DNA of 64,000 nucleotides, from contig CAVOOO010000009.1 of assembly GCA_963697585.1 (NCBI GenBank), positions 599,295 to 663,294 of the forward strand, given 5' to 3'. The DNA comes from an uncultured Chloroflexia bacterium. GTDB lineage: Bacteria; Chloroflexota; Dormibacteria; Aeolococcales; Aeolococcaceae. Every line of letters begins with the position of its first letter. Positions within the stretch are counted from its first letter, which is position 1. Below are positions 1 to 64,000 of the stretch, piece by piece. The translations under genes and the position numbers were made by a program. Below the pieces are notes generated by a model. The model ran no database searches, was not told the DNA's origin, and was given only the letters and a program-made list of their open reading frames with translations.

Positions 1-701
1 GTCTCCAGGGTCACCGGGCGATCGCCGGTGGCGAAGCACTGGTCGAGCAGCGAGAGCCCGTCGCGCACGCTGCCCTGGGCGGCGCGGGCAATCAGACGGG
101 CGGCGGCGGGATCGAGCTCGACCCCCTCCCGCGCCGCGATCGAGCGCAGGTGGTCGTCGATCCGGGCGCTCGACACCCGGCCGAAGTCGAAGCGCTGAAC
201 CCGGGAGCGGACCGTGTCCGGGACCTTGTGGGGCTCGGTGGTGCAGAGGATGAAGAGGACGTGGGCGGGCGGCTCCTCGAGGGTCTTGAGGAACGCGTTC
301 CACGCCTCCGTGGTCAGCATGTGGGCCTCGTCGATGATGTAGACCTTCGACCGCAGCCGGGCGGGGAGGTAGCGGACCCGCTCGCGCAGCTCGCGCATCT
401 CGTCGATGCCGCGGTTGCTCGCCGCATCGATCTCGAGGACGTCCACCGCCGACCCGTCCACGATCTCGACGCAGGCCTGGCAGCGATTGCAGGGCTCGCC
501 GTCGACCGGCTCCAGGCAGTTCACCGCCCGGGCCAGGATCCGGGCGGTCGAGGTCTTCCCGGTCCCCCGGATGCCGGCAAAGAGGTAGGCGTGGGCGAGC
601 TTCCCAGCGCGCAGCTCGTTGCTCAGGGTGCGGACGATGTCGTCCTGGCCGATGAGGTCGGCAAGCACTGCCGACCGGTACTTGCGGTAGAGAGCGGTCA
701 C
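1..701 (-). CDS. dnaX: DNA polymerase III subunit gamma/tau, N-terminal AAA+ part (3' end of gene lies beyond window start)
   Basis: Reverse-strand translation from GTG at 701 reads VTALYRKYRSAVLADLIGQDDIVRTLSNELRAGKLAHAYLFAGIRGTGKTSTA..., which carries the clamp-loader Walker A. The + strand ORF 150..716 is its antisense shadow. Confidence 0.9.
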   Translation of the reverse strand, partial: MTALYRKYRSAVLADLIGQDDIVRTLSNELRAGKLAHAYLFAGIRGTGKTSTARILARAVNCLEPVDGEPCNRCQACVEIVDGSAVDVLEIDAASNRGIDEMRELRERVRYLPARLRSKVYIIDEAHMLTTEAWNAFLKTLEEPPAHVLFILCTTEPHKVPDTVRSRVQRFDFGRVSSARIDDHLRSIAAREGVELDPAAARLIARAAQGSVRDGLSLLDQCFATGDRPVTLE

Positions 702-782
702 GTCCGCCGACGATAGCCGACCCGCCCACCCGGACGGGCGCGTCCCCGAACCTGATCGCGAGCCCCGGGGGTCTCTCCTCTC

Positions 783-788
783 TAGACT
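783..788 (+). promoter_or_regulatory. Candidate -10 box TAGACT, 6 nt before ATG 795 (leaderless-type start)
   Basis: TAGACT fits TAnnnT. No Shine-Dalgarno fits between it and the ATG. The same arrangement recurs at several other genes in the window. Confidence 0.35.
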
Positions 789-794
789 CAATCC

Positions 795-1304
795 ATGCTC
801 GCCGCCACGGCCGTCCAGACCCAGACCACCGTGCTCAGCATCGTGGTCTCCCTCGCGGTGCTCGCCTTCCTCATGTACCGGCAGCTCCAGGTCCGGCCGG
901 TGCGGGCGAGCTTCGCCCTCCCGGTGGTGCTGATCATCGTGGGGGCCGCCTCCCTCTCCGGCGGTGGACCCAACGGGCTCGGCTCCGCCGGGCGGGTGGC
1001 GATCCTGGTCGCTCTGCTGGTGGGCGACGCGGCCGGCCTGGGTGCGGTGCGCGCCCTCACCGTGCGGCTCTGGCGGAGCGGCGACGTCGTGCTCCGCCAG
1101 GGGACCTGGGTGACCATGGTGCTCTGGATCGTCGGCGTCGGGATCCACGCGCTGGTGGGGGCGCTGGCCGACATCAGCGACAGCACCCTCCTGCTCTACA
1201 TGGGGATCACCCTCGGCGCGCAGCAGCTGGTCGTGCAGACACGGGCGCGCCAGCCCGGAAGGCTGCCCCAGCGGAGCGCGGCGGGAGCCGGCTGGCAGTC
1301 CTGA
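795..1304 (+). CDS. Hypothetical integral membrane protein (about 4 TM, DUF1453/CcdC-like impression)
   Basis: 169-aa ORF with several hydrophobic helices (VLSIVVSLAVLAFLMY, ALPVVLIIVGAASL, VAILVALLVGDAAGLGAV, WVTMVLWIVGVGIHALVGAL). GC3-rich codon usage. Confidence 0.6.
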   Translation: MLAATAVQTQTTVLSIVVSLAVLAFLMYRQLQVRPVRASFALPVVLIIVGAASLSGGGPNGLGSAGRVAILVALLVGDAAGLGAVRALTVRLWRSGDVVLRQGTWVTMVLWIVGVGIHALVGALADISDSTLLLYMGITLGAQQLVVQTRARQPGRLPQRSAAGAGWQS

Positions 1305-1400
1305 GCGGCCCCGGCCCCGGCGAGGACCACGGGTGACGCCCTCCAGGGACGGCCTCTCGGCCTCCCCGGAGGTGGGGGTAGTCGCGCACCCCACGTCGTT

Positions 1401-1653
1401 GGCACGGCACCGGCGCTCACCCGGTCCCCCGGCTCAGGCCAGGTTGACTGCGGCACCCCCGGGGGACCGCTTAGCGCTGCTTCCTTCCGGACCTGACGCG
1501 GTTCACGGGCCCGGGCTGCGCAGGACCCAACCATCAACACCGGAGAGGTCGGAGCGGACCCGGCGACGCGCCCCCTCGGTGGGGAATTCGACCCCGCTAT
1601 AGCGGATTGCGGGTACAGGGCACCGCTGGCTCCCCATCTAGCGCGACCGTGCC
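1401..1653 (-). ncRNA. ffs: Signal recognition particle RNA, large (Bacillus-type, Alu-domain-containing) form
   Basis: The minus strand contains the universal domain IV motif GUCAGGUCCGGAAGGAAGCAGC (plus 1478-1499). It also has an Alu-domain stretch, AGCGGUGCCCUGUACCCGCAAUCCGCUAUAGCGGGGUCGAAUUCCCC, closely matching the B. subtilis scRNA as I recall it. 5' GGCACGG (1653-1647) pairs with 3' CCGUGCC (1407-1401). Ends are approximate. Confidence 0.8.
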
Positions 1654-1655
1654 CC

Positions 1656-1661
1656 ATTGTA
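1656..1661 (-). promoter_or_regulatory. Candidate -10 box TACAAT for the SRP RNA
   Basis: The minus strand reads GGTACAATGGGGCACGG. The hexamer sits immediately upstream of the predicted 5' pairing strand of the SRP RNA. Confidence 0.35.
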
Positions 1662-1827
1662 CCGGGCCGCGGACCCGGGCGCCGCCCCGAGCGACGCACC
1701 CGACGCCGCCCGAGCGTTGGTCAGGCGTGGGTCAGGCGGGCGGCGCCGGCCAGCTTGAAGGCGGGGAGATGGGAGAAGGCGCCCGGCGCCACCATCGGCC
1801 GCCCGGCGCGAGGCCCAGGCCGCGGGC

Positions 1828-3309
1828 TCAGCGGAGCGCCGTGGCCGCCTGGTTGGCCGCGTAGAGGAGCGGCCCGGCCACCACGGTCGCCACCACCCCG
1901 AAGACGGCGCACGCCACCCCGACCAGCGCGGTGAGCCGGGGCGTCTCGGAGATCACGGCGGGCTGCTCGTCATCCTCGACGAGGATGGTCGCCATCCACC
2001 GGACCGCCGGGATCGCGTAGATCACCGAGGCGACGACACTCGCCGCCGCCACCCACGCGTAGCCGGCGGCCACCGCCGACTCCGCGATGAGGATGCGGGC
2101 GATGAACCCGCCCAGGGGGGGCAGGCCGGCCAGCCCGGCCAGGCCCAGGCAGAGCAGGACCGCGGTGGTGGGCGAGCGCCGCAGCAGCCCGCGCACGTCG
2201 GCGACCGCGGTGCCGATGCCGTCGATCTCGAGCCGGGCCACGGCGAGGAAGCTGGCCTGGACCGAGAGGACGAAGATGACCAGCGCGAAGAGCAGGGCGG
2301 TCACCCCACCGGCGGGCCTGTAGTCGCCACCGATGCCGCCGGCCATCACGGCGACGAGCAGGAGGCCACCCTGAAGGCAGGCACCGAGCCCGATCAGGCG
2401 GCGGAGACCGCCCGCCGCCAGGCTGAGCAGCGCCGGGTAGAGGCAGGCCGCCGCTCCCAGGACGGCCGCCAGGAGCACCCAGGGGCGCAGGCTGGTGCTG
2501 AATCCGCTGACCAGGACCCGGACCAGGGCGATCCCGCCCGCCGCGGCGGCGAGGCTGACCACCGTCCCGGCGACCGCGCCGCTGCTGACCGAGGCGACCT
2601 GGAGCACCCAGCGGTGAAGGGGCGGCGCCCCGACCAGGTAGGCGAGACCGAGCACGGTGAGGGCCAGCCCGAGGCCCTCCAGCGGCCCGGCATGGGCGAG
2701 CAGGCCGGCCGTGGCGGCGAGGTTGGTGCTCCCGGTCGCGCCATACACGATGGCCAGCCCGTAGAGCAGGAGCGCGAGCGCCACGCCACCGCCCGCCAGC
2801 GCGCGGAGAGCGACCTCGCCGGGCGCCTCGGCGGTCTTCTCGAGCGCCACCAGCCCGACCAGGCTGATCACCAGGAGACCGAGCCCCACCACCAGCATCC
2901 CCATCTCCCACTGGATGGCGACCACGGTCCCGCCCGCGGTGGCGCTGAGCACCAGGGCGTGGAAGGCGGGGAGGCGCGGGCCGAGACGGGTGGCGGCGGC
3001 GCCGCTGGTCAGGACCGCGACCAGGCCGGTCGCGCAGAGGAGTACGACACCGAACACCCCTATCCGGTCGGCGACCACCGCCCCGGAATAGGCGGCCAGG
3101 CCGAGGCCGCGGGTGTGCTCGAGCCCGTCCAGGGTGATGACGCCGGCGATGCCGGCCCCGACCAGGGCGATGGAGCTGAGCCACCGGTGGAACGAGGCCG
3201 GCAGTCCGGGGCGCAGCCGGCCGATCAGGGCGGTCACCGCGGCGAGCGCGAGCAGCAGCAACGTCGGCAGCATGGTCGTGAACACCGCGGCTCCGTTGGG
3301 GTTGGGCAT
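1828..3309 (-). CDS. nuoN: NuoN-like antiporter-type membrane subunit (divergent complex I paralogue)
   Basis: 493 aa, polytopic. Motifs LYGLAIVYGATGS, GAPPLHRW and RRLIGLG match the NuoN/Mrp-D family architecture. Start overlaps the nuoM-like stop. Confidence 0.8.
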   Translation of the reverse strand: MPNPNGAAVFTTMLPTLLLLALAAVTALIGRLRPGLPASFHRWLSSIALVGAGIAGVITLDGLEHTRGLGLAAYSGAVVADRIGVFGVVLLCATGLVAVLTSGAAATRLGPRLPAFHALVLSATAGGTVVAIQWEMGMLVVGLGLLVISLVGLVALEKTAEAPGEVALRALAGGGVALALLLYGLAIVYGATGSTNLAATAGLLAHAGPLEGLGLALTVLGLAYLVGAPPLHRWVLQVASVSSGAVAGTVVSLAAAAGGIALVRVLVSGFSTSLRPWVLLAAVLGAAACLYPALLSLAAGGLRRLIGLGACLQGGLLLVAVMAGGIGGDYRPAGGVTALLFALVIFVLSVQASFLAVARLEIDGIGTAVADVRGLLRRSPTTAVLLCLGLAGLAGLPPLGGFIARILIAESAVAAGYAWVAAASVVASVIYAIPAVRWMATILVEDDEQPAVISETPRLTALVGVACAVFGVVATVVAGPLLYAANQAATALR

Positions 3310-4850
3310 CAGCTCGTCCCCGGGAAGAGGATGTAGGCGGCGCCGTTCTCGAAGAGCCCGGCGAAGTGGCCGGGAACGACCCCGATGATCACCATCACGG
3401 CGAGCAGGACGCCGAAGAAGGTCACCTCGAGAGGCCCGACGTCGCGCACCCGGACGAAGACGTCACGGGAGGCGCCGAGGAAGATCCGCTGGGCGGCCCA
3501 GAGCAGGACGCCGCCGGTCAGGAGCGTCCCCGCGAGCACCACGGTGGTCGCCCAGCGGTGGACCGGGAAGGAGCCGGTGAAGATCAGGAACTCGCCGCTG
3601 AAGCCGGCGAGCAGGGGCACCCCGGCCGCGGTGAGGGCGGCCGCGAGCCAGAACGCCGCGAGGTACGGCACCTGCCAGGCGAGACCGCCGAGCTGTGAGA
3701 TGCGCACCCGGCGGGTGCGCTCCTGGATGGCGGACGTGAGCAGCATCAGGGTGGCCACCACCAGGCCGCGGGCGATCAGCAGGAACATGATCCCGGTCAC
3801 CGACACGGTGGTGTGGCCGGCGACGCCGAGCAGCACCACCCCCATCATCACGGTCCCCACGTGCCCGATGAGCCGGCGCAGGTCGTCGGCGCGCAGCGCT
3901 GCCAGCCCTCCCCACACCACCGTCACCACGGCCAGACCCGCGAAGAGGAGCGAGTAGCTCGACCCGACCGTGGGGAAGAAGCCGAAGGCGACGTGGATGA
4001 GGCCGTACGCGCCCAGGCTGGGGAGGACCGCGGCGAAGACCACCGACAGCACACCGGTGCTGTCCTCCTCGAGATCGAGCAGGGCCCCGTGCAGTGGCAC
4101 CACGGCCATGACCAGCAGGGAGGCCCCGGTGATCAGCCAGAAGGCGACCTGCTCGCCCGTGCCATGGAGGGTGACCGGCACCGATCCCATGTCAAAGGAG
4201 TGCGCGCCACTCTGGAAGGCGATCAGGGCGGCGGCGAGCGTGAGCAGGGCGGTGGACACCAGGGTGAGCGCGGCGTAACGCTCCGCGGCCCGGACCCGAT
4301 GGCCGTGCCCGAAGGCCCGGATCAGCAGGAACACCGGAACCACCGGGAGGGCCCAGAAGATGAGGTAGAGGACCCAGTCGTACGAGACCAGGACCCCGAG
4401 GGCCGCGGTCTCCAGGGTGAGCAGGGAGACGGTCAGCAGCTTGACGTGACGGTTGTTGCGCCACGCCGCCAGCGCGGTGCAGAAGAAGACGACCGTCACC
4501 ATGGTCACGAGCGCCAGCCCGAGGCCGTCGGCGTCGAGGTGATAGCTCGAGGCGATCGGGAACGAGGTCAGCCAGTTGTGCTGCTCCACCAGGTCGCCAC
4601 CGGGGCGGCCCCCGGTGCCCACGGAGACGTCGGCGATCTGGCTCTCCAGGGCCCAGACCGCGAAGAAGAGCGCGGCCGAGGCACCCGAGGTGCCCAGCGA
4701 CTTGATCCGAGCCCGCTGCTCACGGGTCTGCTCGGGAAGGAAGATCACGATCAGGGCGAAGACGAGGGCGCTCCACACCAGGGCCGTGAAGACGAGGGTC
4801 GGGAAGCTCACGCCGCTCGTGGTGGTCGTGGTCTGGGCCAGGAGGCTCAT
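3309..4850 (-). CDS. nuoM: NuoM-like antiporter-type membrane subunit (divergent)
   Basis: 513 aa. VVPLHG, LGAYGLI, DLRRLIGHVG and GFSGEFLIFTGSF align with E. coli NuoM VVPLHGW, AAYGLL, DIKRLIAY and NFVGEFMILFGSF. Confidence 0.85.
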   Translation of the reverse strand: MSLLAQTTTTTSGVSFPTLVFTALVWSALVFALIVIFLPEQTREQRARIKSLGTSGASAALFFAVWALESQIADVSVGTGGRPGGDLVEQHNWLTSFPIASSYHLDADGLGLALVTMVTVVFFCTALAAWRNNRHVKLLTVSLLTLETAALGVLVSYDWVLYLIFWALPVVPVFLLIRAFGHGHRVRAAERYAALTLVSTALLTLAAALIAFQSGAHSFDMGSVPVTLHGTGEQVAFWLITGASLLVMAVVPLHGALLDLEEDSTGVLSVVFAAVLPSLGAYGLIHVAFGFFPTVGSSYSLLFAGLAVVTVVWGGLAALRADDLRRLIGHVGTVMMGVVLLGVAGHTTVSVTGIMFLLIARGLVVATLMLLTSAIQERTRRVRISQLGGLAWQVPYLAAFWLAAALTAAGVPLLAGFSGEFLIFTGSFPVHRWATTVVLAGTLLTGGVLLWAAQRIFLGASRDVFVRVRDVGPLEVTFFGVLLAVMVIIGVVPGHFAGLFENGAAYILFPGTS

Positions 4851-6871
4851 GTGGTGTGCACCGGGAGCTGTCCACCGGCCGCCAGGACGCTGGCGCCGAC
4901 CAGGAGCAGCACCAGGACCAGGGCCACCCCGAGCCCGATCCGCAGTCTCCGCACCCGCACCCGGCTCAGCGACCAGGCGACGATCTCCACGCCCTCACCC
5001 GGGGCGTCGTAGAGGGGCTCGACCAGCCCGTGGTCGAGCGCCACCACCTCACCGGCCAGGGTGTCGCCGGCCCGCGCCGCGAGGCGGATCACCCAGCCCA
5101 CCGCCGCCGGTGCGGCCGCGGCGGCGGCCGGGATGCGGAGCCGGCTCCAGAGGCGTGCGCCTCCCAGCCGCGCCAAGGCGAGCCCACCCCCGCCTCCGAC
5201 CAGGAGAACCGCCACCGCGACCCCGAGGGCCGCCCAACTGAGGGGAAGAGCCTGGTGGCCGGTCCCGAAGTAAATCCAGCGGCTGAAGGTGAGCGCCGGC
5301 ACCCGCCCCTTGCCCTGCCCGATGCCGCTGATGCCGGGAAGCCCGATGAGCACGGCCGCCACGGTGCCCGCGGCCGACCACGCCTGTATCCCCCGAAGCC
5401 GCGGCTCGGCCTCGGTGAGCCGCTCCGCCATGAAGCCGCGCCGGGCCACCGGCGATCCGGCGCAGACGGCGGCGACCAGGCGAACCGCGTAGAGGGCGGT
5501 GAGCACGATGGCGGTGATCGCCAGCAGGGCGACCAGGACCTGGACCCAGCCGGCCATGTGCCCGCCGTTCGGGAAGCGGTTGAGGAAGATGGTCGAGACG
5601 AGGTCGTAGCCGACCAGGTCGAGGCCACCGGCGGCCAGCGCCCAGAGGCCGAGGCTCAGGCTGGTGCGGCGCATCCGGCGCCAGGCTCCACTCATGGAGG
5701 CGATCTCCCGGGTGCGGTAGGCGCGGGCGAGGCTGCCGGCCGTGACCAGCAGCAGCAGGCTGAGCGGGGCGCTGACGAAGGCGATGAGCAGACCGTCGCT
5801 GTAGCCGCCGGCGCCGAGGGCGGTCATCGCCAGGGCCATCTGCGCGGACGCGGAGAGCAGCGCCAGCCGGTAGATGTCCCGGGCGCCCAGGCAAGCGGCG
5901 CTCAGGCAGACGGCGGTGACCGCACCGACCACCGCGAGGACGCTCAGGGCGTGGGCGGTGACCATCAGCAGCTCGTACACCCGCGCGAGCAGCACCACCC
6001 CGCCGAGCAGGGAGATGGAGATGGCGCCGAGCACCGGCAGCGGAGCCTCACGGAGCCCGAGCAGCCAGCCGGTGAACGGGAGCTGGGCCGCCCGCACCAG
6101 CGCGGCAACCAGCAGGAGCCCGCTGAAGATCACCAGGCTGCGGTAGCCGAGGCCGGGAACCGACCAGTGAGCGGCGGTCTGCCAGGCGGGGTCGAGGACC
6201 CGGAAGTCGGTGATGTCGAAGGCGCCGGAGGACGGCTGCGTCTCGAGGCCGATGAAGACACCGAGCTTGTCGACCACGAAGGCCATCGCCAGCAGCAGGA
6301 TGACGTCGGCGCCGGCGAGCACGGCGAAGGCTCGGCGGGCGGCCGTCCCGGTGCCGGGCCGGTGCCACCAGTGAAGGGCCAGCACCAGGATCGTCGCGGT
6401 CACGACCCCGAGCGCCAGCCAGAGCTGGAAGAGTCCCGGGCTCGCCACCACCGCGATCATCGCGGCGGCGAGGAGCGACGAGGCCCAGAAGAAGCGGCGG
6501 TAGGCGGCCTCACGCTCCAGCATCGCGGTGCCGAGCCCCTGGACGGCGAGGACCAGGAAGGGGATGAGGACCATCAGGCTCGCGCTCAGGTTGTCGACCC
6601 GCACGCCGACCGCGACCTGGAAGGTCGACGGGAAGGTGGCGGTCTCGCTCGGATCCACGGCCAGCGAGAGGAAGTTGAGGGTCGAGAACGCGGGGGTGAC
6701 GCTGGTGGTCTCGTGGGCCAGGCGGTAGCCGAGGACGATCAGGGCCATGACCAGGGTCGCGCCCATGAAGCCCATGCACACCTGGGCCGCCCGGCGCGGG
6801 GTCTCGGCCACGAAGGAGAACGCGCAGCCCCCCAGCGGGAGCAGCAGGATGGCCCAGGCGTAGGTGTACAT
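4847..6871 (-). CDS. nuoL: NuoL-like antiporter-type membrane subunit (divergent); start set at MYTYAWAILLLPL
   Basis: ATG at 6871 overlaps the nuoK-like stop (ATGA). The 111 residues upstream in ORF 4847..7204 overlap nuoK in another frame. Motifs AAQLPFTGWL and DIYRLALLSASAQ correspond to SAQLPLQTWL and DIKRVLAYSTMSQ. Confidence 0.8.
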   Translation of the reverse strand: MYTYAWAILLLPLGGCAFSFVAETPRRAAQVCMGFMGATLVMALIVLGYRLAHETTSVTPAFSTLNFLSLAVDPSETATFPSTFQVAVGVRVDNLSASLMVLIPFLVLAVQGLGTAMLEREAAYRRFFWASSLLAAAMIAVVASPGLFQLWLALGVVTATILVLALHWWHRPGTGTAARRAFAVLAGADVILLLAMAFVVDKLGVFIGLETQPSSGAFDITDFRVLDPAWQTAAHWSVPGLGYRSLVIFSGLLLVAALVRAAQLPFTGWLLGLREAPLPVLGAISISLLGGVVLLARVYELLMVTAHALSVLAVVGAVTAVCLSAACLGARDIYRLALLSASAQMALAMTALGAGGYSDGLLIAFVSAPLSLLLLVTAGSLARAYRTREIASMSGAWRRMRRTSLSLGLWALAAGGLDLVGYDLVSTIFLNRFPNGGHMAGWVQVLVALLAITAIVLTALYAVRLVAAVCAGSPVARRGFMAERLTEAEPRLRGIQAWSAAGTVAAVLIGLPGISGIGQGKGRVPALTFSRWIYFGTGHQALPLSWAALGVAVAVLLVGGGGGLALARLGGARLWSRLRIPAAAAAAPAAVGWVIRLAARAGDTLAGEVVALDHGLVEPLYDAPGEGVEIVAWSLSRVRVRRLRIGLGVALVLVLLLVGASVLAAGGQLPVHTT

Positions 6872-7197
6872 CAGCGGGGATCCGCCTCGACATCGATGTA
6901 CTCGTCGGTGTCCAGGCTCTCCCGCCGGCGCCGGAGGAGGGCCACCAGGGCGGCGCCGACGAGGATCACGGCGGCGCACACCACCACGGCGGCGAGGGCA
7001 ACCACCTCGCCCTGGGGAGGCCCGAGGCTGCCACCCCGGACGGCCGTGAAGCCGGCGAACGCGATCACCGAGGCGAGCAGCAGGACGGCGAGGCTGGTCA
7101 GCAACCCGAAGGCGTCGCGCCGGCTCACCAGGCCGAATGCCCCGATCGCGAAGACGATGCCGCTCAGGATGGCCACCTGGCCTGGCCCGATGCTCAT
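6871..7197 (-). CDS. nuoK: NuoK-like small membrane subunit (divergent)
   Basis: 108 aa with 3 TM. The N-terminus ILSGIVFAIGAFGLVSRRDAFGLL resembles NuoK LF.IG..GV..RRN. Position between the J-like and L-like genes fits. Confidence 0.75.
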   Translation of the reverse strand: MSIGPGQVAILSGIVFAIGAFGLVSRRDAFGLLTSLAVLLLASVIAFAGFTAVRGGSLGPPQGEVVALAAVVVCAAVILVGAALVALLRRRRESLDTDEYIDVEADPR

Positions 7198-7790
7198 CCG
7201 CCACCCCCCGGGCTGGCGGCCTGACGCTTGGCGCGGGCGGCGGCGCGATCCTCGCGCCGGCGGCGCATCCTCGCCTCCCGCTCCTGATGAGCGCGGTGGC
7301 GCTCGACGTGCTCGGCCTCGTCGGGATCGGTCCGGCCGATGGCGAGCGCGACCAGGACGGCGGCCACGCCCACCACCACCAGCAGACCGGCGGTCACCGG
7401 CGCCTGATGGTTGAGGACGCTGCTCAGCGCGGTCTCGACCCCGCGCGGGTGCCAGCCGCTGCCGGCGGCGAGCGCGGTCCCATCGAGCACGACCAGCGCC
7501 AGCACCGCGAGGCCCGCCGCATACAGCCAGCGGCTGAGCGGCAGTGGGCTCGCCCGGGATCCCAGGGCTCCCCGGCGGTCCATCTCCACCACCGTCGCGA
7601 CGGTGGCCAGGAGGATCACAACCTCGAGAAGGGCGAGCAGGTACTCATGACCGACGACCAGGAAGATGCCGATCGAGACGGCCACCGCGACGGCCGCCAC
7701 CGCGGACTCGCGGGCGCCGCGCAGGCCGACGGCCGCAGCGCAGCTCAACACGATCAGCACCGCGGCGATGTAGAAGCCGGCCGCGCTCAC
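7194..7790 (-). CDS. nuoJ: NuoJ-like membrane subunit (divergent)
   Basis: 198 aa. N-terminal FYIAAVLIVLSCAAAV...GHEYLLALLEVVILLATVATVV resembles the NuoJ TM1-3 pattern. 4-nt overlap with nuoK-like. Confidence 0.7.
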   Translation of the reverse strand: MSAAGFYIAAVLIVLSCAAAVGLRGARESAVAAVAVAVSIGIFLVVGHEYLLALLEVVILLATVATVVEMDRRGALGSRASPLPLSRWLYAAGLAVLALVVLDGTALAAGSGWHPRGVETALSSVLNHQAPVTAGLLVVVGVAAVLVALAIGRTDPDEAEHVERHRAHQEREARMRRRREDRAAARAKRQAASPGGGG

Positions 7791-7897
7791 GGGCGACCGG
7801 CTCCAAGGGGCTCACGGAGGGGCGGAGAGGTGGGACGGCGGCGGGGCCGGGGCATCGCCGCGAGATTGTACCGGTGGGGACGGGCCACCCCATTGAT

Positions 7898-8278
7898 TCA
7901 GACCGAGTCGTCCTCCTCCAGGTCCCGCCGGGAGGGCGGTTGCCAGCGCTGCTCGGGTGGGACCACCCGCTCGAGGAAGAGCACCAGGCTGAGCCCGAGG
8001 AGGGCGATGATCACGCCGGCGATGGTCACCGCGTCGACATAGAGCGGGACCAGGGGGATCTTGATCGAGAGATCCCAGACGCTCGAGGGCCGTCCCGTCC
8101 CCGCCACCACGTTGCGCTCTCCGACCAGCCCGACCACGAACAGCGCCGCCCCCACCCCGATCACGTGGAAGAGGGCATTGCGGTGGCGCACCGCGATCCA
8201 GAAGCTGTAGGCGGACACGGTGCAGCCGGCCAGAACGGCCAGCGAGGCGAGGACGATCTGGTACCAGGCGGGAGCCAT
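7898..8278 (-). CDS. Hypothetical 3-TM membrane protein (NuoA-sized, no recognisable NuoA motif)
   Basis: 126-aa ORF. Its ATG overlaps the mnmA stop (ATGA at 8276-8280). Three hydrophobic helices and an acidic C-terminus. Confidence 0.55.
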   Translation of the reverse strand: MAPAWYQIVLASLAVLAGCTVSAYSFWIAVRHRNALFHVIGVGAALFVVGLVGERNVVAGTGRPSSVWDLSIKIPLVPLYVDAVTIAGVIIALLGLSLVLFLERVVPPEQRWQPPSRRDLEEDDSV

Positions 8279-9432
8279 CAGGCCGACGCCGCCTCCACCA
8301 CCCCGCCGCCCAGGACCTCGTCGCCCCGGTAGAGCACCACCGACTGGCCCGGGGAGACCTGCCCGACCGGCTCCGGGAAGCGAAGCTCGACCGAGCGGCC
8401 GCCCGCGCCGATGACCTCGGCCGGGTGGGCCCGGCCGTGAGCCCGGAGCTGAGCCTCGACCCGGCCGCCGCCCTCCGGGGGACGGCCACTCACCCAGCGG
8501 CAGTCGCCCGCGGTCAACCGGCGCCGCCCGAGCTCGCCGGCGGGGCCGACCACCACCCGGTTGGCGGCGGCGTCGAGCTCCAGGACGTAGAGGGGGACGG
8601 CGTCGGGTCGGTCGGGGGCTATCCCCAGCCGTCCCCGCTGCCCGACGGTGTAGAAGGGCAGGCCCCGGTGCTCGCCGAGCACGCGTCCCGCGCCATCGAC
8701 GATCGGCCCCGGCTGGAACCGACCGGCAAGGCGCCGGCTCAGGTCACCGGCGAGATCGTCTCCGACGAAGCAGAGCTCCTGGGAGTCCGGCTTGGCGGCG
8801 GTGCCCAGTCCGAGGGCGGCCGCCTCGGCGCGCACGTCGGCCTTGCGGCCCACGTCGCCGAGAGGCAGGAGCGCGGCGCCGAGCTGGGCCTGGTCGAGGC
8901 GGTGGAGGGTGTAGGACTGGTCCTTGCCCACCTCGGAGGCACGGTGGAGCGTCCAGCTCTCCGCGCGCCGTCCGATCCGGGCGTAATGGCCGGTGGCAAC
9001 GTGGGTGGCGCCGATGGCCCGGGCGCGCGCGAGGAGCACGCCGAACTTGACCCGCTGGTTGCAGCGCACGCAGGGGTTGGGCGTCCGGCCGGAAGCGTAG
9101 TCGTCCTCGAAGCCGGTGATGACCTCGGCGGCGAACTCGCCCTCGAGATTCCAGGTCAGGTGGCGGATGCCCAGCCGGTCGGCGACCCGCCGCGCGTCCT
9201 CGACGGCGTCGACGGAGCAGCACCCCCGGTCGCGGACCTGCTCGCGGTCACCGGCCCACATCGCCAGGGTCACCCCCCAGGTCGTCACGCCCCGGGCCAC
9301 GCAGCGGGCCGCGGCCACGCTGCTGTCCACCCCACCGGACATCGCCACCGCGACCACGGCTCCCCGGGGCAGCAGGTCGAAGGGGTCGGCGGGCACGACC
9401 GGGGCGGGGGCCTCGAGGGTGGCGACGGTCAT
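8278..9432 (-). CDS. mnmA: tRNA-specific 2-thiouridylase MnmA (CxxC variant)
   Basis: From ATG 9432: PP-loop VAMSGGVDSSV, GRTPNPCVRCNQRVKF, GHYAR, KDQSY, DSQELCF. The upstream part of ORF 8278..10197 is read-through. Confidence 0.92.
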   Translation of the reverse strand: MTVATLEAPAPVVPADPFDLLPRGAVVAVAMSGGVDSSVAAARCVARGVTTWGVTLAMWAGDREQVRDRGCCSVDAVEDARRVADRLGIRHLTWNLEGEFAAEVITGFEDDYASGRTPNPCVRCNQRVKFGVLLARARAIGATHVATGHYARIGRRAESWTLHRASEVGKDQSYTLHRLDQAQLGAALLPLGDVGRKADVRAEAAALGLGTAAKPDSQELCFVGDDLAGDLSRRLAGRFQPGPIVDGAGRVLGEHRGLPFYTVGQRGRLGIAPDRPDAVPLYVLELDAAANRVVVGPAGELGRRRLTAGDCRWVSGRPPEGGGRVEAQLRAHGRAHPAEVIGAGGRSVELRFPEPVGQVSPGQSVVLYRGDEVLGGGVVEAASA

Positions 9433-9611
9433 CCCCGAAGCGTACGCGAGTTTGGTGCGGGGTCTCCGGCCGCCCCACGCCCACGGTGAATTGCGATCGA
9501 GGGCCACCTGGGGGTTTGCCGGCAACTCCCGCGGCCACCCCCGCCCGTGGCCGAGAGCACCCGCCGGCCGCCGGCGCCGGACCGAGCCCGGGCTCAGCCG
9601 CCGATGGAGAC

Positions 9612-9887
9612 TCAGCCGCCGGCGACGGCCGGGACGATGGAGATGTCGTCGCCCGCCGCGACCGGGGTGTCGAGCCCGCCGCCGAATCGGATGTCGGCGT
9701 CGTTGACGTAGATGTTGATGAACTGGCGGAGCTTGCCTCCGTCGTCGTAGAGGCGGTCCCGGAAGCCGGGGAACCGGACCTCGAGATCGGCCAGGGCGGC
9801 GGCGACGGTGCCGCCCTCGACCTCGACCTGGGAGCTGCCCGCGGTGAGCCGGCGCAGCGGACCGGGGACCCGAACGTTCACTGGCAT
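9612..9887 (-). CDS. MoaD/ThiS-family ubiquitin-like sulfur carrier protein (CysO/TtuB-like), C-terminal GG
   Basis: 91 aa ending ...FINIYVNDADIRFGGGLDTPVAAGDDISIVPAVAGG. This is nearly colinear with M. tuberculosis CysO ...[36 protein letters not shown] (from memory). Confidence 0.85.
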   Translation of the reverse strand: MPVNVRVPGPLRRLTAGSSQVEVEGGTVAAALADLEVRFPGFRDRLYDDGGKLRQFINIYVNDADIRFGGGLDTPVAAGDDISIVPAVAGG

Positions 9888-9953
9888 GGGCTGGAGTATA
9901 GGGACGGGGCCCGGACGCGGGACCGCCGCCGGCGCGCCGCGGCTCGGCTCGGC

Positions 9954-10781
9954 TCAGCCGCTCCGCGCCCGCAGCGAGAACATGAGGGGGATCGGATCCC
10001 CGGGTATTCTCCACCACCGGCCGTGGCGGGTCATGAAGGGAAAGCGCCGCCAGACGTCCACCGCGAACTCGTGGAGGAACTCGATCTCGAGGCCCGCGTT
10101 GCGGGCCGCCTGCACGATCTCGCCGAGCGGGTGCATCCACTGATAGCTGACCGGGTCGGGGAGCTCGGCCTCGGGATCCGCGTAGGTGCCGGCCCACTCC
10201 GAGCGCTGCGCCTGCCGCCGGAAGTAGTGCTGCCCCGGGTGCACGCGCAGGCCGGTGACCAACGGGTCATCGTTGTCGAATACCGCGGCCAGCGGATGGC
10301 CGTCCAGAACGTAGAGAAAGCCGCCCGGCTTGAGGTGGCGGGCGGCGGCGGCGACCCAGGCGGGCAGGTCCGGTGCCCAGCAGAGCGCGCCATGGGAGGC
10401 GAGGACCACGTCGTAGCGCCGAGGGAGGTGGAGCGCGGTGACCTCGGACTCGACGAACTCGGCGTCCACCCTCAGCCGCGCCGCCAGCGCGCGACCGGCC
10501 CGGAGCGCGGCCGGTGAGAAGTCGACACCGGTCACCCGAGCCCCCAGCAGCGCCCACGAGAGCGTGTCGGTGCCGATGTGGCACTGGAGGTGCAGCAGGT
10601 CCTTGCCGGCGACGTCCCCGACCTCCGCGAGGGTGATCGGATCGAGGCGCGGACGCCGCGACCGGACCAGGCCCTCGACGTCGTAGAAGGCGGAGGCGAC
10701 GTGATTGTCGACCCGCGCCTCCCAGTTCCTCAGGTTGGCCGCGAGCTGGGATGCCTCGCGGGGCCGCCTGTGCTCACCCAC
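9954..10781 (-). CDS. Class I SAM-dependent methyltransferase
   Basis: Motif I region DLLHLQCHIGTDTLSWALLGARVTGVDFSPAAL, later LKPGGFLYVLDGHP. Start chosen at GTG 10781 (VGEHRRPREASQLAANLRNWE...). The ORF extends to 10889. Confidence 0.8.
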   Translation of the reverse strand: MGEHRRPREASQLAANLRNWEARVDNHVASAFYDVEGLVRSRRPRLDPITLAEVGDVAGKDLLHLQCHIGTDTLSWALLGARVTGVDFSPAALRAGRALAARLRVDAEFVESEVTALHLPRRYDVVLASHGALCWAPDLPAWVAAAARHLKPGGFLYVLDGHPLAAVFDNDDPLVTGLRVHPGQHYFRRQAQRSEWAGTYADPEAELPDPVSYQWMHPLGEIVQAARNAGLEIEFLHEFAVDVWRRFPFMTRHGRWWRIPGDPIPLMFSLRARSG

Positions 10782-10973
10782 TCTCTCTCCCTCCGGGCCC
10801 TTGGGCTGGAACCGTCCCGAGCCCCGGCGACCCGCCCCCCCGGGCCGCCATTCCCGCCCCGGGCCGCCATCTCCGCCGCGGGGCGCCATCCTCGCCGCCG
10901 GCGTGTCGTCGCTGTGGGGCGCCGTCCCCGCCGGGCGTCCTCCGCGCTCCGAGACGTCGTCCCCGCCGCGGGC

Positions 10974-11666
10974 TCAGGGTGCGGGCGGCAGGTCCACGAC
11001 CAGCGGGCTCCGCTCCGCCCGCGCGGGGGCGCCCGCCACCAGGTCGTCGTAGCAGAGCTGGGACCACGACTCCATGCTGAGGTAGTAGCGGCGCATCGCC
11101 TCCAGGGTCATGATCTCGCCCTCGAGCTTGTGGGTCTCCCGCACCGAGACCGGGCCCGCCTCGGGCTCCACCAGGAAGACCAGGCCGAGGTGGACGCGCC
11201 CCACCGGTGTCGAGTCCTCGTTGAGCAGGGCGACCAGCCGTGCCGTCGCCGGCGACGCGCAGACGATCTCCTCCTGCCACTCGCGCATCAGGCCACCCAC
11301 CACCGGGTCGAAGCGCTCGCCGTCCCCCGGGTTCACGTGCCCGCCCACCCCCAGTGAGTAGAGGTTGTGGAGCCGCCGCTCGCTGGAGTGGCGGAGCCGC
11401 CGGGTGATCAGGTAGGTGTCGTCGTCGGGACAGTGGACGATGCAGTAGGGGATCACCTGCTGCTGGGTGGGGTCGTCCTCCACCAGATGCCGCGGCCGGT
11501 ACTCGCTGCAGGCCCGGATGGTCCGGAGCACCCGCTCCAGCCCGCGGGTGACCAGGCCGTGCCAGACGTTGCCCGGGAAGATCGTCGTCCGGGGGATGCA
11601 GAGGACGTCCTCGTCCACGTGCGCGCGCGCAACTCCGAGCGTGGCGGCAGGCGACGAAACGCTCAT
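10974..11666 (-). CDS. NUDIX-like hydrolase family protein
   Basis: From ATG 11666. Nudix-box-like GVGGHVNPGDGERFDPVVGGLMREWQEEI (Gx5Ex7REUxEExGU pattern). Confidence 0.65.
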   Translation of the reverse strand: MSVSSPAATLGVARAHVDEDVLCIPRTTIFPGNVWHGLVTRGLERVLRTIRACSEYRPRHLVEDDPTQQQVIPYCIVHCPDDDTYLITRRLRHSSERRLHNLYSLGVGGHVNPGDGERFDPVVGGLMREWQEEIVCASPATARLVALLNEDSTPVGRVHLGLVFLVEPEAGPVSVRETHKLEGEIMTLEAMRRYYLSMESWSQLCYDDLVAGAPARAERSPLVVDLPPAP

Positions 11667-11733
11667 GCCCTCCTCCGTGTCGTGGGCCCCAGGTGCTCGC
11701 AACGGTACACCGTCGGGGGGCTCGGGCACAGCG

Positions 11734-12363
11734 TCAGGACTCGGCCCGGACCGGGTTGCGGAGGACCCCGATCCCCTCGATCTCCACCTCCACGACGTCA
11801 CCGTCGCGCAGCGGTCCCACCCCCGCCGGGGTCCCGGTGAAGATCGCGTCACCCGGCTCCAGGGTCATGCAGGCGCTGATGTGGGCAAGCAGCGCCCCGA
11901 CCCCGACCACCATCTCGCGGCTGCTGGCGCGCTGGCGGACCTCGCCGTTGACCCGGGTGACGATGAGGGCGTCCGACGGGTCGAGGGCGACCACGCGGGG
12001 CCCCAGGGCGCAGAAGGTGTCGAACCCCTTGGCCCGGGTCCACTGCTCCTCGGCGGCCTGGATCTCCCGGGCGGTCACATCGTTGCCGCAGGTGTAGCCC
12101 CGGACCCCCTCCAGGGCGGCCGCGGGGGTGGCGTGGCGGAGGCGAGTGCCGACGATGGCGACCAATTCACCCTCGTAGTCGATCCGGGAGAGACCGGCCG
12201 GCAGCCGCGGGAGCACGATGGCGTCGCCATCCCCGATCACCGATGACGGGGGCTTGAGGAAGAGGAGCGGGTCGCGCGCGAGGGCGTGGCCCAGCTCGTC
12301 GGCGTGCTCGCGGTAGTTTCGACCGACGCAGACGATCTTGCCGGGACGCTCCCCGACGCCCAT
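11734..12363 (-). CDS. Fumarylacetoacetate hydrolase (FAH) family protein
   Basis: KIVCVGRNYREHADE, LFLKPPSSV, IDYEGELVAIVG, GYTCGNDVTARE, EPGDAIFTGTPAGVG. Start at ATG 12363 is approximate. Confidence 0.88.
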   Translation of the reverse strand: MGVGERPGKIVCVGRNYREHADELGHALARDPLLFLKPPSSVIGDGDAIVLPRLPAGLSRIDYEGELVAIVGTRLRHATPAAALEGVRGYTCGNDVTAREIQAAEEQWTRAKGFDTFCALGPRVVALDPSDALIVTRVNGEVRQRASSREMVVGVGALLAHISACMTLEPGDAIFTGTPAGVGPLRDGDVVEVEIEGIGVLRNPVRAES

Positions 12364-12460
12364 TCCCCAGGCGACCTCCGTGCTCTGGCGCGTCTCCGGA
12401 TTGTTCCATCCGCGAGGGTTCCGGCGGAGCCGCGGCGGCCGCGATAGAATCCGCGCCGTC

Positions 12461-13135
12461 TTGATCCCCCGGGGTGCCCGAGCCTGGCGACTGGCGGCGA
12501 TCGCCGCCCTGGCCGGCGCGACGCTCGGGTGCGGCTCGCCGTCCGGCCCCACCCCCACCGTCTCCGCGGCGCCCACCAACCCGGTGTCCCCCATTTCATC
12601 CGAACCCCCATCGGCGCCGGCGATGCCCACCGTCTCCCCGGAGTCGACCCCGACCGCATCGCCCGCCCCGGCCTCGACCGGCCTCGACCCGACCCAGCCC
12701 GATCAGGTGGCACTGGCGCTGTACGCGGGCGGCGGCACGCCGGCGACGGGACGCCTCGACTGCCTGACCACCACCGCCTCGTGCCCGCTGACGACCCGGC
12801 TGACCGAGCGTCTCCCGGCGTTCCCCGATGCGAGCCAGGCCCACAACGCGGGAGGCGGCGGCTCGGATCCCTTCTGCCGCGGCTGCCAGGTGCCCTTTGC
12901 GAACCTCACGGTCAGCGGCTCGACCGCGGACCCGACCGGCGCCATCGTCTATGTTGTGCTGACAGACGGAGGCACGACGATCCCCCTGGCCATCATCGAG
13001 GTCCAGGAGGAGGGCGGAGGCTACCTGGTGGACGATGTCGACTGCGTGAGCGGTGGGGAGCCCGATCTCTCCACCTCGCTCTACGCGATCACCGACACCG
13101 ATGACACCGGCTGCCCCGCCGCGGACGCCGGGTAG
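12461..13135 (+). CDS. Putative lipoprotein with Pro/Thr/Ser-rich linker
   Basis: TTG 12461 gives LIPRGARAWRLAAIAALAGATLGC (signal peptide plus lipobox L-G-C). The ATG at 12338 would overlap the FAH gene. Confidence 0.6.
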   Translation: MIPRGARAWRLAAIAALAGATLGCGSPSGPTPTVSAAPTNPVSPISSEPPSAPAMPTVSPESTPTASPAPASTGLDPTQPDQVALALYAGGGTPATGRLDCLTTTASCPLTTRLTERLPAFPDASQAHNAGGGGSDPFCRGCQVPFANLTVSGSTADPTGAIVYVVLTDGGTTIPLAIIEVQEEGGGYLVDDVDCVSGGEPDLSTSLYAITDTDDTGCPAADAG

Positions 13136-13165
13136 CCGGGTCCGGCGGGAGCGGAGCGGGGGGTC

Positions 13166-14044
13166 ATGCCCGAGCTGCCCGAGGTCCAGGCGCTCGCCGA
13201 GAACCTCGACCGCCGCCTCCGGGGGCGGTGCATCACCTCGCTGACGGTCGCGTCCATCGCCGCCCTCAAGACGTACGACCCACCGGTCACGGCGCTCGCC
13301 GGTCGCACGGTCGCCGGGGTGGGCCGCCATGGCAAGTTCCTCGACCTCGAGGCGGCCGCCCCCGGTGGCACCGGGCCCTCCCTCCACCTGGTCGCCCACC
13401 TCAGCCGGGGAGGTTGGGTCCGCTGGCGGGAGAACGCCTCCGACACCCGCCTGGCCCAGCGCGGGCCGCTGGCGGCCCGGCTCCGCTTCGACGACGGGAC
13501 CGGCCTCGACCTCACCGAGCAGGGAACCGAGAAGCGGCTGGCCATCTACGTGGTCCGCGATCCGGTCGACGTGCCCGGCGTGAGCCGGCTGGGGGTGGAC
13601 GCCCTTGACCCGGCATTGGACCGTGGGCGGCTCGCGGACCTGCTGCGAGGTCGCCCGGGGACGCTCAAGAACGCGCTCGCCGACCAGGGTGTCATCGCCG
13701 GAGTGGGCAACGCCTACTCCGACGAGATCCTGCATGCCGCCCGCCTCTCCCCCTTCGCCCGGGCCGACCGGCTCGACGACGAGTCGCTGGCCCGGCTGCT
13801 GACCGCGCTCCGCGAGACACTCGGCGCGGCCCTGGAACAGGCGCGCGCCCTGGACATCGGCGGTCTCAAGGAGGGCAAGCGCGCCGGCATGCGGGTCCAC
13901 GGCCGCACCGGGGAGCCCTGCCCCGTCTGCGGCGACACGGTGCGCGAGGTGTCGCTGGCGTCGCGCTCCTTCCAGTACTGCCCGGGGTGCCAGACCGGGG
14001 GCCGGATCTACGCCGACCGGCGGATGTCCCGCCTGCTCCGCTGA
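13166..14044 (+). CDS. Fpg/Nei family DNA glycosylase/AP lyase
   Basis: N-terminal MPELPEV catalytic motif, HGKFL, H2TH region, C-terminal zinc finger CPVCG...CPGCQ. Confidence 0.9.
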   Translation: MPELPEVQALAENLDRRLRGRCITSLTVASIAALKTYDPPVTALAGRTVAGVGRHGKFLDLEAAAPGGTGPSLHLVAHLSRGGWVRWRENASDTRLAQRGPLAARLRFDDGTGLDLTEQGTEKRLAIYVVRDPVDVPGVSRLGVDALDPALDRGRLADLLRGRPGTLKNALADQGVIAGVGNAYSDEILHAARLSPFARADRLDDESLARLLTALRETLGAALEQARALDIGGLKEGKRAGMRVHGRTGEPCPVCGDTVREVSLASRSFQYCPGCQTGGRIYADRRMSRLLR

Positions 14045-14105
14045 CCGGGTCCGAGGCCTTTCCGGGTGCGGCGCTCCGCCGGGCGCCCGGTGCTACCTTG
14101 ACTCG

Positions 14106-17100
14106 ATGAGCCTCCTCCATCCCGCGGTGCGGGCGTGGTTCGACGCGCGGTTCCCGGAGGGCCCCACCCCGGCACAGGCGGAGGGCTGGCCGCACATCGC
14201 GGCCCGCGAGTCGACCCTGATCGCCGCCCCCACCGGCTCGGGGAAGACGCTGGCCGGCTTCCTCACCGCGATCGACGAGCTGTACGTCGCCGCCGCGGCT
14301 GGGGAGGTCGTCGAGGGGGCCACCCAGGTGGTCTACGTCTCCCCGCTCAAGGCGCTGGCCGTCGACGTCCACCAGAACCTCGAGGTGCCGCTCCGGGAGA
14401 TCGCCGGGGTCGCGGCGTCGCTGGGGATGGCGGCGCCCGCGCTGCGGGTCGAGGTCCGCACCGGTGACACCCCGCCCTCAGCGCGGGCGGCGATGGCGCG
14501 GCGCCCGCCCAACTTCCTGGTCACCACCCCGGAGTCCCTCTACCTGCTGGTGACCGCCGCGGGCAGCCGCGCCACCCTCGGCGGGGTGCGCACGGTCATC
14601 GTCGACGAGATCCACGCGGTGGCCCGCGACAAGCGCGGGTCCCACCTGGCGGTGACCCTGGAGCGGCTCCAAGCCCTCTGCGCCCAGCCGCCGGTGCGGG
14701 TCGGGCTCTCGGCCACCCAGCGCCCCATCGAGACCATCGCCCGGCTGCTGGTGGGCGCCGGGCCGGACCGCGAGGACGCCCTGGGGCGGCCCCGCTGCGC
14801 CATCGTCGACACCGGCCACCAGCGGGCCCTCGACATCGCCATCGAGCTCCCCGAGGAGGAGCTCGGCGCGGTCGCCAGCCGGGAGCAGCTCGACGACATC
14901 GTCGGGCGCATCGCCACCCAGGTGGCGGCGCACCGCACCACGCTGGTCTTCGTCAACACCCGCCGGATGTCCGAGCGGATCGCCCACCTGCTGGCCGTAC
15001 GGCTCGGCGACGACGCGGTGATGGCTCACCACGGCAGCCTCTCCCGGGAGCGCCGCAGCCTGGTCGAATCGCGGCTGCGGGCCGGCGAGCTGCGCGCCCT
15101 GGTGGCCACCGCGTCGCTGGAGCTGGGCATCGACATCGGGCCCGTCGACATGGTCTGCCAGATCGCCTCGCCGCGCAGCCTGGCCACCTTCCTGCAGCGG
15201 GTGGGCCGTTCCGGGCACCGGCAGGGTGCCATCCCCACGGGCCGCCTCTTCCCGATGACCCGCGACGACCTCGTGGAGTGCTGCGCGCTCCTCGCCGGGG
15301 TCCGCGCGGGCCGGCTGGACGCCATCGAGCCGCCGGTCGCGCCGCTCGACATCCTCGCCCAGCAACTGGTCGCCGAGTGCGCGGCGCGCTCGCCCGCGGG
15401 GGCGAGTCTGACGGCGCCTGCCGGCCGGCCTGAGCGACAGCCGGCCCCGTGCGCTGGAGGAGACGATGCCATCGCCGACCCCGGGGTGGCGGAGGACGAC
15501 CTCTATCACCTGGTCCGGCGGGCGGCGCCCTTCGCCGGCCTGGCCCGGGCGGACTTTGACGAGGTGGTGGAGCTGGTCTCCTCCGGGGTCGCCACCGGGC
15601 GGGGCACCGCCGGCGCCTACCTCCACCGGGATCGGGTCCACCACCGGCTCCGCGCCCGGCGGGGCGCCCGGCTGGCCGCGCTCACCTCCGGGGGTGCGAT
15701 CCCCGAGAGCGGCGACTACCGCGTGGTCGCCGAGCCCGACGACACGGTCGTTGGCAGCGTCAACGAGGACTGGGCGATCGAGTCGATGGCCGGCGACGTC
15801 TTCCTGCTCGGCAGCACCTCGTGGCGGATCACCCGGGTGACCGGCGGCACGGTGCGGGTGGTCGACGCGCAGGGGGTGCCGCCCTCGGTGCCCTTCTGGC
15901 TGGGGGAGGCTCCAGGGCGCACGCGCGAGCTCTCCGAGGAGGTGTCGGACCTCCGCGCCGGGGTCGACGCGGCGCTCTCACGAGGGGATCCGGAGGCCGC
16001 GGTGGCCGGGGTGGTCGCCCGCTGCGGGGTCACCGAGGAGGTGGCCGCGCAGGCGGTCGCGTACCTGGCCGCGGGCCGGGCCGCGCTCGGTCTGCTGCCC
16101 ACCCGGGACCGGATCGTCCTGGAGCGCTGCTTCGACGAGTTGGGCGGCACCCAGATCGTGGTCCACGCGCCCTTCGGGGCACGGCTCAATCGCGGCCTCG
16201 GACTGGCGCTGCGCAAGCGCTTCTGCGCGACCTTCGACTTCGAGCTCCAGGCGGCGGCCAGCGACGACGCGGTGCTGCTCTCGCTCGGGCCCCAGCACAG
16301 CCTGCCGCTCGAGGACGTCCCCCGGTTCCTGGCCTCGGCGACGGTCGAGGAGGTGCTGCGCCGCGCGGTGATCTTCTCCCCGATGTTCCCGGTGCGCTGG
16401 CGCTGGACGCTCACCCGGTCGCTGACGGTGCTGCGCTTCCGGGGCGGCCGCCGCAACCCCGCCCCCCTGCAGCGGCTCCAGTCCGACGACGTCATGGCGG
16501 CGATCTTCCCGGCGCTGGTCGCCTGCCAGAACGAGAACCCCACCGGGCCGGTCGAGCCACCGGACCACCCGCTGGTGCGGCAGACCATGCACGACTGCCT
16601 TCACGAGGCGATGGATGTGGACTCCCTCCGCACCCTGGTGGCCGAGATCGAGGGCGGCGCGATCTCGGTCACCTGCCGGGACACCACCGAGCCGTCGGTG
16701 CTGGCCCACGAGATCCTCAACGGCCACCCCTACACGTTCCTGGACGACGCCCCGCTCGAGGAGCGGCGGAGCCGTGCGGTCCCGCTGCGGCGCGGGCTCT
16801 CCATCGACCCGCGCGACCTGGCCGCCCTCGACCCCGCCGCCATCGCCCGGGTCCGCGACGAGGCCGCCGCCGACCCGCGCGACCCGGAGGAGTTGCACGA
16901 CCTGCTGCTGGCCCTGGTGGTGGCCCGGCCGCGCGCCGCCTGGCGGGGGTGGTTCGAGGCGCTGAGGGCGGCCGGCCGGGCCATCACCGTGAACGCGGCG
17001 GGCGCAGCCCTCTGGTGCGCGGTCGAGTCCCGGTGCCTGGTCGAGATCATGCTGCCCGCGGCGGCCTTCGACCCCGACCTGCAGCCACCGCCCGGCAGCG

Positions 17101-18452
17101 CCGACACCGACGACCCCGGGGTGGCCGCGGCGCTGGCGCTGCGCGGGCATCTGGAGCTCTGCGGCCCGGTGACGGCGGGCGAGCTCGCGACCGCCACCTC
17201 ACTCCCCGAGGGCCTGGTCGCATCCGGGATGGCCCGGCTGGAGGCGGAGGGCTTCGCGGTGCGCGGCGGCTTCGACCCGACCCTGGAGGGCGAGCAATGG
17301 TGCTCGCGGCGGCTGCTCATGCGCATCCACTCCCACACGCGGGAGCGTCTGCGCCGCGAGATCGCCCCGGTGAGCCCGCGCGACCTGATGCGATTCCTGC
17401 TGCGCTGGCAGGGGGTCTCCGCGGGTACGCAGCGGGAGGGCCGGGCCGGTGTCGCCGCCGCCATCGCCCAGCTCCAGGGCACCGAGGCTCCCGCCGGCGC
17501 CTGGGAGGCGGAGGTCCTCCCACGCCGCGTCGCCGGGTACCGCCCGGCGTGGCTCGACGACCTCTGCCTCTCGGGCAGCGTTGCCTGGGGGCGGCTCAAG
17601 GTGCGCGAGGCCGACCCGGAGGCGAGCCTGCGCAGCCGGCCCTTCCCCTCCCGGGCCACGCCGGTGACCCTGGTGGGGCGCGCCGATCTGCCCTGGCTGC
17701 TCCAGGCGGTCCGGGGCGGCGCCCGGCCGGCCGAGCCGGAGAGCGGCGCCACCCGCGAGGTCGTCGCGGTGCTGCGCGAGCACGGCGCCCTCTTCACCGG
17801 TGACGTCGTCGCCCTCTCGCGGCGCCTCCCCACCGAGGTGACCGCGGGGCTGTGGGACGCGGTCGGCCGGGGCCTGGTCACCGCCGACGGGTTCGCCGCA
17901 GTCCGGTCGCTGCTCGCCGGCCACCGCCACGCCCTCCCCGGCCACGGCCGTGGCCTCCGGCGGGGCACCGCCGGCATCGCCGCCGGCGAGGGGCGGTGGT
18001 CGCTCCTGCCCGAGGCGGCGCCGGTGGCCGATCGCGACGCGCTGGCGGAGGCGGTGGCGGAGCAGCTCCTGGCGCGCTGGGGAGTCGTCTTCCACGATCT
18101 GCTCGCCCGCGAGAGCCTGGCCCTCCCCTGGCGCGAGGTGCTCTGGGCGCTGCGGCGGATGGAGGCGAGGGGCACGGCGCGCGGCGGCCGCTTCGTCAAC
18201 GGCTTCGCCGGCGAGCAGTACGCCCTTCCCGAGGCGGTCGACATGCTGCGCAGTGTCCGCCGCAGCTCACCGGAAGGTGAGGTGGTGCGGCTCTCCGCGG
18301 CCGACCCATTGAACCTGGCGGGGATCATCGTCCCCGGGCCGCGGGTCCCCGCGCTGCACACCCACACGGTCAGCTTCCGCGACGGGATCCCCGAGGTGGA
18401 TGCCGTCAGCGTTGTGGCCGCGACCGGCGACCGGGTCACCGCCGCGGTCTGA
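14106..18452 (+). CDS. lhr: Lhr-family ATP-dependent DNA helicase (long form, 1448 aa)
   Basis: AAPTGSGKTLAGFL (motif I), VIVDEIHA (DExH), LVFVNTRR, HHGSLSRERR. Long C-terminal extension typical of Lhr. Confidence 0.93.
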   Translation: MSLLHPAVRAWFDARFPEGPTPAQAEGWPHIAARESTLIAAPTGSGKTLAGFLTAIDELYVAAAAGEVVEGATQVVYVSPLKALAVDVHQNLEVPLREIAGVAASLGMAAPALRVEVRTGDTPPSARAAMARRPPNFLVTTPESLYLLVTAAGSRATLGGVRTVIVDEIHAVARDKRGSHLAVTLERLQALCAQPPVRVGLSATQRPIETIARLLVGAGPDREDALGRPRCAIVDTGHQRALDIAIELPEEELGAVASREQLDDIVGRIATQVAAHRTTLVFVNTRRMSERIAHLLAVRLGDDAVMAHHGSLSRERRSLVESRLRAGELRALVATASLELGIDIGPVDMVCQIASPRSLATFLQRVGRSGHRQGAIPTGRLFPMTRDDLVECCALLAGVRAGRLDAIEPPVAPLDILAQQLVAECAARSPAGASLTAPAGRPERQPAPCAGGDDAIADPGVAEDDLYHLVRRAAPFAGLARADFDEVVELVSSGVATGRGTAGAYLHRDRVHHRLRARRGARLAALTSGGAIPESGDYRVVAEPDDTVVGSVNEDWAIESMAGDVFLLGSTSWRITRVTGGTVRVVDAQGVPPSVPFWLGEAPGRTRELSEEVSDLRAGVDAALSRGDPEAAVAGVVARCGVTEEVAAQAVAYLAAGRAALGLLPTRDRIVLERCFDELGGTQIVVHAPFGARLNRGLGLALRKRFCATFDFELQAAASDDAVLLSLGPQHSLPLEDVPRFLASATVEEVLRRAVIFSPMFPVRWRWTLTRSLTVLRFRGGRRNPAPLQRLQSDDVMAAIFPALVACQNENPTGPVEPPDHPLVRQTMHDCLHEAMDVDSLRTLVAEIEGGAISVTCRDTTEPSVLAHEILNGHPYTFLDDAPLEERRSRAVPLRRGLSIDPRDLAALDPAAIARVRDEAAADPRDPEELHDLLLALVVARPRAAWRGWFEALRAAGRAITVNAAGAALWCAVESRCLVEIMLPAAAFDPDLQPPPGSADTDDPGVAAALALRGHLELCGPVTAGELATATSLPEGLVASGMARLEAEGFAVRGGFDPTLEGEQWCSRRLLMRIHSHTRERLRREIAPVSPRDLMRFLLRWQGVSAGTQREGRAGVAAAIAQLQGTEAPAGAWEAEVLPRRVAGYRPAWLDDLCLSGSVAWGRLKVREADPEASLRSRPFPSRATPVTLVGRADLPWLLQAVRGGARPAEPESGATREVVAVLREHGALFTGDVVALSRRLPTEVTAGLWDAVGRGLVTADGFAAVRSLLAGHRHALPGHGRGLRRGTAGIAAGEGRWSLLPEAAPVADRDALAEAVAEQLLARWGVVFHDLLARESLALPWREVLWALRRMEARGTARGGRFVNGFAGEQYALPEAVDMLRSVRRSSPEGEVVRLSAADPLNLAGIIVPGPRVPALHTHTVSFRDGIPEVDAVSVVAATGDRVTAAV

Positions 18453-18469
18453 GGCGCCGCCGGCCCCGG

Positions 18470-19774
18470 CTACCCGGCCGAGAGCGCGGCCAGGTCCTCG
18501 AAGAAGGCGGGGTAGGAGATGGCGACCAACTCCGCGCCGGCGATGCGGGTCTCCCCCGGTGCCGCGCAGAGGCTGGCCGCCACCGCGAACGCCATGGCCA
18601 GGCGGTGGTCGCCGGCGGCGTCCACCGCGGCCGGGGTCAGCCGGGTCGGCCCCTCGATGACCAGCCCGTCGGGGAGGGTCTCGCAGGCCGCGCCCATCCG
18701 CCTCAGCCCCTCGGCCAGGTGGGTGATCCGATCGGACTCCTTGGCCCGAAGCTCGGCGGCACCGCGGATCTCCGTCACCCCCTCCGCCTGGGTGGCGAGC
18801 ACGGCGATCACCGGCAGCTCGTCGATGAGACGGGGGACCAGGGCCCCCCCGATGCTGGTCCCGTGCAGGGTTCCGCCGCGCACCTCCAGGTCGCCGACCG
18901 GCTCCACCCCACCGGCGGGCTCCCCCTCGGCGACCTCGACCGCCGCGCCCATGGCACGGAGCACCTCGATGACCCCGTCGCGCCCGGGGTTGAGGCCCAC
19001 CCCGGGGCAGCGAACCCGCCAGCCCTGGCGCGCCGCGGCCAGGCAGAGGAAGAATGCGGCCGAGCTGATGTCGCCGGGAATGTGCAGGCCGAAGGGCTGG
19101 GCCGGGCCGGGGGTCACGGTGACCCGGCCGTCCGAGGTCATCACCTCGACGCCGCAGAGCCGGAGGAGACGCTCGGTGTGGTCGCGGGTCAGCGCCGGCT
19201 CGACGACCGTGGTCGGGCCGTCGGCGAAGAGGCCGGCGAGGAGCACCGCGGTCTTGACCTGGGCACTCGGCACCGGCGGCTCGAAGCTGATCGCCCGCAG
19301 GGGGCGCCGCCCCTCGATCGTCATCGGAGCGGTGCCCTCCGGTCCCAGCCGGACCGCCGCCCCCATCGCCTGGAGCGGGGCGGCGATGCGGCGCATCGGC
19401 CGCCGGATCAGGGAGGCGTCCCCCTCCAGCGAGGCGGTGATCGGATGCCCGGCGATGGCCCCGGCCAGCATCCGCATCGTGCTCCCCGAGTTGCCGCAGT
19501 CGAGGCGGTCGCTCGGCGCTCTGAGGGCGAGGTCCGGCCCGTTGCCCTCCACCATGGCGCGGCCGTCACCGTGGAGCCGGACGAACACACCGCAGCCCTC
19601 CAGGCACGAAGCGGTGTGGGCGACGTCCTCGCCCGGGGCCAAACCGCCCAGGTAGGTGCGGCCACGGGCCAGTGCCCCGAGGATGAGGGCGCGGTGGCTG
19701 ATGCTCTTGTCCCCGGGCACCCGCACCTCCCCGTCCAGCCGGAAGATCGGCGCCAGGTTGATGGGGGGCGTCAT
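18470..19774 (-). CDS. aroA: 3-phosphoshikimate 1-carboxyvinyltransferase (EPSP synthase)
   Basis: From ATG 19774: VPGDKSISHRALILGALA, NSGSTMRMLAG, RPM.R, KESDR, DHRLAMAFAVA. Confidence 0.93.
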   Translation of the reverse strand: MTPPINLAPIFRLDGEVRVPGDKSISHRALILGALARGRTYLGGLAPGEDVAHTASCLEGCGVFVRLHGDGRAMVEGNGPDLALRAPSDRLDCGNSGSTMRMLAGAIAGHPITASLEGDASLIRRPMRRIAAPLQAMGAAVRLGPEGTAPMTIEGRRPLRAISFEPPVPSAQVKTAVLLAGLFADGPTTVVEPALTRDHTERLLRLCGVEVMTSDGRVTVTPGPAQPFGLHIPGDISSAAFFLCLAAARQGWRVRCPGVGLNPGRDGVIEVLRAMGAAVEVAEGEPAGGVEPVGDLEVRGGTLHGTSIGGALVPRLIDELPVIAVLATQAEGVTEIRGAAELRAKESDRITHLAEGLRRMGAACETLPDGLVIEGPTRLTPAAVDAAGDHRLAMAFAVAASLCAAPGETRIAGAELVAISYPAFFEDLAALSAG

Positions 19775-19805
19775 CGGAGAGTGGCCGGAGCGAGGATCGG
19801 CATGG

Positions 19806-20618
19806 TCACCCGGCCATGCCAACCCCGCGCAGCCCGCGGATGAAGCGCTCCGCGATCGCTCCCGGGTCGTCACCACCCTTGCCGATGGCGTCGAGGAGGG
19901 CCGAGGCGACCACCACCGCCTCGCAGTGGCCGGTGAGCGCCACCACGTGCTCAGGACGAGAGATGCCGAAGCCGAGAGCCCGCGGCAGGGCGGTCACGGA
20001 ACGCACCCGTTCCAGGAGATCGACGGCGGCGGGGCTCACCCGGTCGCGAGCGCCGGTGGTGCCGGTCACGCTGACGCAGTAGATGAAGCCGGCGGCGGTG
20101 GCGGCGACCCGGGCCACCCGGGATGTCGGGGTGGTGGGCGCCACGAGGGGGATGTGGGCGAGACCGTGGGCGCCGAGCGCAGCGGCCAGGCCGGCTGCCT
20201 CGTCGACGGGCAGGTCGGGGACGATCACCCCGTCGATCCCGGCCGCGGCGCAGGCGGCGGCGAACGTCTCGACTCCCATGGCGAGCACGGGGTTGATGTA
20301 GGTCATCGCCGCCACCGGGATGGTCAGCCCGGCTGCCCGCGCCTCGGCCACCTGGGCGATGGCCCGAGCCGGTGTCATCCCCTGTTCCAGGGCTCTCCAT
20401 CCCGCGCTCTGGATGGTGGGGCCGTCGGCGAGCGGGTCGCTGAAGGGGATGCCGACCTCGGTGGCCAGGCTCCCCGCCCGCTGGAAGGCGAGCAGGAGCG
20501 GAGCGGTGTCGCCGGGCCCCGGGAAGCCGGCCATCACGTAGGGGATGATCCCGGGCTGCCCGCCCGTCCCCTGCGCCCAGAAGGCGGCCTCGAATCTCCC
20601 CGCGGCGACCGCCGTCAT
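19806..20618 (-). CDS. trpA: Tryptophan synthase alpha chain
   Basis: [41 protein letters not shown]. Confidence 0.93.
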
Positions 20619-21805
20619 GGGGTCGCCGCCTCGGCGCCGCCCACGGCCCGGACCGTGTCGATGTCCTTGTCCCCCCGGCCGCTCAGGCAGACCAGCACGC
20701 GATGGCCGGGGCCCAGCTCGCGCGCCCGCCGCTCGGCGACCGCCAGGGCGTGGCTGGACTCCAGGGCGGGGATGATCCCCTCCATCCGGCAGAGGCGGTG
20801 GAATGCGCGCAGCGCCTCGACGTCGGTGCAGGCGACGTAGCGGGCGCGCTCGGCGTCGCGCAGCGCGGCGTGCTCGGGACCGACCCCGGGGTAGTCGAGA
20901 CCGGCGGAGATCGAGTGGGTCTCGATCACCTGCCCGTTGGCATCCTGGAGGAGGTAGCTGTAGGCACCGTGGAGGACGCCCGGCCGGCCCGCCTCGAGCG
21001 ACGCCGCGTGCTCCCCCGTCTCGATGCCGCGGCCGGCGGCCTCGACGCCGAGCAGCTCCACGTCCTCGTCATCGAGGAAGGCGGTGAAGATGCCGATGGC
21101 GTTGCTCCCCCCGCCCACGCAGGCGACCACCGAGTTGGGCAGCGCCCCCCACCGCTCGAGCGCCTGGCGGCGCGCCTCGTCACCGATCACCCGCTGAAAG
21201 CGCTTGACCAGGGTCGGATACGGGTGCGGGCCCACCACCGACCCGATCACGTAATGAGTGTTATGGACATTGGTGACCCAATCTCGGATGGCCTCGTTGG
21301 TGGCGTCCTTCAGGGTCCGGGAACCGCTGTCAACCGGCCTGACCTCGGCGCCGAGCAGGCCCATGCGGTAGACGTTGACCGCCTGGCGCCGGGTGTCCTC
21401 GCGACCCATGTAGACGACGCACTCGAGGCCGAAGCAGGCGCAGACGGTGGCGACCGCCACCCCGTGCTGGCCGGCCCCGGTCTCGGCGATGATCCGGGTC
21501 TTGCCCATCCGCCGGGCCAGCAGCACCTGGCCGAGCGCGTTGTTGAGCTTGTGGGCGCCGGTGTGGACGAGGTCCTCGCGCTTGAGCCAGATCTCGGCAC
21601 CGGCGCAGTCGGCGGTCAGCCGCCGGGCCCGGGTCAGCGGGGTGGGACGCCCGGCGTAGTCGCGCAGCCACGAGTCCAGCTCGGCGACGAAGGCGGGGTC
21701 GGCCAGCGCCTCGTTCATCGCCGTCTCCAGCTCCTCCACGGCGGGGACCAGGGTCTCGGGCACGTAGGCCCCGCCGTAGATCCCGAAGCGCCCGGCGGTA
21801 GTCAT
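20615..21805 (-). CDS. trpB: Tryptophan synthase beta chain
   Basis: From ATG 21805: [55 protein letters not shown]. Confidence 0.95.
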
Positions 21806-22494
21806 CGAACCGCCCCTCCGGCCGGGGTGCCGGCGCTCGGGCCGGCGGCTGTCACCGCCCGCTCGTGAAGAGCCGCGAACGCCTCCCGGGCCGCGGCCAC
21901 GAAGTCGCGCACCCTGCCCGGGTCCTTGACCCCGGGGCTCGACTCCAGCCCGCTGCTGGCGTCGACGCCATGCGGCCGGACCCGCTCGATGGCGGCGGCG
22001 ACGTTCTCCGGGGTCAGCCCGCCGGCCAGGATGATGGGGCGGTGGGCGGCCACCTCCGCGGCGGTCTCGAGGTCCACCAGCCTGCCGGTGCCGCCGGGGA
22101 GCGCGCCGGCGCCGGCCGGTGGGCTGTCCAGCAGCAGCAGGCAGTCGGGCCACCAGTCCGCGGTGAAGGCGGCACCCGGACCGGCCGGGTTGAGCGCACG
22201 GATCACCGGGACGTCCACCTGCGCGACCAGCCACGGCTCCACCCGTCCGTGGAGCTGGACCGCGTCGAGCCGGTGGCGGCGAGCGATGGCGGCGCAGCGC
22301 TCGGCCGCCGGCTCCACCATCACCCCCACCAGGTCGGCGCGACCTGACAGCGCGGCGCGCACGGCGTCGACGGCGGCATCGTCGGCGTGGCGCGGGCTGC
22401 GCTCCTCGAGCACCACCCCGACCCAGTCGGCTCCGGCGCCGACCGCACACTCGGCGATCTCGGGGGTCCGCACGCCGCACACCTTGACGATCAC
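21802..22494 (-). CDS. trpF: Phosphoribosylanthranilate isomerase
   Basis: GTG 22494: [12 protein letters not shown]..., [25 protein letters not shown]. Overlaps the trpB start. Confidence 0.88.
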
Positions 22495-22628
22495 CTGCGC
22501 ATCATGCCGAACTCGACGCCCCGGGTTGGAGCGCCGGACGACCGCGCGGACGGCCCGCACCCGGCCGGGCCGGATCCTCCACCGGTCGGGCTCGCTCCAC
22601 TCCAGAGCGAGCGCGCCGGCGCCCGGCC

Positions 22629-23439
22629 TCACCGGATGTCGCGGCGCGCCGACCCCGCCCGAGCCGCGGCCGCCACCAGCTCGGCGCAGAGGGCTCCCGG
22701 GTCCGGGTGGCGCATCAGTGCCTCGCCGACCAGCACCGCGTCGGCCCCCTCCCCCACCAGCCGGGCGGCGTCGGACGAGTTGCGCACCCCGGACTCGGCG
22801 ACGCTCACCACCCGGTCCGGGAGCAGCCGGCGGAGACGGGAGAAGGTGTCCAGGTCGGTGCGCAGGCTGCGCAGGTCGCGGTTGTTGATGCCGACACAGG
22901 TGGCGCCGACGGCCAGGGCTCGCTCGACCTGCGGCTCGTCGTGGACCTCCACCACCGCCTGGGCGCCGGCCCGCCGCGCCGCCTCCAAGCACTCCTCGAG
23001 GGCGCCGCCCTCGAGCACGGCGACGATCAGCAGCACCCAGTCGGCGCCGAGCACCCTGGAACTCGGCGACCTGGACCGGATCGACCGTGAAGTCCTTGCG
23101 CAGCACCGGGATCGCGACCGCGGTCCGGACCGCCTCCAGGTCCGCCGGCGAGCCCCCGAAGTCGGGGCCGTCGGTGAGCACCGAGATCGCCGCCGCCCCG
23201 GCGCCGGCGTAGGCGGCGCCGACCGCGCCCACGTCGAGGCCGGCGCGGAGGGAGCCACCGCTGGGCGAGCGTCGCTTCAGCTCGGCGATCACCCGGCCTC
23301 CGCGCAGCACCTCGAAGCCCGGCGCCGGCGGCAGGTGCTCGGCCGTGGCCCAGATGGCGGCGCGACCGCAGTTGATCTCCGCGACCTCGCGCCGCTTCCG
23401 CTCGACGATCGGACCGAGCGCCCCGAGGTCGGCGCTCAT
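22629..23439 (-). pseudogene. trpC: Indole-3-glycerol phosphate synthase, interrupted by an apparent +1 indel near 23054-23056
   Basis: The N-terminal half ([43 protein letters not shown]) is in one frame. The C-terminal half ([34 protein letters not shown]) is in another. The junction reads cag-g-gtg. Length is 811 nt (3n+1). Confidence 0.85.
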
Positions 23440-23620
23440 CACACCGACCGCCGGCGGCTGGCGGGGCGCATCGCCGGCGGGGGGACGCTCGTCCGCCGCC
23501 TTCGGCTGCGGCGGCTTCTGCTCGGCGCGATTGCAGCTCGCGCCTGCGCAAACCCCCCTTGGACGACGTGCCCCACCGCCGCCGTCCCCTGCCCGACGAT
23601 GCGCCGCGCCCCCAGCGCCC

Positions 23621-24253
23621 TCACCGCCCGGCACCCAGCGGCGCCGCCGTCATCTCCAGAAAGTTCTCGAGGATGCGGTAGCCGGCCACGGTGCCGATCA
23701 ACTCGGGGTGGAACTGGACCCCGACCACCGGCTGCTCGCGGTGGCGCAGCGCCATGATCACCCCGTCATCGGTGCGGGCGGTGACCTCCAGGGACGCGGG
23801 CAGGGTCGCGGGTTCCACCACCAGCGAGTGGTACCGGGTGGCCGTGAAGGGGTCGGGCACCCCGGCGAAGAGCCCGGCGCCGTCGTGGCGGACCTCGCTC
23901 AGCTTCCCGTGCATGAGCGACGGCGCCCGCACCACCCGGCCACCGTAGGCCTCCCCGATGGCCTGGTGCCCCAGGCACACCCCGAGGATGGGGATGCGCG
24001 CGCCGAGCTCGCGGATCAGCTCCACCGAGATCCCGGCGTCGGCGGGGCTCTTCGGCCCCGGCGAGATCACCACCGCGGCGGGCCGGTGCTCCCCGATCGC
24101 CACCACCGTGGCGGTGTCGTTGCGCACCACCACACAGCGCGCCCCCAGCTCGCCCAGCCGCTGGACCAGGTTGAAGGTGAAGGAGTCGTAGTTGTCGACA
24201 ACCAGGACCGAATCTCCGAGGTCGCGGTCGGGAAGGCTGAACTCCTCGTTCAT
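23621..24253 (-). CDS. trpG: Anthranilate synthase component II (glutamine amidotransferase)
   Basis: From ATG 24253: [44 protein letters not shown]. Confidence 0.93.
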
Positions 24254-24287
24254 CGCGGCTGCCCCGCGCAGCTCGTGGCCGGCGCGC

Positions 24288-25787
24288 TCACCGCCCCGGG
24301 CCCTCCTCCGCTGCTGCCCCCTCCCTCGCCGCTGCCCCCGCCGACCCCGCAACCACGCCGCCCGCCACCGCCAGCGGGCGGAGCGATTCGGCCGCCATGG
24401 CGAGCGCGCGCAGCTTGTTGTCGATCTCGCGCGCCTCCTCGGCCGGGTCGGAGTCGGCGACGATGCCGGCGGCGGCCTGGAGGTGGAGCCGTCCCTGGCG
24501 GACCACCGCGGTGCGCAGGGCGATCGCGGTGTCCAGGCTGCCCCGGAAGTCGAGGTAGCCGACCGCGCCCGCGTAGGCGCCCCGGACCTCCGGCTCGAGC
24601 TCGGCGATGATCTCCATCGCCCGCACCTTGGGGGCGCCGGTGACGGTCCCGGCGGGGAAGCAGGCGCGCAGCGCGTCCACCGCGGTGAGCCCCGGGCGGA
24701 GCCGCCCCTGGATCGACGTCTCCAGGTGCATGACGTGGCCGTAGCGGCGGACCGCCGCGTAGTCGCTGACCTCGACGCTGCCGATCTCGCAGACCCGGCC
24801 CACGTCGTTGCGGCCGAGGTCGACCAGCATCAGGTGCTCGGCCTGCTCCTTGGCGCTCTCGTGGAGCTCCCGCTCCATGGCGTCGTCCTCCTCCGGGGTG
24901 CGACCCCGGCGTCGGGTGCCGGCGATGGGGTGGTAGTCGACCCGCCCCTCCGCGGTCACCCGGACCAGCATCTCGGGACTGGTGCCGGCCAGCACGCAGT
25001 CGTCGGTCCGGAGGTAGAAGAGATACGGGCTGGGGTTCACCGCCCGCAGCGCCGCGTAGAGGCGGAGCGGGGAAACCGGGAAGTCGAGGCTGAAGCGCCG
25101 GGAGACCTGCACCTGGAAGATGTCCCCGGCCGCGATGTACTCGAGGCAGCGCTCCACCGCCGCCATGAAGTCATCACGGCTCAGGTTGGCGGCGGCGTCG
25201 GGGAGCGGCGCCGGGGTGGAGGGGGTGACAACCACCGCGGGCGTCACCGCGCCGGCCAGGCTCTCCGCCATCGCGTCCAGACGGCGGACCCCGGCGGCAT
25301 GCGCCTCGGCGAGGTCGGTGTCGGTGGGGATGTGGGTGACCAGATGAACGACCTCGCGCTCCCGGTCGAGCACGCTGCAGGAGAGGCAGCGGCCCCACCA
25401 GGCGTCGGGGAGGTCGAGCGGATCGCGGTCGGGCCGCCCCACGTTCTCGAAGCTGGTCGCCGCCTCGTAGGAGAGATGCCCGACCGACCCGCCGGTGAAG
25501 GGCACGTCGAGGTCGTCGGGGAGGGCCACCCGCGGGCCGGTGGTGAACTCCTGGAGGGCTCGGAGCGGGTCGGGACACGGCACCGGGGCGGCCGGCTCCC
25601 CCTCGCCGAGCCGGGTGAGCCGCCCCCGCCGGACCCGGAACCGCTCCGGGCCGGCCAGGCCCGCGAACGTGAAGCGGGCAAACTCCCCCTCGCCGCTGGC
25701 GGACTCGAAGAGGAAGGCTCCGGGGCGGTCGCCGACCGCGGCGAGCAGCCGCGGCCCGGTCATCTCAGGGGCCGGGACGGTCCGCAC
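24288..25787 (-). CDS. trpE: Anthranilate synthase component I (start uncertain; homology continues upstream of GTG 25787)
   Basis: GDIFQVQVS, NPSPYLFYL, GTSPE, GTRRRG, LVDLGRNDVGRV, GTVTGAPKVRAMEII, RGAYAGAVGY. Confidence 0.9.
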   Translation of the reverse strand: MRTVPAPEMTGPRLLAAVGDRPGAFLFESASGEGEFARFTFAGLAGPERFRVRRGRLTRLGEGEPAAPVPCPDPLRALQEFTTGPRVALPDDLDVPFTGGSVGHLSYEAATSFENVGRPDRDPLDLPDAWWGRCLSCSVLDREREVVHLVTHIPTDTDLAEAHAAGVRRLDAMAESLAGAVTPAVVVTPSTPAPLPDAAANLSRDDFMAAVERCLEYIAAGDIFQVQVSRRFSLDFPVSPLRLYAALRAVNPSPYLFYLRTDDCVLAGTSPEMLVRVTAEGRVDYHPIAGTRRRGRTPEEDDAMERELHESAKEQAEHLMLVDLGRNDVGRVCEIGSVEVSDYAAVRRYGHVMHLETSIQGRLRPGLTAVDALRACFPAGTVTGAPKVRAMEIIAELEPEVRGAYAGAVGYLDFRGSLDTAIALRTAVVRQGRLHLQAAAGIVADSDPAEEAREIDNKLRALAMAAESLRPLAVAGGVVAGSAGAAAREGAAAEEGPGR

Positions 25788-26010
25788 CAGGGCGACCAGA
25801 TCGTGGTCCCGCGCCAGGGCTCGGGTCTGCTCGAGGCCCGGGCGGACGTCGGCGCTCGCGGGGTCGCTCAGCGGGCCACCGCCGCGGGCGCGGCCGCCGG
25901 AGCGGCCGGGCCGCCGGTGAGGGGGAGGCCGAGACGCACCGCGCCGCGCTCGTGACCGGCCACACGGCCGGCGGAGCCTCCGCGCCTCCGCCGGGCGCCG
26001 GCTCGCACGC

Positions 26011-26295
26011 TCACCATGCCGACACCGCCATGGGAGGAAGGTCCCCGCGGACCGGCTGCTCCAGCACGTCGACGCTCTCCACGCGTGCGGATGACGGCCC
26101 CTGACGGAGTGATTCCATCAATCTCTCGACGTCCTCGCGCGGGCCCTCGACGACGCACTCCACGCTGCCGTCGGGTCGGTTGGCCACCGTCCCCCGCAGC
26201 CCCAGGTCCCAGGCGCGATCGAGCACGAAGGCGCGGAAGCCCACCATCTGGACCCGCCCGCGCACGGTGGCGTGAACCCGGATCTCATCCGCCAT
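26011..26295 (-). CDS. acyP: Acylphosphatase
   Basis: 94 aa. VRGRVQMVGFRAFV and LGLRGTVANRPDGSVE match the acylphosphatase signatures V.G.VQGVGFR and G.V.N..DG.VE. Confidence 0.9.
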   Translation of the reverse strand: MADEIRVHATVRGRVQMVGFRAFVLDRAWDLGLRGTVANRPDGSVECVVEGPREDVERLMESLRQGPSSARVESVDVLEQPVRGDLPPMAVSAW

Positions 26296-26385
26296 CGACC
26301 GATTATCCCGAAAGCGGGGCCGGCAGCCGCGAGGGCTGATGAACCTCCGCGCCGGCGAGCCAAGCCGGTGCGCTGAGCCGGCGAG

Positions 26386-27225
26386 CTAGGCGGCCTCGCC
26401 CTCGAGCAGACGGATCTGGGCGAGCAGCTCGCGGACCGACCCGATCTTGGTCCCGGCCAGCTCGGACATGAGCGCGAGGATCCGGCGCTGCACCGGCGCC
26501 TCGTGGTCCCGCCCGGGCAGGTAGGCGTTGAGCATGCGGCGGATGTAGTGCGGGTCCTCGAGCAGCGACACCACCGAGGGCTCGGTGATGGTCGTCGGGT
26601 GCTTGGGGTTGTCGTTGGTGGTGCGAATCATCCAGAGCGCCATCCGCAGGATGGTCGGGACGACCTCGGGCTTGTTCTTCACCGCCTTGCGCAGGTACTT
26701 GGCGTAGGCGGCGCCGTGGCGCAGCTCGTCGGCGGCGAGCACCTTGAAGATCTGGCGCAGCACCGGCTCGGGAGCGTTGGCGCTGAAGGCCGTGTACCAG
26801 TGGGCCAGGCGCTGCTCGCCGCAGAAGTGCATGGTCAGGGTCTCGATCGCCGGGCCCTCGTCGAAGCTGATCCGAAGCCGGGGCAGCTCGGCCTCCTCGA
26901 TGACCTCGCCGACCCGCTCCAGGTACTTGCGGAGCACCAGGTGATGCTTCATCTCCTCATAGAACCAGACCGAGATGAAGCTGCAGAAGTCGATGTCCGC
27001 ATAGAAGTCGCGGAGGAACATCTCGGTGGCGTAGAGGGCGGACAGCTCGGTGAGGCAGACCTCGCGGACGTCGAAGATCCACCCCGGGGTGAGCTTCTCC
27101 GGCTCGATGGCATCCCAGTCGATGTCGCGACTCAGATTCCAGCGGGCCCGCTCGAGATTGACGAAGAGTTCATCGTAGAGCACAAATCCAGTCTCCTGGT
27201 GCAGAATGGCCAAAGCATCCGCCAT
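26386..27225 (-). CDS. Ferritin-like di-iron carboxylate protein (acyl-ACP desaturase-like four-helix bundle)
   Basis: From ATG 27225. The ligand pattern E / ExxH / E / ExxH is visible: LYATEMF, YEEMKHH, CGEQRLAHWY, ADELRHG. Confidence 0.7.
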   Translation of the reverse strand: MADALAILHQETGFVLYDELFVNLERARWNLSRDIDWDAIEPEKLTPGWIFDVREVCLTELSALYATEMFLRDFYADIDFCSFISVWFYEEMKHHLVLRKYLERVGEVIEEAELPRLRISFDEGPAIETLTMHFCGEQRLAHWYTAFSANAPEPVLRQIFKVLAADELRHGAAYAKYLRKAVKNKPEVVPTILRMALWMIRTTNDNPKHPTTITEPSVVSLLEDPHYIRRMLNAYLPGRDHEAPVQRRILALMSELAGTKIGSVRELLAQIRLLEGEAA

Positions 27226-27274
27226 CCTGGCGATGCAGCGGCACTCTTTTTGTGTGAGGTGGACAATTTGGCCA
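27207..27274. promoter_or_regulatory. Divergent promoter region with inverted 8-mer TGGCCAAA ... TTTGGCCA (candidate operator)
   Basis: Arms lie at 27207-27214 and 27267-27274, symmetric about roughly 27240. Each lies about 10 nt inside the 5' end of one of the two divergent genes. The local GC content is clearly lower. Confidence 0.3.
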
Positions 27275-28476
27275 CGGTATCCAAACCGCGACCGGCGGTC
27301 TTGGTCGAGTTGGCCAGTCTGCCCCCGGCCGTGACCGCCCGGCTGCTCGCCGATGCCGACGCCATCGCGGGCCGGATGGCTCGCCGGATCGCCGCCGAGA
27401 TCAGCCTGCCGGGGCACTTCAACACCGTCTCCTACTACCGTTCGATCGTCTCGGCCTGCCGGGATGCGCTCCGGGTCCTGGTGCGCCGCCTCCACGACGG
27501 CCGCGGCCCGCGGGCCGGCGACCTCGACCGGCTGGCCCAGACCGGTGCGGTGCAGGCCGACCTCGGCCTCCCCTTCGACGTCCTCCTCTCCGCGTACCGG
27601 GTGGCGGCCAAGGTGGTCTGGGAGGAGGTGGTGGGCACGGTCGCCCGCGAGCACGAGATGCCCTCGGCGACCCTCATCGCCCTGGCCTCTCAGATCATCG
27701 AGTACCTCGACGAGATCTCGGCGGCGGTCGGCGCCGCCTACCTGGAGCGGCGCGAGCGGCTGCTCCGCCGGCGCGACCAGGATCGGGACCGGGTGCTCCA
27801 CCGCCTGATGGCCGGTGACGTCTCGGCCGAGCTTCGGGTGGCGGCGGCGGCCTGCGAGCTGGACCTCACGCCCCCGTACCGGGTGATCTCGTGCGCCTGG
27901 CCGGGGGACCAGGACCAGCTCGCCGAGCTGGTGACGCGGCCGCTGCGGGCGCTGACCGTCGCCGCCTCGGAGGACACCTGGCTGCTGCTCCTCGATCCGC
28001 GCACCGACCCCCTCCCGGTCTGCGTGGCGGCCGGCAAGGCCAACCCGGGAGCCGTCTTCGGCTTCGGGCCGGTGGCCGAGCGGCTGGCCGACGTCGCCGG
28101 AGCCGCCCAGCGCGCCCAGCGCGCCCTCGACGTGGGCCAGCGTCTGGAGCCGGAGCGCCGGGTGCACGACGACGCCGAGCTGGGCGTCTTCGCCGTCCTC
28201 GACAATGATCCCGAGGCGGTGCGCCGTTTCGTCGCCACCATCCTGGGGCCGCTCAACGCCGCCGGGGCCGATCGCCGCGGCGAGCTCCACGAGACCCTCG
28301 AGGCGGTGCTCTCGACCTCCGGGCTGGGCGAGGCCGCCGCCAAGCTGGGGCTCCACCGCCACACCGTGGTGTACCGGCTGCAGCGGATCCGCGACCGCGG
28401 CCTGCCCATCGACGACCCCGCCCGCCGCCACCTGCTCTGGCTCGCGCTCCGCGCGCGCCGGCTGCTGCCGGCCTGA
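27259..28476 (+). CDS. PucR/CdaR-family transcriptional regulator
   Basis: C-terminal PucR HTH: LHETLEAVLSTSGLGEAAAKLGLHRHTVVYRLQRIRDRGL. Start (GTG 27259) is approximate. The upstream part of ORF 26503..28476 is antisense to the di-iron gene. Confidence 0.8.
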   Translation: MDNLATVSKPRPAVLVELASLPPAVTARLLADADAIAGRMARRIAAEISLPGHFNTVSYYRSIVSACRDALRVLVRRLHDGRGPRAGDLDRLAQTGAVQADLGLPFDVLLSAYRVAAKVVWEEVVGTVAREHEMPSATLIALASQIIEYLDEISAAVGAAYLERRERLLRRRDQDRDRVLHRLMAGDVSAELRVAAAACELDLTPPYRVISCAWPGDQDQLAELVTRPLRALTVAASEDTWLLLLDPRTDPLPVCVAAGKANPGAVFGFGPVAERLADVAGAAQRAQRALDVGQRLEPERRVHDDAELGVFAVLDNDPEAVRRFVATILGPLNAAGADRRGELHETLEAVLSTSGLGEAAAKLGLHRHTVVYRLQRIRDRGLPIDDPARRHLLWLALRARRLLPA

Positions 28477-28489
28477 GCGATCGGCCCGG

Positions 28490-28996
28490 TCAGGCCGTCG
28501 GGGTGGGGCCCGCCAGCAGGGCGCGGTAGAGGCTCAGCATCCGCTGGATGCAGTGGCGGTCTCCGGCGGCGCCGGGGACCGGCCCCTCGGCACCGCCTCG
28601 CTCCGGCGCGGGCACGGCGTCGCCGGTGCGGGTCATCCAGAGCGCCATGCGCAGGATCCCGGGGAGCGCCGCCGGATCCACCTGCACGGTGCCGCGCAGC
28701 CGGGTGGCGCAGGCCGCGGCCCGGCGCGAGGCCTCGGAGGCCAGGCCGGCGAAGAGACGGCCGAGCCCCGGCTCCGCCGCCCGAGCGCTGATCGCCCGGT
28801 ACCAGCCGGCCAGGCGCTGCTCGGCGCAGAGATGCGCGGTGAGGGATTCGATGCCACCGGCGTCGCCGGGCCTGCCCGTTCCCCCGGGGGCGAGACGGTT
28901 GTGGTCGATCATGGCCCAATCATCGGGGCCCAAGCGGGCCAATAGCATCAGCCCCGGCGGCGCGCTGCGGGGCGAGATTCTGTCTCTCATGGACAA
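28490..28996 (-). pseudogene. Internally deleted, degenerate paralogue of the di-iron protein at 26386..27225
   Basis: DDWAMIDHNRLAPG matches IDWDAIEPEKLTPG. IESLTAHLCAEQRLAGWY matches IETLTMHFCGEQRLAHWY. ILRMALWMTRT matches ILRMALWMIRT. The region with the first E and first ExxH is missing, and the second ExxH is changed (ADELRH to ASEASR). Confidence 0.6.
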
Positions 28997-29083
28997 CCTG
29001 GCCCGCGCAGAGAAACCCGCGCCCGGGCCTTGGTCGCGCTGGCCATGGGTGCGCCATCCTCCGGGTGACGCAGCCGGTGCCAG

Positions 29084-29150
29084 GGCCGGCGTACGCCCGG
29101 CGCCCGGGCCCGGCGTACGGCCCGGAGCCGGGGCCGGCGTCCCGGCCGGA
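29084..29150. repeat. Three imperfect tandem copies of a GC-rich roughly 23-nt unit (GGCCGGCGTACGCCCGG-like)
   Basis: GGCCGGCGTACGCCCGG / GCCCGGCGTACGGCCCGG / GGCCGGCGTCCCGGCCGG read directly, in the intergenic space between the PduO-type gene and the di-iron remnant. Confidence 0.4.
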
Positions 29151-29165
29151 GCGCGGACCTCCCGG

Positions 29166-29708
29166 TCAGCGCTGGAGGGTGGCGCCGGCCTCCGCCTCGC
29201 GCGCGACCATGAAGAGGAGATCGCTCAACCGGTTGAGATAGCGGAGCACCTCGGGGTTCTCGAGCGCCCCGGCGCGCTGCAGGCTGACCGCCCGGCGCTC
29301 GGCCCGGCGGACCAGGGTTCGGGCGAGGTCGACGGTCGCCGCCACCACCGTGCCCCCGGGGACGACGAAGGCGCGCGGCAGCGGGACCCGTGCCTCCAGC
29401 TCCGCGAGCTGGGCGTCCAGCGCCTCGACCATGGCGGCGGTGACGGTCGCGAAGTGCTGCTCCAGATGCTCGCGTTCCCCCACCCCGGTGGCCAGCTCGG
29501 CACCGACCGTGAAGAGCTCGCGCTGGAGTGCGAGCAGCCGCTCCGCCCGCGCCGGGTCGGTCTCCTGGGCGCGGGCCATCCCGAGCGCCGAGACGGCCTC
29601 GTCGACCGCTCCGCAGGCCTCGGTGTGAAGGTCGTCCTTGGGCACCCGGCCACCGTAGAGGAGCCCGGTCTCGCCGCCGTCACCGCGGCGGGTCGCGATG
29701 CTGCTCAC
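29166..29708 (-). CDS. ATP:cob(I)alamin adenosyltransferase, PduO type
   Basis: GTG 29708: VSSIATRRGDGGETGLLYGGRVPKDD..., FVVPGG, RTLVRRAER, YLNRLSDLLF. Confidence 0.88.
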   Translation of the reverse strand: MSSIATRRGDGGETGLLYGGRVPKDDLHTEACGAVDEAVSALGMARAQETDPARAERLLALQRELFTVGAELATGVGEREHLEQHFATVTAAMVEALDAQLAELEARVPLPRAFVVPGGTVVAATVDLARTLVRRAERRAVSLQRAGALENPEVLRYLNRLSDLLFMVAREAEAGATLQR

Positions 29709-29734
29709 CCGGCCGGGGGGGCCGGGCGGCCCGG

Positions 29735-30736
29735 TCACCGCGGGCCTTCGTCGCCCGCCCGCTGCCGGCGGGCGCGCTCCTCGACCCACTTGGTGGCCGC
29801 GATGGTCGCGGTGGTGGCGTCGCCCACCGCGGTGGTCACCTGACGGGTGAGCTGGCTGCGCACGTCGCCGGCCGCGAAGATGCCGGGCACGCTGGTCTCC
29901 ATGGTCAGCGGGTCGGTCAGGTAGTAGCCGGCCGGATCGTGGTCGACGTGGGTGTCGACCAGCCCGGTGTTGGGCAGGAACCCGACGAAGATGAAGACCC
30001 CGCCGACCTCGAGGCTGGAGACCTCCCCGCTCACCACGTTGCGCAGCCGGAGGCTCCTCACCTTCCGGTCGCCCTCGATGGCCTCGACGACCGTGTCCAG
30101 GATGAAGTCGATCTTGGGATGGTGGCGCGCCTCCTCGGCGAGGATGGGCTGGGCCCGCAGCTCGCCGCGGCGGTGGATGATCGTGACCCGGCTGGCGAAA
30201 CGGGTGAGGAAGACCGCCTCCTCGACCGCGGCGTCGCCGCCGCCCACCACGGCCAGGTGGGCGCCCTGGAAGAAGGCGCCGTCGCAGACCGCGCAGTACG
30301 AGACGCCGACGCCGGCGAGCTCCGCCTCCCCGGGGACACCCAGCTTGCGGGGGTTGCCCCCGGCGGTGATGATCACCGCGGGAGCGCGCAGCTCACCCTG
30401 GTCGGTCTCCACCACCTTGGTTCCGTCGGGGTCCACCCGGATCCGCTCCACCGACGCCGCCAGCATCTCGGTGCCGAACTGCTGCGCCTGCTCGGTCATG
30501 ATCTCGGCCAGGTCGGGACCGAGGATCGACCTCACCCCCGGGTAGTCCTCGATCAGCTCGGTGTTGAGGAGCTGGCCGCCGGCGCCCAGGAGCTTCCCGT
30601 CGACCACGGCGCCCTTGGCCTCGACCAGCGCCGCCCGCACCTTGTTCCGGCCCGCGTAGAGGGCGGCGGTGAGCCCGGCCGGGCCGCCACCCACGATGAC
30701 GATGTCGTACTCACGCTCGGCGACGCGATCTGCCAC
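29735..30736 (-). CDS. trxB: Thioredoxin-disulfide reductase
   Basis: YDIVIVGGGPAGLTAALYAGR, redox CAVCDG, VVGGGDAAVEEA, GIFAAGDV. Confidence 0.93.
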   Translation of the reverse strand: MADRVAEREYDIVIVGGGPAGLTAALYAGRNKVRAALVEAKGAVVDGKLLGAGGQLLNTELIEDYPGVRSILGPDLAEIMTEQAQQFGTEMLAASVERIRVDPDGTKVVETDQGELRAPAVIITAGGNPRKLGVPGEAELAGVGVSYCAVCDGAFFQGAHLAVVGGGDAAVEEAVFLTRFASRVTIIHRRGELRAQPILAEEARHHPKIDFILDTVVEAIEGDRKVRSLRLRNVVSGEVSSLEVGGVFIFVGFLPNTGLVDTHVDHDPAGYYLTDPLTMETSVPGIFAAGDVRSQLTRQVTTAVGDATTATIAATKWVEERARRQRAGDEGPR

Positions 30737-30858
30737 GGTTCAGCTCTCCGGATGCACGAGCGCTCTGGGCCACGGGCGCCACGCGGCGGTTGATGGGATC
30801 GCAGTGAGCATACCCCGGCTCCCCACGCGGCAAGCGCTGCGGGAGCTGGAGCAAGTCC

Positions 30859-31458
30859 CTAGGTGGCCGGGCGGCCCTCGCCGTCCAGCCGGGCCAGCAA
30901 CGCGGCCAGGGCCCGGGCCCGGTGGCTCACCCCGTCCTTGGCCGCGGCGGTCGCCTCCCCGAACGTGATCCCGAGGTCGTCGCTGAGGAAGCTCGGGTCA
31001 TAGCCGAAGCCGCCGGAGCCCCGGGGGGCCACCAGAACCCCGCTGGTCTCACCCCGGGCCGAGAGCGGCGCGGTGCCGGGACGGGCGAGGGTCACCACGC
31101 AGACGTAGCGGGCCCGGCGGTCATCCGGAGAGCGCCGCCCCACCTCGACGAGCAGGCCGTGAAGCCGGTCGACGTCGGAGGCGGCGGGCCCCATCCAGCG
31201 CGCCGACGCGGCCCCCGGCCAGCCGTCCAGCCCGGGCACCTCGATGCCCGAGTCGTCGGCCAGTGCGGCCATTCCGGTGGCGGCGCAGACCGCGACCGCC
31301 TTGGCGGCGGCGTTCTCCTCGTAGCTGTCATACGGCTCCTCGAGGTCGCCGGCGACGCCCGCGCCGTCGAGATCGACGAGCTCCCACGGATGCCCCTCGA
31401 GCAGACGCCGCAGCTCGGCCAGCTTGCCGGGGTTGCGGCTGGCGACGGCCACCCTCAC
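30859..31458 (-). CDS. rdgB: Non-canonical purine NTP pyrophosphatase (RdgB/HAM1)
   Basis: GTG 31458 overlaps the rph stop. [45 protein letters not shown]. Confidence 0.88.
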
Positions 31459-32186
31459 CCGGGCGGGACCTCGCCTCCCAGCGCCGCCGCCTGGGCCGCG
31501 AAGAGCCGCCGGAGGCCGGCCGCGGAGAGCTCCAGCAGCCGGTCCAGCTCCTCCCGGCTGAAGGGCGCCCCCTCGGCGGTGCCCTGGATCTCGATCAGGC
31601 GCCCGTCGGCCGCCCCGACGCAGTTCAGGTCGGTGCCGGCAGCGGAGTCCTCCAGGTAGCAGAGGTCGAGCCGCGGCTCGCCGCTCACAATTCCGGCCGA
31701 GACCGCCGCGACCGGCTGGCGGAGCACCGGGCGGCTCACCGCGCGGGCGTCCTGCAGGGCCCGGACCGCGAGCGCGAGGGCGACGTAGCCGCCCGTGATC
31801 GCCGCGGTGCGAGTGCCGCCGTCGGCGACGATGACGTCGCAGTCGATGAGGATCGAGCGCTCGCCGAGCGCCGAGAAGTCGACCGCGGCCCGGAGGCTCC
31901 GGCCGATCAGCCGCTGGATCTCCTGGGACCGCCCATCGATCCGGCCCTTGCGCCCGTCGCGCTCGGTGCGGGTCTGGGTGCTGCGCGGCAGCATCGCGTA
32001 CTCGGCGGTCACCCAACCCAGACCGCTTCCCTTGCGGAAGGGGGGAACCCGCTCCTCCACGGTGGCGGCGCAGAGCACCCTGGTCTGGCCGGTGGAGATC
32101 ATGCAGCTGCCCTCGGGATAGGGCAGCACGCCGACCTCCATCAGGGTGGGGCGGAGCTCGTCGGGGGCGCGGCCGTCGGGGCGCAT
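31455..32186 (-). CDS. rph: Ribonuclease PH
   Basis: [70 protein letters not shown]. Confidence 0.95.
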
Positions 32187-32208
32187 GGCCGGGGCAGTGT
32201 ACGGGAGT

Positions 32209-32991
32209 TCAGCGCCGGAGCGGCTTGGCCAGGATGAGCACGGAGAGCTCGAACAAGCCGATCAGGGGGAGCGCGAGGAAGAGCGGGGTGACCGGGTCCA
32301 CGCCCGGGGTGACCAGCTCGGCGCCGATCACGACCACCAGCCAGACCATCCTCCGGCGACGCCGGAGCCAGGCCGACGAGACCACCCCGAGCAGCCCGAG
32401 CAGGACGATGACCACGGGCAGTTCGAAGGTCACCCCGAAGGCCACGATCAGCAGGGTCAGGAACGAGAGGTACTGGTCGAGGTCCGGGAAGAAGACCGCG
32501 TTGTTGCCGACGATGGCGGTGAGCAGGTTCAGCCAGAGCGGCATCAGGAAGTACGCCAGGCATGCGCCGGCGGCGAAGAGGAGCAGCGCCGAGAGGATGA
32601 CCGGGAGCGCGAACCGGCGCTCCACCCGCCGCAGACCGGGGGAGACGAAGGTCCAGCCCTGCCAGAGGAGGATGGGAAGCGAGAGCACGAGGCCGCCGAC
32701 CACGGCCACCTGGAGGGGGATGGTCACCAGCTCGGTGGGGCTGGTGATGATCGGCTTGGAGATCAGGTGGTTGTGCTTGGCGAGGATGCTGGTCAGCGGG
32801 TACTCGAGGACGCTGAGCAGAAAGTGGCTGAAGACCGCGGCCACGATCGTGGCCAGCAGCCAGGCGATCACCGAGACGATGACGACGCGGCGCAGATCCT
32901 GGAGGTGCTCGACCACCGTCATCCGGCGCTCGTCGTCGCGGCGCTCGCGCGCCATCCGCCCCCTGCCCCAGCGCAGGATCCCCTGTGCCAT
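32209..32991 (-). CDS. tatC: Sec-independent protein translocase TatC
   Basis: [12 protein letters not shown], six TM helices, [22 protein letters not shown]. The exact start among the N-terminal Met/Val codons is uncertain. Confidence 0.9.
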
Positions 32992-33065
32992 CTCAGGCCC
33001 CTCTCATCGCGCGCCCATCACCCCGAGCGCGGGGGCGGCGCAGGCAGCATCGTCAGAGGCTGGGT

Positions 33066-33320
33066 TCAGCCCCGGAGCGTCTCGTCCGGCCGGGTCTCGG
33101 GCACCGGCGCCCACTGCGGGGTGCCGTCGTATCCACCCATCGGGCCGCCCGCCGGCGGCGTCGAGCCACGAGCGCCCGGCTCAGGCCCGCCCGACATGGC
33201 GTGGCGGAACTCGCGGATGGCCCGGCCCATGCCCGCACCGATCTCGGGCAGCTTGTTGGCCCCCCCGAAGATCAGGACGATCAGGAGGACGAGCGGGATC
33301 AGGTACCAGAGACGATCCAT
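33066..33320 (-). CDS. tatA: Sec-independent translocase TatA/E family protein
   Basis: From ATG 33320: [36 protein letters not shown] (TM plus amphipathic helix signature). Confidence 0.88.
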
Positions 33321-33424
33321 GGCCGGGTGCTCCGTCGTGCGGCCGGGGTGAAGATGCAACCCCGACTTTCGTCAGTCTAGCACCGGGCCTTTCGGCCCAT
33401 GCGTCGAGGGATCTGACGGCCCTC

Positions 33425-34723
33425 TCAGCACTCCTCCGGGCCGGCGCCGCGCAGCGCCCCGGCGAAGACCGAGACCGCCCGGTCGATGTCGGCGGCCTGG
33501 TGGGCGGTGCTGAGGAAGGCGGCCTCGAACTGGGACGGCGGCCAGAGCACCCCGGCCTCCCGCCAGCGCCGGTGGAGGCCGGCGAAGGCGTCCAGGTCGG
33601 AGCGCCGGGCGTCCTCGTAGTCGTCCACCCGACCCACCCCGACGAAGGCCGTGAGCATGCTGCCCACCCGGTTGACGGCACAGGGCACCGAGGCGGCCAC
33701 CGCGGCGGTGCGCAGCCCGTCGCCGAGACGGCCGGCGAGGGCCTCCAGCCGCGCGTAGGCGTCCCCGTCGCGGAGCACGTCGAGGGTCGCGATCCCGGCG
33801 GCCATGGCGAGCGGGTTGCCCGAGAGGGTCCCCGCCTGGTAGACGGGGCCGAGCGGCGCCACCCGCTCCATCAGGTCGCGCGGCCCTCCGTAGGCGCCGA
33901 CCGGGAGGCCGCCTCCGATCACCTTCCCGAGGCAGGTCAGGTCGGGCTCGATGCCGAACAGCCCCTGGGCACCGCCGTAGGCCACCCGGAACCCGGTCAT
34001 CACCTCGTCGAAGATCAGCAGGGCGCCGCCCTCGCGGGTCAGCCGCCGCAGCTCGTCGAGGTAGCCGGGCACGGGTGGGACGCAGCCCATGTTGCCTGCC
34101 ACCGGCTCGACGATCACGGCGGCGATCCGGCCGGCGTGGACCGCGAATGCCTCGGCGGCCGAGTCCGCGGCGTTGTAGGGGAGCACCAGGGTGTCGGCGA
34201 CGGCCCCGGCCGGGATCCCCGAGGAGCCGGGCAGCCCTAGGGTCGCGACCCCGCTCCCGGCGGCGGCGAGGAGGGCATCGGCGTGACCGTGGTAGGCGCC
34301 CGCGAACTTGACCACCAGGTCGCGGCCGGTCGCCGCCCGGGCCAGCCGCAGCGCCGACATGGTGGCCTCGGTTCCGGAGTTGACGAAGCGGACCATCTCG
34401 ACGCTGGGAAGGGCCGCGCAGATCCGCTCGGCCAGCTCCACCTCCGGCTCCGCGGTGTGGCCGTAGGCGGTGCCCCGGCTCAATTGACCGCGCAGCGCCT
34501 CGACCACCGCCGGATGGTTGTGGCCGAGGATCAGCGGGCCGTAGGCGAGCACGAAGTCGACGAAGCGGGACCCGTCGGCGTCGACCAGGTGAGCGCCCTC
34601 CGCCGCGGCGATCACCGGGGGCTCACCGCCCACCGCCGCGTACGCCCGCACCGGGCTGGAGACCCCTCCCGGCATCACCCTGGCGGCGCGCTCGAGCAGG
34701 CGTGCCGAGCGGCTCGCGCTCAC
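33425..34723 (-). CDS. hemL: Glutamate-1-semialdehyde 2,1-aminomutase
   Basis: MPGGVSSPVRA, DFVLAYGPLILGH, FVNSGTEA, LIFDEVMTGFR, CLGKVIGGGLP. Confidence 0.95.
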   Translation of the reverse strand: MSASRSARLLERAARVMPGGVSSPVRAYAAVGGEPPVIAAAEGAHLVDADGSRFVDFVLAYGPLILGHNHPAVVEALRGQLSRGTAYGHTAEPEVELAERICAALPSVEMVRFVNSGTEATMSALRLARAATGRDLVVKFAGAYHGHADALLAAAGSGVATLGLPGSSGIPAGAVADTLVLPYNAADSAAEAFAVHAGRIAAVIVEPVAGNMGCVPPVPGYLDELRRLTREGGALLIFDEVMTGFRVAYGGAQGLFGIEPDLTCLGKVIGGGLPVGAYGGPRDLMERVAPLGPVYQAGTLSGNPLAMAAGIATLDVLRDGDAYARLEALAGRLGDGLRTAAVAASVPCAVNRVGSMLTAFVGVGRVDDYEDARRSDLDAFAGLHRRWREAGVLWPPSQFEAAFLSTAHQAADIDRAVSVFAGALRGAGPEEC

Positions 34724-35508
34724 GTCTGCTCGGTGACGGTGACCTGCTCCATGACGTCACCCTGGACGATCGCCTGGGCAACGCTGAGGCCGCTGACCAC
34801 CTCGCCGAAGAGGTTGTAGCTGAGGGTCAGGCTGCTGGTGTCGTCGGCGATGCAGATGAAGAACTGCGAGCCGTTGGTGTTGGGCCCGCTGTTGGCCATA
34901 GCCACGGCCCCGGCGATGTACTTCTCGTGGACGAGCTCGTCGTCGAACTTGTAGCCCGGGCCGCCGGAGCCGCAGCTCCCGGAGGGTGTGGCCGGGGCCG
35001 ATGGAACGTTGCCGATGCAGTTCGGATCCCCGCCCTGGATGACGAAGCCGGAGACCACGCGGGCGAAGGGGATGCCGTTGTAGAAGCCGTTGCGGACCAG
35101 GGTGACGAAGTTGTTGACGGTCACCGGGGCCAGGTCCGGCTGCAGGCAGATGACGATGTTGCCCTTGCTGGTCTTGATGGTCGCCTCGTAGAGCTTGCTC
35201 TGGTCGATGGTCATCGCCGGCGCCGCCGAGTAGACGTGCACATCGGAGGGCGGGTTGAGCGGAGCCAGTGCGGTGCCGAAGGTCGCCGATGCGCAGTCGG
35301 CGTAGGGGATGATCGCCGGCGTCGGGGTCGGCAGCGGCGTGGGGGTGGGCGTCGGGGTGGGCGCCACCGCGCCGACCGGGGTGGGACTGGCAGCGTGCTC
35401 GAGCGCCACCGCTCCGGCGACGACCGCCACCACCAGGACCACGGTCGCGGCGATGACGAAGGGGAGTCGGCGAGGGCTGGTGGGGGGCTTCATCCTGGTC
35501 CGGGTCAC
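34720..35508 (-). CDS. Membrane-anchored cyclophilin-type peptidyl-prolyl cis-trans isomerase with PT-repeat linker
   Basis: N-terminal TM (FVIAATVVLVVAVVAGAVAL), then TPTPTPTPLPTPTP, then the cyclophilin core VNNFVTLVRNGFYNG, FVIQGGDP, MANSGPNTNGSQFFI. Confidence 0.9.
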   Translation of the reverse strand: MTRTRMKPPTSPRRLPFVIAATVVLVVAVVAGAVALEHAASPTPVGAVAPTPTPTPTPLPTPTPAIIPYADCASATFGTALAPLNPPSDVHVYSAAPAMTIDQSKLYEATIKTSKGNIVICLQPDLAPVTVNNFVTLVRNGFYNGIPFARVVSGFVIQGGDPNCIGNVPSAPATPSGSCGSGGPGYKFDDELVHEKYIAGAVAMANSGPNTNGSQFFICIADDTSSLTLSYNLFGEVVSGLSVAQAIVQGDVMEQVTVTEQT

Positions 35509-36488
35509 TCCTCGCGAAGCCAGCGCGCTGCCTGGAGCGCGTGGTAGCTGATGATGATGTCGGCGCCGGCCCGGCGGATCGCGGTCAGGACCTCCAGGGC
35601 CGCGGCGCGCTCGTCGAAGGCCCCGGCCCGGGCGGCATGGGCGATCATCGCGTACTCGCCGCTCACGTTGTAGGCGGCGACCGGAACGTCGACGGCGGCG
35701 CGCACCCGCCGGATCACGTCGAGGTAGGCGAGCGCGGGCTTGACCATGACCATGTCGGCGCCCTCGGAGAGATCGAGGGCCACCTCGCGGAGCGCCTCGC
35801 GGGCGTTGCCGGCGTCCATCTGGTAGCCGCGCCGATCCCCGCTCCGGGGCGCGCAGTCGGCCGCGTCGCGGAACGGCCCGTACATGACCGAGGCGTACTT
35901 GGCGCTGTAGGCGAGGATGGCCGTGTCGGCGAAACCGGCTCCGTCCAGGGCTGCCCGGATCGCCCCGACCTGGCCGTCCATCATCCCGCTGGGCGCAATC
36001 ACGTCCGCCCCCGCCCGGGCCTGCGAGACCGCCGCCCGCGCGTAGAGCTCGAGGGTGGCGTCGTTGTCCACCGAGCCGTCCTCGCGGAGCACGCCGCAGT
36101 GGCCGTGGTCGGTGTACTCATCGAGGCAGCAGTCGGCGATCAGCACGCAGTCGGCGCCGAACCGACCCCGCAGTGCGCGGAGCGCCGTCTGCACGATCCC
36201 CTCGTCGTTCCAGGCCTCGGAGCCGGTCGCGTCCTTGCGCGCCGGCACCCCGAAGAGGAGCACCGCGCTCACCCCGACCTGGAGAGCGCCCGCCACCGTG
36301 CCCGCCGCGCTCTCGACCGTCTCCTGGCGGTGCCCGGGCATGCTGGCGATGGCGACGGGCGCGTCGACGCCCTCACGCACGAAGAGGGGATGGACCAGGT
36401 CGGCCGGGCTCAGCCGGGTCTCGCCGGCGAGCCGGCGCAGCGCCGGCGTGCGCCGCAGCCTCCGGGGGCGTTCGGTGGGAAAGGGCAT
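35505..36488 (-). CDS. hemB: Porphobilinogen synthase (delta-aminolevulinate dehydratase)
   Basis: RPRRLR, LVHPLFV, DEYTDHGHCG, DVIAPSGMMDG, MVKPALAYLD, AYNVSGEYAM. Confidence 0.95.
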   Translation of the reverse strand: MPFPTERPRRLRRTPALRRLAGETRLSPADLVHPLFVREGVDAPVAIASMPGHRQETVESAAGTVAGALQVGVSAVLLFGVPARKDATGSEAWNDEGIVQTALRALRGRFGADCVLIADCCLDEYTDHGHCGVLREDGSVDNDATLELYARAAVSQARAGADVIAPSGMMDGQVGAIRAALDGAGFADTAILAYSAKYASVMYGPFRDAADCAPRSGDRRGYQMDAGNAREALREVALDLSEGADMVMVKPALAYLDVIRRVRAAVDVPVAAYNVSGEYAMIAHAARAGAFDERAAALEVLTAIRRAGADIIISYHALQAARWLREE

Positions 36489-36504
36489 GGCCGTCCCAGG
36501 TTAC

Positions 36505-37272
36505 TCACCTGCGCAGCGCACCCGCCACTGCCGCCGCCACCCCGGCGGCATCACCCCGCGCCGCCACCACCGGCTCCATCCCGCGGCGGCGCAGGGAGGT
36601 GGCGGTGGTGTCGCCGACGCAGACCACGGTCACCCCGTCGAGCCCTCCCACGCCCACCGCCGCGACCACCGCCTCGGCGGCGCTCGGGCTGAGCAGCGTG
36701 ACCGCGTCGATCCCGCCGGCAAGGGTTGCGGCCAGCAGGCCGCCCAGGCCGGGGAGGGGGACGGTCCGGTAGCAGATGGTCACCGTGACCTCAGCGCCGG
36801 CCCGGCGCAGCCGCTCGGCCAGCTCGCCCCGGGCGGCCTCCGCCTGAGGGAGCCAGACCCCACCGCTCCCGGCTCCGGCCGCGACCAGAGCGTCGGCGAG
36901 CGCGGCCGCCCCCGTCCCGGCGGCCACCAGCTCGACGTTGATCCCGACCTCGCGCAGGGAGCGGGCGGTGCCCTCCCCACCGCGGCCACCCGGACACCGG
37001 CGAGGTCGCCGGGGAGGTCGAGCTGGCGGAGCCGCTCCACCGCATTGGCGCTGGTCACGGCCAGCCACCGGGGTGGGCGCCGAGCCCGCAGCCGGCGGGC
37101 GGCGTGATGCAACTCCTCGGCCGGGGCCACCGCCTCGATGGCGATGGCGGGGACCTCGACCACCGCCGCCCCGAGCTGGCGGAGCTCCTGGCTCAGCGCC
37201 GCCGCCTGGGCCGCGGCCCGGGTCGACCATGACGCGGCGACCGGCGAGCGGCCGCGCCGCCGGCATGCTCAT
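36505..37272 (-). pseudogene. hemD: Uroporphyrinogen-III synthase with two compensating apparent indels (+1 near 37224, -1 near 36971-36978)
   Basis: RPLAGRRVMV (frame a), then TRAAAQAAALSQELRQLGAAVVEVPAIAIEAV...WLAVTSANAVERL...VRVAAVG (frame b, ORF 36780..37163), then GTARSLREVGINVELVAAG...VVCVGDTTA (frame a). Total length is 768 nt (3n). Confidence 0.8.
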
Positions 37273-37294
37273 CGCGGCCTCGCCGCCGGCACGC

Positions 37295-38170
37295 TCATCG
37301 CAGCCTCGCCGCCACCCGCTCGCCGAGGTCACCCGGGGCGGCGGCGTCGCCGGCCAGCTCGGCCCTGCGCACCTCCCCGCCGGCATCGAGGGCGGCGGTC
37401 AGGACCAGGCGCCCCGCCTCGATCCGGGCCCAGGCGCCAAGCGGCAGCAGGCAGCCGCCGCCCAGGGCGGCGAGCACCGCCCGTTCGGCGACCGCCGCGG
37501 CGCGGGTCTCGGGGTGGTCCGCCGGGGCGCAGGCGGCCTCGGCGGGGCTGCCGATCCCGGCCTCGAGACCGATCGCGCCCTGGCAGGGAGCGGGCACGAA
37601 GAGGCGGGGGTCGAACCGCTGGCTGAGCCGCTCGGACGCCCCGATGCGATCGAGCCCGGCGCAGGCGAGCAGGAGCCCGGCGACCTCGCCGGCCTCGAGC
37701 TTGCGCAGCCGGGTGTCGACATTGCCCCGGATCGGCACCGCCACCAGATCGGGGCGGAGGACCCGGAGGAAGGCGGCGCGGCGCGCGCTGCTGGTTCCCA
37801 CCGCGGCGCCGGGCCTCAGCGCGTCGAGCCCGCCGCCATCCCGGGTGACCAGACCGTCACGGCAGTCGGCCCGCTCCAGGAACGCGGCGACCGCCAGGCC
37901 GTCACCGAGCCGGCTGGGCAGGTCCTTGGCGCTGTGGACGGCGGCATCCGCTCGCCCCGCGACGAGCTCCATCTCGAGGGCGGCGCTGAACCAGCCCTCC
38001 CCCTCCAGCCGCGTCACCGGCGTCGCGGCCTCGCGATCTCCCTGGGTCCTGACCACGACGGTCTCGACGGCGGGCACCCCCACCGCCCGCAGGGCGTCCG
38101 CCGCCAGGGCGGCCTGGGCGAGAGCCAGGCGGCTGCCGCGGGTGGCGAGCCGGAGGGTTCCGCCGATCAC
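37295..38170 (-). CDS. hemC: Hydroxymethylbilane synthase (porphobilinogen deaminase)
   Basis: GTG 38170 overlaps the hemA stop. LRLATRGSRLALAQA, HSAKDLP, VGTSSARR, IRGNVDTRLRKL, PAPCQGAIGLE. Confidence 0.92.
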   Translation of the reverse strand: MIGGTLRLATRGSRLALAQAALAADALRAVGVPAVETVVVRTQGDREAATPVTRLEGEGWFSAALEMELVAGRADAAVHSAKDLPSRLGDGLAVAAFLERADCRDGLVTRDGGGLDALRPGAAVGTSSARRAAFLRVLRPDLVAVPIRGNVDTRLRKLEAGEVAGLLLACAGLDRIGASERLSQRFDPRLFVPAPCQGAIGLEAGIGSPAEAACAPADHPETRAAAVAERAVLAALGGGCLLPLGAWARIEAGRLVLTAALDAGGEVRRAELAGDAAAPGDLGERVAARLR

Positions 38171-39441
38171 CGCTCGCCGGTGGCGGGATCGTCCAGGCTG
38201 AACGCCTCGCGGAGCCGGAGGGCCACTCCCGGGTCGTCGGAGGCCGCCCGGAGATGGGTGATCGGAGCGTGGAGCAGCTTGCGCACCAGGCTCCGGCTGA
38301 GGGTGTCGATGCGCTCGGTGAGCTCGGCGTCGGCGGCGGGGAGACGGGCCATGGTCCGCTCGACCTCCCGGCGCCGGATCATCTCGGCGCGCTCCAGCAG
38401 GGCCCGGATGGTGGGCACCGAGGCGTCGCGGCGGTCGAGCACCTCGAGGGTGCGTCGCACCTCCTCGGCCACCACCAGGGACGCCGCGGCGATCGCCCGG
38501 CCGTGGTCGTGGGCACCGTCCTGGAGGCGGCGCCCCAGCTCGTCGATATCGATCAGGGTCACCCCCGGGAGGCCGGCGACGTCCGGGGCGACGTCGCGGG
38601 GCACCGCCAGGTCGATGAGGCAGAGCGGCCGCCCGGAGCGCTTGACCTGGACCGCGCTGCAGAGAGCCCGGTCCAGAACCGGCTCGAAGCTGGTGGTGGC
38701 GGCGACCACCAGGTCGCACTCCAGCATCGCGGCGGCCAGGTCGTCGGTGCCGACCACCGACGCGCCCAGCTGGGTGGCGAGGGCGGCGGCGGACTCGCCG
38801 CCTCGTGAGCTCACCCGCAGGTGGGCGCCCTGGCGCTGGAGCCGGCGCGCCGCCAGGGCGCTCATCTTGCCGGCACCGATGAGCAGGGCGGTGCGGCCCT
38901 CGACGCCACCCAGCACCTTCTCGGCCACCGCGATGGCCGCCTCGCTGATGCTGCCCGCGGCGCGGCCGATCCCGGTCTGGCTGCGCGCCAGCTTGGCGGC
39001 CCCGATGGCCCGCCGGAAGACGAAGTCGAGCTGCGCGTCCAGGGTGCCGGTCTCCAGGGCCAGGCGATGCGCCGCCCTGACCTGGCCGAGGACCTGGGTC
39101 TCACCCACCACCATCGAGTCCAGCCCGGTGGCCACCCGGAAGAGGTGCTCCACCGCCTCCTCGCCGCGGAAGATGGTGACGTGCTCGCGCACCGGCGCCT
39201 CCCCCTCGGGGTCGAGGTAGCGGCGCAGCCGGGGGATGATCGCCTCCGGGTCCGGGTCGTCGTGGACGCTGACGTAGAGCTCGGTGCGGTTGCAGGTCGA
39301 GATCGCGGCGGCGCCGCTCAGACCGCCGTGGCCGACCAGGAAGCGGAGCAGGTGACGTGCCGCGGGGTCGGAGAGGGCGGCGCGCTCGCGGACCTCCACG
39401 GGAGCCGTGCGAAAGGTGATCCCGGCGGCGATGAGGCGCAT
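38167..39441 (-). CDS. hemA: Glutamyl-tRNA reductase
   Basis: From ATG 39441: MRLIAAGITFRTAPVEVRE, STCNRTELY, GETQVLGQV, LIGAGKMS. Confidence 0.93.
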   Translation of the reverse strand: MRLIAAGITFRTAPVEVRERAALSDPAARHLLRFLVGHGGLSGAAAISTCNRTELYVSVHDDPDPEAIIPRLRRYLDPEGEAPVREHVTIFRGEEAVEHLFRVATGLDSMVVGETQVLGQVRAAHRLALETGTLDAQLDFVFRRAIGAAKLARSQTGIGRAAGSISEAAIAVAEKVLGGVEGRTALLIGAGKMSALAARRLQRQGAHLRVSSRGGESAAALATQLGASVVGTDDLAAAMLECDLVVAATTSFEPVLDRALCSAVQVKRSGRPLCLIDLAVPRDVAPDVAGLPGVTLIDIDELGRRLQDGAHDHGRAIAAASLVVAEEVRRTLEVLDRRDASVPTIRALLERAEMIRRREVERTMARLPAADAELTERIDTLSRSLVRKLLHAPITHLRAASDDPGVALRLREAFSLDDPATGER

Positions 39442-39449
39442 CTGTCCCG

Positions 39450-39455
39450 AGTATA
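39450..39455 (-). promoter_or_regulatory. Candidate -10 box TATACT 8 nt upstream of the hemA ATG (near-leaderless)
   Basis: The minus strand reads GAACCTATACTCGGGACAGATG. There is no SD between the box and the start. Confidence 0.35.
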
Positions 39456-39502
39456 GGTTCGCTCCGGTACCCGAAGCGGTTAGGATGGCCGGAGACTCGC
39501 AC

Positions 39503-40418
39503 ATGTCCCTCTCCACACCCATGCCGGCGCCGCAGTCGCCTGATTCTTCGACGGGGGAATCCGAGCCACCCTCCGGGGGCGGCGGCGAGTCGACCACCCA
39601 CGGACGTCGCCACTACGGCCGGCGGCGGGGGTCGGTCCCGGTCGGGGACAGCTTCGTGGCTCGACTCGGCCCCGCCGGCGATGAGCTCTTCGCGGCGATC
39701 GACGACCCGGACGACGAGCCGCTGCGCGCCCGTCCCGCCCCCGAGACGCCGATCGAGCAGCTCCGATTCGTGGCCGTGGACTGCGAGACCACCGGCCAGT
39801 CCCCGCACCGGCTGGTCGAGCTGGGGGCGGTCGCCTTCACCCTCGAGCGCCACCTGAGCTCACTGGAGACGCTGGTCCACAGCAACGACCGGATCAACCC
39901 GTACGCGCGGCGCATCCACGGCATCTCCAGCGAGACCCTGGGGGGCGCGCCCGCGGTGCGGCCCGTGCTGGAGCGGTTTCGCCGCTTCTGCCGGGGGGCG
40001 GTTCTGGTCGAGCACAGCGCCGACGCCTTCGACAGCCGGCTGATCGCGGCGACCCTGGGGGAGAGCCTGGAGGCGGACAACCTCGACACCTCGCGAACTC
40101 GCGGCCAAGCTCTACGACCTCCGCGACACCATCGGACTGGAGCGGCTCTGCGTCGAGCTGGGCGTGGCCCATCGCCGTCCCCACCACGCGCTCGCCAACT
40201 CGGAGGCGACCATGGGCTGCTTCCTCGAGCTGGTCCGGCGGGGCCGCGAGCCGTTCGGCTGGCGGACCCTGGGCGACCTGCTCGCCGACGGCCAGCCACC
40301 GCCACCGCGCTGGGTGGACGGCGAGACCGGCAACCACCGCGACGACGCGGCCCGGCGGCGCCGCGGCGGCAAGCGGCGGCGCCGTGGCCCGCCGACGGGA
40401 GAAGCCGCCAGCCAGTGA
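39503..40418 (+). pseudogene. DnaQ/DEDDh-family 3'-5' exonuclease with disordered N-terminus, apparent +1 indel near 40094
   Basis: FVAVDCETTG (ExoI), HGISSETL, VLVEHSADAFDSRLI (ExoII) and NLDTS are in frame 1. ELAAKLYDLRDTIGLERLCVELGVAHRRPHHALANSEAT (ExoIII H-x4-D-like) is in frame 2 (ORF 40164..40418). Length is 916 nt (3n+1). Confidence 0.75.
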
Positions 40419-40493
40419 CGACTCCCCGAGGGGGCCTGCCGCCACATCCGCACGCGGAGCCACCTCCGGGCGCTGCCCCGACCAGGAGATCGC

Positions 40494-40994
40494 ATGACTC
40501 ATCACCTGAGTGACAACGGCCTGGTGAGACCGCGCTTCGCGGAGCGTCCCCCGGTCCGGTTCGACCTCGACCCCCGGCGGATGGGCGTGGTGCTGACGAT
40601 CCTCGGGATCATCGCCGCGGTCGTCTCGCTGCTCTACGTGCTCGGGGTCTCCGGCCTCTGCAACGGGAAGGTCCTCTGCAGCTTCCCCACCGTCAACGTG
40701 GCCGGCACCGTCCTCCTGACCGCGGGGTGGGTGGCCATGACCGTCGGGGTGGTGATGACGCTGGCGCTCACCGGGGGCGGCCGGGCGGTGGCCGTCTACG
40801 GGCTGGTCGTGGCGGCCGCCGGCGACGTGGTCTCGCTGGTGGGGAGCATCGTCTTCGTGGGCGCCAACCCTCTCTACTACCGGGGGCTCGGCGCCGGCTC
40901 GATCGTCATCTTCATCTTCTGGCTGGTGCTCGCCGCCTTCCTGTACTACCTGGTGGTGACCAGCCGGCCGGTGGGCGAACCTCCGACCCCGTAG
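40494..40994 (+). CDS. Hypothetical integral membrane protein (4 TM)
   Basis: 166-aa ORF with four clear hydrophobic helices. No recognisable family. Confidence 0.55.
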   Translation: MTHHLSDNGLVRPRFAERPPVRFDLDPRRMGVVLTILGIIAAVVSLLYVLGVSGLCNGKVLCSFPTVNVAGTVLLTAGWVAMTVGVVMTLALTGGGRAVAVYGLVVAAAGDVVSLVGSIVFVGANPLYYRGLGAGSIVIFIFWLVLAAFLYYLVVTSRPVGEPPTP

Positions 40995-41000
40995 CCGGGG

Positions 41001-42008
41001 TCAGCAGCGGAGCTCGGCGGTGACCGGGAAGTGGTCCGAGGCGGTGGTCACCTCACGGGTGGCGCGGCCCCGCCCGGTGAGCACGTCACAGGTGACCAGC
41101 CGGGGGACCACCTCGGAGCTCGCGAAGACGTAGTCGATGCGGGCCGCGGGCAGCCAGGTGGCGCAGGTGTAGCCGTGGGCGCGGGGATGGAGGTGGCGGT
41201 AGCAGTCGGTGTACCCCGCCTCGAGCAGGCGCGGCACCGTCCAGCGCTCGATCGCCCGGCCCAGCACCCGGTCCACCGCCGGCCGCTCGGGCAGCAGCCC
41301 GGTCAGCGGCCCGACCACCCAGGGAAGCGACGGCACCCCGCCCTGGAGCCGCGGATCGATGCCCTGGGCCAGCCAGCGCGCGTCCAGCGCCTCCTCCGCG
41401 CCGGCCGTCGGGCCCATCCAGCCGTCCGCCCGGCGCACCAGCAGCCGGGCCCGGCGCAGCTCATTCATCCGCCGGAAGAAGCGGGTCGCCTCCAGGTGGT
41501 CGCCGGGGCTGAGCGAGTTGAAGTCGCCCAGGATGAGATGGGGAAGGCGCGGCTCCCCGGCGATGTCGTGGAGCACGGCCTCCAGCTCCCGGAGGCGGCG
41601 GGCCTCGCCCTTGGCCCGCTCGCCGAAGCGGGCGGCCAGGTGGACGACGTGGAAGCGCAGCCGATCGCCCTCCCGCGGCCGGACGGTGACCTCGAGGTGG
41701 CTCCGCAGCATCCCGGGGTGGCGGCGGTTGCGGTGGGCCGCGATCGGGAGCCGGGTGAGCACCGCCAGCCCCAGCGGGCCGCGGTCGCTCGGCGCCCCGA
41801 ACACCACGGTCATCCCGAGCCGACCGGCCAAGCGCTCGACCATCCCGTCCTCGCCCACCTCCTGGAGGGCGATGAGATCGGCACCCGCCCGGGCCAGGAC
41901 CCCGGCGATCCGCTCCTCACGCCGCTCCCCGCCGAGCAGGACGTTGTAGGTCAGGATCCGGATCGTCGACCCGTCCCCGGGCTCACCTCGCGAGGGCATC
42001 GGCTCCAT
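41001..42008 (-). CDS. Endonuclease/exonuclease/phosphatase (EEP) family protein
   Basis: IRILTYNVL, LIALQEV, ILGDFNS, IDYVF, SDHFPV, the canonical EEP motif series. Start (ATG 42008 or 41999) is approximate. Confidence 0.85.
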   Translation of the reverse strand: MEPMPSRGEPGDGSTIRILTYNVLLGGERREERIAGVLARAGADLIALQEVGEDGMVERLAGRLGMTVVFGAPSDRGPLGLAVLTRLPIAAHRNRRHPGMLRSHLEVTVRPREGDRLRFHVVHLAARFGERAKGEARRLRELEAVLHDIAGEPRLPHLILGDFNSLSPGDHLEATRFFRRMNELRRARLLVRRADGWMGPTAGAEEALDARWLAQGIDPRLQGGVPSLPWVVGPLTGLLPERPAVDRVLGRAIERWTVPRLLEAGYTDCYRHLHPRAHGYTCATWLPAARIDYVFASSEVVPRLVTCDVLTGRGRATREVTTASDHFPVTAELRC

Positions 42009-42046
42009 TCTCGACCACCGCTCCGGCGCGAATACAATTCCAGCCG

Positions 42047-42691
42047 ATGCGGGACCGCGAGAGCGCCGGCGCACCCGGCCGCCTGGCCCTGCCGGCCGAG
42101 CTGCTCCTGCTCAACCGCCTGCCCCGGTCGGGCCGCCTGGCGGCCGGCCTTCTGGCCGTGGCGGTCGCGGTCGGATGGGGATTCGCCGCCCTCGCCATCC
42201 ACGAGCACGAGCTCGACCTCCGCGAGGCCGGGAGCGTGCTCAGCCCGATGGGCAGCCTCTTCGCGGACGCGTCCTCCCCGCTCACCGCCTGGCCGGGGTG
42301 GGCGATCGCCGCCATCCTCGGCCTCAGCGCGGCACGGCTGCGCCGGGGGGCACTGGAGCCGCCCGCCGGCCGGACCAACCCCCGCGAGCTGACCGCCGCG
42401 GAGCTGCGGGCGGGGCTGCGCCGCGAGTACGCGGGCGCCCGCTGGGCCCTGGTCGGGCTCGGCGTGCTGACCCTCGCCGACCTCGCCCGCCTCGCCGTCA
42501 GCGGGGTCAGCGCGCTGGTCTCCGTGGCCGGCGCCGGCGACGGGCTGCTCTGGATGGGGGTCGAGGCCGGCGGCCTGGTCGCCGCCACCATCGCCCTCAT
42601 CGCCTGGCTGCTCAGCTTCCGGGGGCAGCTCGAGCGCATCGGAGCGCTGCGCGGCCCCCGCACCGGGGGTCCACCGGGCGCCCCTGGCTGA
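42047..42691 (+). CDS. Hypothetical membrane protein
   Basis: 214-aa ORF with 4 hydrophobic segments. No recognisable motifs. Confidence 0.45.
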   Translation: MRDRESAGAPGRLALPAELLLLNRLPRSGRLAAGLLAVAVAVGWGFAALAIHEHELDLREAGSVLSPMGSLFADASSPLTAWPGWAIAAILGLSAARLRRGALEPPAGRTNPRELTAAELRAGLRREYAGARWALVGLGVLTLADLARLAVSGVSALVSVAGAGDGLLWMGVEAGGLVAATIALIAWLLSFRGQLERIGALRGPRTGGPPGAPG

Positions 42692-42724
42692 CCCGCAACC
42701 GTGGCCTGACCGGCGACCCCGGGG

Positions 42725-43723
42725 TCAGATCCGGCGCCCGACGACGTAGTCGCAGGCGGCCTCCAGGGTGTGCAGGGCGGGCGAGGGGGCGAAGCCGGCC
42801 AGCTCGGCGCGGGCCTCGCGGGCGAACTCCTGGGCGGCGCCCTCGGTGGCCGCGATCGCGCCGCTGCGCCGCACCAGCTCGACCACCAGCTCGTAGTCCG
42901 GTTCACCCCGGGGCCGGCGCTCCAGGACGGAGGTGAGCTCCGACCCCACCTGCGGGTCCTGGAGGGCCAGCATGAACGGGAGGGTGACGGTGCCCTGGCG
43001 GAGGTCCGCCCCGACCGGTTTGCCGAGCTCCGCCTCGGTCGCGACGTAGTCGAGCAGATCGTCGGCGATCTGGAAGGCCATCCCCAGCTTGTGGCCGTAG
43101 CGCTGCAGCGCGGCCCGCTGAGCCGGATCGAGCCCCCCCACCACCGCGCCGCAGAAGCAGCAGGTGGCGACCAGCGTGGCCGTCTTGCGCTCGATCTTGC
43201 GGTGATAGTCGGCCAGCGACTGGTAGTAGTCGTCCTTGCTGGTCATCTGCAGCAGCTCGCCCATGCAGATGGTCATCACCGTGTTGCTGATGGCGACGTC
43301 GATGGCCGGCTCGCCGATGCCGGCGGTGAGATTGGCGCCCTTGGCGAAGTAGTAGTCGCCGATGATGATCGCCGGGGCCGGCCCCATGGTCTCGTGGAGG
43401 GTGGTCATCCCCCGCCGGGTCGGGGAGCGATCGATGAGGTCGTCGTGCACCAGGGTGGCGGTGTGGATGAACTCGATGCCCATGGCCAGGTCGTAGACGT
43501 GGTCCATGACCGGATCGCCCAGGCGCGAGCTGAGGATGACCAGCGCGGGTCGGATCCGCTTCCCGCCGGCCCGAACGATGTGGCGCATCGCCTCCGCCAT
43601 CGGGCCGAGGTCGGCCGCGACCGCCGCTTCCAGGCGCTCCTCGAACTCGGCGAGCTCGTCCAGGATCGGCTCGAAGAGCATCTGGGTCTGGCTGGCCGCC
43701 GGGCTCGCGGCGTCGGCCTTCAC
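42725..43723 (-). CDS. trans-Polyprenyl diphosphate synthase (IspB/HepT-like)
   Basis: First DDxxD (ATLVHDDLIDRSPTRRG) and second DDxxD (FQIADDLLDY). 4-nt overlap with the upstream mur ligase gene. Confidence 0.9.
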   Translation of the reverse strand: MKADAASPAASQTQMLFEPILDELAEFEERLEAAVAADLGPMAEAMRHIVRAGGKRIRPALVILSSRLGDPVMDHVYDLAMGIEFIHTATLVHDDLIDRSPTRRGMTTLHETMGPAPAIIIGDYYFAKGANLTAGIGEPAIDVAISNTVMTICMGELLQMTSKDDYYQSLADYHRKIERKTATLVATCCFCGAVVGGLDPAQRAALQRYGHKLGMAFQIADDLLDYVATEAELGKPVGADLRQGTVTLPFMLALQDPQVGSELTSVLERRPRGEPDYELVVELVRRSGAIAATEGAAQEFAREARAELAGFAPSPALHTLEAACDYVVGRRI

Positions 43724-45150
43724 GCCCCACCCTGGGGGATCGGGTTCGCCGGCTTGCGGAGGGCTCCGCTCGCGTCCATCTGGGAAGTGAGGATATCAGT
43801 GGCCGACATCCCCAACCCCGCCACCGCGGCGCGGAAGGCGTCGCCCCGGGCCTCGAAGTCGCGGAAGGCGCCGTAACTCGCCGCCGCCGGAGAGAGGAGC
43901 ACGACCGATCCCGGGTGGCTCCGCTCCCTGGCCAGGCGGACGGCCTCCTCCAGGTCGGCGGCCGGGACCACGGGCGCGCTCCCCGCGGCCCGGGCGAGGT
44001 CGGCGCCCAGCCGGTCTCCGCTGGGAGGCAGGGTGACCACCGCGAGGACCCCCCGCTCCGGCCGGCAGCGGCGCACCAGCGAAGCGTGGTCCTGCCCGCG
44101 GTCGAATCCCCCCGCGATCAGCACCACCGGTCGCCCCTCCAGGGCGTCCAGCGCCGCCACCGTGGCCTCCGGGATGGTCGCGATGCTGTCATTGACGAAG
44201 GTCACCCCGCCGGCCTCGGCGACCGGCTCGAGGCGATGGCGGAGCGGGTGGAAGTCGCTCAGCGAGGCGACCCGCGAGCGCACCTCGACCCCGGCCTCCT
44301 CCAGGGCGGCGAGCGCCGCACAGGCGTTGAGCAGGTTGTGGCGGCCACGGAGCTGCAGCCGGTCAGCGCCGATGAGGCGCTCGGCGCGCCAGATGATCGA
44401 GCGACCGTCGGTGTGGTACCCGGCGGCGTCGCCGAACCAGACGTGGCGTCCCGGCAGCCGGTCCGCCCGCGCCTGGGTCCCCAGGTCCTCCCGGTTGAGG
44501 ACCGCCACCCCGTCCCGGCGATGGGCGAAGAGGTTGAGCTTGTCCTCGATGTACCTCTCCTCGCTCCGGTGCCAGTCCAGGTGCTCGCGGTAGAGGTTGA
44601 GCAGGACCCCGATGCGCGGCGACCACTCGAGGTCGCTGGTCTGGTGGCTCGAGAGCTCCAGCACCCAGAGGTCGGGCGCGGGATCCGGATGGAGGTGCCC
44701 GAGCAGGGGGACCCCGATGTTGCCGGCGAGCACGGTGCGGAGCCCGGCGGCGCGGGCCAGGAAGTCGATCAGCGAGCTGGTCGTGCTCTTTCCCTTGGAG
44801 CCGGTCACGGCGATGATCGGCTCACCAGCGTGCTCGGCGAACCAGAGGTTGGTCGCGGTGGTGACCCGGGTGGCGGCGGCGACCCGCTGCGCGTCCTCCC
44901 GGTAGCGGCTGATCCCCGGCGAGCGGATCACCACGTCGAGGGCGCAGAGCCGGTCGATCCCCTCGGCGCCATCCAGCCAGGGGACGGTGGGGGCGATGGC
45001 CCGCTCCGCGTCCCCCGGGGGCGCGTCGGTGACGATGACGATCTCGCGCGGCGGGGTCGGCTGCGCGGCGAGCACCGCCAGCGAGGCCCGCCCCTCGCGC
45101 CCCAAGCCCCAGAGCCCGACGCTCAGACCGCCCAGCTCACTCGAGCGCAT
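43720..45150 (-). CDS. murD: MurD-family UDP-MurNAc-L-Ala:glutamate ligase, probably MurD2 (L-Glu-adding) type
   Basis: GLWGLGREG, VTGSKGKSTTSSL, VLELSSHQ, NLYREHLDWH. It lies outside any dcw cluster and directly downstream of a MurL-like gene. Confidence 0.8.
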   Translation of the reverse strand: MRSSELGGLSVGLWGLGREGRASLAVLAAQPTPPREIVIVTDAPPGDAERAIAPTVPWLDGAEGIDRLCALDVVIRSPGISRYREDAQRVAAATRVTTATNLWFAEHAGEPIIAVTGSKGKSTTSSLIDFLARAAGLRTVLAGNIGVPLLGHLHPDPAPDLWVLELSSHQTSDLEWSPRIGVLLNLYREHLDWHRSEERYIEDKLNLFAHRRDGVAVLNREDLGTQARADRLPGRHVWFGDAAGYHTDGRSIIWRAERLIGADRLQLRGRHNLLNACAALAALEEAGVEVRSRVASLSDFHPLRHRLEPVAEAGGVTFVNDSIATIPEATVAALDALEGRPVVLIAGGFDRGQDHASLVRRCRPERGVLAVVTLPPSGDRLGADLARAAGSAPVVPAADLEEAVRLARERSHPGSVVLLSPAAASYGAFRDFEARGDAFRAAVAGLGMSATDILTSQMDASGALRKPANPIPQGGA

Positions 45151-46516
45151 CGGCGAAGTCCCGGTAGGGCTCGGGGAGCGCGTGCTCCGGCGAGGGGGCG
45201 AAGACCGCGGCGGCCGCGGCGTCCGGGAGGCCGGCGACCCGCGGGTCGGCGGCCAGGGCCCTCACCACCGCCTTCCCCCTCCAGCCGGCGGCGGCGCCCA
45301 GCAGGCGCATCGCCACCCGCGCCTCCTCCACCTCGCCGACGCACTCCAGCGGCTTGTCCGCGTCCAACCCGAGCAGGGCCGCGAAGCCGGCCACCTGGGC
45401 GGCGTCGTCGAGCAGGTCGCAACCCATGATCGAGACAACCCTGTCCCTATCGAGGAAGGGGGCCAGGGCCAGGGCCACGAAGCGGCACTTGGGGCAGTCA
45501 CCGCACCAGCTGGGGGTGCGGCGGTCGGTGTCGAGCAGGAAGGCGCGGTTGCAGCTGACGAAGGCGCGGTGATAGGCGGGGAGCCCCGCGAAGCTCCGGG
45601 CGATGGCGAGCTCCGACCAGGGACGGAGCAGGGAGAAGTAGCCGAGGTCGGGCGCGACATGCCGGGCGACCGCGGCGGCGAAGCGGACCTCGAAGTCCCA
45701 GCTCTTGCTGTACTGGTGGTTGACGGCGACCCCATCCCAGAGCAGGTTGGGGGCCGAGGCCGAGCGTTCGTCGGCCATCACCACCCGGCCGGCGCCGTGG
45801 ACGATGGCGGCGATCACCGCGAGGCAGGAGACGATGGCGGTGACCGGGACGTGGCCGTTGATGGCGCCTTCGCGGTTCAGCTCGAGCAGCCTCGGATCAA
45901 GGGTTCGGGTCACCGACACGTGCGGCAGGCCGGCCACCACGACGGTGCGCCGGACCGCGGGGGCCGACCCCACGCTGAAGAGCAGCGGCTGCCCCACGCG
46001 GCGCACCGCCTCCAGGGTCACGATCGAGTCCTTGCCTCCCCCGACCGGTACCAGGGGCCGGTCGCCGACGCCCGCCGGCTGGGCCCGTCCGGCGTGCGGA
46101 GGGCTGGCCGGTGCGCTCGGGAACGGCGGTATCTCGCGATCCCGGAGATCGTTGACGTAGCGGCATTCGGCGAGGCCCTGGGTGTAGAGATGGTGGACGA
46201 AGCCGGCCAGGTCCGGATCGGGAAGGTCGGTCTCCACGGTGATCTCGGGCGCGAAGCACGCCTTGTAGTAGCTGACCCCGGCGACCAGGTGAAGCAGGGT
46301 GACGGCCCGCTCGAGTGCCGCGGTGCGCGCCGGGCCGAGGCCGGTGAGCCCCGCCCCCAGGTCCACCCGCTCGTGCATCTCCTCCGCGTCGAGGGCATAG
46401 GCGAGATCCACCCGTCCCGCGTCGAGATCGAGGTCCCATCCGAGGAAGCGGAAGCGGCGAACCGCGCCCGGGACGAAGGAGGGAGCCGCCGGCGAGAGCG
46501 GTTCGGGGACGGGCAT
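45137..46516 (-). CDS. murL: Probable UDP-MurNAc-L-Ala-L-Glu epimerase MurL (PP-loop-like ATPase fold)
   Basis: 459 aa with VPVGGGKDS (SGGxDS-like), CGDCPKCRF and DKPLECVGE. Overlaps the murD-like start by 14 nt. The assignment rests on gene pairing and my recollection of the MurD2/MurL system. Confidence 0.55.
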   Translation of the reverse strand: MPVPEPLSPAAPSFVPGAVRRFRFLGWDLDLDAGRVDLAYALDAEEMHERVDLGAGLTGLGPARTAALERAVTLLHLVAGVSYYKACFAPEITVETDLPDPDLAGFVHHLYTQGLAECRYVNDLRDREIPPFPSAPASPPHAGRAQPAGVGDRPLVPVGGGKDSIVTLEAVRRVGQPLLFSVGSAPAVRRTVVVAGLPHVSVTRTLDPRLLELNREGAINGHVPVTAIVSCLAVIAAIVHGAGRVVMADERSASAPNLLWDGVAVNHQYSKSWDFEVRFAAAVARHVAPDLGYFSLLRPWSELAIARSFAGLPAYHRAFVSCNRAFLLDTDRRTPSWCGDCPKCRFVALALAPFLDRDRVVSIMGCDLLDDAAQVAGFAALLGLDADKPLECVGEVEEARVAMRLLGAAAGWRGKAVVRALAADPRVAGLPDAAAAAVFAPSPEHALPEPYRDFADALE

Positions 46517-46539
46517 CGGCTCAGTATGCGAGCCGCCGA

Positions 46540-47697
46540 TCAGGTCGCGGCCCAGGTCGTGCGGGCGTTACCCGCCAGGGCGACCCGACCGCTGGTCCCG
46601 GCGATCCCCGCGTGCGGGGTCACCAGCCAGTCGTTGACCCGGGCGTTCAACCCCGGGGCGTTGATCACGGAGACGTGACCCTGCGGGTAGCTCCAGAGCT
46701 CGGCGCCCCAGGCCTCCGCCAGCGCAGCCATGGGGGCGTCGCCGACCACCCCGTCGAGGGTGGGCCGGACGACCGCGATCCGTTCCCCGGGGGTGACCGG
46801 GTGCCGGAAGGTGCGGGCGACGACGGGGGCGAGCGCCGCCCCCACCACCAGCCGGGCGGCCGCCCGGTCGGCACCCCACACCCCCCCGCTCTCCCCATCC
46901 AGGCCCAGCGCCCGGCGGGTGCGGTCGGGAAGGTGCTCGATGATCGTGGCGGCCGGGTCGCAGAACGGGGCGAGCGCGACCACCGCGTCGAGCTCCAGGT
47001 GGGCCGCGAGCAGAACCGCGATCAATCCGCCCAGCGACGTGCCGCAGACCTCCACCCGGTCGCTGACCTCGCGACGGGCCCAGGCGAGCACGGCGGCGCA
47101 GTCCTCCACCGACTGGCGGACGATCTCGCGCGTCCACGAGAGGTCCGTCTGGATGAACCCCTCTCCGCTCCGGCGGCCGGGGGCGTGGCGGCGCAGGTGG
47201 AGGGGCAGGTCGATCCGGGCGGCCTGGGCGCCGCCCGCCACCAGGGCGCGGCAGCGCCGCTCCTCGTACCAGGGCCCCGGGGCCAGGAGACCGTGGACGA
47301 CGAGGACGAAGGGGAGGTCACGACGTCCGGGCCGGAGGTGCGCGGTGGCCACCAGCTGACGGCTCCCGGGGTCGCCGCCGGGCCCCTGGCTGGGGCCGGT
47401 GAGAGTGCGCACCTCCACCCCGCCTCGGCGCCGGTGCTGGACCGGCCCGGCCGTGATCGGCGCGGGGTCATGGAGGCGACTCGCCGCCCAGAAAGCGGTG
47501 GGATCGGCGGGCGTCCAGCTCTCGGGCAGCGGCAGCTCGATGGGGAGACGCGCCAGCTGCCAGCGCACCCCGGCGTCCATCGCCCGGGCGACCATCGCGC
47601 TGACCCGATCGAGCACGCCCACACCTCGCCGCGGGGAGGTTCTCGTCGCCGCAACGACCTCCTCCCCCCTCAGCGTACCCCCGGCCGCTGGCGCCAC
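46540..47697 (-). CDS. Alpha/beta-fold hydrolase
   Basis: Nucleophile elbow GTSLGG, preceded by VLVVHGL. Start uncertain. Confidence 0.7.
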   Translation of the reverse strand: MAPAAGGTLRGEEVVAATRTSPRRGVGVLDRVSAMVARAMDAGVRWQLARLPIELPLPESWTPADPTAFWAASRLHDPAPITAGPVQHRRRGGVEVRTLTGPSQGPGGDPGSRQLVATAHLRPGRRDLPFVLVVHGLLAPGPWYEERRCRALVAGGAQAARIDLPLHLRRHAPGRRSGEGFIQTDLSWTREIVRQSVEDCAAVLAWARREVSDRVEVCGTSLGGLIAVLLAAHLELDAVVALAPFCDPAATIIEHLPDRTRRALGLDGESGGVWGADRAAARLVVGAALAPVVARTFRHPVTPGERIAVVRPTLDGVVGDAPMAALAEAWGAELWSYPQGHVSVINAPGLNARVNDWLVTPHAGIAGTSGRVALAGNARTTWAAT

Positions 47698-47835
47698 ACG
47701 TCAAGCGGGCGGGCTGCCGAGACGCCGGAAGGCTGTGCTGAGGAATACCGGCCGCCACCTTCGCCATCGTCGCTCTGCCGAAGGCTCGACATCGTGCCGA
47801 TCGGCGTCGCCGTGGTGGAATCGCGCTCGCGGCCC

Positions 47836-47920
47836 TGCCGGGCCCGGGGATCGAACCCGGACGGGGCGTCGCCCCCGCGGTGTTTAGGACCGCTGCGTCT
47901 ACCGATTCCGCCAACCCGGC
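47836..47920 (-). tRNA. tRNA-Leu (anticodon UAA), type II with long variable arm; no encoded CCA; C at position 33
   Basis: Hand fold: acceptor GCCGGGU/GCCCGGC, D arm GCG..CGC, anticodon stem GCGGU/ACCGC with loop CCUAAAC, variable stem GGGGC/GCCCC, T arm CCGGG-UUCGAUC-CCCGG, discriminator A. Confidence 0.85.
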
Positions 47921-47931
47921 GCGGGCATCTC

Positions 47932-47937
47932 AGTCTA
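47932..47937 (-). promoter_or_regulatory. Candidate -10 box TAGACT upstream of tRNA-Leu
   Basis: The minus strand reads GGGGCTAGACTGAGATGCCCGC followed by the tRNA 5' end at 47920. Confidence 0.3.
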
Positions 47938-47948
47938 GCCCCAGGTCC

Positions 47949-47954
47949 TATACT
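47949..47954 (+). promoter_or_regulatory. Candidate -10 box TATACT 8 nt upstream of ATG 47963 (near-leaderless)
   Basis: TCCTATACTGCGGACGGATG read directly. Confidence 0.35.
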
Positions 47955-47962
47955 GCGGACGG

Positions 47963-48529
47963 ATGTTCGCCAGGTGGTCCTCCGAGGCCAGCTACCGACG
48001 CAGCCAGCGGGCCACCGGGGTGCCGGTCCACCCGACGCCGATCGCGCGGGGCCTCACCCTCCGGGTGCTGGACGTGGGTGACGACGCCACCGAGCGCCAG
48101 CGCGTGGCTCAGCATCTGATCGACGAGCTGAGCCGGGAGGCGGGTCTCCCCCCCTGCCAGGTGGTGGTCCCCGATCGGCCCCAGGTCCACCGCCACGACG
48201 GCCGCCGCCTCCAGTCCAAGACCTACGGCTACTACACCTACCGCGTCGACGCGCAGGGTGGTGTGGCGTGGGCGCGCATCCGCATCTATCACCGCACCGC
48301 CGTCCAGCAGCGGGTGATCTCGCCCAAGGTCTTCCTCAACACCCTGCTCCACGAATGGCTCCACCACTACGACTTCCACGGCCTGCGGCTGCCGCGCTCG
48401 TATCACACCGCCGGGTTCTTCGCCCGGCTGCGGGGGCTGGCGGACGCATTGGAGGTGGGGTTCGTCATGCCGCCCGATCCCGACGTGAGCCCGGTGCGAC
48501 CGGAGGATGACCCCGCGCCGGTCGGATAG
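47963..48529 (+). CDS. HExxH-motif protein (SprT-like/DUF45-like putative zinc metallopeptidase fold)
   Basis: 188 aa. The only recognisable motif is NTLLHEWLHHYDF (HExxH), preceded by a basic and aromatic beta-rich region. Confidence 0.55.
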   Translation: MFARWSSEASYRRSQRATGVPVHPTPIARGLTLRVLDVGDDATERQRVAQHLIDELSREAGLPPCQVVVPDRPQVHRHDGRRLQSKTYGYYTYRVDAQGGVAWARIRIYHRTAVQQRVISPKVFLNTLLHEWLHHYDFHGLRLPRSYHTAGFFARLRGLADALEVGFVMPPDPDVSPVRPEDDPAPVG

Positions 48530-48614
48530 CCCTGCCCGACGGCCCGGCTCCGCCCCTCTCCACAACGCCGGCGAGACGCTTCGAACGTGCCAGTGCTCAT
48601 CTGACGAATAAGCC

Positions 48615-48644
48615 ATGACAAAAAGTGCAGTGAAGCGCTATCCT
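48615..48644 (+). promoter_or_regulatory. Sigma-70-like promoter: ATGACA - 18 nt - TATCCT
   Basis: Located in an unusually AT-rich intergenic patch. It is followed by a GGAGG SD (about 48720) and ATG 48731. Confidence 0.4.
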
Positions 48645-48730
48645 CCACGCGTCCCGCGGACCCACCAGGAGGGCATCCGCCTTCGACGAGTCCGAGGACG
48701 CCGTGCCCGGCGTGGGCGAGGGAGGAGATC

Positions 48731-49465
48731 ATGCGAGGCGAAGATGCCGCCTCCAGATCGAGGCGCAGGTGGATGGGAGGCGGGGGTGTGGTCCTCGCCG
48801 CCGCGGGATTGGCACTGCTCCTGGGCGCGGCTCAGGCGACGGCCGCCACTCTGACCGATCCGACGATCACGGGGATCACAGCCCAGTGCGTCTCGGAAGA
48901 TGGGTATTACGTCGCCGGAACCCTGACGGTGGTCTATCCCGACAGTGGCGGGCCCTGGTACGACGCCAACGTACAACTTGAGGTGTTCGCGCATTCGACT
49001 GCGGACAATGGCTGGGTTTCGACCGACGCCACCTGGGGGCAGGATCAGTACCTGCCCACCACCGGAAGCACGATCACTCAGCTGTACTACACGTCTCAGC
49101 TTTACAACCAGTACACCTATCTGCCCACGTACGACGAACTCGAGGTGCAGGTGACGAGTGCCATCGACTACATCCAAGGGACGGATGTGACCAGCCCGGA
49201 GTTCACGTGCGGTGGGCCTGCGGCCACCCCCACCCCCACGCCGACTCCGACGCCCACACCCACCCCGACACCGACACCAACGGCAGTAGCTCCGGCGACC
49301 AGCACGCCGACCCCGACCGGTCACGTCGCGGCAGCGACCACGCCGGGCACGGGGGCCGGGGCTTCGTCGGGCCCGGCAGAGTTGGCCGGGATGGCGCTGC
49401 TCCTCGCAGCCGGTGTCCTGATCGTGGCCAGCCTGATGCCGGCGCGCCGTCGCAACGACATCTGA
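48731..49465 (+). CDS. Secreted/cell-surface protein: signal peptide, Tyr/Thr/Gln-rich domain, (PT)n linker, C-terminal TM anchor with basic tail
   Basis: Signal VVLAAAGLALLLGAAQATAAT, PT repeat ATPTPTPTPTPTPTPTPTPT, C-terminus GPAELAGMALLLAAGVLIVASLMPARRRNDI. The domain-coding DNA is visibly lower in GC than its surroundings. Confidence 0.75.
   Translation: MRGEDAASRSRRRWMGGGGVVLAAAGLALLLGAAQATAATLTDPTITGITAQCVSEDGYYVAGTLTVVYPDSGGPWYDANVQLEVFAHSTADNGWVSTDATWGQDQYLPTTGSTITQLYYTSQLYNQYTYLPTYDELEVQVTSAIDYIQGTDVTSPEFTCGGPAATPTPTPTPTPTPTPTPTPTAVAPATSTPTPTGHVAAATTPGTGAGASSGPAELAGMALLLAAGVLIVASLMPARRRNDI
49223..49282 (+). repeat. Coding (Pro-Thr)n microrepeat
   Basis: gcc acc ccc acc ccc acg ccg act ccg acg ccc aca ccc acc ccg aca ccg aca cca acg. 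Confidence 0.9.
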
Positions 49466-49528
49466 GGCTGTGAACCCACGGGCCGGAGGGGGCCTCTCCC
49501 TCCGGCCCGCCGCGGGCTCGAGACCCGG

Positions 49529-50909
49529 CTAGCCGACCCAGATCGTCTTGATGTTGACGAACTCGCGAATCCCGAAGGCGTGCAGCTCGCGGCCGTAGCC
49601 GCTGCGCTTGACCCCGCCGAAGGGGAGGCGGGAATCCGAGTGGGTCATCCCGTTGACGAAGACGCCTCCGGTGTCCAGGCTGCGGGCGAACCGCACCCCA
49701 CGCTCCACGTCCGCCGTCCAGACGTTGCCGCCCAGCCCGAAGGCGGAGTGGTTGGCGAGGTCGCGAGCGTCATCCTCGCCGGCGAACTCGCGTCACCGAC
49801 GCCAACGGACCGAAGGTCTCCTCGTCGAAGACGGGCATGCCCGGCGTGCACCCGGCCAGAACGGTGGGCTCGAAGAACCATCCCTTGCGGTCGAGGCGCC
49901 GTCCGCCGGTGAGCAGGCGCGCCCCCGCATCCAGCGATTGCCGGAGCTGGCGCTCCAGATCCTCGCGCAGGTCGTCGCGGGCCAGCGGTCCCATCTGGGT
50001 GGCGGGCTCGGTGGGATCGCCCACGCGGAGCCGCCGGGCCTCGGCGACGAAGGCCTCCTCGAAACTGCCAGCGACCTTCTCCACCACGATGAACCGCTTG
50101 GCGGCGATGCAGCTCTGCCCGCAGTTCTGGAAGCGCGCCCGGACGCCGACCCTGGCGGCGGCCTCGACGTCGGCATCCTCCAGGACCACGAAGGCATCCG
50201 AGCCGCCCAGCTCCAGCACCGACTTCTTGAGGGTACGACCGGCCGCGGCGGCGGCCTGGCCGCCGGCGTCGTCGCTGCCGGTGAGGGTGATGGCGGCGAT
50301 CCGCGGGTCCTCGACGACCGGTGGCACGCGGCGTCCCGGGATCACCAGGGTGCGAAAGACCGAGTCCGGGAAGCCGGCCTCGCGGAAGACGGATTCAATG
50401 GCCAGAGCGCAGCCGGTCGTGTTGCTGGCGTGCTTGAGAACCCCGGTGTTGCCCGCCATCAGGGCGGGTGCGGCGAAGCGGGTCACCTGCCAGAACGGGA
50501 AGTTCCAGGGCATGATCGCGAGCACGGTACCCAGCGGCTCGAAGGTGATGAAGCTCCGGGAGCCGTCCGAGGGCGCCTCCTGGTCGGCCAGGTACTCCTC
50601 CGCGTGGTCGGCGAAGTGGTCGAAGCTGGTGGCGCACTTCTCGACCTCGGCCCGGGCCTCGGCGAGCGCCTTGCCCATCTCGGCGGTGATCAGGCCGGCG
50701 AGCTCGTCGGCGCGGCGGCGGAGCACCGCGGCGGCGGCGTGCATCAGCTCGGCGCGGCGCCGGATGGGCACCGCGCGCCAGGCGGGGGAGCTGCCCCGGA
50801 CCGCGTCCAGCACAGCGCCGACCTCGGCCTCGGGCATCACCGGATAGCGGTGGATCTCGGCCTCGGTGGCGGGGTTGACGGTGACGATCTCGTCGACGGT
50901 GACGGTCAT
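49529..50909 (-). pseudogene. gabD: NAD(P)-dependent (succinate-semi)aldehyde dehydrogenase, apparent +1 indel near 49790
   Basis: PWNFPFWQV, LKHASNTTG, VLELGGSDAF, FQNCGQSCIAAKR and [11 protein letters not shown] are in the frame of ORF 49770..50909. [25 protein letters not shown]...[31 protein letters not shown] continues in the next frame to TAG at 49529-31. Length is 1381 nt (3n+1). Confidence 0.85.
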
Positions 50910-50992
50910 CAGGATCTCCTAGCAGCCGGGAGTGGGCTGGGCGTCGGCGCGCCAGGCGGGCGGAGCGGTCGGGAGGCTCGCGGGGTCTGGGG

Positions 50993-52585
50993 TCACGACG
51001 GGACCGGCGGGGGAACAGCGGCCACCTCCGGCGGCACCGATTCTGGCACCAGCCCGGGGGTCGAGCGGTTGAGCACCTTGCCCTGGAAGAAGGGCGGGCG
51101 GGCGATCCACCACGCCACCATGATGACGACACCGACCACCACCGAGACCAGGGCGATCAGGAAGACGCCACCGATCACCCAGCGCGGCCCGAAGGGCAGG
51201 GTCCATGAGGTGTAGCTGACCCCACTGGCGAAGTTGAAATCGGATCCGATGCTCCAGACCAGGGCGAAGTACAGCATCAGGCCGCCGAGCAGGGGGATGA
51301 GGCCGCGCATCAGGAAGTTGCGCGCGCTGCTCAGCAGCGTCCTGCGGTAGTACCAGGCGCAGGTGAAGCCGGTGAGGCCGTAGTAGAAGGCGATCCAGAC
51401 GCCGATGGCGGTGACCGCGTCGGCGATCACCAGCCCGTTGGAGAGGTAGTTCATCACGACGTACACGACGCCCGAGACGCCCCCCATCACCAGGGTCGCG
51501 ACGCTCGGGGTGAAGTAGCGCGGGTGCATGCGGGCGAAGGAGTCGGGGAGCGCCTTGTGGACGGCCATGGAGAGCATGGTCCGGGCGGTGGGCAGGATGG
51601 TGGTCTGGGCCGAGGCGGCCGCCGACGAGAGGACCATCAGGAGGAGGAGGTGGAAGAAGAGCTGGCCGAACCACGAGGTGCCGAACACCGCGGTGCCCAG
51701 GACTGAGATGACGTCACCCACGTTGTTGGGGTTGGCCAGCCCGGTTCCGGTGGTCCCGACCCCGGCGAAGGACTGGGCTCCCAGGGTGACCACGAAGTAC
51801 ATCACCAGCAGCAGGACGGTCGAGATGATCGCCGCCCGCCCCGGGTTGCGGGTTCGGTCCGCGGTCTCCTCGTTGATCGAGACCGACGTGTCCCAGCCCC
51901 AGTAGATGAAGAGCATGAGCAGGAGCCCGCTGATCAGGCTCGAGAAGGAGACCGAGGCGGGGTTGAACCAGTTGATGGTCGGAGTGAGGTGTCCGGCGGG
52001 GGCGTTGCCGGTGAGCACCCGGACCAGCGCCACCAGCCCGAAGACCATGAGGATGACGACCTCGACCGAGAGCAGCACCCGCTGCAGCCGGGCCGAGATC
52101 TCGATGCCGCGATAGCAGACCCAGGTCATCGCGGCGAGGAAGACCAGGCCGAGGGCCAGGACCCAGCCCCCGGTGGCGTCGTTGGCGATGCTGTCGGCGT
52201 TGAAGAGGTGGAAGGTGTAGACCGACGCCACCTGGGAGAGGCTGGCCATGACCAGGATGTCCGAGGCCAGGATCCCCCAGCCTCCCAGCCAGCCGGTCCT
52301 GGGACCGAAGGCCCGGGTTGCCCAGGTGAAGGTGGTGCCGCAGTCGGGATCGGCCTTGTTCAGCTCGCTGTAGCCGATCGAGATGAAGAGCATGGGAACG
52401 AAGGCGATCAGCACCACCAGCGGCGAGATCAGGCCACAGAAGGCGGCGATGGCACCCAGGGTGGCCGCGAGGCTGTAGGCCGGGGCCGTGGAGGCGACCC
52501 CGATGACGATGCTGGAGACCAGCGAGAGCGCCCCAGGTTTCAGCCCCTTGTCCACCTGGGTCTCGGTGACGACGGCCGCTGTCAT
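50993..52585 (-). CDS. APC-superfamily amino acid/polyamine permease
   Basis: 530 aa, about 12-13 TM. The N-terminal pattern LSLVSSIVIGVASTAPAYSLA...GYSELN is typical of the APC family. Confidence 0.85.
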   Translation of the reverse strand: MTAAVVTETQVDKGLKPGALSLVSSIVIGVASTAPAYSLAATLGAIAAFCGLISPLVVLIAFVPMLFISIGYSELNKADPDCGTTFTWATRAFGPRTGWLGGWGILASDILVMASLSQVASVYTFHLFNADSIANDATGGWVLALGLVFLAAMTWVCYRGIEISARLQRVLLSVEVVILMVFGLVALVRVLTGNAPAGHLTPTINWFNPASVSFSSLISGLLLMLFIYWGWDTSVSINEETADRTRNPGRAAIISTVLLLVMYFVVTLGAQSFAGVGTTGTGLANPNNVGDVISVLGTAVFGTSWFGQLFFHLLLLMVLSSAAASAQTTILPTARTMLSMAVHKALPDSFARMHPRYFTPSVATLVMGGVSGVVYVVMNYLSNGLVIADAVTAIGVWIAFYYGLTGFTCAWYYRRTLLSSARNFLMRGLIPLLGGLMLYFALVWSIGSDFNFASGVSYTSWTLPFGPRWVIGGVFLIALVSVVVGVVIMVAWWIARPPFFQGKVLNRSTPGLVPESVPPEVAAVPPPVPS

Positions 52586-52635
52586 GGAAGTCTCCTTGAT
52601 CTTCAGTCCGCAGCCGGCTCTCCCTGGATGGGCTC

Positions 52636-53954
52636 CTACGCCATGGTCACCGCCCTCTCGAGGATCCCGAGCCCCTCATCGAGCAGCTCGTCCGAGATGA
52701 CCAGGGGGGGAGGAGGCGGATCACGTTTCCGTAGGTCCCGGCGCCGAGGACCACCAGCCCGTCCTGGTGGCACCGGCGCAGGACCCGACCCGCGATCTCG
52801 CGATCCGGGGCGATGCCGTCTCCGCCCACGAACTCGATCCCCACCATCGCCCCCCTGCCCCGCACATTGCCGATCGCCGGGACGCCGGCGGCGAGCCGGC
52901 GAAGCCGCCGGATCATGGTCTCGCCGATGGTGCGGGCTCGGGCCAGCAGCCCCTCGGACTCGATGGTGCGGATCGCCGCCAGCGCGGCGGCGCAGGCCAG
53001 GGGATTGCCGCCGAACGTCCCGCCCAGGCCACCGCTGTGCACCGCGTCCATGATCTCGGCGCGGCCGGTGATCCCGCCGATGGGCAGCCCCCCCCCGAGG
53101 CTCTTGGCGGTGGTGACCAGGTCGGGCACCACCCCCTCGTGCTCGCAGGCGAACCAGGCGCCGGTGCGCCCGAAACCGGTCTGCACCTCGTCGGCGATGA
53201 GCAGGATGCCCCGCCCCCGGCACCAGTCGGCGAGGCCGGCGAGCCACCCCGGCTCGGGCACCACCACGCCCCCCTCGCCGGCGATCGGCTCCACCAGCAC
53301 GGCGGCGATGCTCTCGGCCCCGACGGTGGTCTCGAGCATCGTGATGGTGTCGCCCAGCCGGCCGGTCTCGCGGAAGGGGTCGGAGTAGGGGGCACGGTGG
53401 ATCTCAGGGACGAACGGCCCGAACCCCTGCTTGTAGGGATGGACCTTGCCGGTCAGGGTCAGGGCGAGCAGGGTGCGGCCGTGGAAGCCATGGTCGAAGG
53501 CGACGATCCCGGGCCGGCCGGTCGCGTAGCGGGCCACCTTGACCGCGTTCTCCACCGCCTCGGCCCCCGAGTTGACCAGGAAGGAGCGCTTCTCGTGACT
53601 CCCCGGGGTCAGCTCGTTGAGCCGCTCGCAGACCTCGACGTAGCTCGCGTACGGGGTCACCTGGAAGCAGGTGTGGGTGAAGAGGGCCGCCTGCTCCTGG
53701 ATGGCGGCGACCACCAGCGGGGCGCTGTTGCCGACGTTGGTGGTGGAGATCCCGGAGCCGAAATCGATCAGGCGGTTGCCGTCGACGTCCTCCAGGAAAC
53801 CGGGGCCGGCGCGGGTGATGAACACCGGCAGGGTGGTGCCGACCCCGCTCGGGATGGCCCGCTGCCGCCGCGCCATCAGCTCCAGCGACCGCGGGCCGGG
53901 GATCTCGGTGACCAGGTGCCGGCTCGGGGAGACGCCATCGGGAATGACTGCCAT
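52636..53954 (-). pseudogene. gabT: 4-aminobutyrate/omega-aminotransferase (class III), apparent -1 indel in a G7/C7 homopolymer (52704-52710)
   Basis: FVNSGAEAVENAVK, FHGRT, LIADEVQTGFGRTG, TTAKSLGGGLP, GTFGGNP and GNVIRLLPP come first. The expected LVISDELLDEGLGILERAVTMA is in the adjacent frame (tail of ORF 52636..53247). Length is 1319 nt (3n-1). Confidence 0.88.
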
Positions 53955-53968
53955 GGCCGTACCTCAGC

Positions 53969-55402
53969 TCAGACGTCGAGCGCCGTCATCACGTGCTTGA
54001 CCCGGGTGTAGTCCTCGAACCCGTACACCGAGAGGTCCTTGCCGTAGCCGGAGTGCCGGAACCCACCGTGGGGCATCTCGGCGACCAGCGGGATGTGGGT
54101 GTTGATCCAGACGCAGCCGAAGTCCAGCCGCTTGGCCATGCGCATCGCCCGGCCGTGGTCGCGAGTCCACACCGACGAGGCCAGTCCGAACTCGACACCG
54201 TTGGCCCAGGCCACCGCCTGGTCCTCGTCGGTGAAGCGCTGCACGGTGATGACCGGGCCGAACACCTCCTCCTGGATGATCTCGTCGGACTGCTCCACCC
54301 CGGTGACCACGGTGGGCTCGTAGAAGAAGCCCCTGTCTCCGATCCGATGGCCGCCGTGGCGCACCTCGGCGTGGGCGGGGAGGCGGTCGACGTAGCCGGC
54401 CACCACCTTGAGCTGGCTGTCGCTGTTGAGAGGGCCGAAGTCCACACCCGGAAGGTCGGGCGCACCGACCACCTGCGCCTTCGCCCGCTCCGACAGCGCC
54501 TCGACGATCTCCCCATAGACGCGCGGGCCGGCGATCACCCGGGTCGCCGCCGTGCAGTCCTGGCCGGCGTTGAAGAAGCCGGCCATGGCGATCCCGGCGG
54601 CCGCCTTCTCGACGTCCACATCGTCGAAGACGACCACCGGAGCCTTGCCGCCCAGCTCCAGGTGCACCCGTTTGATGTCGGCGGCGGCGGTCAGGGCCAC
54701 CTCCCGCCCGGCCCGCACGCTGCCGGTGATCGAGACCATCCGGGGGACGGGATGCCCGATCAGGGCGCTGCCCATGTCGCGGTTGCTGCCGCAGATCACG
54801 TTGAACACCCCGGGAGGGAGGAACTCGGCGGCGATCTCCGCCATCAGCAGGCTGGTCAACGGGGTGGTGTGCGCCGGTTTCAGGACCACCGTGTTGCCGG
54901 CGGCGATGGCGGGGGCGAACTTCCAGACCGCCATCATCATCGGGTAGTTCCAGGGGGTGATCTGGGCGCAGACGCCGACCGGCTCGCGGCGCACGAAGGA
55001 CGTGTAGCCGTGCATGTACTCGGCCGCGGCGCGGCCCTCGAGCAGCCGGCATGCCCCGGCGAAGAAGCGGATCTGGTCGAGGACCGGGGGAAGCTCCTCG
55101 GACGCGGTCAGCGCCCGCGGCTTGCCGGTGTTGCGGCATTCCAGGTCGACGATCTCGTCGCCCCGCCTCTCCATGGCGTCGGCGAGACGGAGCAGGGCCA
55201 GGCTCCGCTCCGACGGCGTGGCCTCACGCCACACCTCGAACGCCCTCTCCGCCACCCGGCAGGCGTGGTCCACGTCCTCCGGCTTGGAGAGTGGCACGGC
55301 GGTGAACGCCTCTCCGGTGACCGGGTCGATCAAATCACTGAAAGCTCCGTCTTTGGGGTCGACATACTCACCGCCGACGAAGTTGCCCCACCTGTCGCGC
55401 AT
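53969..55402 (-). CDS. Aldehyde dehydrogenase (gamma-aminobutyraldehyde/betaine-aldehyde DH-like)
   Basis: From ATG 55402: [66 protein letters not shown]. The remainder of ORF 53969..57073 is antisense read-through. Confidence 0.92.
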
Positions 55403-55474
55403 AACGCTCACGACCACCTCCCCAGTTGCCCACGCCTCCTGTCGGGCACACCCACAACGCCCTTCGGGCGCCAG

Positions 55475-55480
55475 TATAAT
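55475..55480 (+). promoter_or_regulatory. Consensus -10 box TATAAT upstream of the saccharopine-dehydrogenase-like gene
   Basis: CCAGTATAATCGCCGCCCTGGAGGGTTTTCTGCCATG: TATAAT, then GGAGG SD (55490-94), then ATG 55505. Confidence 0.45.
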
Positions 55481-55504
55481 CGCCGCCCTGGAGGGTTTTC
55501 TGCC

Positions 55505-56719
55505 ATGCGAGTTCTGCTTGTCGGCGCTGGTGGAGTGGGAACCGCGATCGCCCGGACGGCGTCGCGCTGGAACCTCTTCGAGAGGATCGTGATCGCCGAT
55601 TACGACGTGGCGCGCGCCCAGCGCGCGGCCGCGACCGGGGAGCGCTGCCACGCCGTGCATCTCGACGCCGGCGACGAGAAGGCGGTATCGCAACTGCTGG
55701 CGGCGGAGGGGTGCGACGTGCTGGTCAACGCCGTCGACCCCCGCTTCGTCATGCCCCTCTTCCGGGCGGCCCTGGCCTCTCGGGTCACCTACCTGGATAT
55801 GGCGATGTCGCTCTCCCACCCCCACCCGGACGAGCCCTACTCGAAGCCCGGGGTGAAGCTCGGCGACGAGCAGTTCGCCCTGGCCTCGGAATGGGAGAGC
55901 AAGGGGCTGCTGGCCCTGGTCGGCATGGGGGTGGAGCCAGGCCTGGCCGACGTCTTCTCCCGCTACGCGTCGGACCGGCTCTTCTCCAGCATCGATGAGG
56001 TCGGGGTCCGGGACGGCGCCAACCTGATCGTCGAGGGTTACGAGTTCGCCCCCACGTTCTCGATCTGGACCACCATCGAGGAATGTCTCAATCCGCCCAT
56101 CATCTTCGAGCGCGGCAAGGGGTGGTTCACGACACCGCCCTTCAGCGAGCCCGAGATCTTCAACTTCCCCGAGGGGATCGGTCCGATCGAGTGCGTCAAC
56201 GTCGAGCACGAGGAGGTGCTCCTGGTGCCGCGCGCCGTCGACTGCGGCCGGGTGACCTTCAAGTACGGGCTGGGCGACGAGTTCATCGGGGTCCTCCAGA
56301 CCCTCCACAAGCTGGGCCTCGACTCGACGGCGCCGGTGCGCGTCGGCGGCGCCCAGGTGGCGCCGCGAGACCTGGTGGCCGCCTGCCTGCCCGATCCGGC
56401 CGAGCTGGGTGACCGGATGTCCGGGCTGACCTGCGCCGGCACCTGGGTGCGCGGCACCGGCAAGGACGGCAAGCCCAGGGAGGTCTACCTCTATCACGTG
56501 GTCGACAACGCCACCTGCATGGCCGAGTACGGCTCGCAGGCGGTGGTGTGGCAGACGGCAGTCAACCCCCTGATCGCCCTCGAGCTGGTCGGGGCGGGGA
56601 CCTGGTCGGGAGCGGGCGTCCTCGGTCCCGAGGCCTTCCCGGCGGAGCCGTTCCTGGACCTGCTCAAGAGCCACGGTGCCCCCTGGGGGTGCGAGGAGCG
56701 CGTACCCCAGGCCGGCTGA
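55505..56719 (+). CDS. Saccharopine dehydrogenase family NAD(P)-binding protein (carboxynorspermidine/homospermidine-type relatives)
   Basis: [16 protein letters not shown] Rossmann start, [25 protein letters not shown]. 404 aa. Confidence 0.8.
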
Positions 56720-56761
56720 TCGGGGGCGGGCCGGTCCACCCGGGCGATCCCGGACACCTAC

Positions 56762-56794
56762 GGGGACGGCGGGCGTCTCGCCCGCCCCGTCCCC
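56762..56794 (+). terminator. GC-rich hairpin downstream of the saccharopine-DH-like gene (no U-tract)
   Basis: GGGGACGGCGGGCG-TCT-CGCCCGCC(CC)GTCCCC forms a 13-14 bp stem with a 2-nt bulge. Confidence 0.3.
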
Positions 56795-56934
56795 GGCATC
56801 CTCGCCCACGCCCGCTTCCGTGGTGGGCCGGCCACGCCTCCCGCCGACTTCCCCTCGTTCCGCGACCGCAGCGCGGCCGCTTGGAGCCCTCGGGGTGTCA
56901 GGGAGGAGGCCCGGTACGCGAGAATCCCCTATAC

Positions 56935-57008
56935 GGCGACGTAGCCAAGTGGTAAGGCACGGGTCTGCAAAACCCTGATCGTGGGTTCGATTCCCACCGT
57001 CGCCTCCA
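56935..57008 (+). tRNA. tRNA-Cys (GCA), CCA encoded
   Basis: GGCGACG-TA-GCCA..GGC-..-CTGCAAA loop (anticodon GCA), T arm GTGGG-TTCGATT-CCCAC, CGTCGCC-T-CCA. Confidence 0.92.
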
Positions 57009-57054
57009 AATCGCTCCCCCCACGGGAGATGCCACCGATGACCCGGTCGATCCC

Positions 57055-57832
57055 GTGAGGCGGGAGCAGGCATCGCTCACCGCCCAGCGCGTCGCCGCTC
57101 AGCGCGCTCTCTTCGCCCGCGTGCCGGCCGACCACGGGGATCCGGCGGCGGACGATCGCCTCGGCCGCGACGTCGCCGGCGATCAGCCGGTCGACCCGCA
57201 GAGCCCGATGTTCACGTACCTCGCCGCACGCACCCGGTTCATCGAACTCGGTGGTGGTCGCCTCCCTCCGGCGGGGGATCACCCAGGTGGTGATCGCCGG
57301 CGCCGGCTACGACGGCCGGGCCCTCCGCTACGCCAAGCCGGGAGTGCGCTGGTACGAGGTGGACCACCCGGCGACCCAGGCCGACAAGCTCGGGCGGCTG
57401 ACCCGGCTGGGCCTGCTGCCGGCCGCGGGGGTCGCCTTCGTCGCCGCCGACTTCACCGTCGATGACGTCGCCGCCGGGCTGGCCGCCGCCGGCCAGCGAT
57501 CCGACCTCGCCACCCTCTTCCTCTGCGAGGGCGTCGCCGTCTATCTCGACGCGGACGTGCTCGCGCGTCTCCTCCGAGGGCTGCGCTCCCGGGCGGCACC
57601 GGAGAGCCGGCTGGCGATCAGCCTCTCGGTCGCCGGCGCCTCAACGGAGCGCCGCGAGCGTTTCGAGGCAAGTGTCGCGGAGGTGGGCGAGCCGGTTCGG
57701 ATGATGCTCACCGCCGAGGCCGCCGGCGCCCTGCTCGCCGCCACCGGATGGCGGGACGCCCGCGACCCGAGCGGCGGTGCGGGCGAGGGTCGGGCGGCGC
57801 GAGCCGGATTCCTGGTGGTCCGGCCCTTCTGA
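57055..57832 (+). pseudogene. Class I SAM-dependent methyltransferase (TIGR00027/LCMT-like O-methyltransferase family), apparent +1 indel near 57250
   Basis: [18 protein letters not shown]...YLAARTRFIEL is in the frame of ORF 57055. VVVASLRRGITQVVIAGAGYDGRALRY...WYEVDHPATQADK...LFLCEGVAVYL is in the frame of ORF 57251. Length is 778 nt (3n+1). Confidence 0.8.
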
Positions 57833-57897
57833 TCCGGGACGGCCGCGGTCGGATGGCGGAGCCCCCGGGGAATGGGCGGCCTCCGGCGTCCCTCAGG

Positions 57898-58479
57898 TCA
57901 GGATGCGGCCGGCTCCTCCTCCCACGGCTCCTGGTCCTCGGCGCGACCGAAGAGCAGCAGGGTGAGGATGAGCAGGAATCCCGCCAGAGCCAGGTAGGGG
58001 ATGGAGACGAAGCCGAAGATGTTGAATGGCGTCACCGCGCAGTCGGGCTGCCCGACGCCGCAGTTGAGGTGGATCTGCCCAGGGAACCGCTCCAGCAGGT
58101 AGTGGTAGATGGAGAGGCCGAGGCCGACCACGCCGAGAGGCAGCGCATAGAGGCGGGCGGTGTAGAGGTCGCGCCGCAGCGTGGCGACGCCGAGCACGAC
58201 CACCATCGGGTACATGCAGATCCGCTGGAACCAGCAGAGCTGGCACGGGACCAGGTCCGCCCCGAACTGGAAGTAGAGGCTGCCCGAGACGGCGATCAGC
58301 GACACCAGGAACGCCGCAGGGAGGGCGATCGGCGACACCAGGTCGCGCAGCCCGTCCCACCATCCGCGCGCGGTGGCGGAGACGCGGCTGAGCAACAGAC
58401 CCACCAGCGCGGCCAGGACGATGGCATCGGCGATCAGGGCCAGCACCGCCAGGGGGGTGGCGACGCCCAGGAGCGTCAT
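57898..58479 (-). CDS. DsbB/BdbC-family disulfide bond formation membrane protein
   Basis: From ATG 58479: 4 TM, first-loop CQLCWFQR (CxxC...QR) and second-loop Cys pair NCGVGQPDC. Confidence 0.85.
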   Translation of the reverse strand: MTLLGVATPLAVLALIADAIVLAALVGLLLSRVSATARGWWDGLRDLVSPIALPAAFLVSLIAVSGSLYFQFGADLVPCQLCWFQRICMYPMVVVLGVATLRRDLYTARLYALPLGVVGLGLSIYHYLLERFPGQIHLNCGVGQPDCAVTPFNIFGFVSIPYLALAGFLLILTLLLFGRAEDQEPWEEEPAAS

Positions 58480-58516
58480 CGGGCGACGCGCCCCGAGCGG
58501 GGGTCGGAGAGCACGC

Positions 58517-59470
58517 TCAGCTGCCGACGGTGGCCTGAGCGTTGAGCCCGGCCTCGATGCCCTGGATCGTCCCGGACTCGCAGACCGAGGCGGGCTGGTT
58601 GCCGGTGGTGAGGCAGATCGCCGCGGTGAGGTAGTTGGCGTTGCCGACGATGGCCTGGGTGACGTTGCTGGTCGGATCACCGAGGTCGGCGGCGATCTGC
58701 TTCCAGCTCAGCCCCTGGAGGATGGCGGGGTCGTAGCTGGTGTTGAAGAGGACGAACCGCCCCGCGATGTAGAGGAAGGGGTAGCCGTTGGAGGCGGTGT
58801 AGGGCGGCTGATCGTAGGTGGTGAAGATCTGCTCGACCTGCGAGTCCGGTGTCTGCAGCGGGTTGTCGTTCCGGTCGTACAGCTCGGTCGAGCTGAAGTC
58901 GATCCACTGGCTGCTGTAGGTGGCGTCCAGGAAGGTGAACGTGCTGGTGTCCGGGTCGACGTCATTGCTCGTGGACGACATCTCCTTCAGGCCGGTGAAG
59001 GCGCCGAAGCGGGAGAGGGCCATGATCATCGTCCACCGCTCGGCGGCACAGTACGGGCAGTACTCCGCGCCGACGAAGATGATCTCCGGCCTGCCGCTCG
59101 AGTCCTTGAGGACGGTGCTGCCGCTGAGCCGGCTGAGCTCACCCGATTGCCCGCCGCGGCCGACCTGGGTGAGCAGGCTGGCGCTGGGGTTGGTGACCGC
59201 CGCCAGGACCGACGCCGGCACCGGGGTGGGGGTGGACACCGCCTGGACGCTGCTGCCGGTGAGCACCACGACCAGGACCACGATCAACGCCACCACGGCC
59301 GCGGCTCCGCCGCCGAGGGCGTAGGGGGCCTGCCACCACGGTCGCGGCGCCGAGCTGGGGAGGCGCTGGGCCTGACGCCGGCGCTGCTTCTTGGTGAGCG
59401 GGCGTCCGGCCACGGCCGGCGCGGACCGGGGGCGGGCGCGGGGCGCGGGAGAGCGAGGACTCTGGGGCAT
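58517..59470 (-). CDS. DUF929-type membrane-anchored thioredoxin-fold protein (CPYC active site)
   Basis: Basic N-terminus plus [19 protein letters not shown] is characteristic of DUF929. Directly upstream of the DsbB-like gene. Confidence 0.8.
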
Positions 59471-59607
59471 TGCGCTCAGACCGGGTGGGCAGCCGGGTGC
59501 ATCAGTCGGTGGGCTCCGAGACCGATTGGAGAAGCAGGTTCATGGTACGTGACGCCCCGCGGCGCACCCCGCTCCGCTATTCCGGCAACCCGCCGGAACG
59601 GGCCCGG

Positions 59608-61071
59608 CTACTCGCCGCGGAGCCGCCTGCGGATCTCAGTGAGACGCAGCGCGATGGCCGCCTCCGCCCCACGCTCGCCGGGCTCGTAGTACTGCCGGCC
59701 GGCGAGGCGATCGGGCAGGTGCTGCTGCTCGGCGACCCCGCCCGGCTCGTCGTGGGCGTAGCGGTAGCCGGCCCCGAACCCCATCGCCCGACCCATGGAG
59801 GTCACCGCGTTGCGAAGGTGGAGGGGAACCGGCTCGTGGAGGGTGTCGAGCACGTCCTGACGGGCGGCGCCGTAGGCCCGCTTGGCGGAGTTGCTCTTGG
59901 GCGCCATCGCCAGATAGAGGGTCGCTTCGGCGAGCGGGAGGTAGCCCTCGGGCATCCCCACGAAGTGCGCCGCCTGCTGGGCGGCGATCGCCACCGAGAG
60001 CGCCTGGGGGTCGGCCAGGCCGACGTCCTCGGAGGCGAGCACCACCAGGCGGCGCGCCACGAACAGCGGGTCCTCCCCCGCCTCGAGCATCCGGGCCAGC
60101 CAGTAGATCCCGGCGTCCGGGTCGGAGCCCCGGATCGACTTGATGAATGCAGAGATCAGCCAGTAGTGCTGGTCCCCCGCCTTGTCGTAGAGGAGCGCCG
60201 GTGATTGGAGGGCGCCCTCGACGTCGGCGACACCGACCGTCTCCCCTCCGCGCCGGCCCACCGCCACCACCGCCAGCTCCAGGGCGTCCAGCGCGACGCG
60301 CGCATCCCCACCCGCCAGGCCCACCAGGCGGGTCTCGGCCGCCGCGTCCAGCCCGACGTGGTGGCGGGCGAGGCCCCTATCGGCGTCGGCGAGTGCGCGC
60401 CGGACCAGAGTTCGAAGTGCGTCGGGGTCGAGCGCCTCGAGCCGGACCACCCGGGCCCGCGAGAGGAGGGCCGCGTTGACCTCGAAGCTCGGGTTCTCGG
60501 TGGTCGCGCCCAGCAGGTGGACCAGACCGCTCTCCACGTGGGGGAGCACCGCGTCCTGCTGCGCCTTGTTGAAGCGGTGGATCTCGTCGATGAAGAGCAC
60601 GGTCGCCCGCCCCAGGCGCCGGCGCTCTCGCGCTCGGGCGACGATCTGGCGGAGGTCGGCCACCCCGGCCGCCACCGCGCTCACCGGCTCGAAGCTGGCC
60701 CGGGTGCTGGCCGCGAGCAGCATGGCCAGGGTCGTCTTGCCGCTCCCGGGAGGTCCCCAGAGGATGAGCGAGGGCAGCTGATCCGCCTCCACCGCCTCTC
60801 GGAGGACGCTGCCGGGGCCGATCACCGCGTCCTGGCCGACCAGCTCGTCGAGGCTCCGCGGCCGCATCCGGGTGGCCAGCGGCGCGGACGGGCCCACGGC
60901 CAGCGACGGTGCATCACCGGGCCCGGGGGACCACGTCGAACCCGTTCGCGGGGAGGTCTGGCCGAGCGCGGGAGGGACTTCACCGGAGGCGCCCGCCTGG
61001 TCCGCCGGCCGACCGCCCTCCCCCCCGACACCTCCGAAGAGGTCGTCCTGGGGGGAGGGTCGATCAGTCAT
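59608..61071 (-). CDS. rarA: Replication-associated recombination protein A (MgsA/RarA AAA+ ATPase)
   Basis: [62 protein letters not shown] 61071 chosen (TTG 61080 is possible). Confidence 0.93.
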
Positions 61072-61120
61072 CTCCGGCAACGCTACGCCGCGGCAACCCG
61101 GCGAGGCGTCACCACGACGG

Positions 61121-62083
61121 TCACCGCGCGGGCGGCGGCCCCTGGACGGCCGGCAGCTTCACCGCCGGCGCAGCCTCTGAGGGGACCGCTCCCAGGACGC
61201 CCCGGAGCGCCTGCGCCGCACCCATGAGGGCGGCCGACTCCGCGGGGACCACGATGGTGGTGTTGTCGCTGTCGGCGAACTTGCTCAGGGTGTCGAGCTG
61301 CAGGATGGCCACCAGGGTCGGGTCGGGCGCGGCCTGCTTGATCGACTGGTAGACGTTGGTGATGGCGAGGGCGCGCCCCTCGGCCTCGAGGATCGCCGCC
61401 TGCCTAGCCCCCTCGGCCCTGAGGATGGTGGCCTGCCGCTCGCCCTCCGCCTGCTTGATCGCCGCCTGCCGGTTGCCCTCGGCGATGTTGATGGCCTGCT
61501 GCTGCTGCCCCTCGGACTGCAGGATGCGAGCCCGCTTCTCCTGGTCGGCCTGCTTCTGCAGCGCCATCGCCTGGAGGATCTGCCCGGGAGGGCTGATGTC
61601 GACGATCTCGATCCGGTTGATCCGGATCCCCCACTTGTCGGTGACCTGCTCCATCTGCTGCTGCATCGCCGCGTTGATCTGCTCGCGCTGGGAGAGGGCA
61701 TCGTCCAACGAGACGTTCCCGAAGGCGTTGCGGAGGGTGGTCCGCGCCTGCTGGTCGATGGCGATGAAGTAGTTGGAGACGTTGAAGAGAGCGGCCTTGG
61801 CGTCGATCACCTGGCTGAAGATGGTGGCGTTGACGGCGACGGCCACGTTGTCGCGGGTGATCACGTCCTGGCGGTCCCCGGTGCGCGGCGTCTCGCGCAT
61901 GTCGACCCGGACCAGCTTGTCGAAGAACGGCCAGATCAGGCAGATGCCGGAGCCGACCTCGCGGTGGTACCGGCCGAACCGCGTCACCACTCCGTTGAAG
62001 CCCTGCTGGACCAGGTTCACGGCGGTGCCGAGCCCGACCAGCAGGAGGAAGACGACGACGGCCAGTGCTATGAGCGCGCCCAT
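61121..62083 (-). CDS. SPFH/band-7 (stomatin/prohibitin-like) membrane protein
   Basis: N-terminal TM, VITRDNVAVAVNATIF, GIRINRIEIVDISPP, coiled-coil QADQEKRARILQSEG.... Confidence 0.9.
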   Translation of the reverse strand: MGALIALAVVVFLLLVGLGTAVNLVQQGFNGVVTRFGRYHREVGSGICLIWPFFDKLVRVDMRETPRTGDRQDVITRDNVAVAVNATIFSQVIDAKAALFNVSNYFIAIDQQARTTLRNAFGNVSLDDALSQREQINAAMQQQMEQVTDKWGIRINRIEIVDISPPGQILQAMALQKQADQEKRARILQSEGQQQQAINIAEGNRQAAIKQAEGERQATILRAEGARQAAILEAEGRALAITNVYQSIKQAAPDPTLVAILQLDTLSKFADSDNTTIVVPAESAALMGAAQALRGVLGAVPSEAAPAVKLPAVQGPPPAR

Positions 62084-62128
62084 GGATCAGCTCCTCAGAT
62101 GTCGGCCGGGGTTCTCAGCGGCTCCGGC

Positions 62129-62587
62129 CTATTGACGAGGCGCGCCGCTGGCGCGCACCAGAAGGGTGGTGCCCCGCACCGCGGCGACGACCACCGGGGT
62201 GTCCGTGGGGATCGTCTCGGCGGCGTCGGTGATGGCCAGCCACCGCTCGTTGGCGAGCAGGGCGTGACCCGGGTGACGCTCGTCACCGACCGGGTCGACG
62301 GTGACGGCACGCGCGCCCACCAGGCCGCCGGCCAGCCCCGGGAACCGGTAGGGGGCGGAGAGCCGGCCCTCCATCGCCTGCTTGAGCACCGGCCGCACCG
62401 CGAAGACCCCGCCGATGGCGGCGGCGGCGCCCGCGATCACCTGCACCCAGAGAGCGAGGCCGACGGCTCCGAGGATGGCGGCCACGGCGGCGCCCACCGC
62501 CAGGAAGAGGAGGTACAGCGCCTGGGTATGGATCTCACCCGCGGCCAGCAGGACCGCCACCACGACCCAGAACAACCACCACGCCAT
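62129..62587 (-). CDS. NfeD-family membrane protein (OB-fold C-terminus)
   Basis: From ATG 62587: MAWWLFWVVVAVLLAAGE, a second and third TM, then LVGARAVTV...ERW...VVVAAVRGTTLLV. Classic partner of the SPFH gene. Confidence 0.8.
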   Translation of the reverse strand: MAWWLFWVVVAVLLAAGEIHTQALYLLFLAVGAAVAAILGAVGLALWVQVIAGAAAAIGGVFAVRPVLKQAMEGRLSAPYRFPGLAGGLVGARAVTVDPVGDERHPGHALLANERWLAITDAAETIPTDTPVVVAAVRGTTLLVRASGAPRQ

Positions 62588-62668
62588 CTGGGCCGAAGTG
62601 TAGCCCCTCGGAGCCGTTGGCAGAGCCCACCGATCGCACCTGGCGCTGCGCTCCGACCGCCACCAGAG

Positions 62669-62674
62669 TACGAT
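62669..62674 (+). promoter_or_regulatory. Candidate -10 box TACGAT 7 nt upstream of ATG 62682 (leaderless)
   Basis: CCAGAGTACGATCGCGGATATG read directly. Confidence 0.3.
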
Positions 62675-62681
62675 CGCGGAT

Positions 62682-62966
62682 ATGAAGGGAGACCGGGTGG
62701 AGATCGTCATCGACACCGGGGGAGCGGCGGAGACCTACGAGATCGTCGCCACCCGAGCGGGACGCAAGGTCGAGGTGAGCACCGCCCGCGGGGTGGTCGA
62801 GGTCAGCGAGGTGACCCGCGCCGGGCAGGCCGTTCGCACCGGGCGCTTCATGGCCACCCGGGTGATCGCCCTCGTCGAGCACCCGGCCAGCGACGAGCCG
62901 GTGGGCGCGGAGGAGTCCTCGCGTCACCGCCGGCCGCGCGCGGAGCAGGCCGAAACACTCCTCTGA
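62682..62966 (+). CDS. Hypothetical small protein (94 aa)
   Basis: ORF with a plausible leaderless promoter. Beta-rich repetitive sequence (VEIVIDTGG..YEIVATRAG.KVEVSTARGVVEVSEV). No recognisable family. Confidence 0.4.
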   Translation: MKGDRVEIVIDTGGAAETYEIVATRAGRKVEVSTARGVVEVSEVTRAGQAVRTGRFMATRVIALVEHPASDEPVGAEESSRHRRPRAEQAETLL

Positions 62967-63022
62967 CGGCCGGACGTAGACTGGCGGCAGAGCCCGTTGC
63001 GACCGCAAGGAGGCAGTAGTCC

Positions 63023-63343
63023 GTGCCCACCGTCACCGAGATCTTCGACGAGGTCAACCGCCGCCTGGCCGAGCCGGGCAAGGCCGGCAACACCACCGGT
63101 GCCTACCAATTCGACCTGAGCGGAGACGACGGCGGCCCGTTCCACATCGTGCTGCGAGAAGGGGTCGGCGAGGCAGGTGCGGGCGCCACCGAGAACCCGA
63201 ACACGACGATCTCCATGTCCGCCGCCGACTTCGTGGGGCTGGCCACCGGCAAGCTGGACCCGACCATGGCGTTCATGACCGGCAAGCTCAAGGTCCGGGG
63301 GGACATGGCCCTGGCCATGAAGCTCCAGAACGTGCTCCGCTAG
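63023..63343 (+). CDS. SCP2 sterol-binding domain protein
   Basis: YQFDLSGDDGG, ISMSAADFVGLATGKLDPTMAFMTGKLKVRGDMALAMKL (SCP2 C-terminal signature). Confidence 0.85.
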   Translation: MPTVTEIFDEVNRRLAEPGKAGNTTGAYQFDLSGDDGGPFHIVLREGVGEAGAGATENPNTTISMSAADFVGLATGKLDPTMAFMTGKLKVRGDMALAMKLQNVLR

Positions 63344-63385
63344 GCCGGGTATCGCAACCTCGCGCCAGCAGGCCGATCCGAGCTG

Positions 63386-63721
63386 ATGCCCATCCCCGCC
63401 CCCGACCGCACCCGGCCGCTCCGCTTCGACTACGACGAGCCCCAGCGCGCCCTGCTCGTGGAGTGGGCGGACGGGACCGTGCACCGAATCCCGTTCCCGG
63501 TGCTGCGCCGCGCCTGCCCCTGCGCGGTCTGCGCCGGGGAGATGGGCTCCCCGGGGCGCTTCGCCGCCGGCCCCGACCTCGGGGCGGGCGAGGACGACCT
63601 CGCCGACATCGGCCTGGTGGGCGCCTACGGGCTCAACGCCGTCTGGGCGGACGGCCATTCCACCGGCATCTACACGTTCGAGCGGCTCCGCGACCTGGGC
63701 GAGTGGGCGGGATCGGCGTAG
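63386..63721 (+). CDS. DUF971 (gamma-butyrobetaine hydroxylase-like N-terminal domain) protein
   Basis: LLVEWADGTVHRIPFPVLRRACPCAVC...YGLNAVWADGHSTGIYTFERLR matches the DUF971 pattern. Confidence 0.8.
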   Translation: MPIPAPDRTRPLRFDYDEPQRALLVEWADGTVHRIPFPVLRRACPCAVCAGEMGSPGRFAAGPDLGAGEDDLADIGLVGAYGLNAVWADGHSTGIYTFERLRDLGEWAGSA

Positions 63722-63813
63722 CCCTCCGGGAGGCGGCTGCTCCTCCCCTCCCCTCTCGGGAGCGGGCCCGGTGACAGCCTCCCCGGGGGGCTGGCCCGGT
63801 CCCACCGCCGCGA

Positions 63814-63819
63814 TATACT
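63814..63819 (+). promoter_or_regulatory. Candidate -10 box TATACT upstream of tRNA-Gly
   Basis: GCGATATACTCGGCGGCGC followed by the tRNA 5' end at 63829. Confidence 0.35.
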
Positions 63820-63828
63820 CGGCGGCGC

Positions 63829-63900
63829 GCGGGAGTAGCTCAGTGGTAGAGCACTACCTTGCCAAGGTAGGGGTCACGGGTTCGAGCCCCGCCTCCCGCT
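63829..63900 (+). tRNA. tRNA-Gly (GCC), CCA not encoded
   Basis: GCGGGAG-TA-GCTC-AGTGGTA-GAGC-A-CTACC-TTGCCAA-GGTAG-GGGTC-ACGGG-TTCGAGC-CCCGC-CTCCCGC-T. Confidence 0.9.
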
Positions 63901-64000
63901 CGCAGCCTTCTTGACGTCCGAAGGTCGCATCCTGTCCGTGGCGGCGGGCCACGCCGGTGTCGGGGAGCACCCTAACCGGTGCTGCATCTGGGCAGTCGTG

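Follow-up and report, generated by a model that had tools for sequence, protein, structure and literature searches.

An orphan NuoJKLMN-like membrane arm from Dormibacteria with nearly all of its proton-relay residues replaced

Five overlapping minus-strand genes at positions 1828-7790 of the window (the whole 64,000-nucleotide stretch of DNA analyzed here) encode homologs of the complex I subunits NuoJ, NuoK, NuoL, NuoM and NuoN (Table 1). All of the junctions from J to N are made by start and stop codons that overlap by 1 or 4 nucleotides, and GC3 of the five genes is 0.88-0.95. By Pfam, N, M and L are Proton_antipo_M proteins and K belongs to Oxidored_q2. The J-like protein, which ends in a C-terminal tail rich in Arg and Glu, has no Pfam match, and the sole route to its homology is the comparison of its clade profile with the NuoJ profile (hhalign, 99.1% probability, E 8e-19). 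The other four proteins all miss their NCBIfam cutoffs: 261.3 vs 263.8 bits for M, 145.6 vs 332.6 for N, 113 vs 407.5 for L and 51.5 vs 57 for K. Queries with NuoA, B, C, D, H, I, E, F and G (tblastn) gave zero matches within the 64 kb. The first-pass annotation had described five coupled genes homologous to NuoJ-N in a window that lacks nuoA-I, and on both counts it was correct; the module is, by homology, truly Nuo-derived and an orphan within its locus. The open reading frame of the L-like gene was listed with an upstream GTG, at 7204, as its start; the gene is taken here as 4847-6871.

Table 1. Coordinates of the orphan cluster and of the elements upstream of it
Feature	Position	Strand	Description and basis
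NuoN-like antiporter-like subunit	1828..3309	-	493 aa; Pfam PF00361 (E 2.4e-25), PDB alignment, residue tables
NuoM-like subunit	3309..4850	-	513 aa; Pfam, NCBIfam, PDB alignment, AF2, Foldseek, residue tables
NuoL-like subunit	4847..6871	-	674 aa; PF00361 and weak PF00662, PDB alignment, residue tables
NuoK-like subunit	6871..7197	-	108 aa; Pfam PF00420 (E 1.8e-13), PDB alignment, residue tables
Divergent NuoJ-like subunit, GTG start	7194..7790	-	198 aa; profile-profile match, residue tables
uORF, 22 codons	7787..7855	-	clade-invariant ATG; TGA stop overlaps the J start codon (GTGA); intergenic alignment
Clade-invariant 20-mer GGTACAATCTCGCGGCGATG	7853..7872	-	-10-like TACAAT at 7865-7870
GC-rich conserved hairpin	7875..7892	-	directly after the 3-TM stop, just upstream of the -10-like box
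126-aa 3-TM protein	7898..8278	-	translationally coupled to mnmA; clade HMM

The 20-mer GGTACAATCTCGCGGCGATG occurs once in the window (0.01 matches expected by chance), is exact in 25 of the 25 clade loci that cover the region, and is absent from every other locus; it is probably the J-N operon's own promoter. Nineteen distinct sequences of the uORF, ranging from 20 to 34 codons, do not conserve the encoded peptide, but in all of them, including two loci with indels, the stop overlaps the start of J, and from these alignments there is moderate evidence that the uORF is coupled to J. For the hairpin, RNAalifold analysis of 12 loci gave 11 pairs with 1 compensatory pair, a weak covariation support.

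The small 3-TM gene begins, as had been noted earlier, in overlap with the mnmA stop, with a single nucleotide common to the open reading frame and the start of the stop codon. Its suggested role as a partner of J-N did not survive comparison, since the same family stands directly after mnmA in the full-operon loci L152 and L153. The clade HMM matches the post-mnmA small proteins (E 1e-16 to 1e-23) of L153 (1e-22) and L152 (6e-19), and also those of the orphan loci L151 and L116. Linkage of the gene in relatives is thus upheld insofar as it is kept beside mnmA, but it is not specific to orphan nuoJKLMN, being present in full-operon genomes too. The protein has no similarity to NuoA, and dN/dS of the gene is 0.08-0.30. 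From its distribution the 3-TM gene is an ancestral mnmA-linked neighbor, not one specific to the orphan module.

Few features in bioenergetics are as conserved as the Glu/Lys/His relay of NuoL, NuoM and NuoN. Replacements at these positions were read from phmmer alignments to solved structures and from MAFFT alignments with E. coli NuoJ-N. The M-like subunit has E144A, K234V, K265S, H322M and H348R; the window sequence keeps E407, as do a minority of those in the clade, where this position varies among D, E, N and Y. The L-like subunit has E144G, K229R, H334I, H338S and K342S and no His at position 254, and its TM12 Lys (K399) is either deleted (MAFFT) or an Arg in FLNRFP (phmmer), the register being ambiguous at this point. 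In N the changes are E133G, K217L, K247A and K395R. Both membrane Glu residues of K are replaced (E36A, E72V), with R25 and R26 kept, and J carries Y59L together with a 3-residue deletion in the pi-bulge region of TM3. In the window, as in 20-44 clade sequences, L, M and N lack the relay (TM5 Glu, TM7 Lys, TM8 Lys/His, TM11 His/Lys, TM12 Lys) with the exception of M E407, and in all three subunits alike TM5 Glu has become Gly, Ala or Thr. The earlier hand alignments, which covered M, L, N and K, were in the correct register throughout; the losses of TM5 Glu, TM7 Lys and TM12 Lys stood up to rigorous alignment, apart from M E407 as kept in the window, and so did the absence of intramembrane Glu from the NuoK-like protein.

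Canonical NuoM has 72 positions that are at least 90% conserved, at which the M clade keeps 16 of 24 Gly/Pro and 0 of 5 polar residues. The five relay residues E144, K234, K265, H348 and E407, which are among 13 titratable positions, are all lost (E407 at the level of the clade; the window keeps it). Several former relay positions (M144, M234, M322 and K72) vary freely among small or hydrophobic residues in the clade. Others carry conserved charged replacements: position 229 of L is Arg or His in 24 of 24 sequences, 395 of N is Arg in 21 of 22, and 348 of M is Arg in 44 of 44. H348R is thus an invariant novel replacement in M, as is S319G (also 44 of 44). Further conserved replacements are found at N158 (Arg) and at the M348/407 pair (Arg with Asp or Glu), and the TM7 His is retained in M and N. 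Because the proton-pumping residues are nearly all replaced, the membrane half would have to do something other than pump protons. Canonical pumping has very likely been lost, and the residue tables support the earlier claim that a module without the Lys/Glu/His relay could not use the canonical mechanism of complex I or Mrp.

The surviving subunits keep the antiporter-like fold, as predicted with confidence for M. The AF2 model of M (pLDDT 90.3) has the beta-hairpin and discontinuous TM7 and TM12 (helix breaks at 249-254 and 410-414), although its input alignment included canonical sequences and the model is therefore biased. Foldseek places NuoM/NdhD structures at the top of its matches (TM 0.87-0.94), among them NuoM 8qby_M (E 2e-25, TM 0.88/0.90), and also matches the MrpD structures 6z16_D and 7qru_D (TM about 0.83-0.90). 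In canonical complex I, the lateral-helix region of NuoL and its last transmembrane helix clamp L, M and N together. The C-terminal lateral-helix region of the L-like protein aligns with those of canonical relatives, and alignment and hydropathy place its last hydrophobic helix at residues 645-663.

There is little doubt, judging from substitution patterns, that the J-N genes are under purifying selection. Their dN/dS values of 0.06-0.40 are similar to those of housekeeping neighbors (0.21-0.25 for mnmA). About 25 loci, with identities as low as 56-65%, have all five open reading frames unbroken and their lengths and overlaps preserved, and each protein keeps a constant length over the 20-26 distinct sequences of its gene. 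The evolutionary rate of J-N relative to mnmA is about 1.0-1.5x in the window clade vs 0.26-1.2x in the full-operon pair L034/L035, and because it exceeds that of the full-operon pair, constraint is relaxed. "Repurposed or undescribed membrane complex", the wording of the first-pass annotation, is a fair description of a module that is being maintained by selection.

The source of the cluster is apparent from related loci. In L034, L035, L152 and L153 the gene order is thiS-(NIL)-mnmA-small TM gene-nuoA-B-C-D-H-I-J-K-L-M-N, and in the window clade (about 25 loci) it is thiS-mnmA-3TM-J-K-L-M-N, with nuoA-I missing; neither a NuoA remnant nor NuoH is found in any of these approximately 25 loci. 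The ancestral operon was flanked by mnmA on one side and by lipid-synthesis genes on the other. Almost certainly, on the evidence of gene order, J-N is what was left of an 11-subunit nuoABCDHIJKLMN operon after deletion of nuoA-I at the same locus. Independent invention of the cluster is ruled out by the full-operon relatives at that locus. The relay residues checked are all intact at full-operon Dormibacteria loci, are lost in part at the orphan loci L031 and L032, lineages that retain many of them, and are nearly all lost in the window clade; across these alignments, residue loss tracks module loss. At L116 the deletion boundary is unlike that of the window clade, because a degenerate NuoA remnant persists there, and in the L032 clade an FNR-like gene fills the former nuoA-I gap. 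Orphan and full-operon lineages interleave in a neighbor-joining tree of mnmA (without support values). Because the deletion boundaries differ between lineages, loss of nuoA-I is taken to have recurred in other lineages, with other boundaries.

We propose that nuoA, B, C, D, H and I, the quinone-reducing half, were deleted in place and that the J-K-L-M-N membrane arm survived. The five proteins would still assemble as a membrane complex, one having no redox energy input and no proton translocation by the complex I/Mrp mechanism. It would be retained for a non-catalytic role, the likeliest being structural, as a membrane scaffold or a stabilizing partner of another membrane complex, and such a complex would be the multi-subunit counterpart of a pseudoenzyme. 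Taken whole (a surviving membrane arm, relay lost, kept for a non-catalytic role), this explanation seems to us about evenly poised between right and wrong. The structural role is tentative at most, with the balance tilted against it; a scaffold is the default reading, drawn from what was lost. The analysis turned up no candidate partner, and beside the orphan clusters no new gene appears repeatedly.

A surviving membrane arm might instead remain a secondary transporter, moving an ion or solute in an Mrp-like, gradient-driven manner with replacement residues (Arg/His at L229, Arg at N395 and N158, the M Arg348-Asp/Glu407 pair and the retained TM7 His) in place of the Lys/Glu relay. Reports that NuoL and NuoN in isolation transport ions or complement Mrp subunits are in keeping with such activity, as are the conserved, non-random nature of the replacements at L229, N395 and M348, the TM7 His of M and N, and the many relay residues of the less degenerate L032 and L031 orphans. 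However, inside the membrane Arg cannot act as a proton shuttle, TM5 Glu is gone from all three large subunits, M has lost all five of its conserved polar axis residues, NuoK and NuoJ have lost their E-channel residues, M144, M234, M322 and K72 drift among small or hydrophobic residues, and no MrpB, E, F or G-like gene was found by Pfam in the cluster or the neighboring genes. Transport of this kind is unlikely.

Somewhat less probable still is that J-N docks on a module from elsewhere in the genome, be it a Q-module or some other redox or peripheral one, and remains energy-converting. Split nuo operons are common among prokaryotes (PMC12361115), and the FNR-like flavoprotein gene in the place of nuoA-I in the L032-type clade implies that new neighbors can be recruited. 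Against a split or hybrid complex, the deletion sits in place at the ancestral locus, with a NuoA remnant or NuoH at 0 of about 25 loci, and the residues that signal from the Q site are gone (NuoJ Tyr59 and the TM3 region, NuoK Glu36/Glu72). In a complete scan with a motif specific for class-type NuoD, none of the 80 matches listed out of 95 came from the five window-type species-representative MAGs, themselves incomplete, or was traced to a window-type contig, whereas eight other Dormibacteria MAGs were positive. That the genes are a slowly decaying relic without present function would fit the loss of catalytic residues, the rate relative to mnmA above that of full-operon lineages and the bit scores under NCBIfam cutoffs, but it is strongly disfavored, indeed very improbable, given the unbroken frames, constant lengths and preserved overlaps of about 25 divergent loci, dN/dS like that of housekeeping neighbors, the high GC3, the new invariant residues that arose, the conserved promoter-like element and uORF, and the repeated keeping of J-N in independent lineages.

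The proposed non-catalytic membrane arm can be set beside several known systems. With its source, the 11-subunit complex I (NDH-1 without NuoEFG; L034, L035, L152), it has in common the locus, gene order and overlapping frames, a NuoM fold (TM-score 0.87-0.94), the lateral-helix region and last TM helix of NuoL, and many Gly/Pro; it differs in the absence of NuoA, B, C, D, H and I from the locus, in the loss of relay and E-channel residues, in scores below NCBIfam equivalog cutoffs and in a faster relative evolutionary rate. Mrp (Mnh/Pha) antiporters are likewise redox-independent and have a NuoL-like MrpA, a NuoM/N-like MrpD and a NuoK-like MrpC, but they retain the Lys/Glu relay, which is required for transport and which J-N has lost. 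J-N also lacks MrpB, E, F and G, and its subunits are nearer to NuoL/M/N than to MrpA/D (NCBIfam Mrp scores are far below those for Nuo). The CO2-hydrating NDH-1MS and DAB systems need CupA/CupS or DabA beside a NuoL/NdhF-like subunit along with an intact proton pathway; J-N has neither, and Pfam found no CupA/CupS or DabA partner in the cluster or its neighbors. The Ehr ("energy-converting hydrogenase related") complexes, which are devoid of catalytic-site ligands, resemble J-N, as do pseudoenzymes, in being homologs of catalytic machines kept under selection after loss of chemistry-defining residues. In Ehr complexes the redox subunit is degenerate and the antiporter-like subunits are canonical, whereas in J-N it is the ion-translocating half that is degenerate, the redox half being absent.

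The J-N arm amounts to a natural "all-relay knockout" of five subunits preserved by selection, and points to a selectable value of the membrane arm that is independent of redox coupling and proton pumping. A free-standing arm kept repeatedly and independently in Dormibacteria and related lineages might constitute a new "pseudo-antiporter" class with a non-bioenergetic function, possibly shared by canonical complex I but so far overlooked there, a proposal that we rate a shade below even; membrane organization or the stabilization of other respiratory or lipid-synthesis complexes may be examples of such a function. The graded natural series, from full operon through partly degenerate orphans to a fully degenerate one, could help to tell structural from catalytic residues. 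Automated labels such as "NADH-quinone oxidoreductase subunit M" credit these bacteria (Candidatus Dormibacteria), abundant in peat and soil, with too much respiratory capacity, and any metabolic reconstruction of Dormibacteria in which nuoJ-N is taken for complex I would be wrong for the window clade.

Other orphan clusters (L031, L116, L151, L115 and the L032/L364 clade with the FNR-like gene) occupy the same ancestral locus, with mnmA upstream and/or PIM-lipid genes downstream, and have the same gene set. Their relay loss is partial to extensive, different from and usually less complete than that of the window clade, their deletion boundaries differ (the NuoA remnant in L116, the FNR-like insert in the L032 clade), and none has the TACAAT 20-mer. 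In L032/L364, the FNR-like flavoprotein gene in the place of nuoA-I may mark a further, undescribed hybrid complex.

The five J- to N-like genes of the window, recognised from the ORF list and a codon-position GC screen (table below), have a GC3 of 0.88-0.95 in DNA of 72-78% G+C, and start and stop codons overlap by 1 or 4 nt at every junction. Pfam places Proton_antipo_M in the N-, M- and L-like proteins and Oxidored_q2 in the K-like protein, with all four scoring below the curated NCBIfam cutoffs for NuoN, NuoM, NuoL and NuoK. The J-like protein has no Pfam match, and a weak NCBIfam match to the MprF flippase (20.8 bits against a cutoff of 600) is taken as compositional noise; a profile of eight J sequences from related loci aligns with the NuoJ profile at 99.1% probability (E 8e-19, 182 columns). 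The first-pass annotation had reported that nuoA-I are lacking, and this is borne out by tblastn: NuoA, B, C, D, H and I of relatives and NuoE, F, G, H and I of Actinoplanes find no match in the 64 kb. The remainder of the window is housekeeping in content, including trp genes, Lhr helicase, EPSP synthase, TatC and heme synthesis.

Coordinates of the J-N cluster, its surroundings and features of comparison loci (L-numbers)
Feature	Sequence	Position	Strand	Description
N-like	window	1828-3309	minus	493 aa
M-like	window	3309-4850	minus	513 aa
L-like	window	4847-6871	minus	674 aa
K-like	window	6871-7197	minus	108 aa
J-like	window	7194-7790	minus	198 aa
20-mer GGTACAATCTCGCGGCGATG	window	7853-7872	minus	between 3-TM ORF and J
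3-TM ORF	window	7898-8278		126 aa, upstream of J-N
mnmA	window	about 8278-9420		upstream of J-N
thiS	window	9612-9887		upstream of J-N
Bacterial large SRP RNA	window	1382-1646	minus	RF01854, 178 bits
Hydrophobic ORF	window	795-1304	plus	169 aa, no Pfam match
ORF	window	26386-28431	minus	681 aa, only a weak FA_desaturase_2 match; local GC lower (0.69)
tRNA gene	window	56935-57005	plus	Rfam
tRNA gene	window	63829-63900	plus	Rfam
NuoA remnant	L116	6669-6953		94 aa, degenerate, directly upstream of J
FNR-like gene	L032	6344-7120		NAD_binding_1 / FAD_binding_6
FNR-like gene	L364	4289-5071		NAD_binding_1 / FAD_binding_6
FNR-like gene	L365	865-1620		NAD_binding_1 / FAD_binding_6
Type II NADH dehydrogenase gene	L152	6314-7600		Pyr_redox_2 + NDH2_C
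Degenerate L-M-N cluster	L115	1465-7610		more distant family

The Glu, Lys and His residues that form the proton path of NuoL, NuoM and NuoN (relay residues), together with the E-channel residues of NuoJ and NuoK, were compared by two independent routes: phmmer alignment to solved complex I structures, and MAFFT L-INS-i alignment with E. coli NuoJ-N from NC_000913.3. Both uphold the register of the earlier hand alignments, and by both the loss of relay residues from the window cluster is real. In E. coli numbering, the M-like protein carries E144A, K234V, K265S, H322M and H348R and keeps E407; the L-like protein carries E144G, K229R, H334I, H338S and K342S and has no His at 254; and the N-like protein carries E133G, K217L, K247A and K395R. 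The E-channel is altered by E36A and E72V in K and by Y59L with a 3-residue deletion in TM3 of J. For Lys399 in TM12 of L the register is ambiguous: MAFFT shows it deleted, phmmer replaced by the Arg of FLNRFP.

The same pattern recurs in the window clade, a set of about 25 Dormibacteria loci, in 20-24 distinct sequences per subunit and in 44 cluster representatives of M. Some former relay positions drift among mostly small or hydrophobic residues (M144 T/A/S/L, M234 A/T/V, M322 L/F/M, NuoK 72 L/V/E/A), whereas a new residue has become fixed at others: M H348R in 44/44, L K229 to R or H in 24/24, N K395R in 21/22 and N K158R in 20/22. Measured against 56 canonical NuoM sequences, in which 72 positions are at least 90% conserved, clade M keeps 34 of the 72, including 16 of 24 Gly/Pro positions and none of five polar ones; the 13 titratable positions include the relay residues E144, K234, K265, H348 and E407, all five of which are lost in the clade. 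Degenerate NuoM-like proteins are not rare: when 1.84 billion representatives were searched exhaustively with a profile, about 40 of the 147 closest full-length proteins departed from the canonical residue in at least one of E144, K234, K265 and E407, a proportion to be read with the enrichment for such matches that a degenerate query profile brings.

Candidatus Dormibacteria MAGs and peat or soil metagenomes supply the close homologues, at 60-92% identity. Throughout the window clade the order is (FAA hydrolase)-(unknown)-thiS-mnmA-3TM-J-K-L-M-N, with M identity of 56-100%, and nuoA-I are absent from every one of these loci. At the same place, other Dormibacteria (L034, L035, L152) have thiS-(NIL)-mnmA-small TM gene-nuoA-B-C-D-H-I-J-K-L-M-N, an 11-subunit complex I operon without NuoEFG; L034 and L035 are among the matches listed in a NuoH scan of genome contigs, and L153 shows this order as far as nuoH, where its contig ends. 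The lipid genes downstream in L152 (Lip_A_acyltrans, GT4) are those that follow N in L029, L031 and L116, so the whole ancestral neighbourhood can be reconstructed. Every relay residue examined is canonical in the full-operon loci L029, L034 and L035, and with such an operon at the same place the window cluster is its positional descendant. By homology and gene order, it is what the in-place deletion of nuoA-I has left of a normal complex I operon. Actinoplanes/Actinomycetota loci (L006-L028) were set aside as ordinary nuoE-N operons, matched through a chance 8-mer, TGEQVAFW, in NuoJ. In L152 a type II NADH dehydrogenase gene lies between the small gene after mnmA and nuoA.

Orphan J-N clusters of several other lineages occupy the same ancestral locus with different boundaries. 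In L116 the remnant upstream of J matches L152 NuoA (BLASTP E 4e-6; 35% identity over TM2-3) and lacks the FDVE motif, which indicates that the deletion took nuoB-I only; in L151 J directly follows a homologue of the 3-TM gene, and in L031 hopanoid genes lie upstream of J. NJ trees of mnmA and of M, which carry no support values, intermingle orphan lineages with full-operon ones; taken with the differing boundaries, this speaks for two or more independent deletions, probably no fewer than three, in which J-N were always spared. Residue loss is graded, from none in full operons through partial in L031, L032 and L116 to nearly complete in the window clade.

In the clade of L032, L033, L364 and L365 a conserved FNR-like flavoprotein gene (251-260 aa) sits exactly at the former place of nuoA-I, tightly packed between the small gene after mnmA and J. 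This clade retains more relay residues (K342, K399 and D400 of L; E133, K217 and K395 of N), and the FNR-like protein may form a hybrid complex with J-N; the L032 gene has no homologue in the window. L115, with P0083, P0084, P0092, P0096 and P0102, represents a more distant degenerate family, in which M reads A/R/H/R/P/G/G at seven key positions. Its cluster consists of three small unrecognisable ORFs (77, 166 and 91 aa, without Pfam match), then L, M and N, followed by CDP-OH_P_transf-dnaX-ybaB-recR.

As judged from an AlphaFold2 model of M and from alignment, the antiporter-like fold and architecture are kept. As antiporter-like subunits typically do, the model (pLDDT 90.3, pTM 0.91; 78-sequence alignment) has a beta-hairpin and breaks in TM7 and TM12; its best PDB matches by Foldseek are NuoM/NdhD chains (TM 0.87-0.94), a likeness towards which the canonical sequences in the alignment pull it. 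In L, the C-terminal region can be aligned to the lateral helix seen in canonical relatives, and a final TM helix is kept at residues 645-663.

By the sequence comparisons, loss of the E-channel and relay residues and the recurrence of orphan clusters across lineages are taken as established. The five proteins would still assemble, would have no redox drive and would move no protons by the canonical mechanism, and would be kept for another role. A non-pumping structural complex is judged likelier than any other reading, though confidence in the structural step is low. The cluster derives from the complex I membrane arm and is folded like it, but fails the defining functional features of that family as well as its curated score cutoffs. 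Conceptually closest are pseudoenzymes and the Ehr complexes; in the latter, though, it is the redox subunit that has degenerated, not the antiporter-like subunits. No published description of such a module was found in full texts on Dormibacterota complex I and on orphan or degenerate antiporter-like modules, an absence that is not proof of novelty. The first rival to a non-pumping structural complex is a transporter with non-canonical chemistry; Mrp is alike in composition, but the window cluster lacks its relay residues and small subunits.

A second rival has the J-N complex using a module encoded elsewhere. A NuoD search returned two tiers from Dormibacteria-type lineages (76-93% and 55-62%), and the motif GPHHPSTHGVLH occurs in 41 of their 42 NuoD, the shorter GPHHPSTHG in 2 of 78 others. 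Back-translated (36 nt) and scanned to completion against one genome per GTDB species, it gave 95 matches; the 80 listed include eight Dormibacteria-labelled MAGs and none of five window-type species representatives (CAWCBS01, CAWJCO01, CAWDLK01, JBEKIT01, JBEKXW01). Allowing for the incompleteness of MAGs, the scan argues against a relocated, vertically inherited Q-module in window-type genomes, which may nevertheless encode a complex I of another type. The motif, rare in other bacterial relatives, is also common to dozens of haloarchaeal genomes (loci with scan matches: L226, L267, L274-L348), which hints at a specific relationship between the haloarchaeal and Dormibacteria-type 11-subunit complex I.

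The third rival, a decaying relic, is the least likely; J-N are under purifying selection, and their protein lengths are constant throughout the clade. When the window is paired with each of four clade loci, NG86 dN/dS comes to 0.06-0.40 in J-N, as against 0.21-0.25 in mnmA and 0.06-0.30 in the remaining neighbours (a frameshifted match makes one flank value artefactual). With GC3 at about 95%, dS is probably underestimated, and the neighbours are therefore the yardstick that matters. Relative to mnmA, J-N diverge about 1.0-1.5x in the orphan clade versus 0.26-1.2x between the full-operon loci L034 and L035. Constraint is relaxed yet clearly present.

The 3-TM gene, proposed earlier as a partner of the orphan module, does not hold up in that role. 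A clade HMM finds its homologues among the small proteins after mnmA in L153 (E 1e-22), L151 (6e-21), L152 (6e-19) and L116 (1e-16), and as those of L152 and L153 directly follow mnmA beside full nuo operons, it is an old mnmA-coupled neighbour, not one acquired by the module. Pairwise comparison with the small protein of L034 shows no similarity, and a NuoA relic was rejected, there being no similarity to NuoA.

Between this gene and J lies a 107-nt spacer in which sigma-70 and terminator consensus scans and Rfam find nothing. Comparative alignment brought out the 20-mer, which is identical in all 25 clade loci covering the region and occurs in none of the other loci. Within it is a -10-like TACAAT, and ahead of it lies a GC-rich hairpin that shows a single compensatory pair. 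The ATG of the 20-mer opens an ORF of 20-34 codons whose TGA stop overlaps the J start in 19/19 distinct sequences, as ATGA, GTGA or TGATG, also in two loci with indels. The evidence for a putative coupling uORF, leaderless or with a short leader and served by a dedicated promoter, is moderate, since its peptide shows no conservation and GC-rich DNA readily yields open frames.

At the other end of the cluster, the SRP RNA gene shares its strand with the N-like gene and follows it after about 180 nt. The hydrophobic ORF beyond it is convergent to the N-like gene and is kept beside the J-N cluster in several clade loci (63-91% identity).
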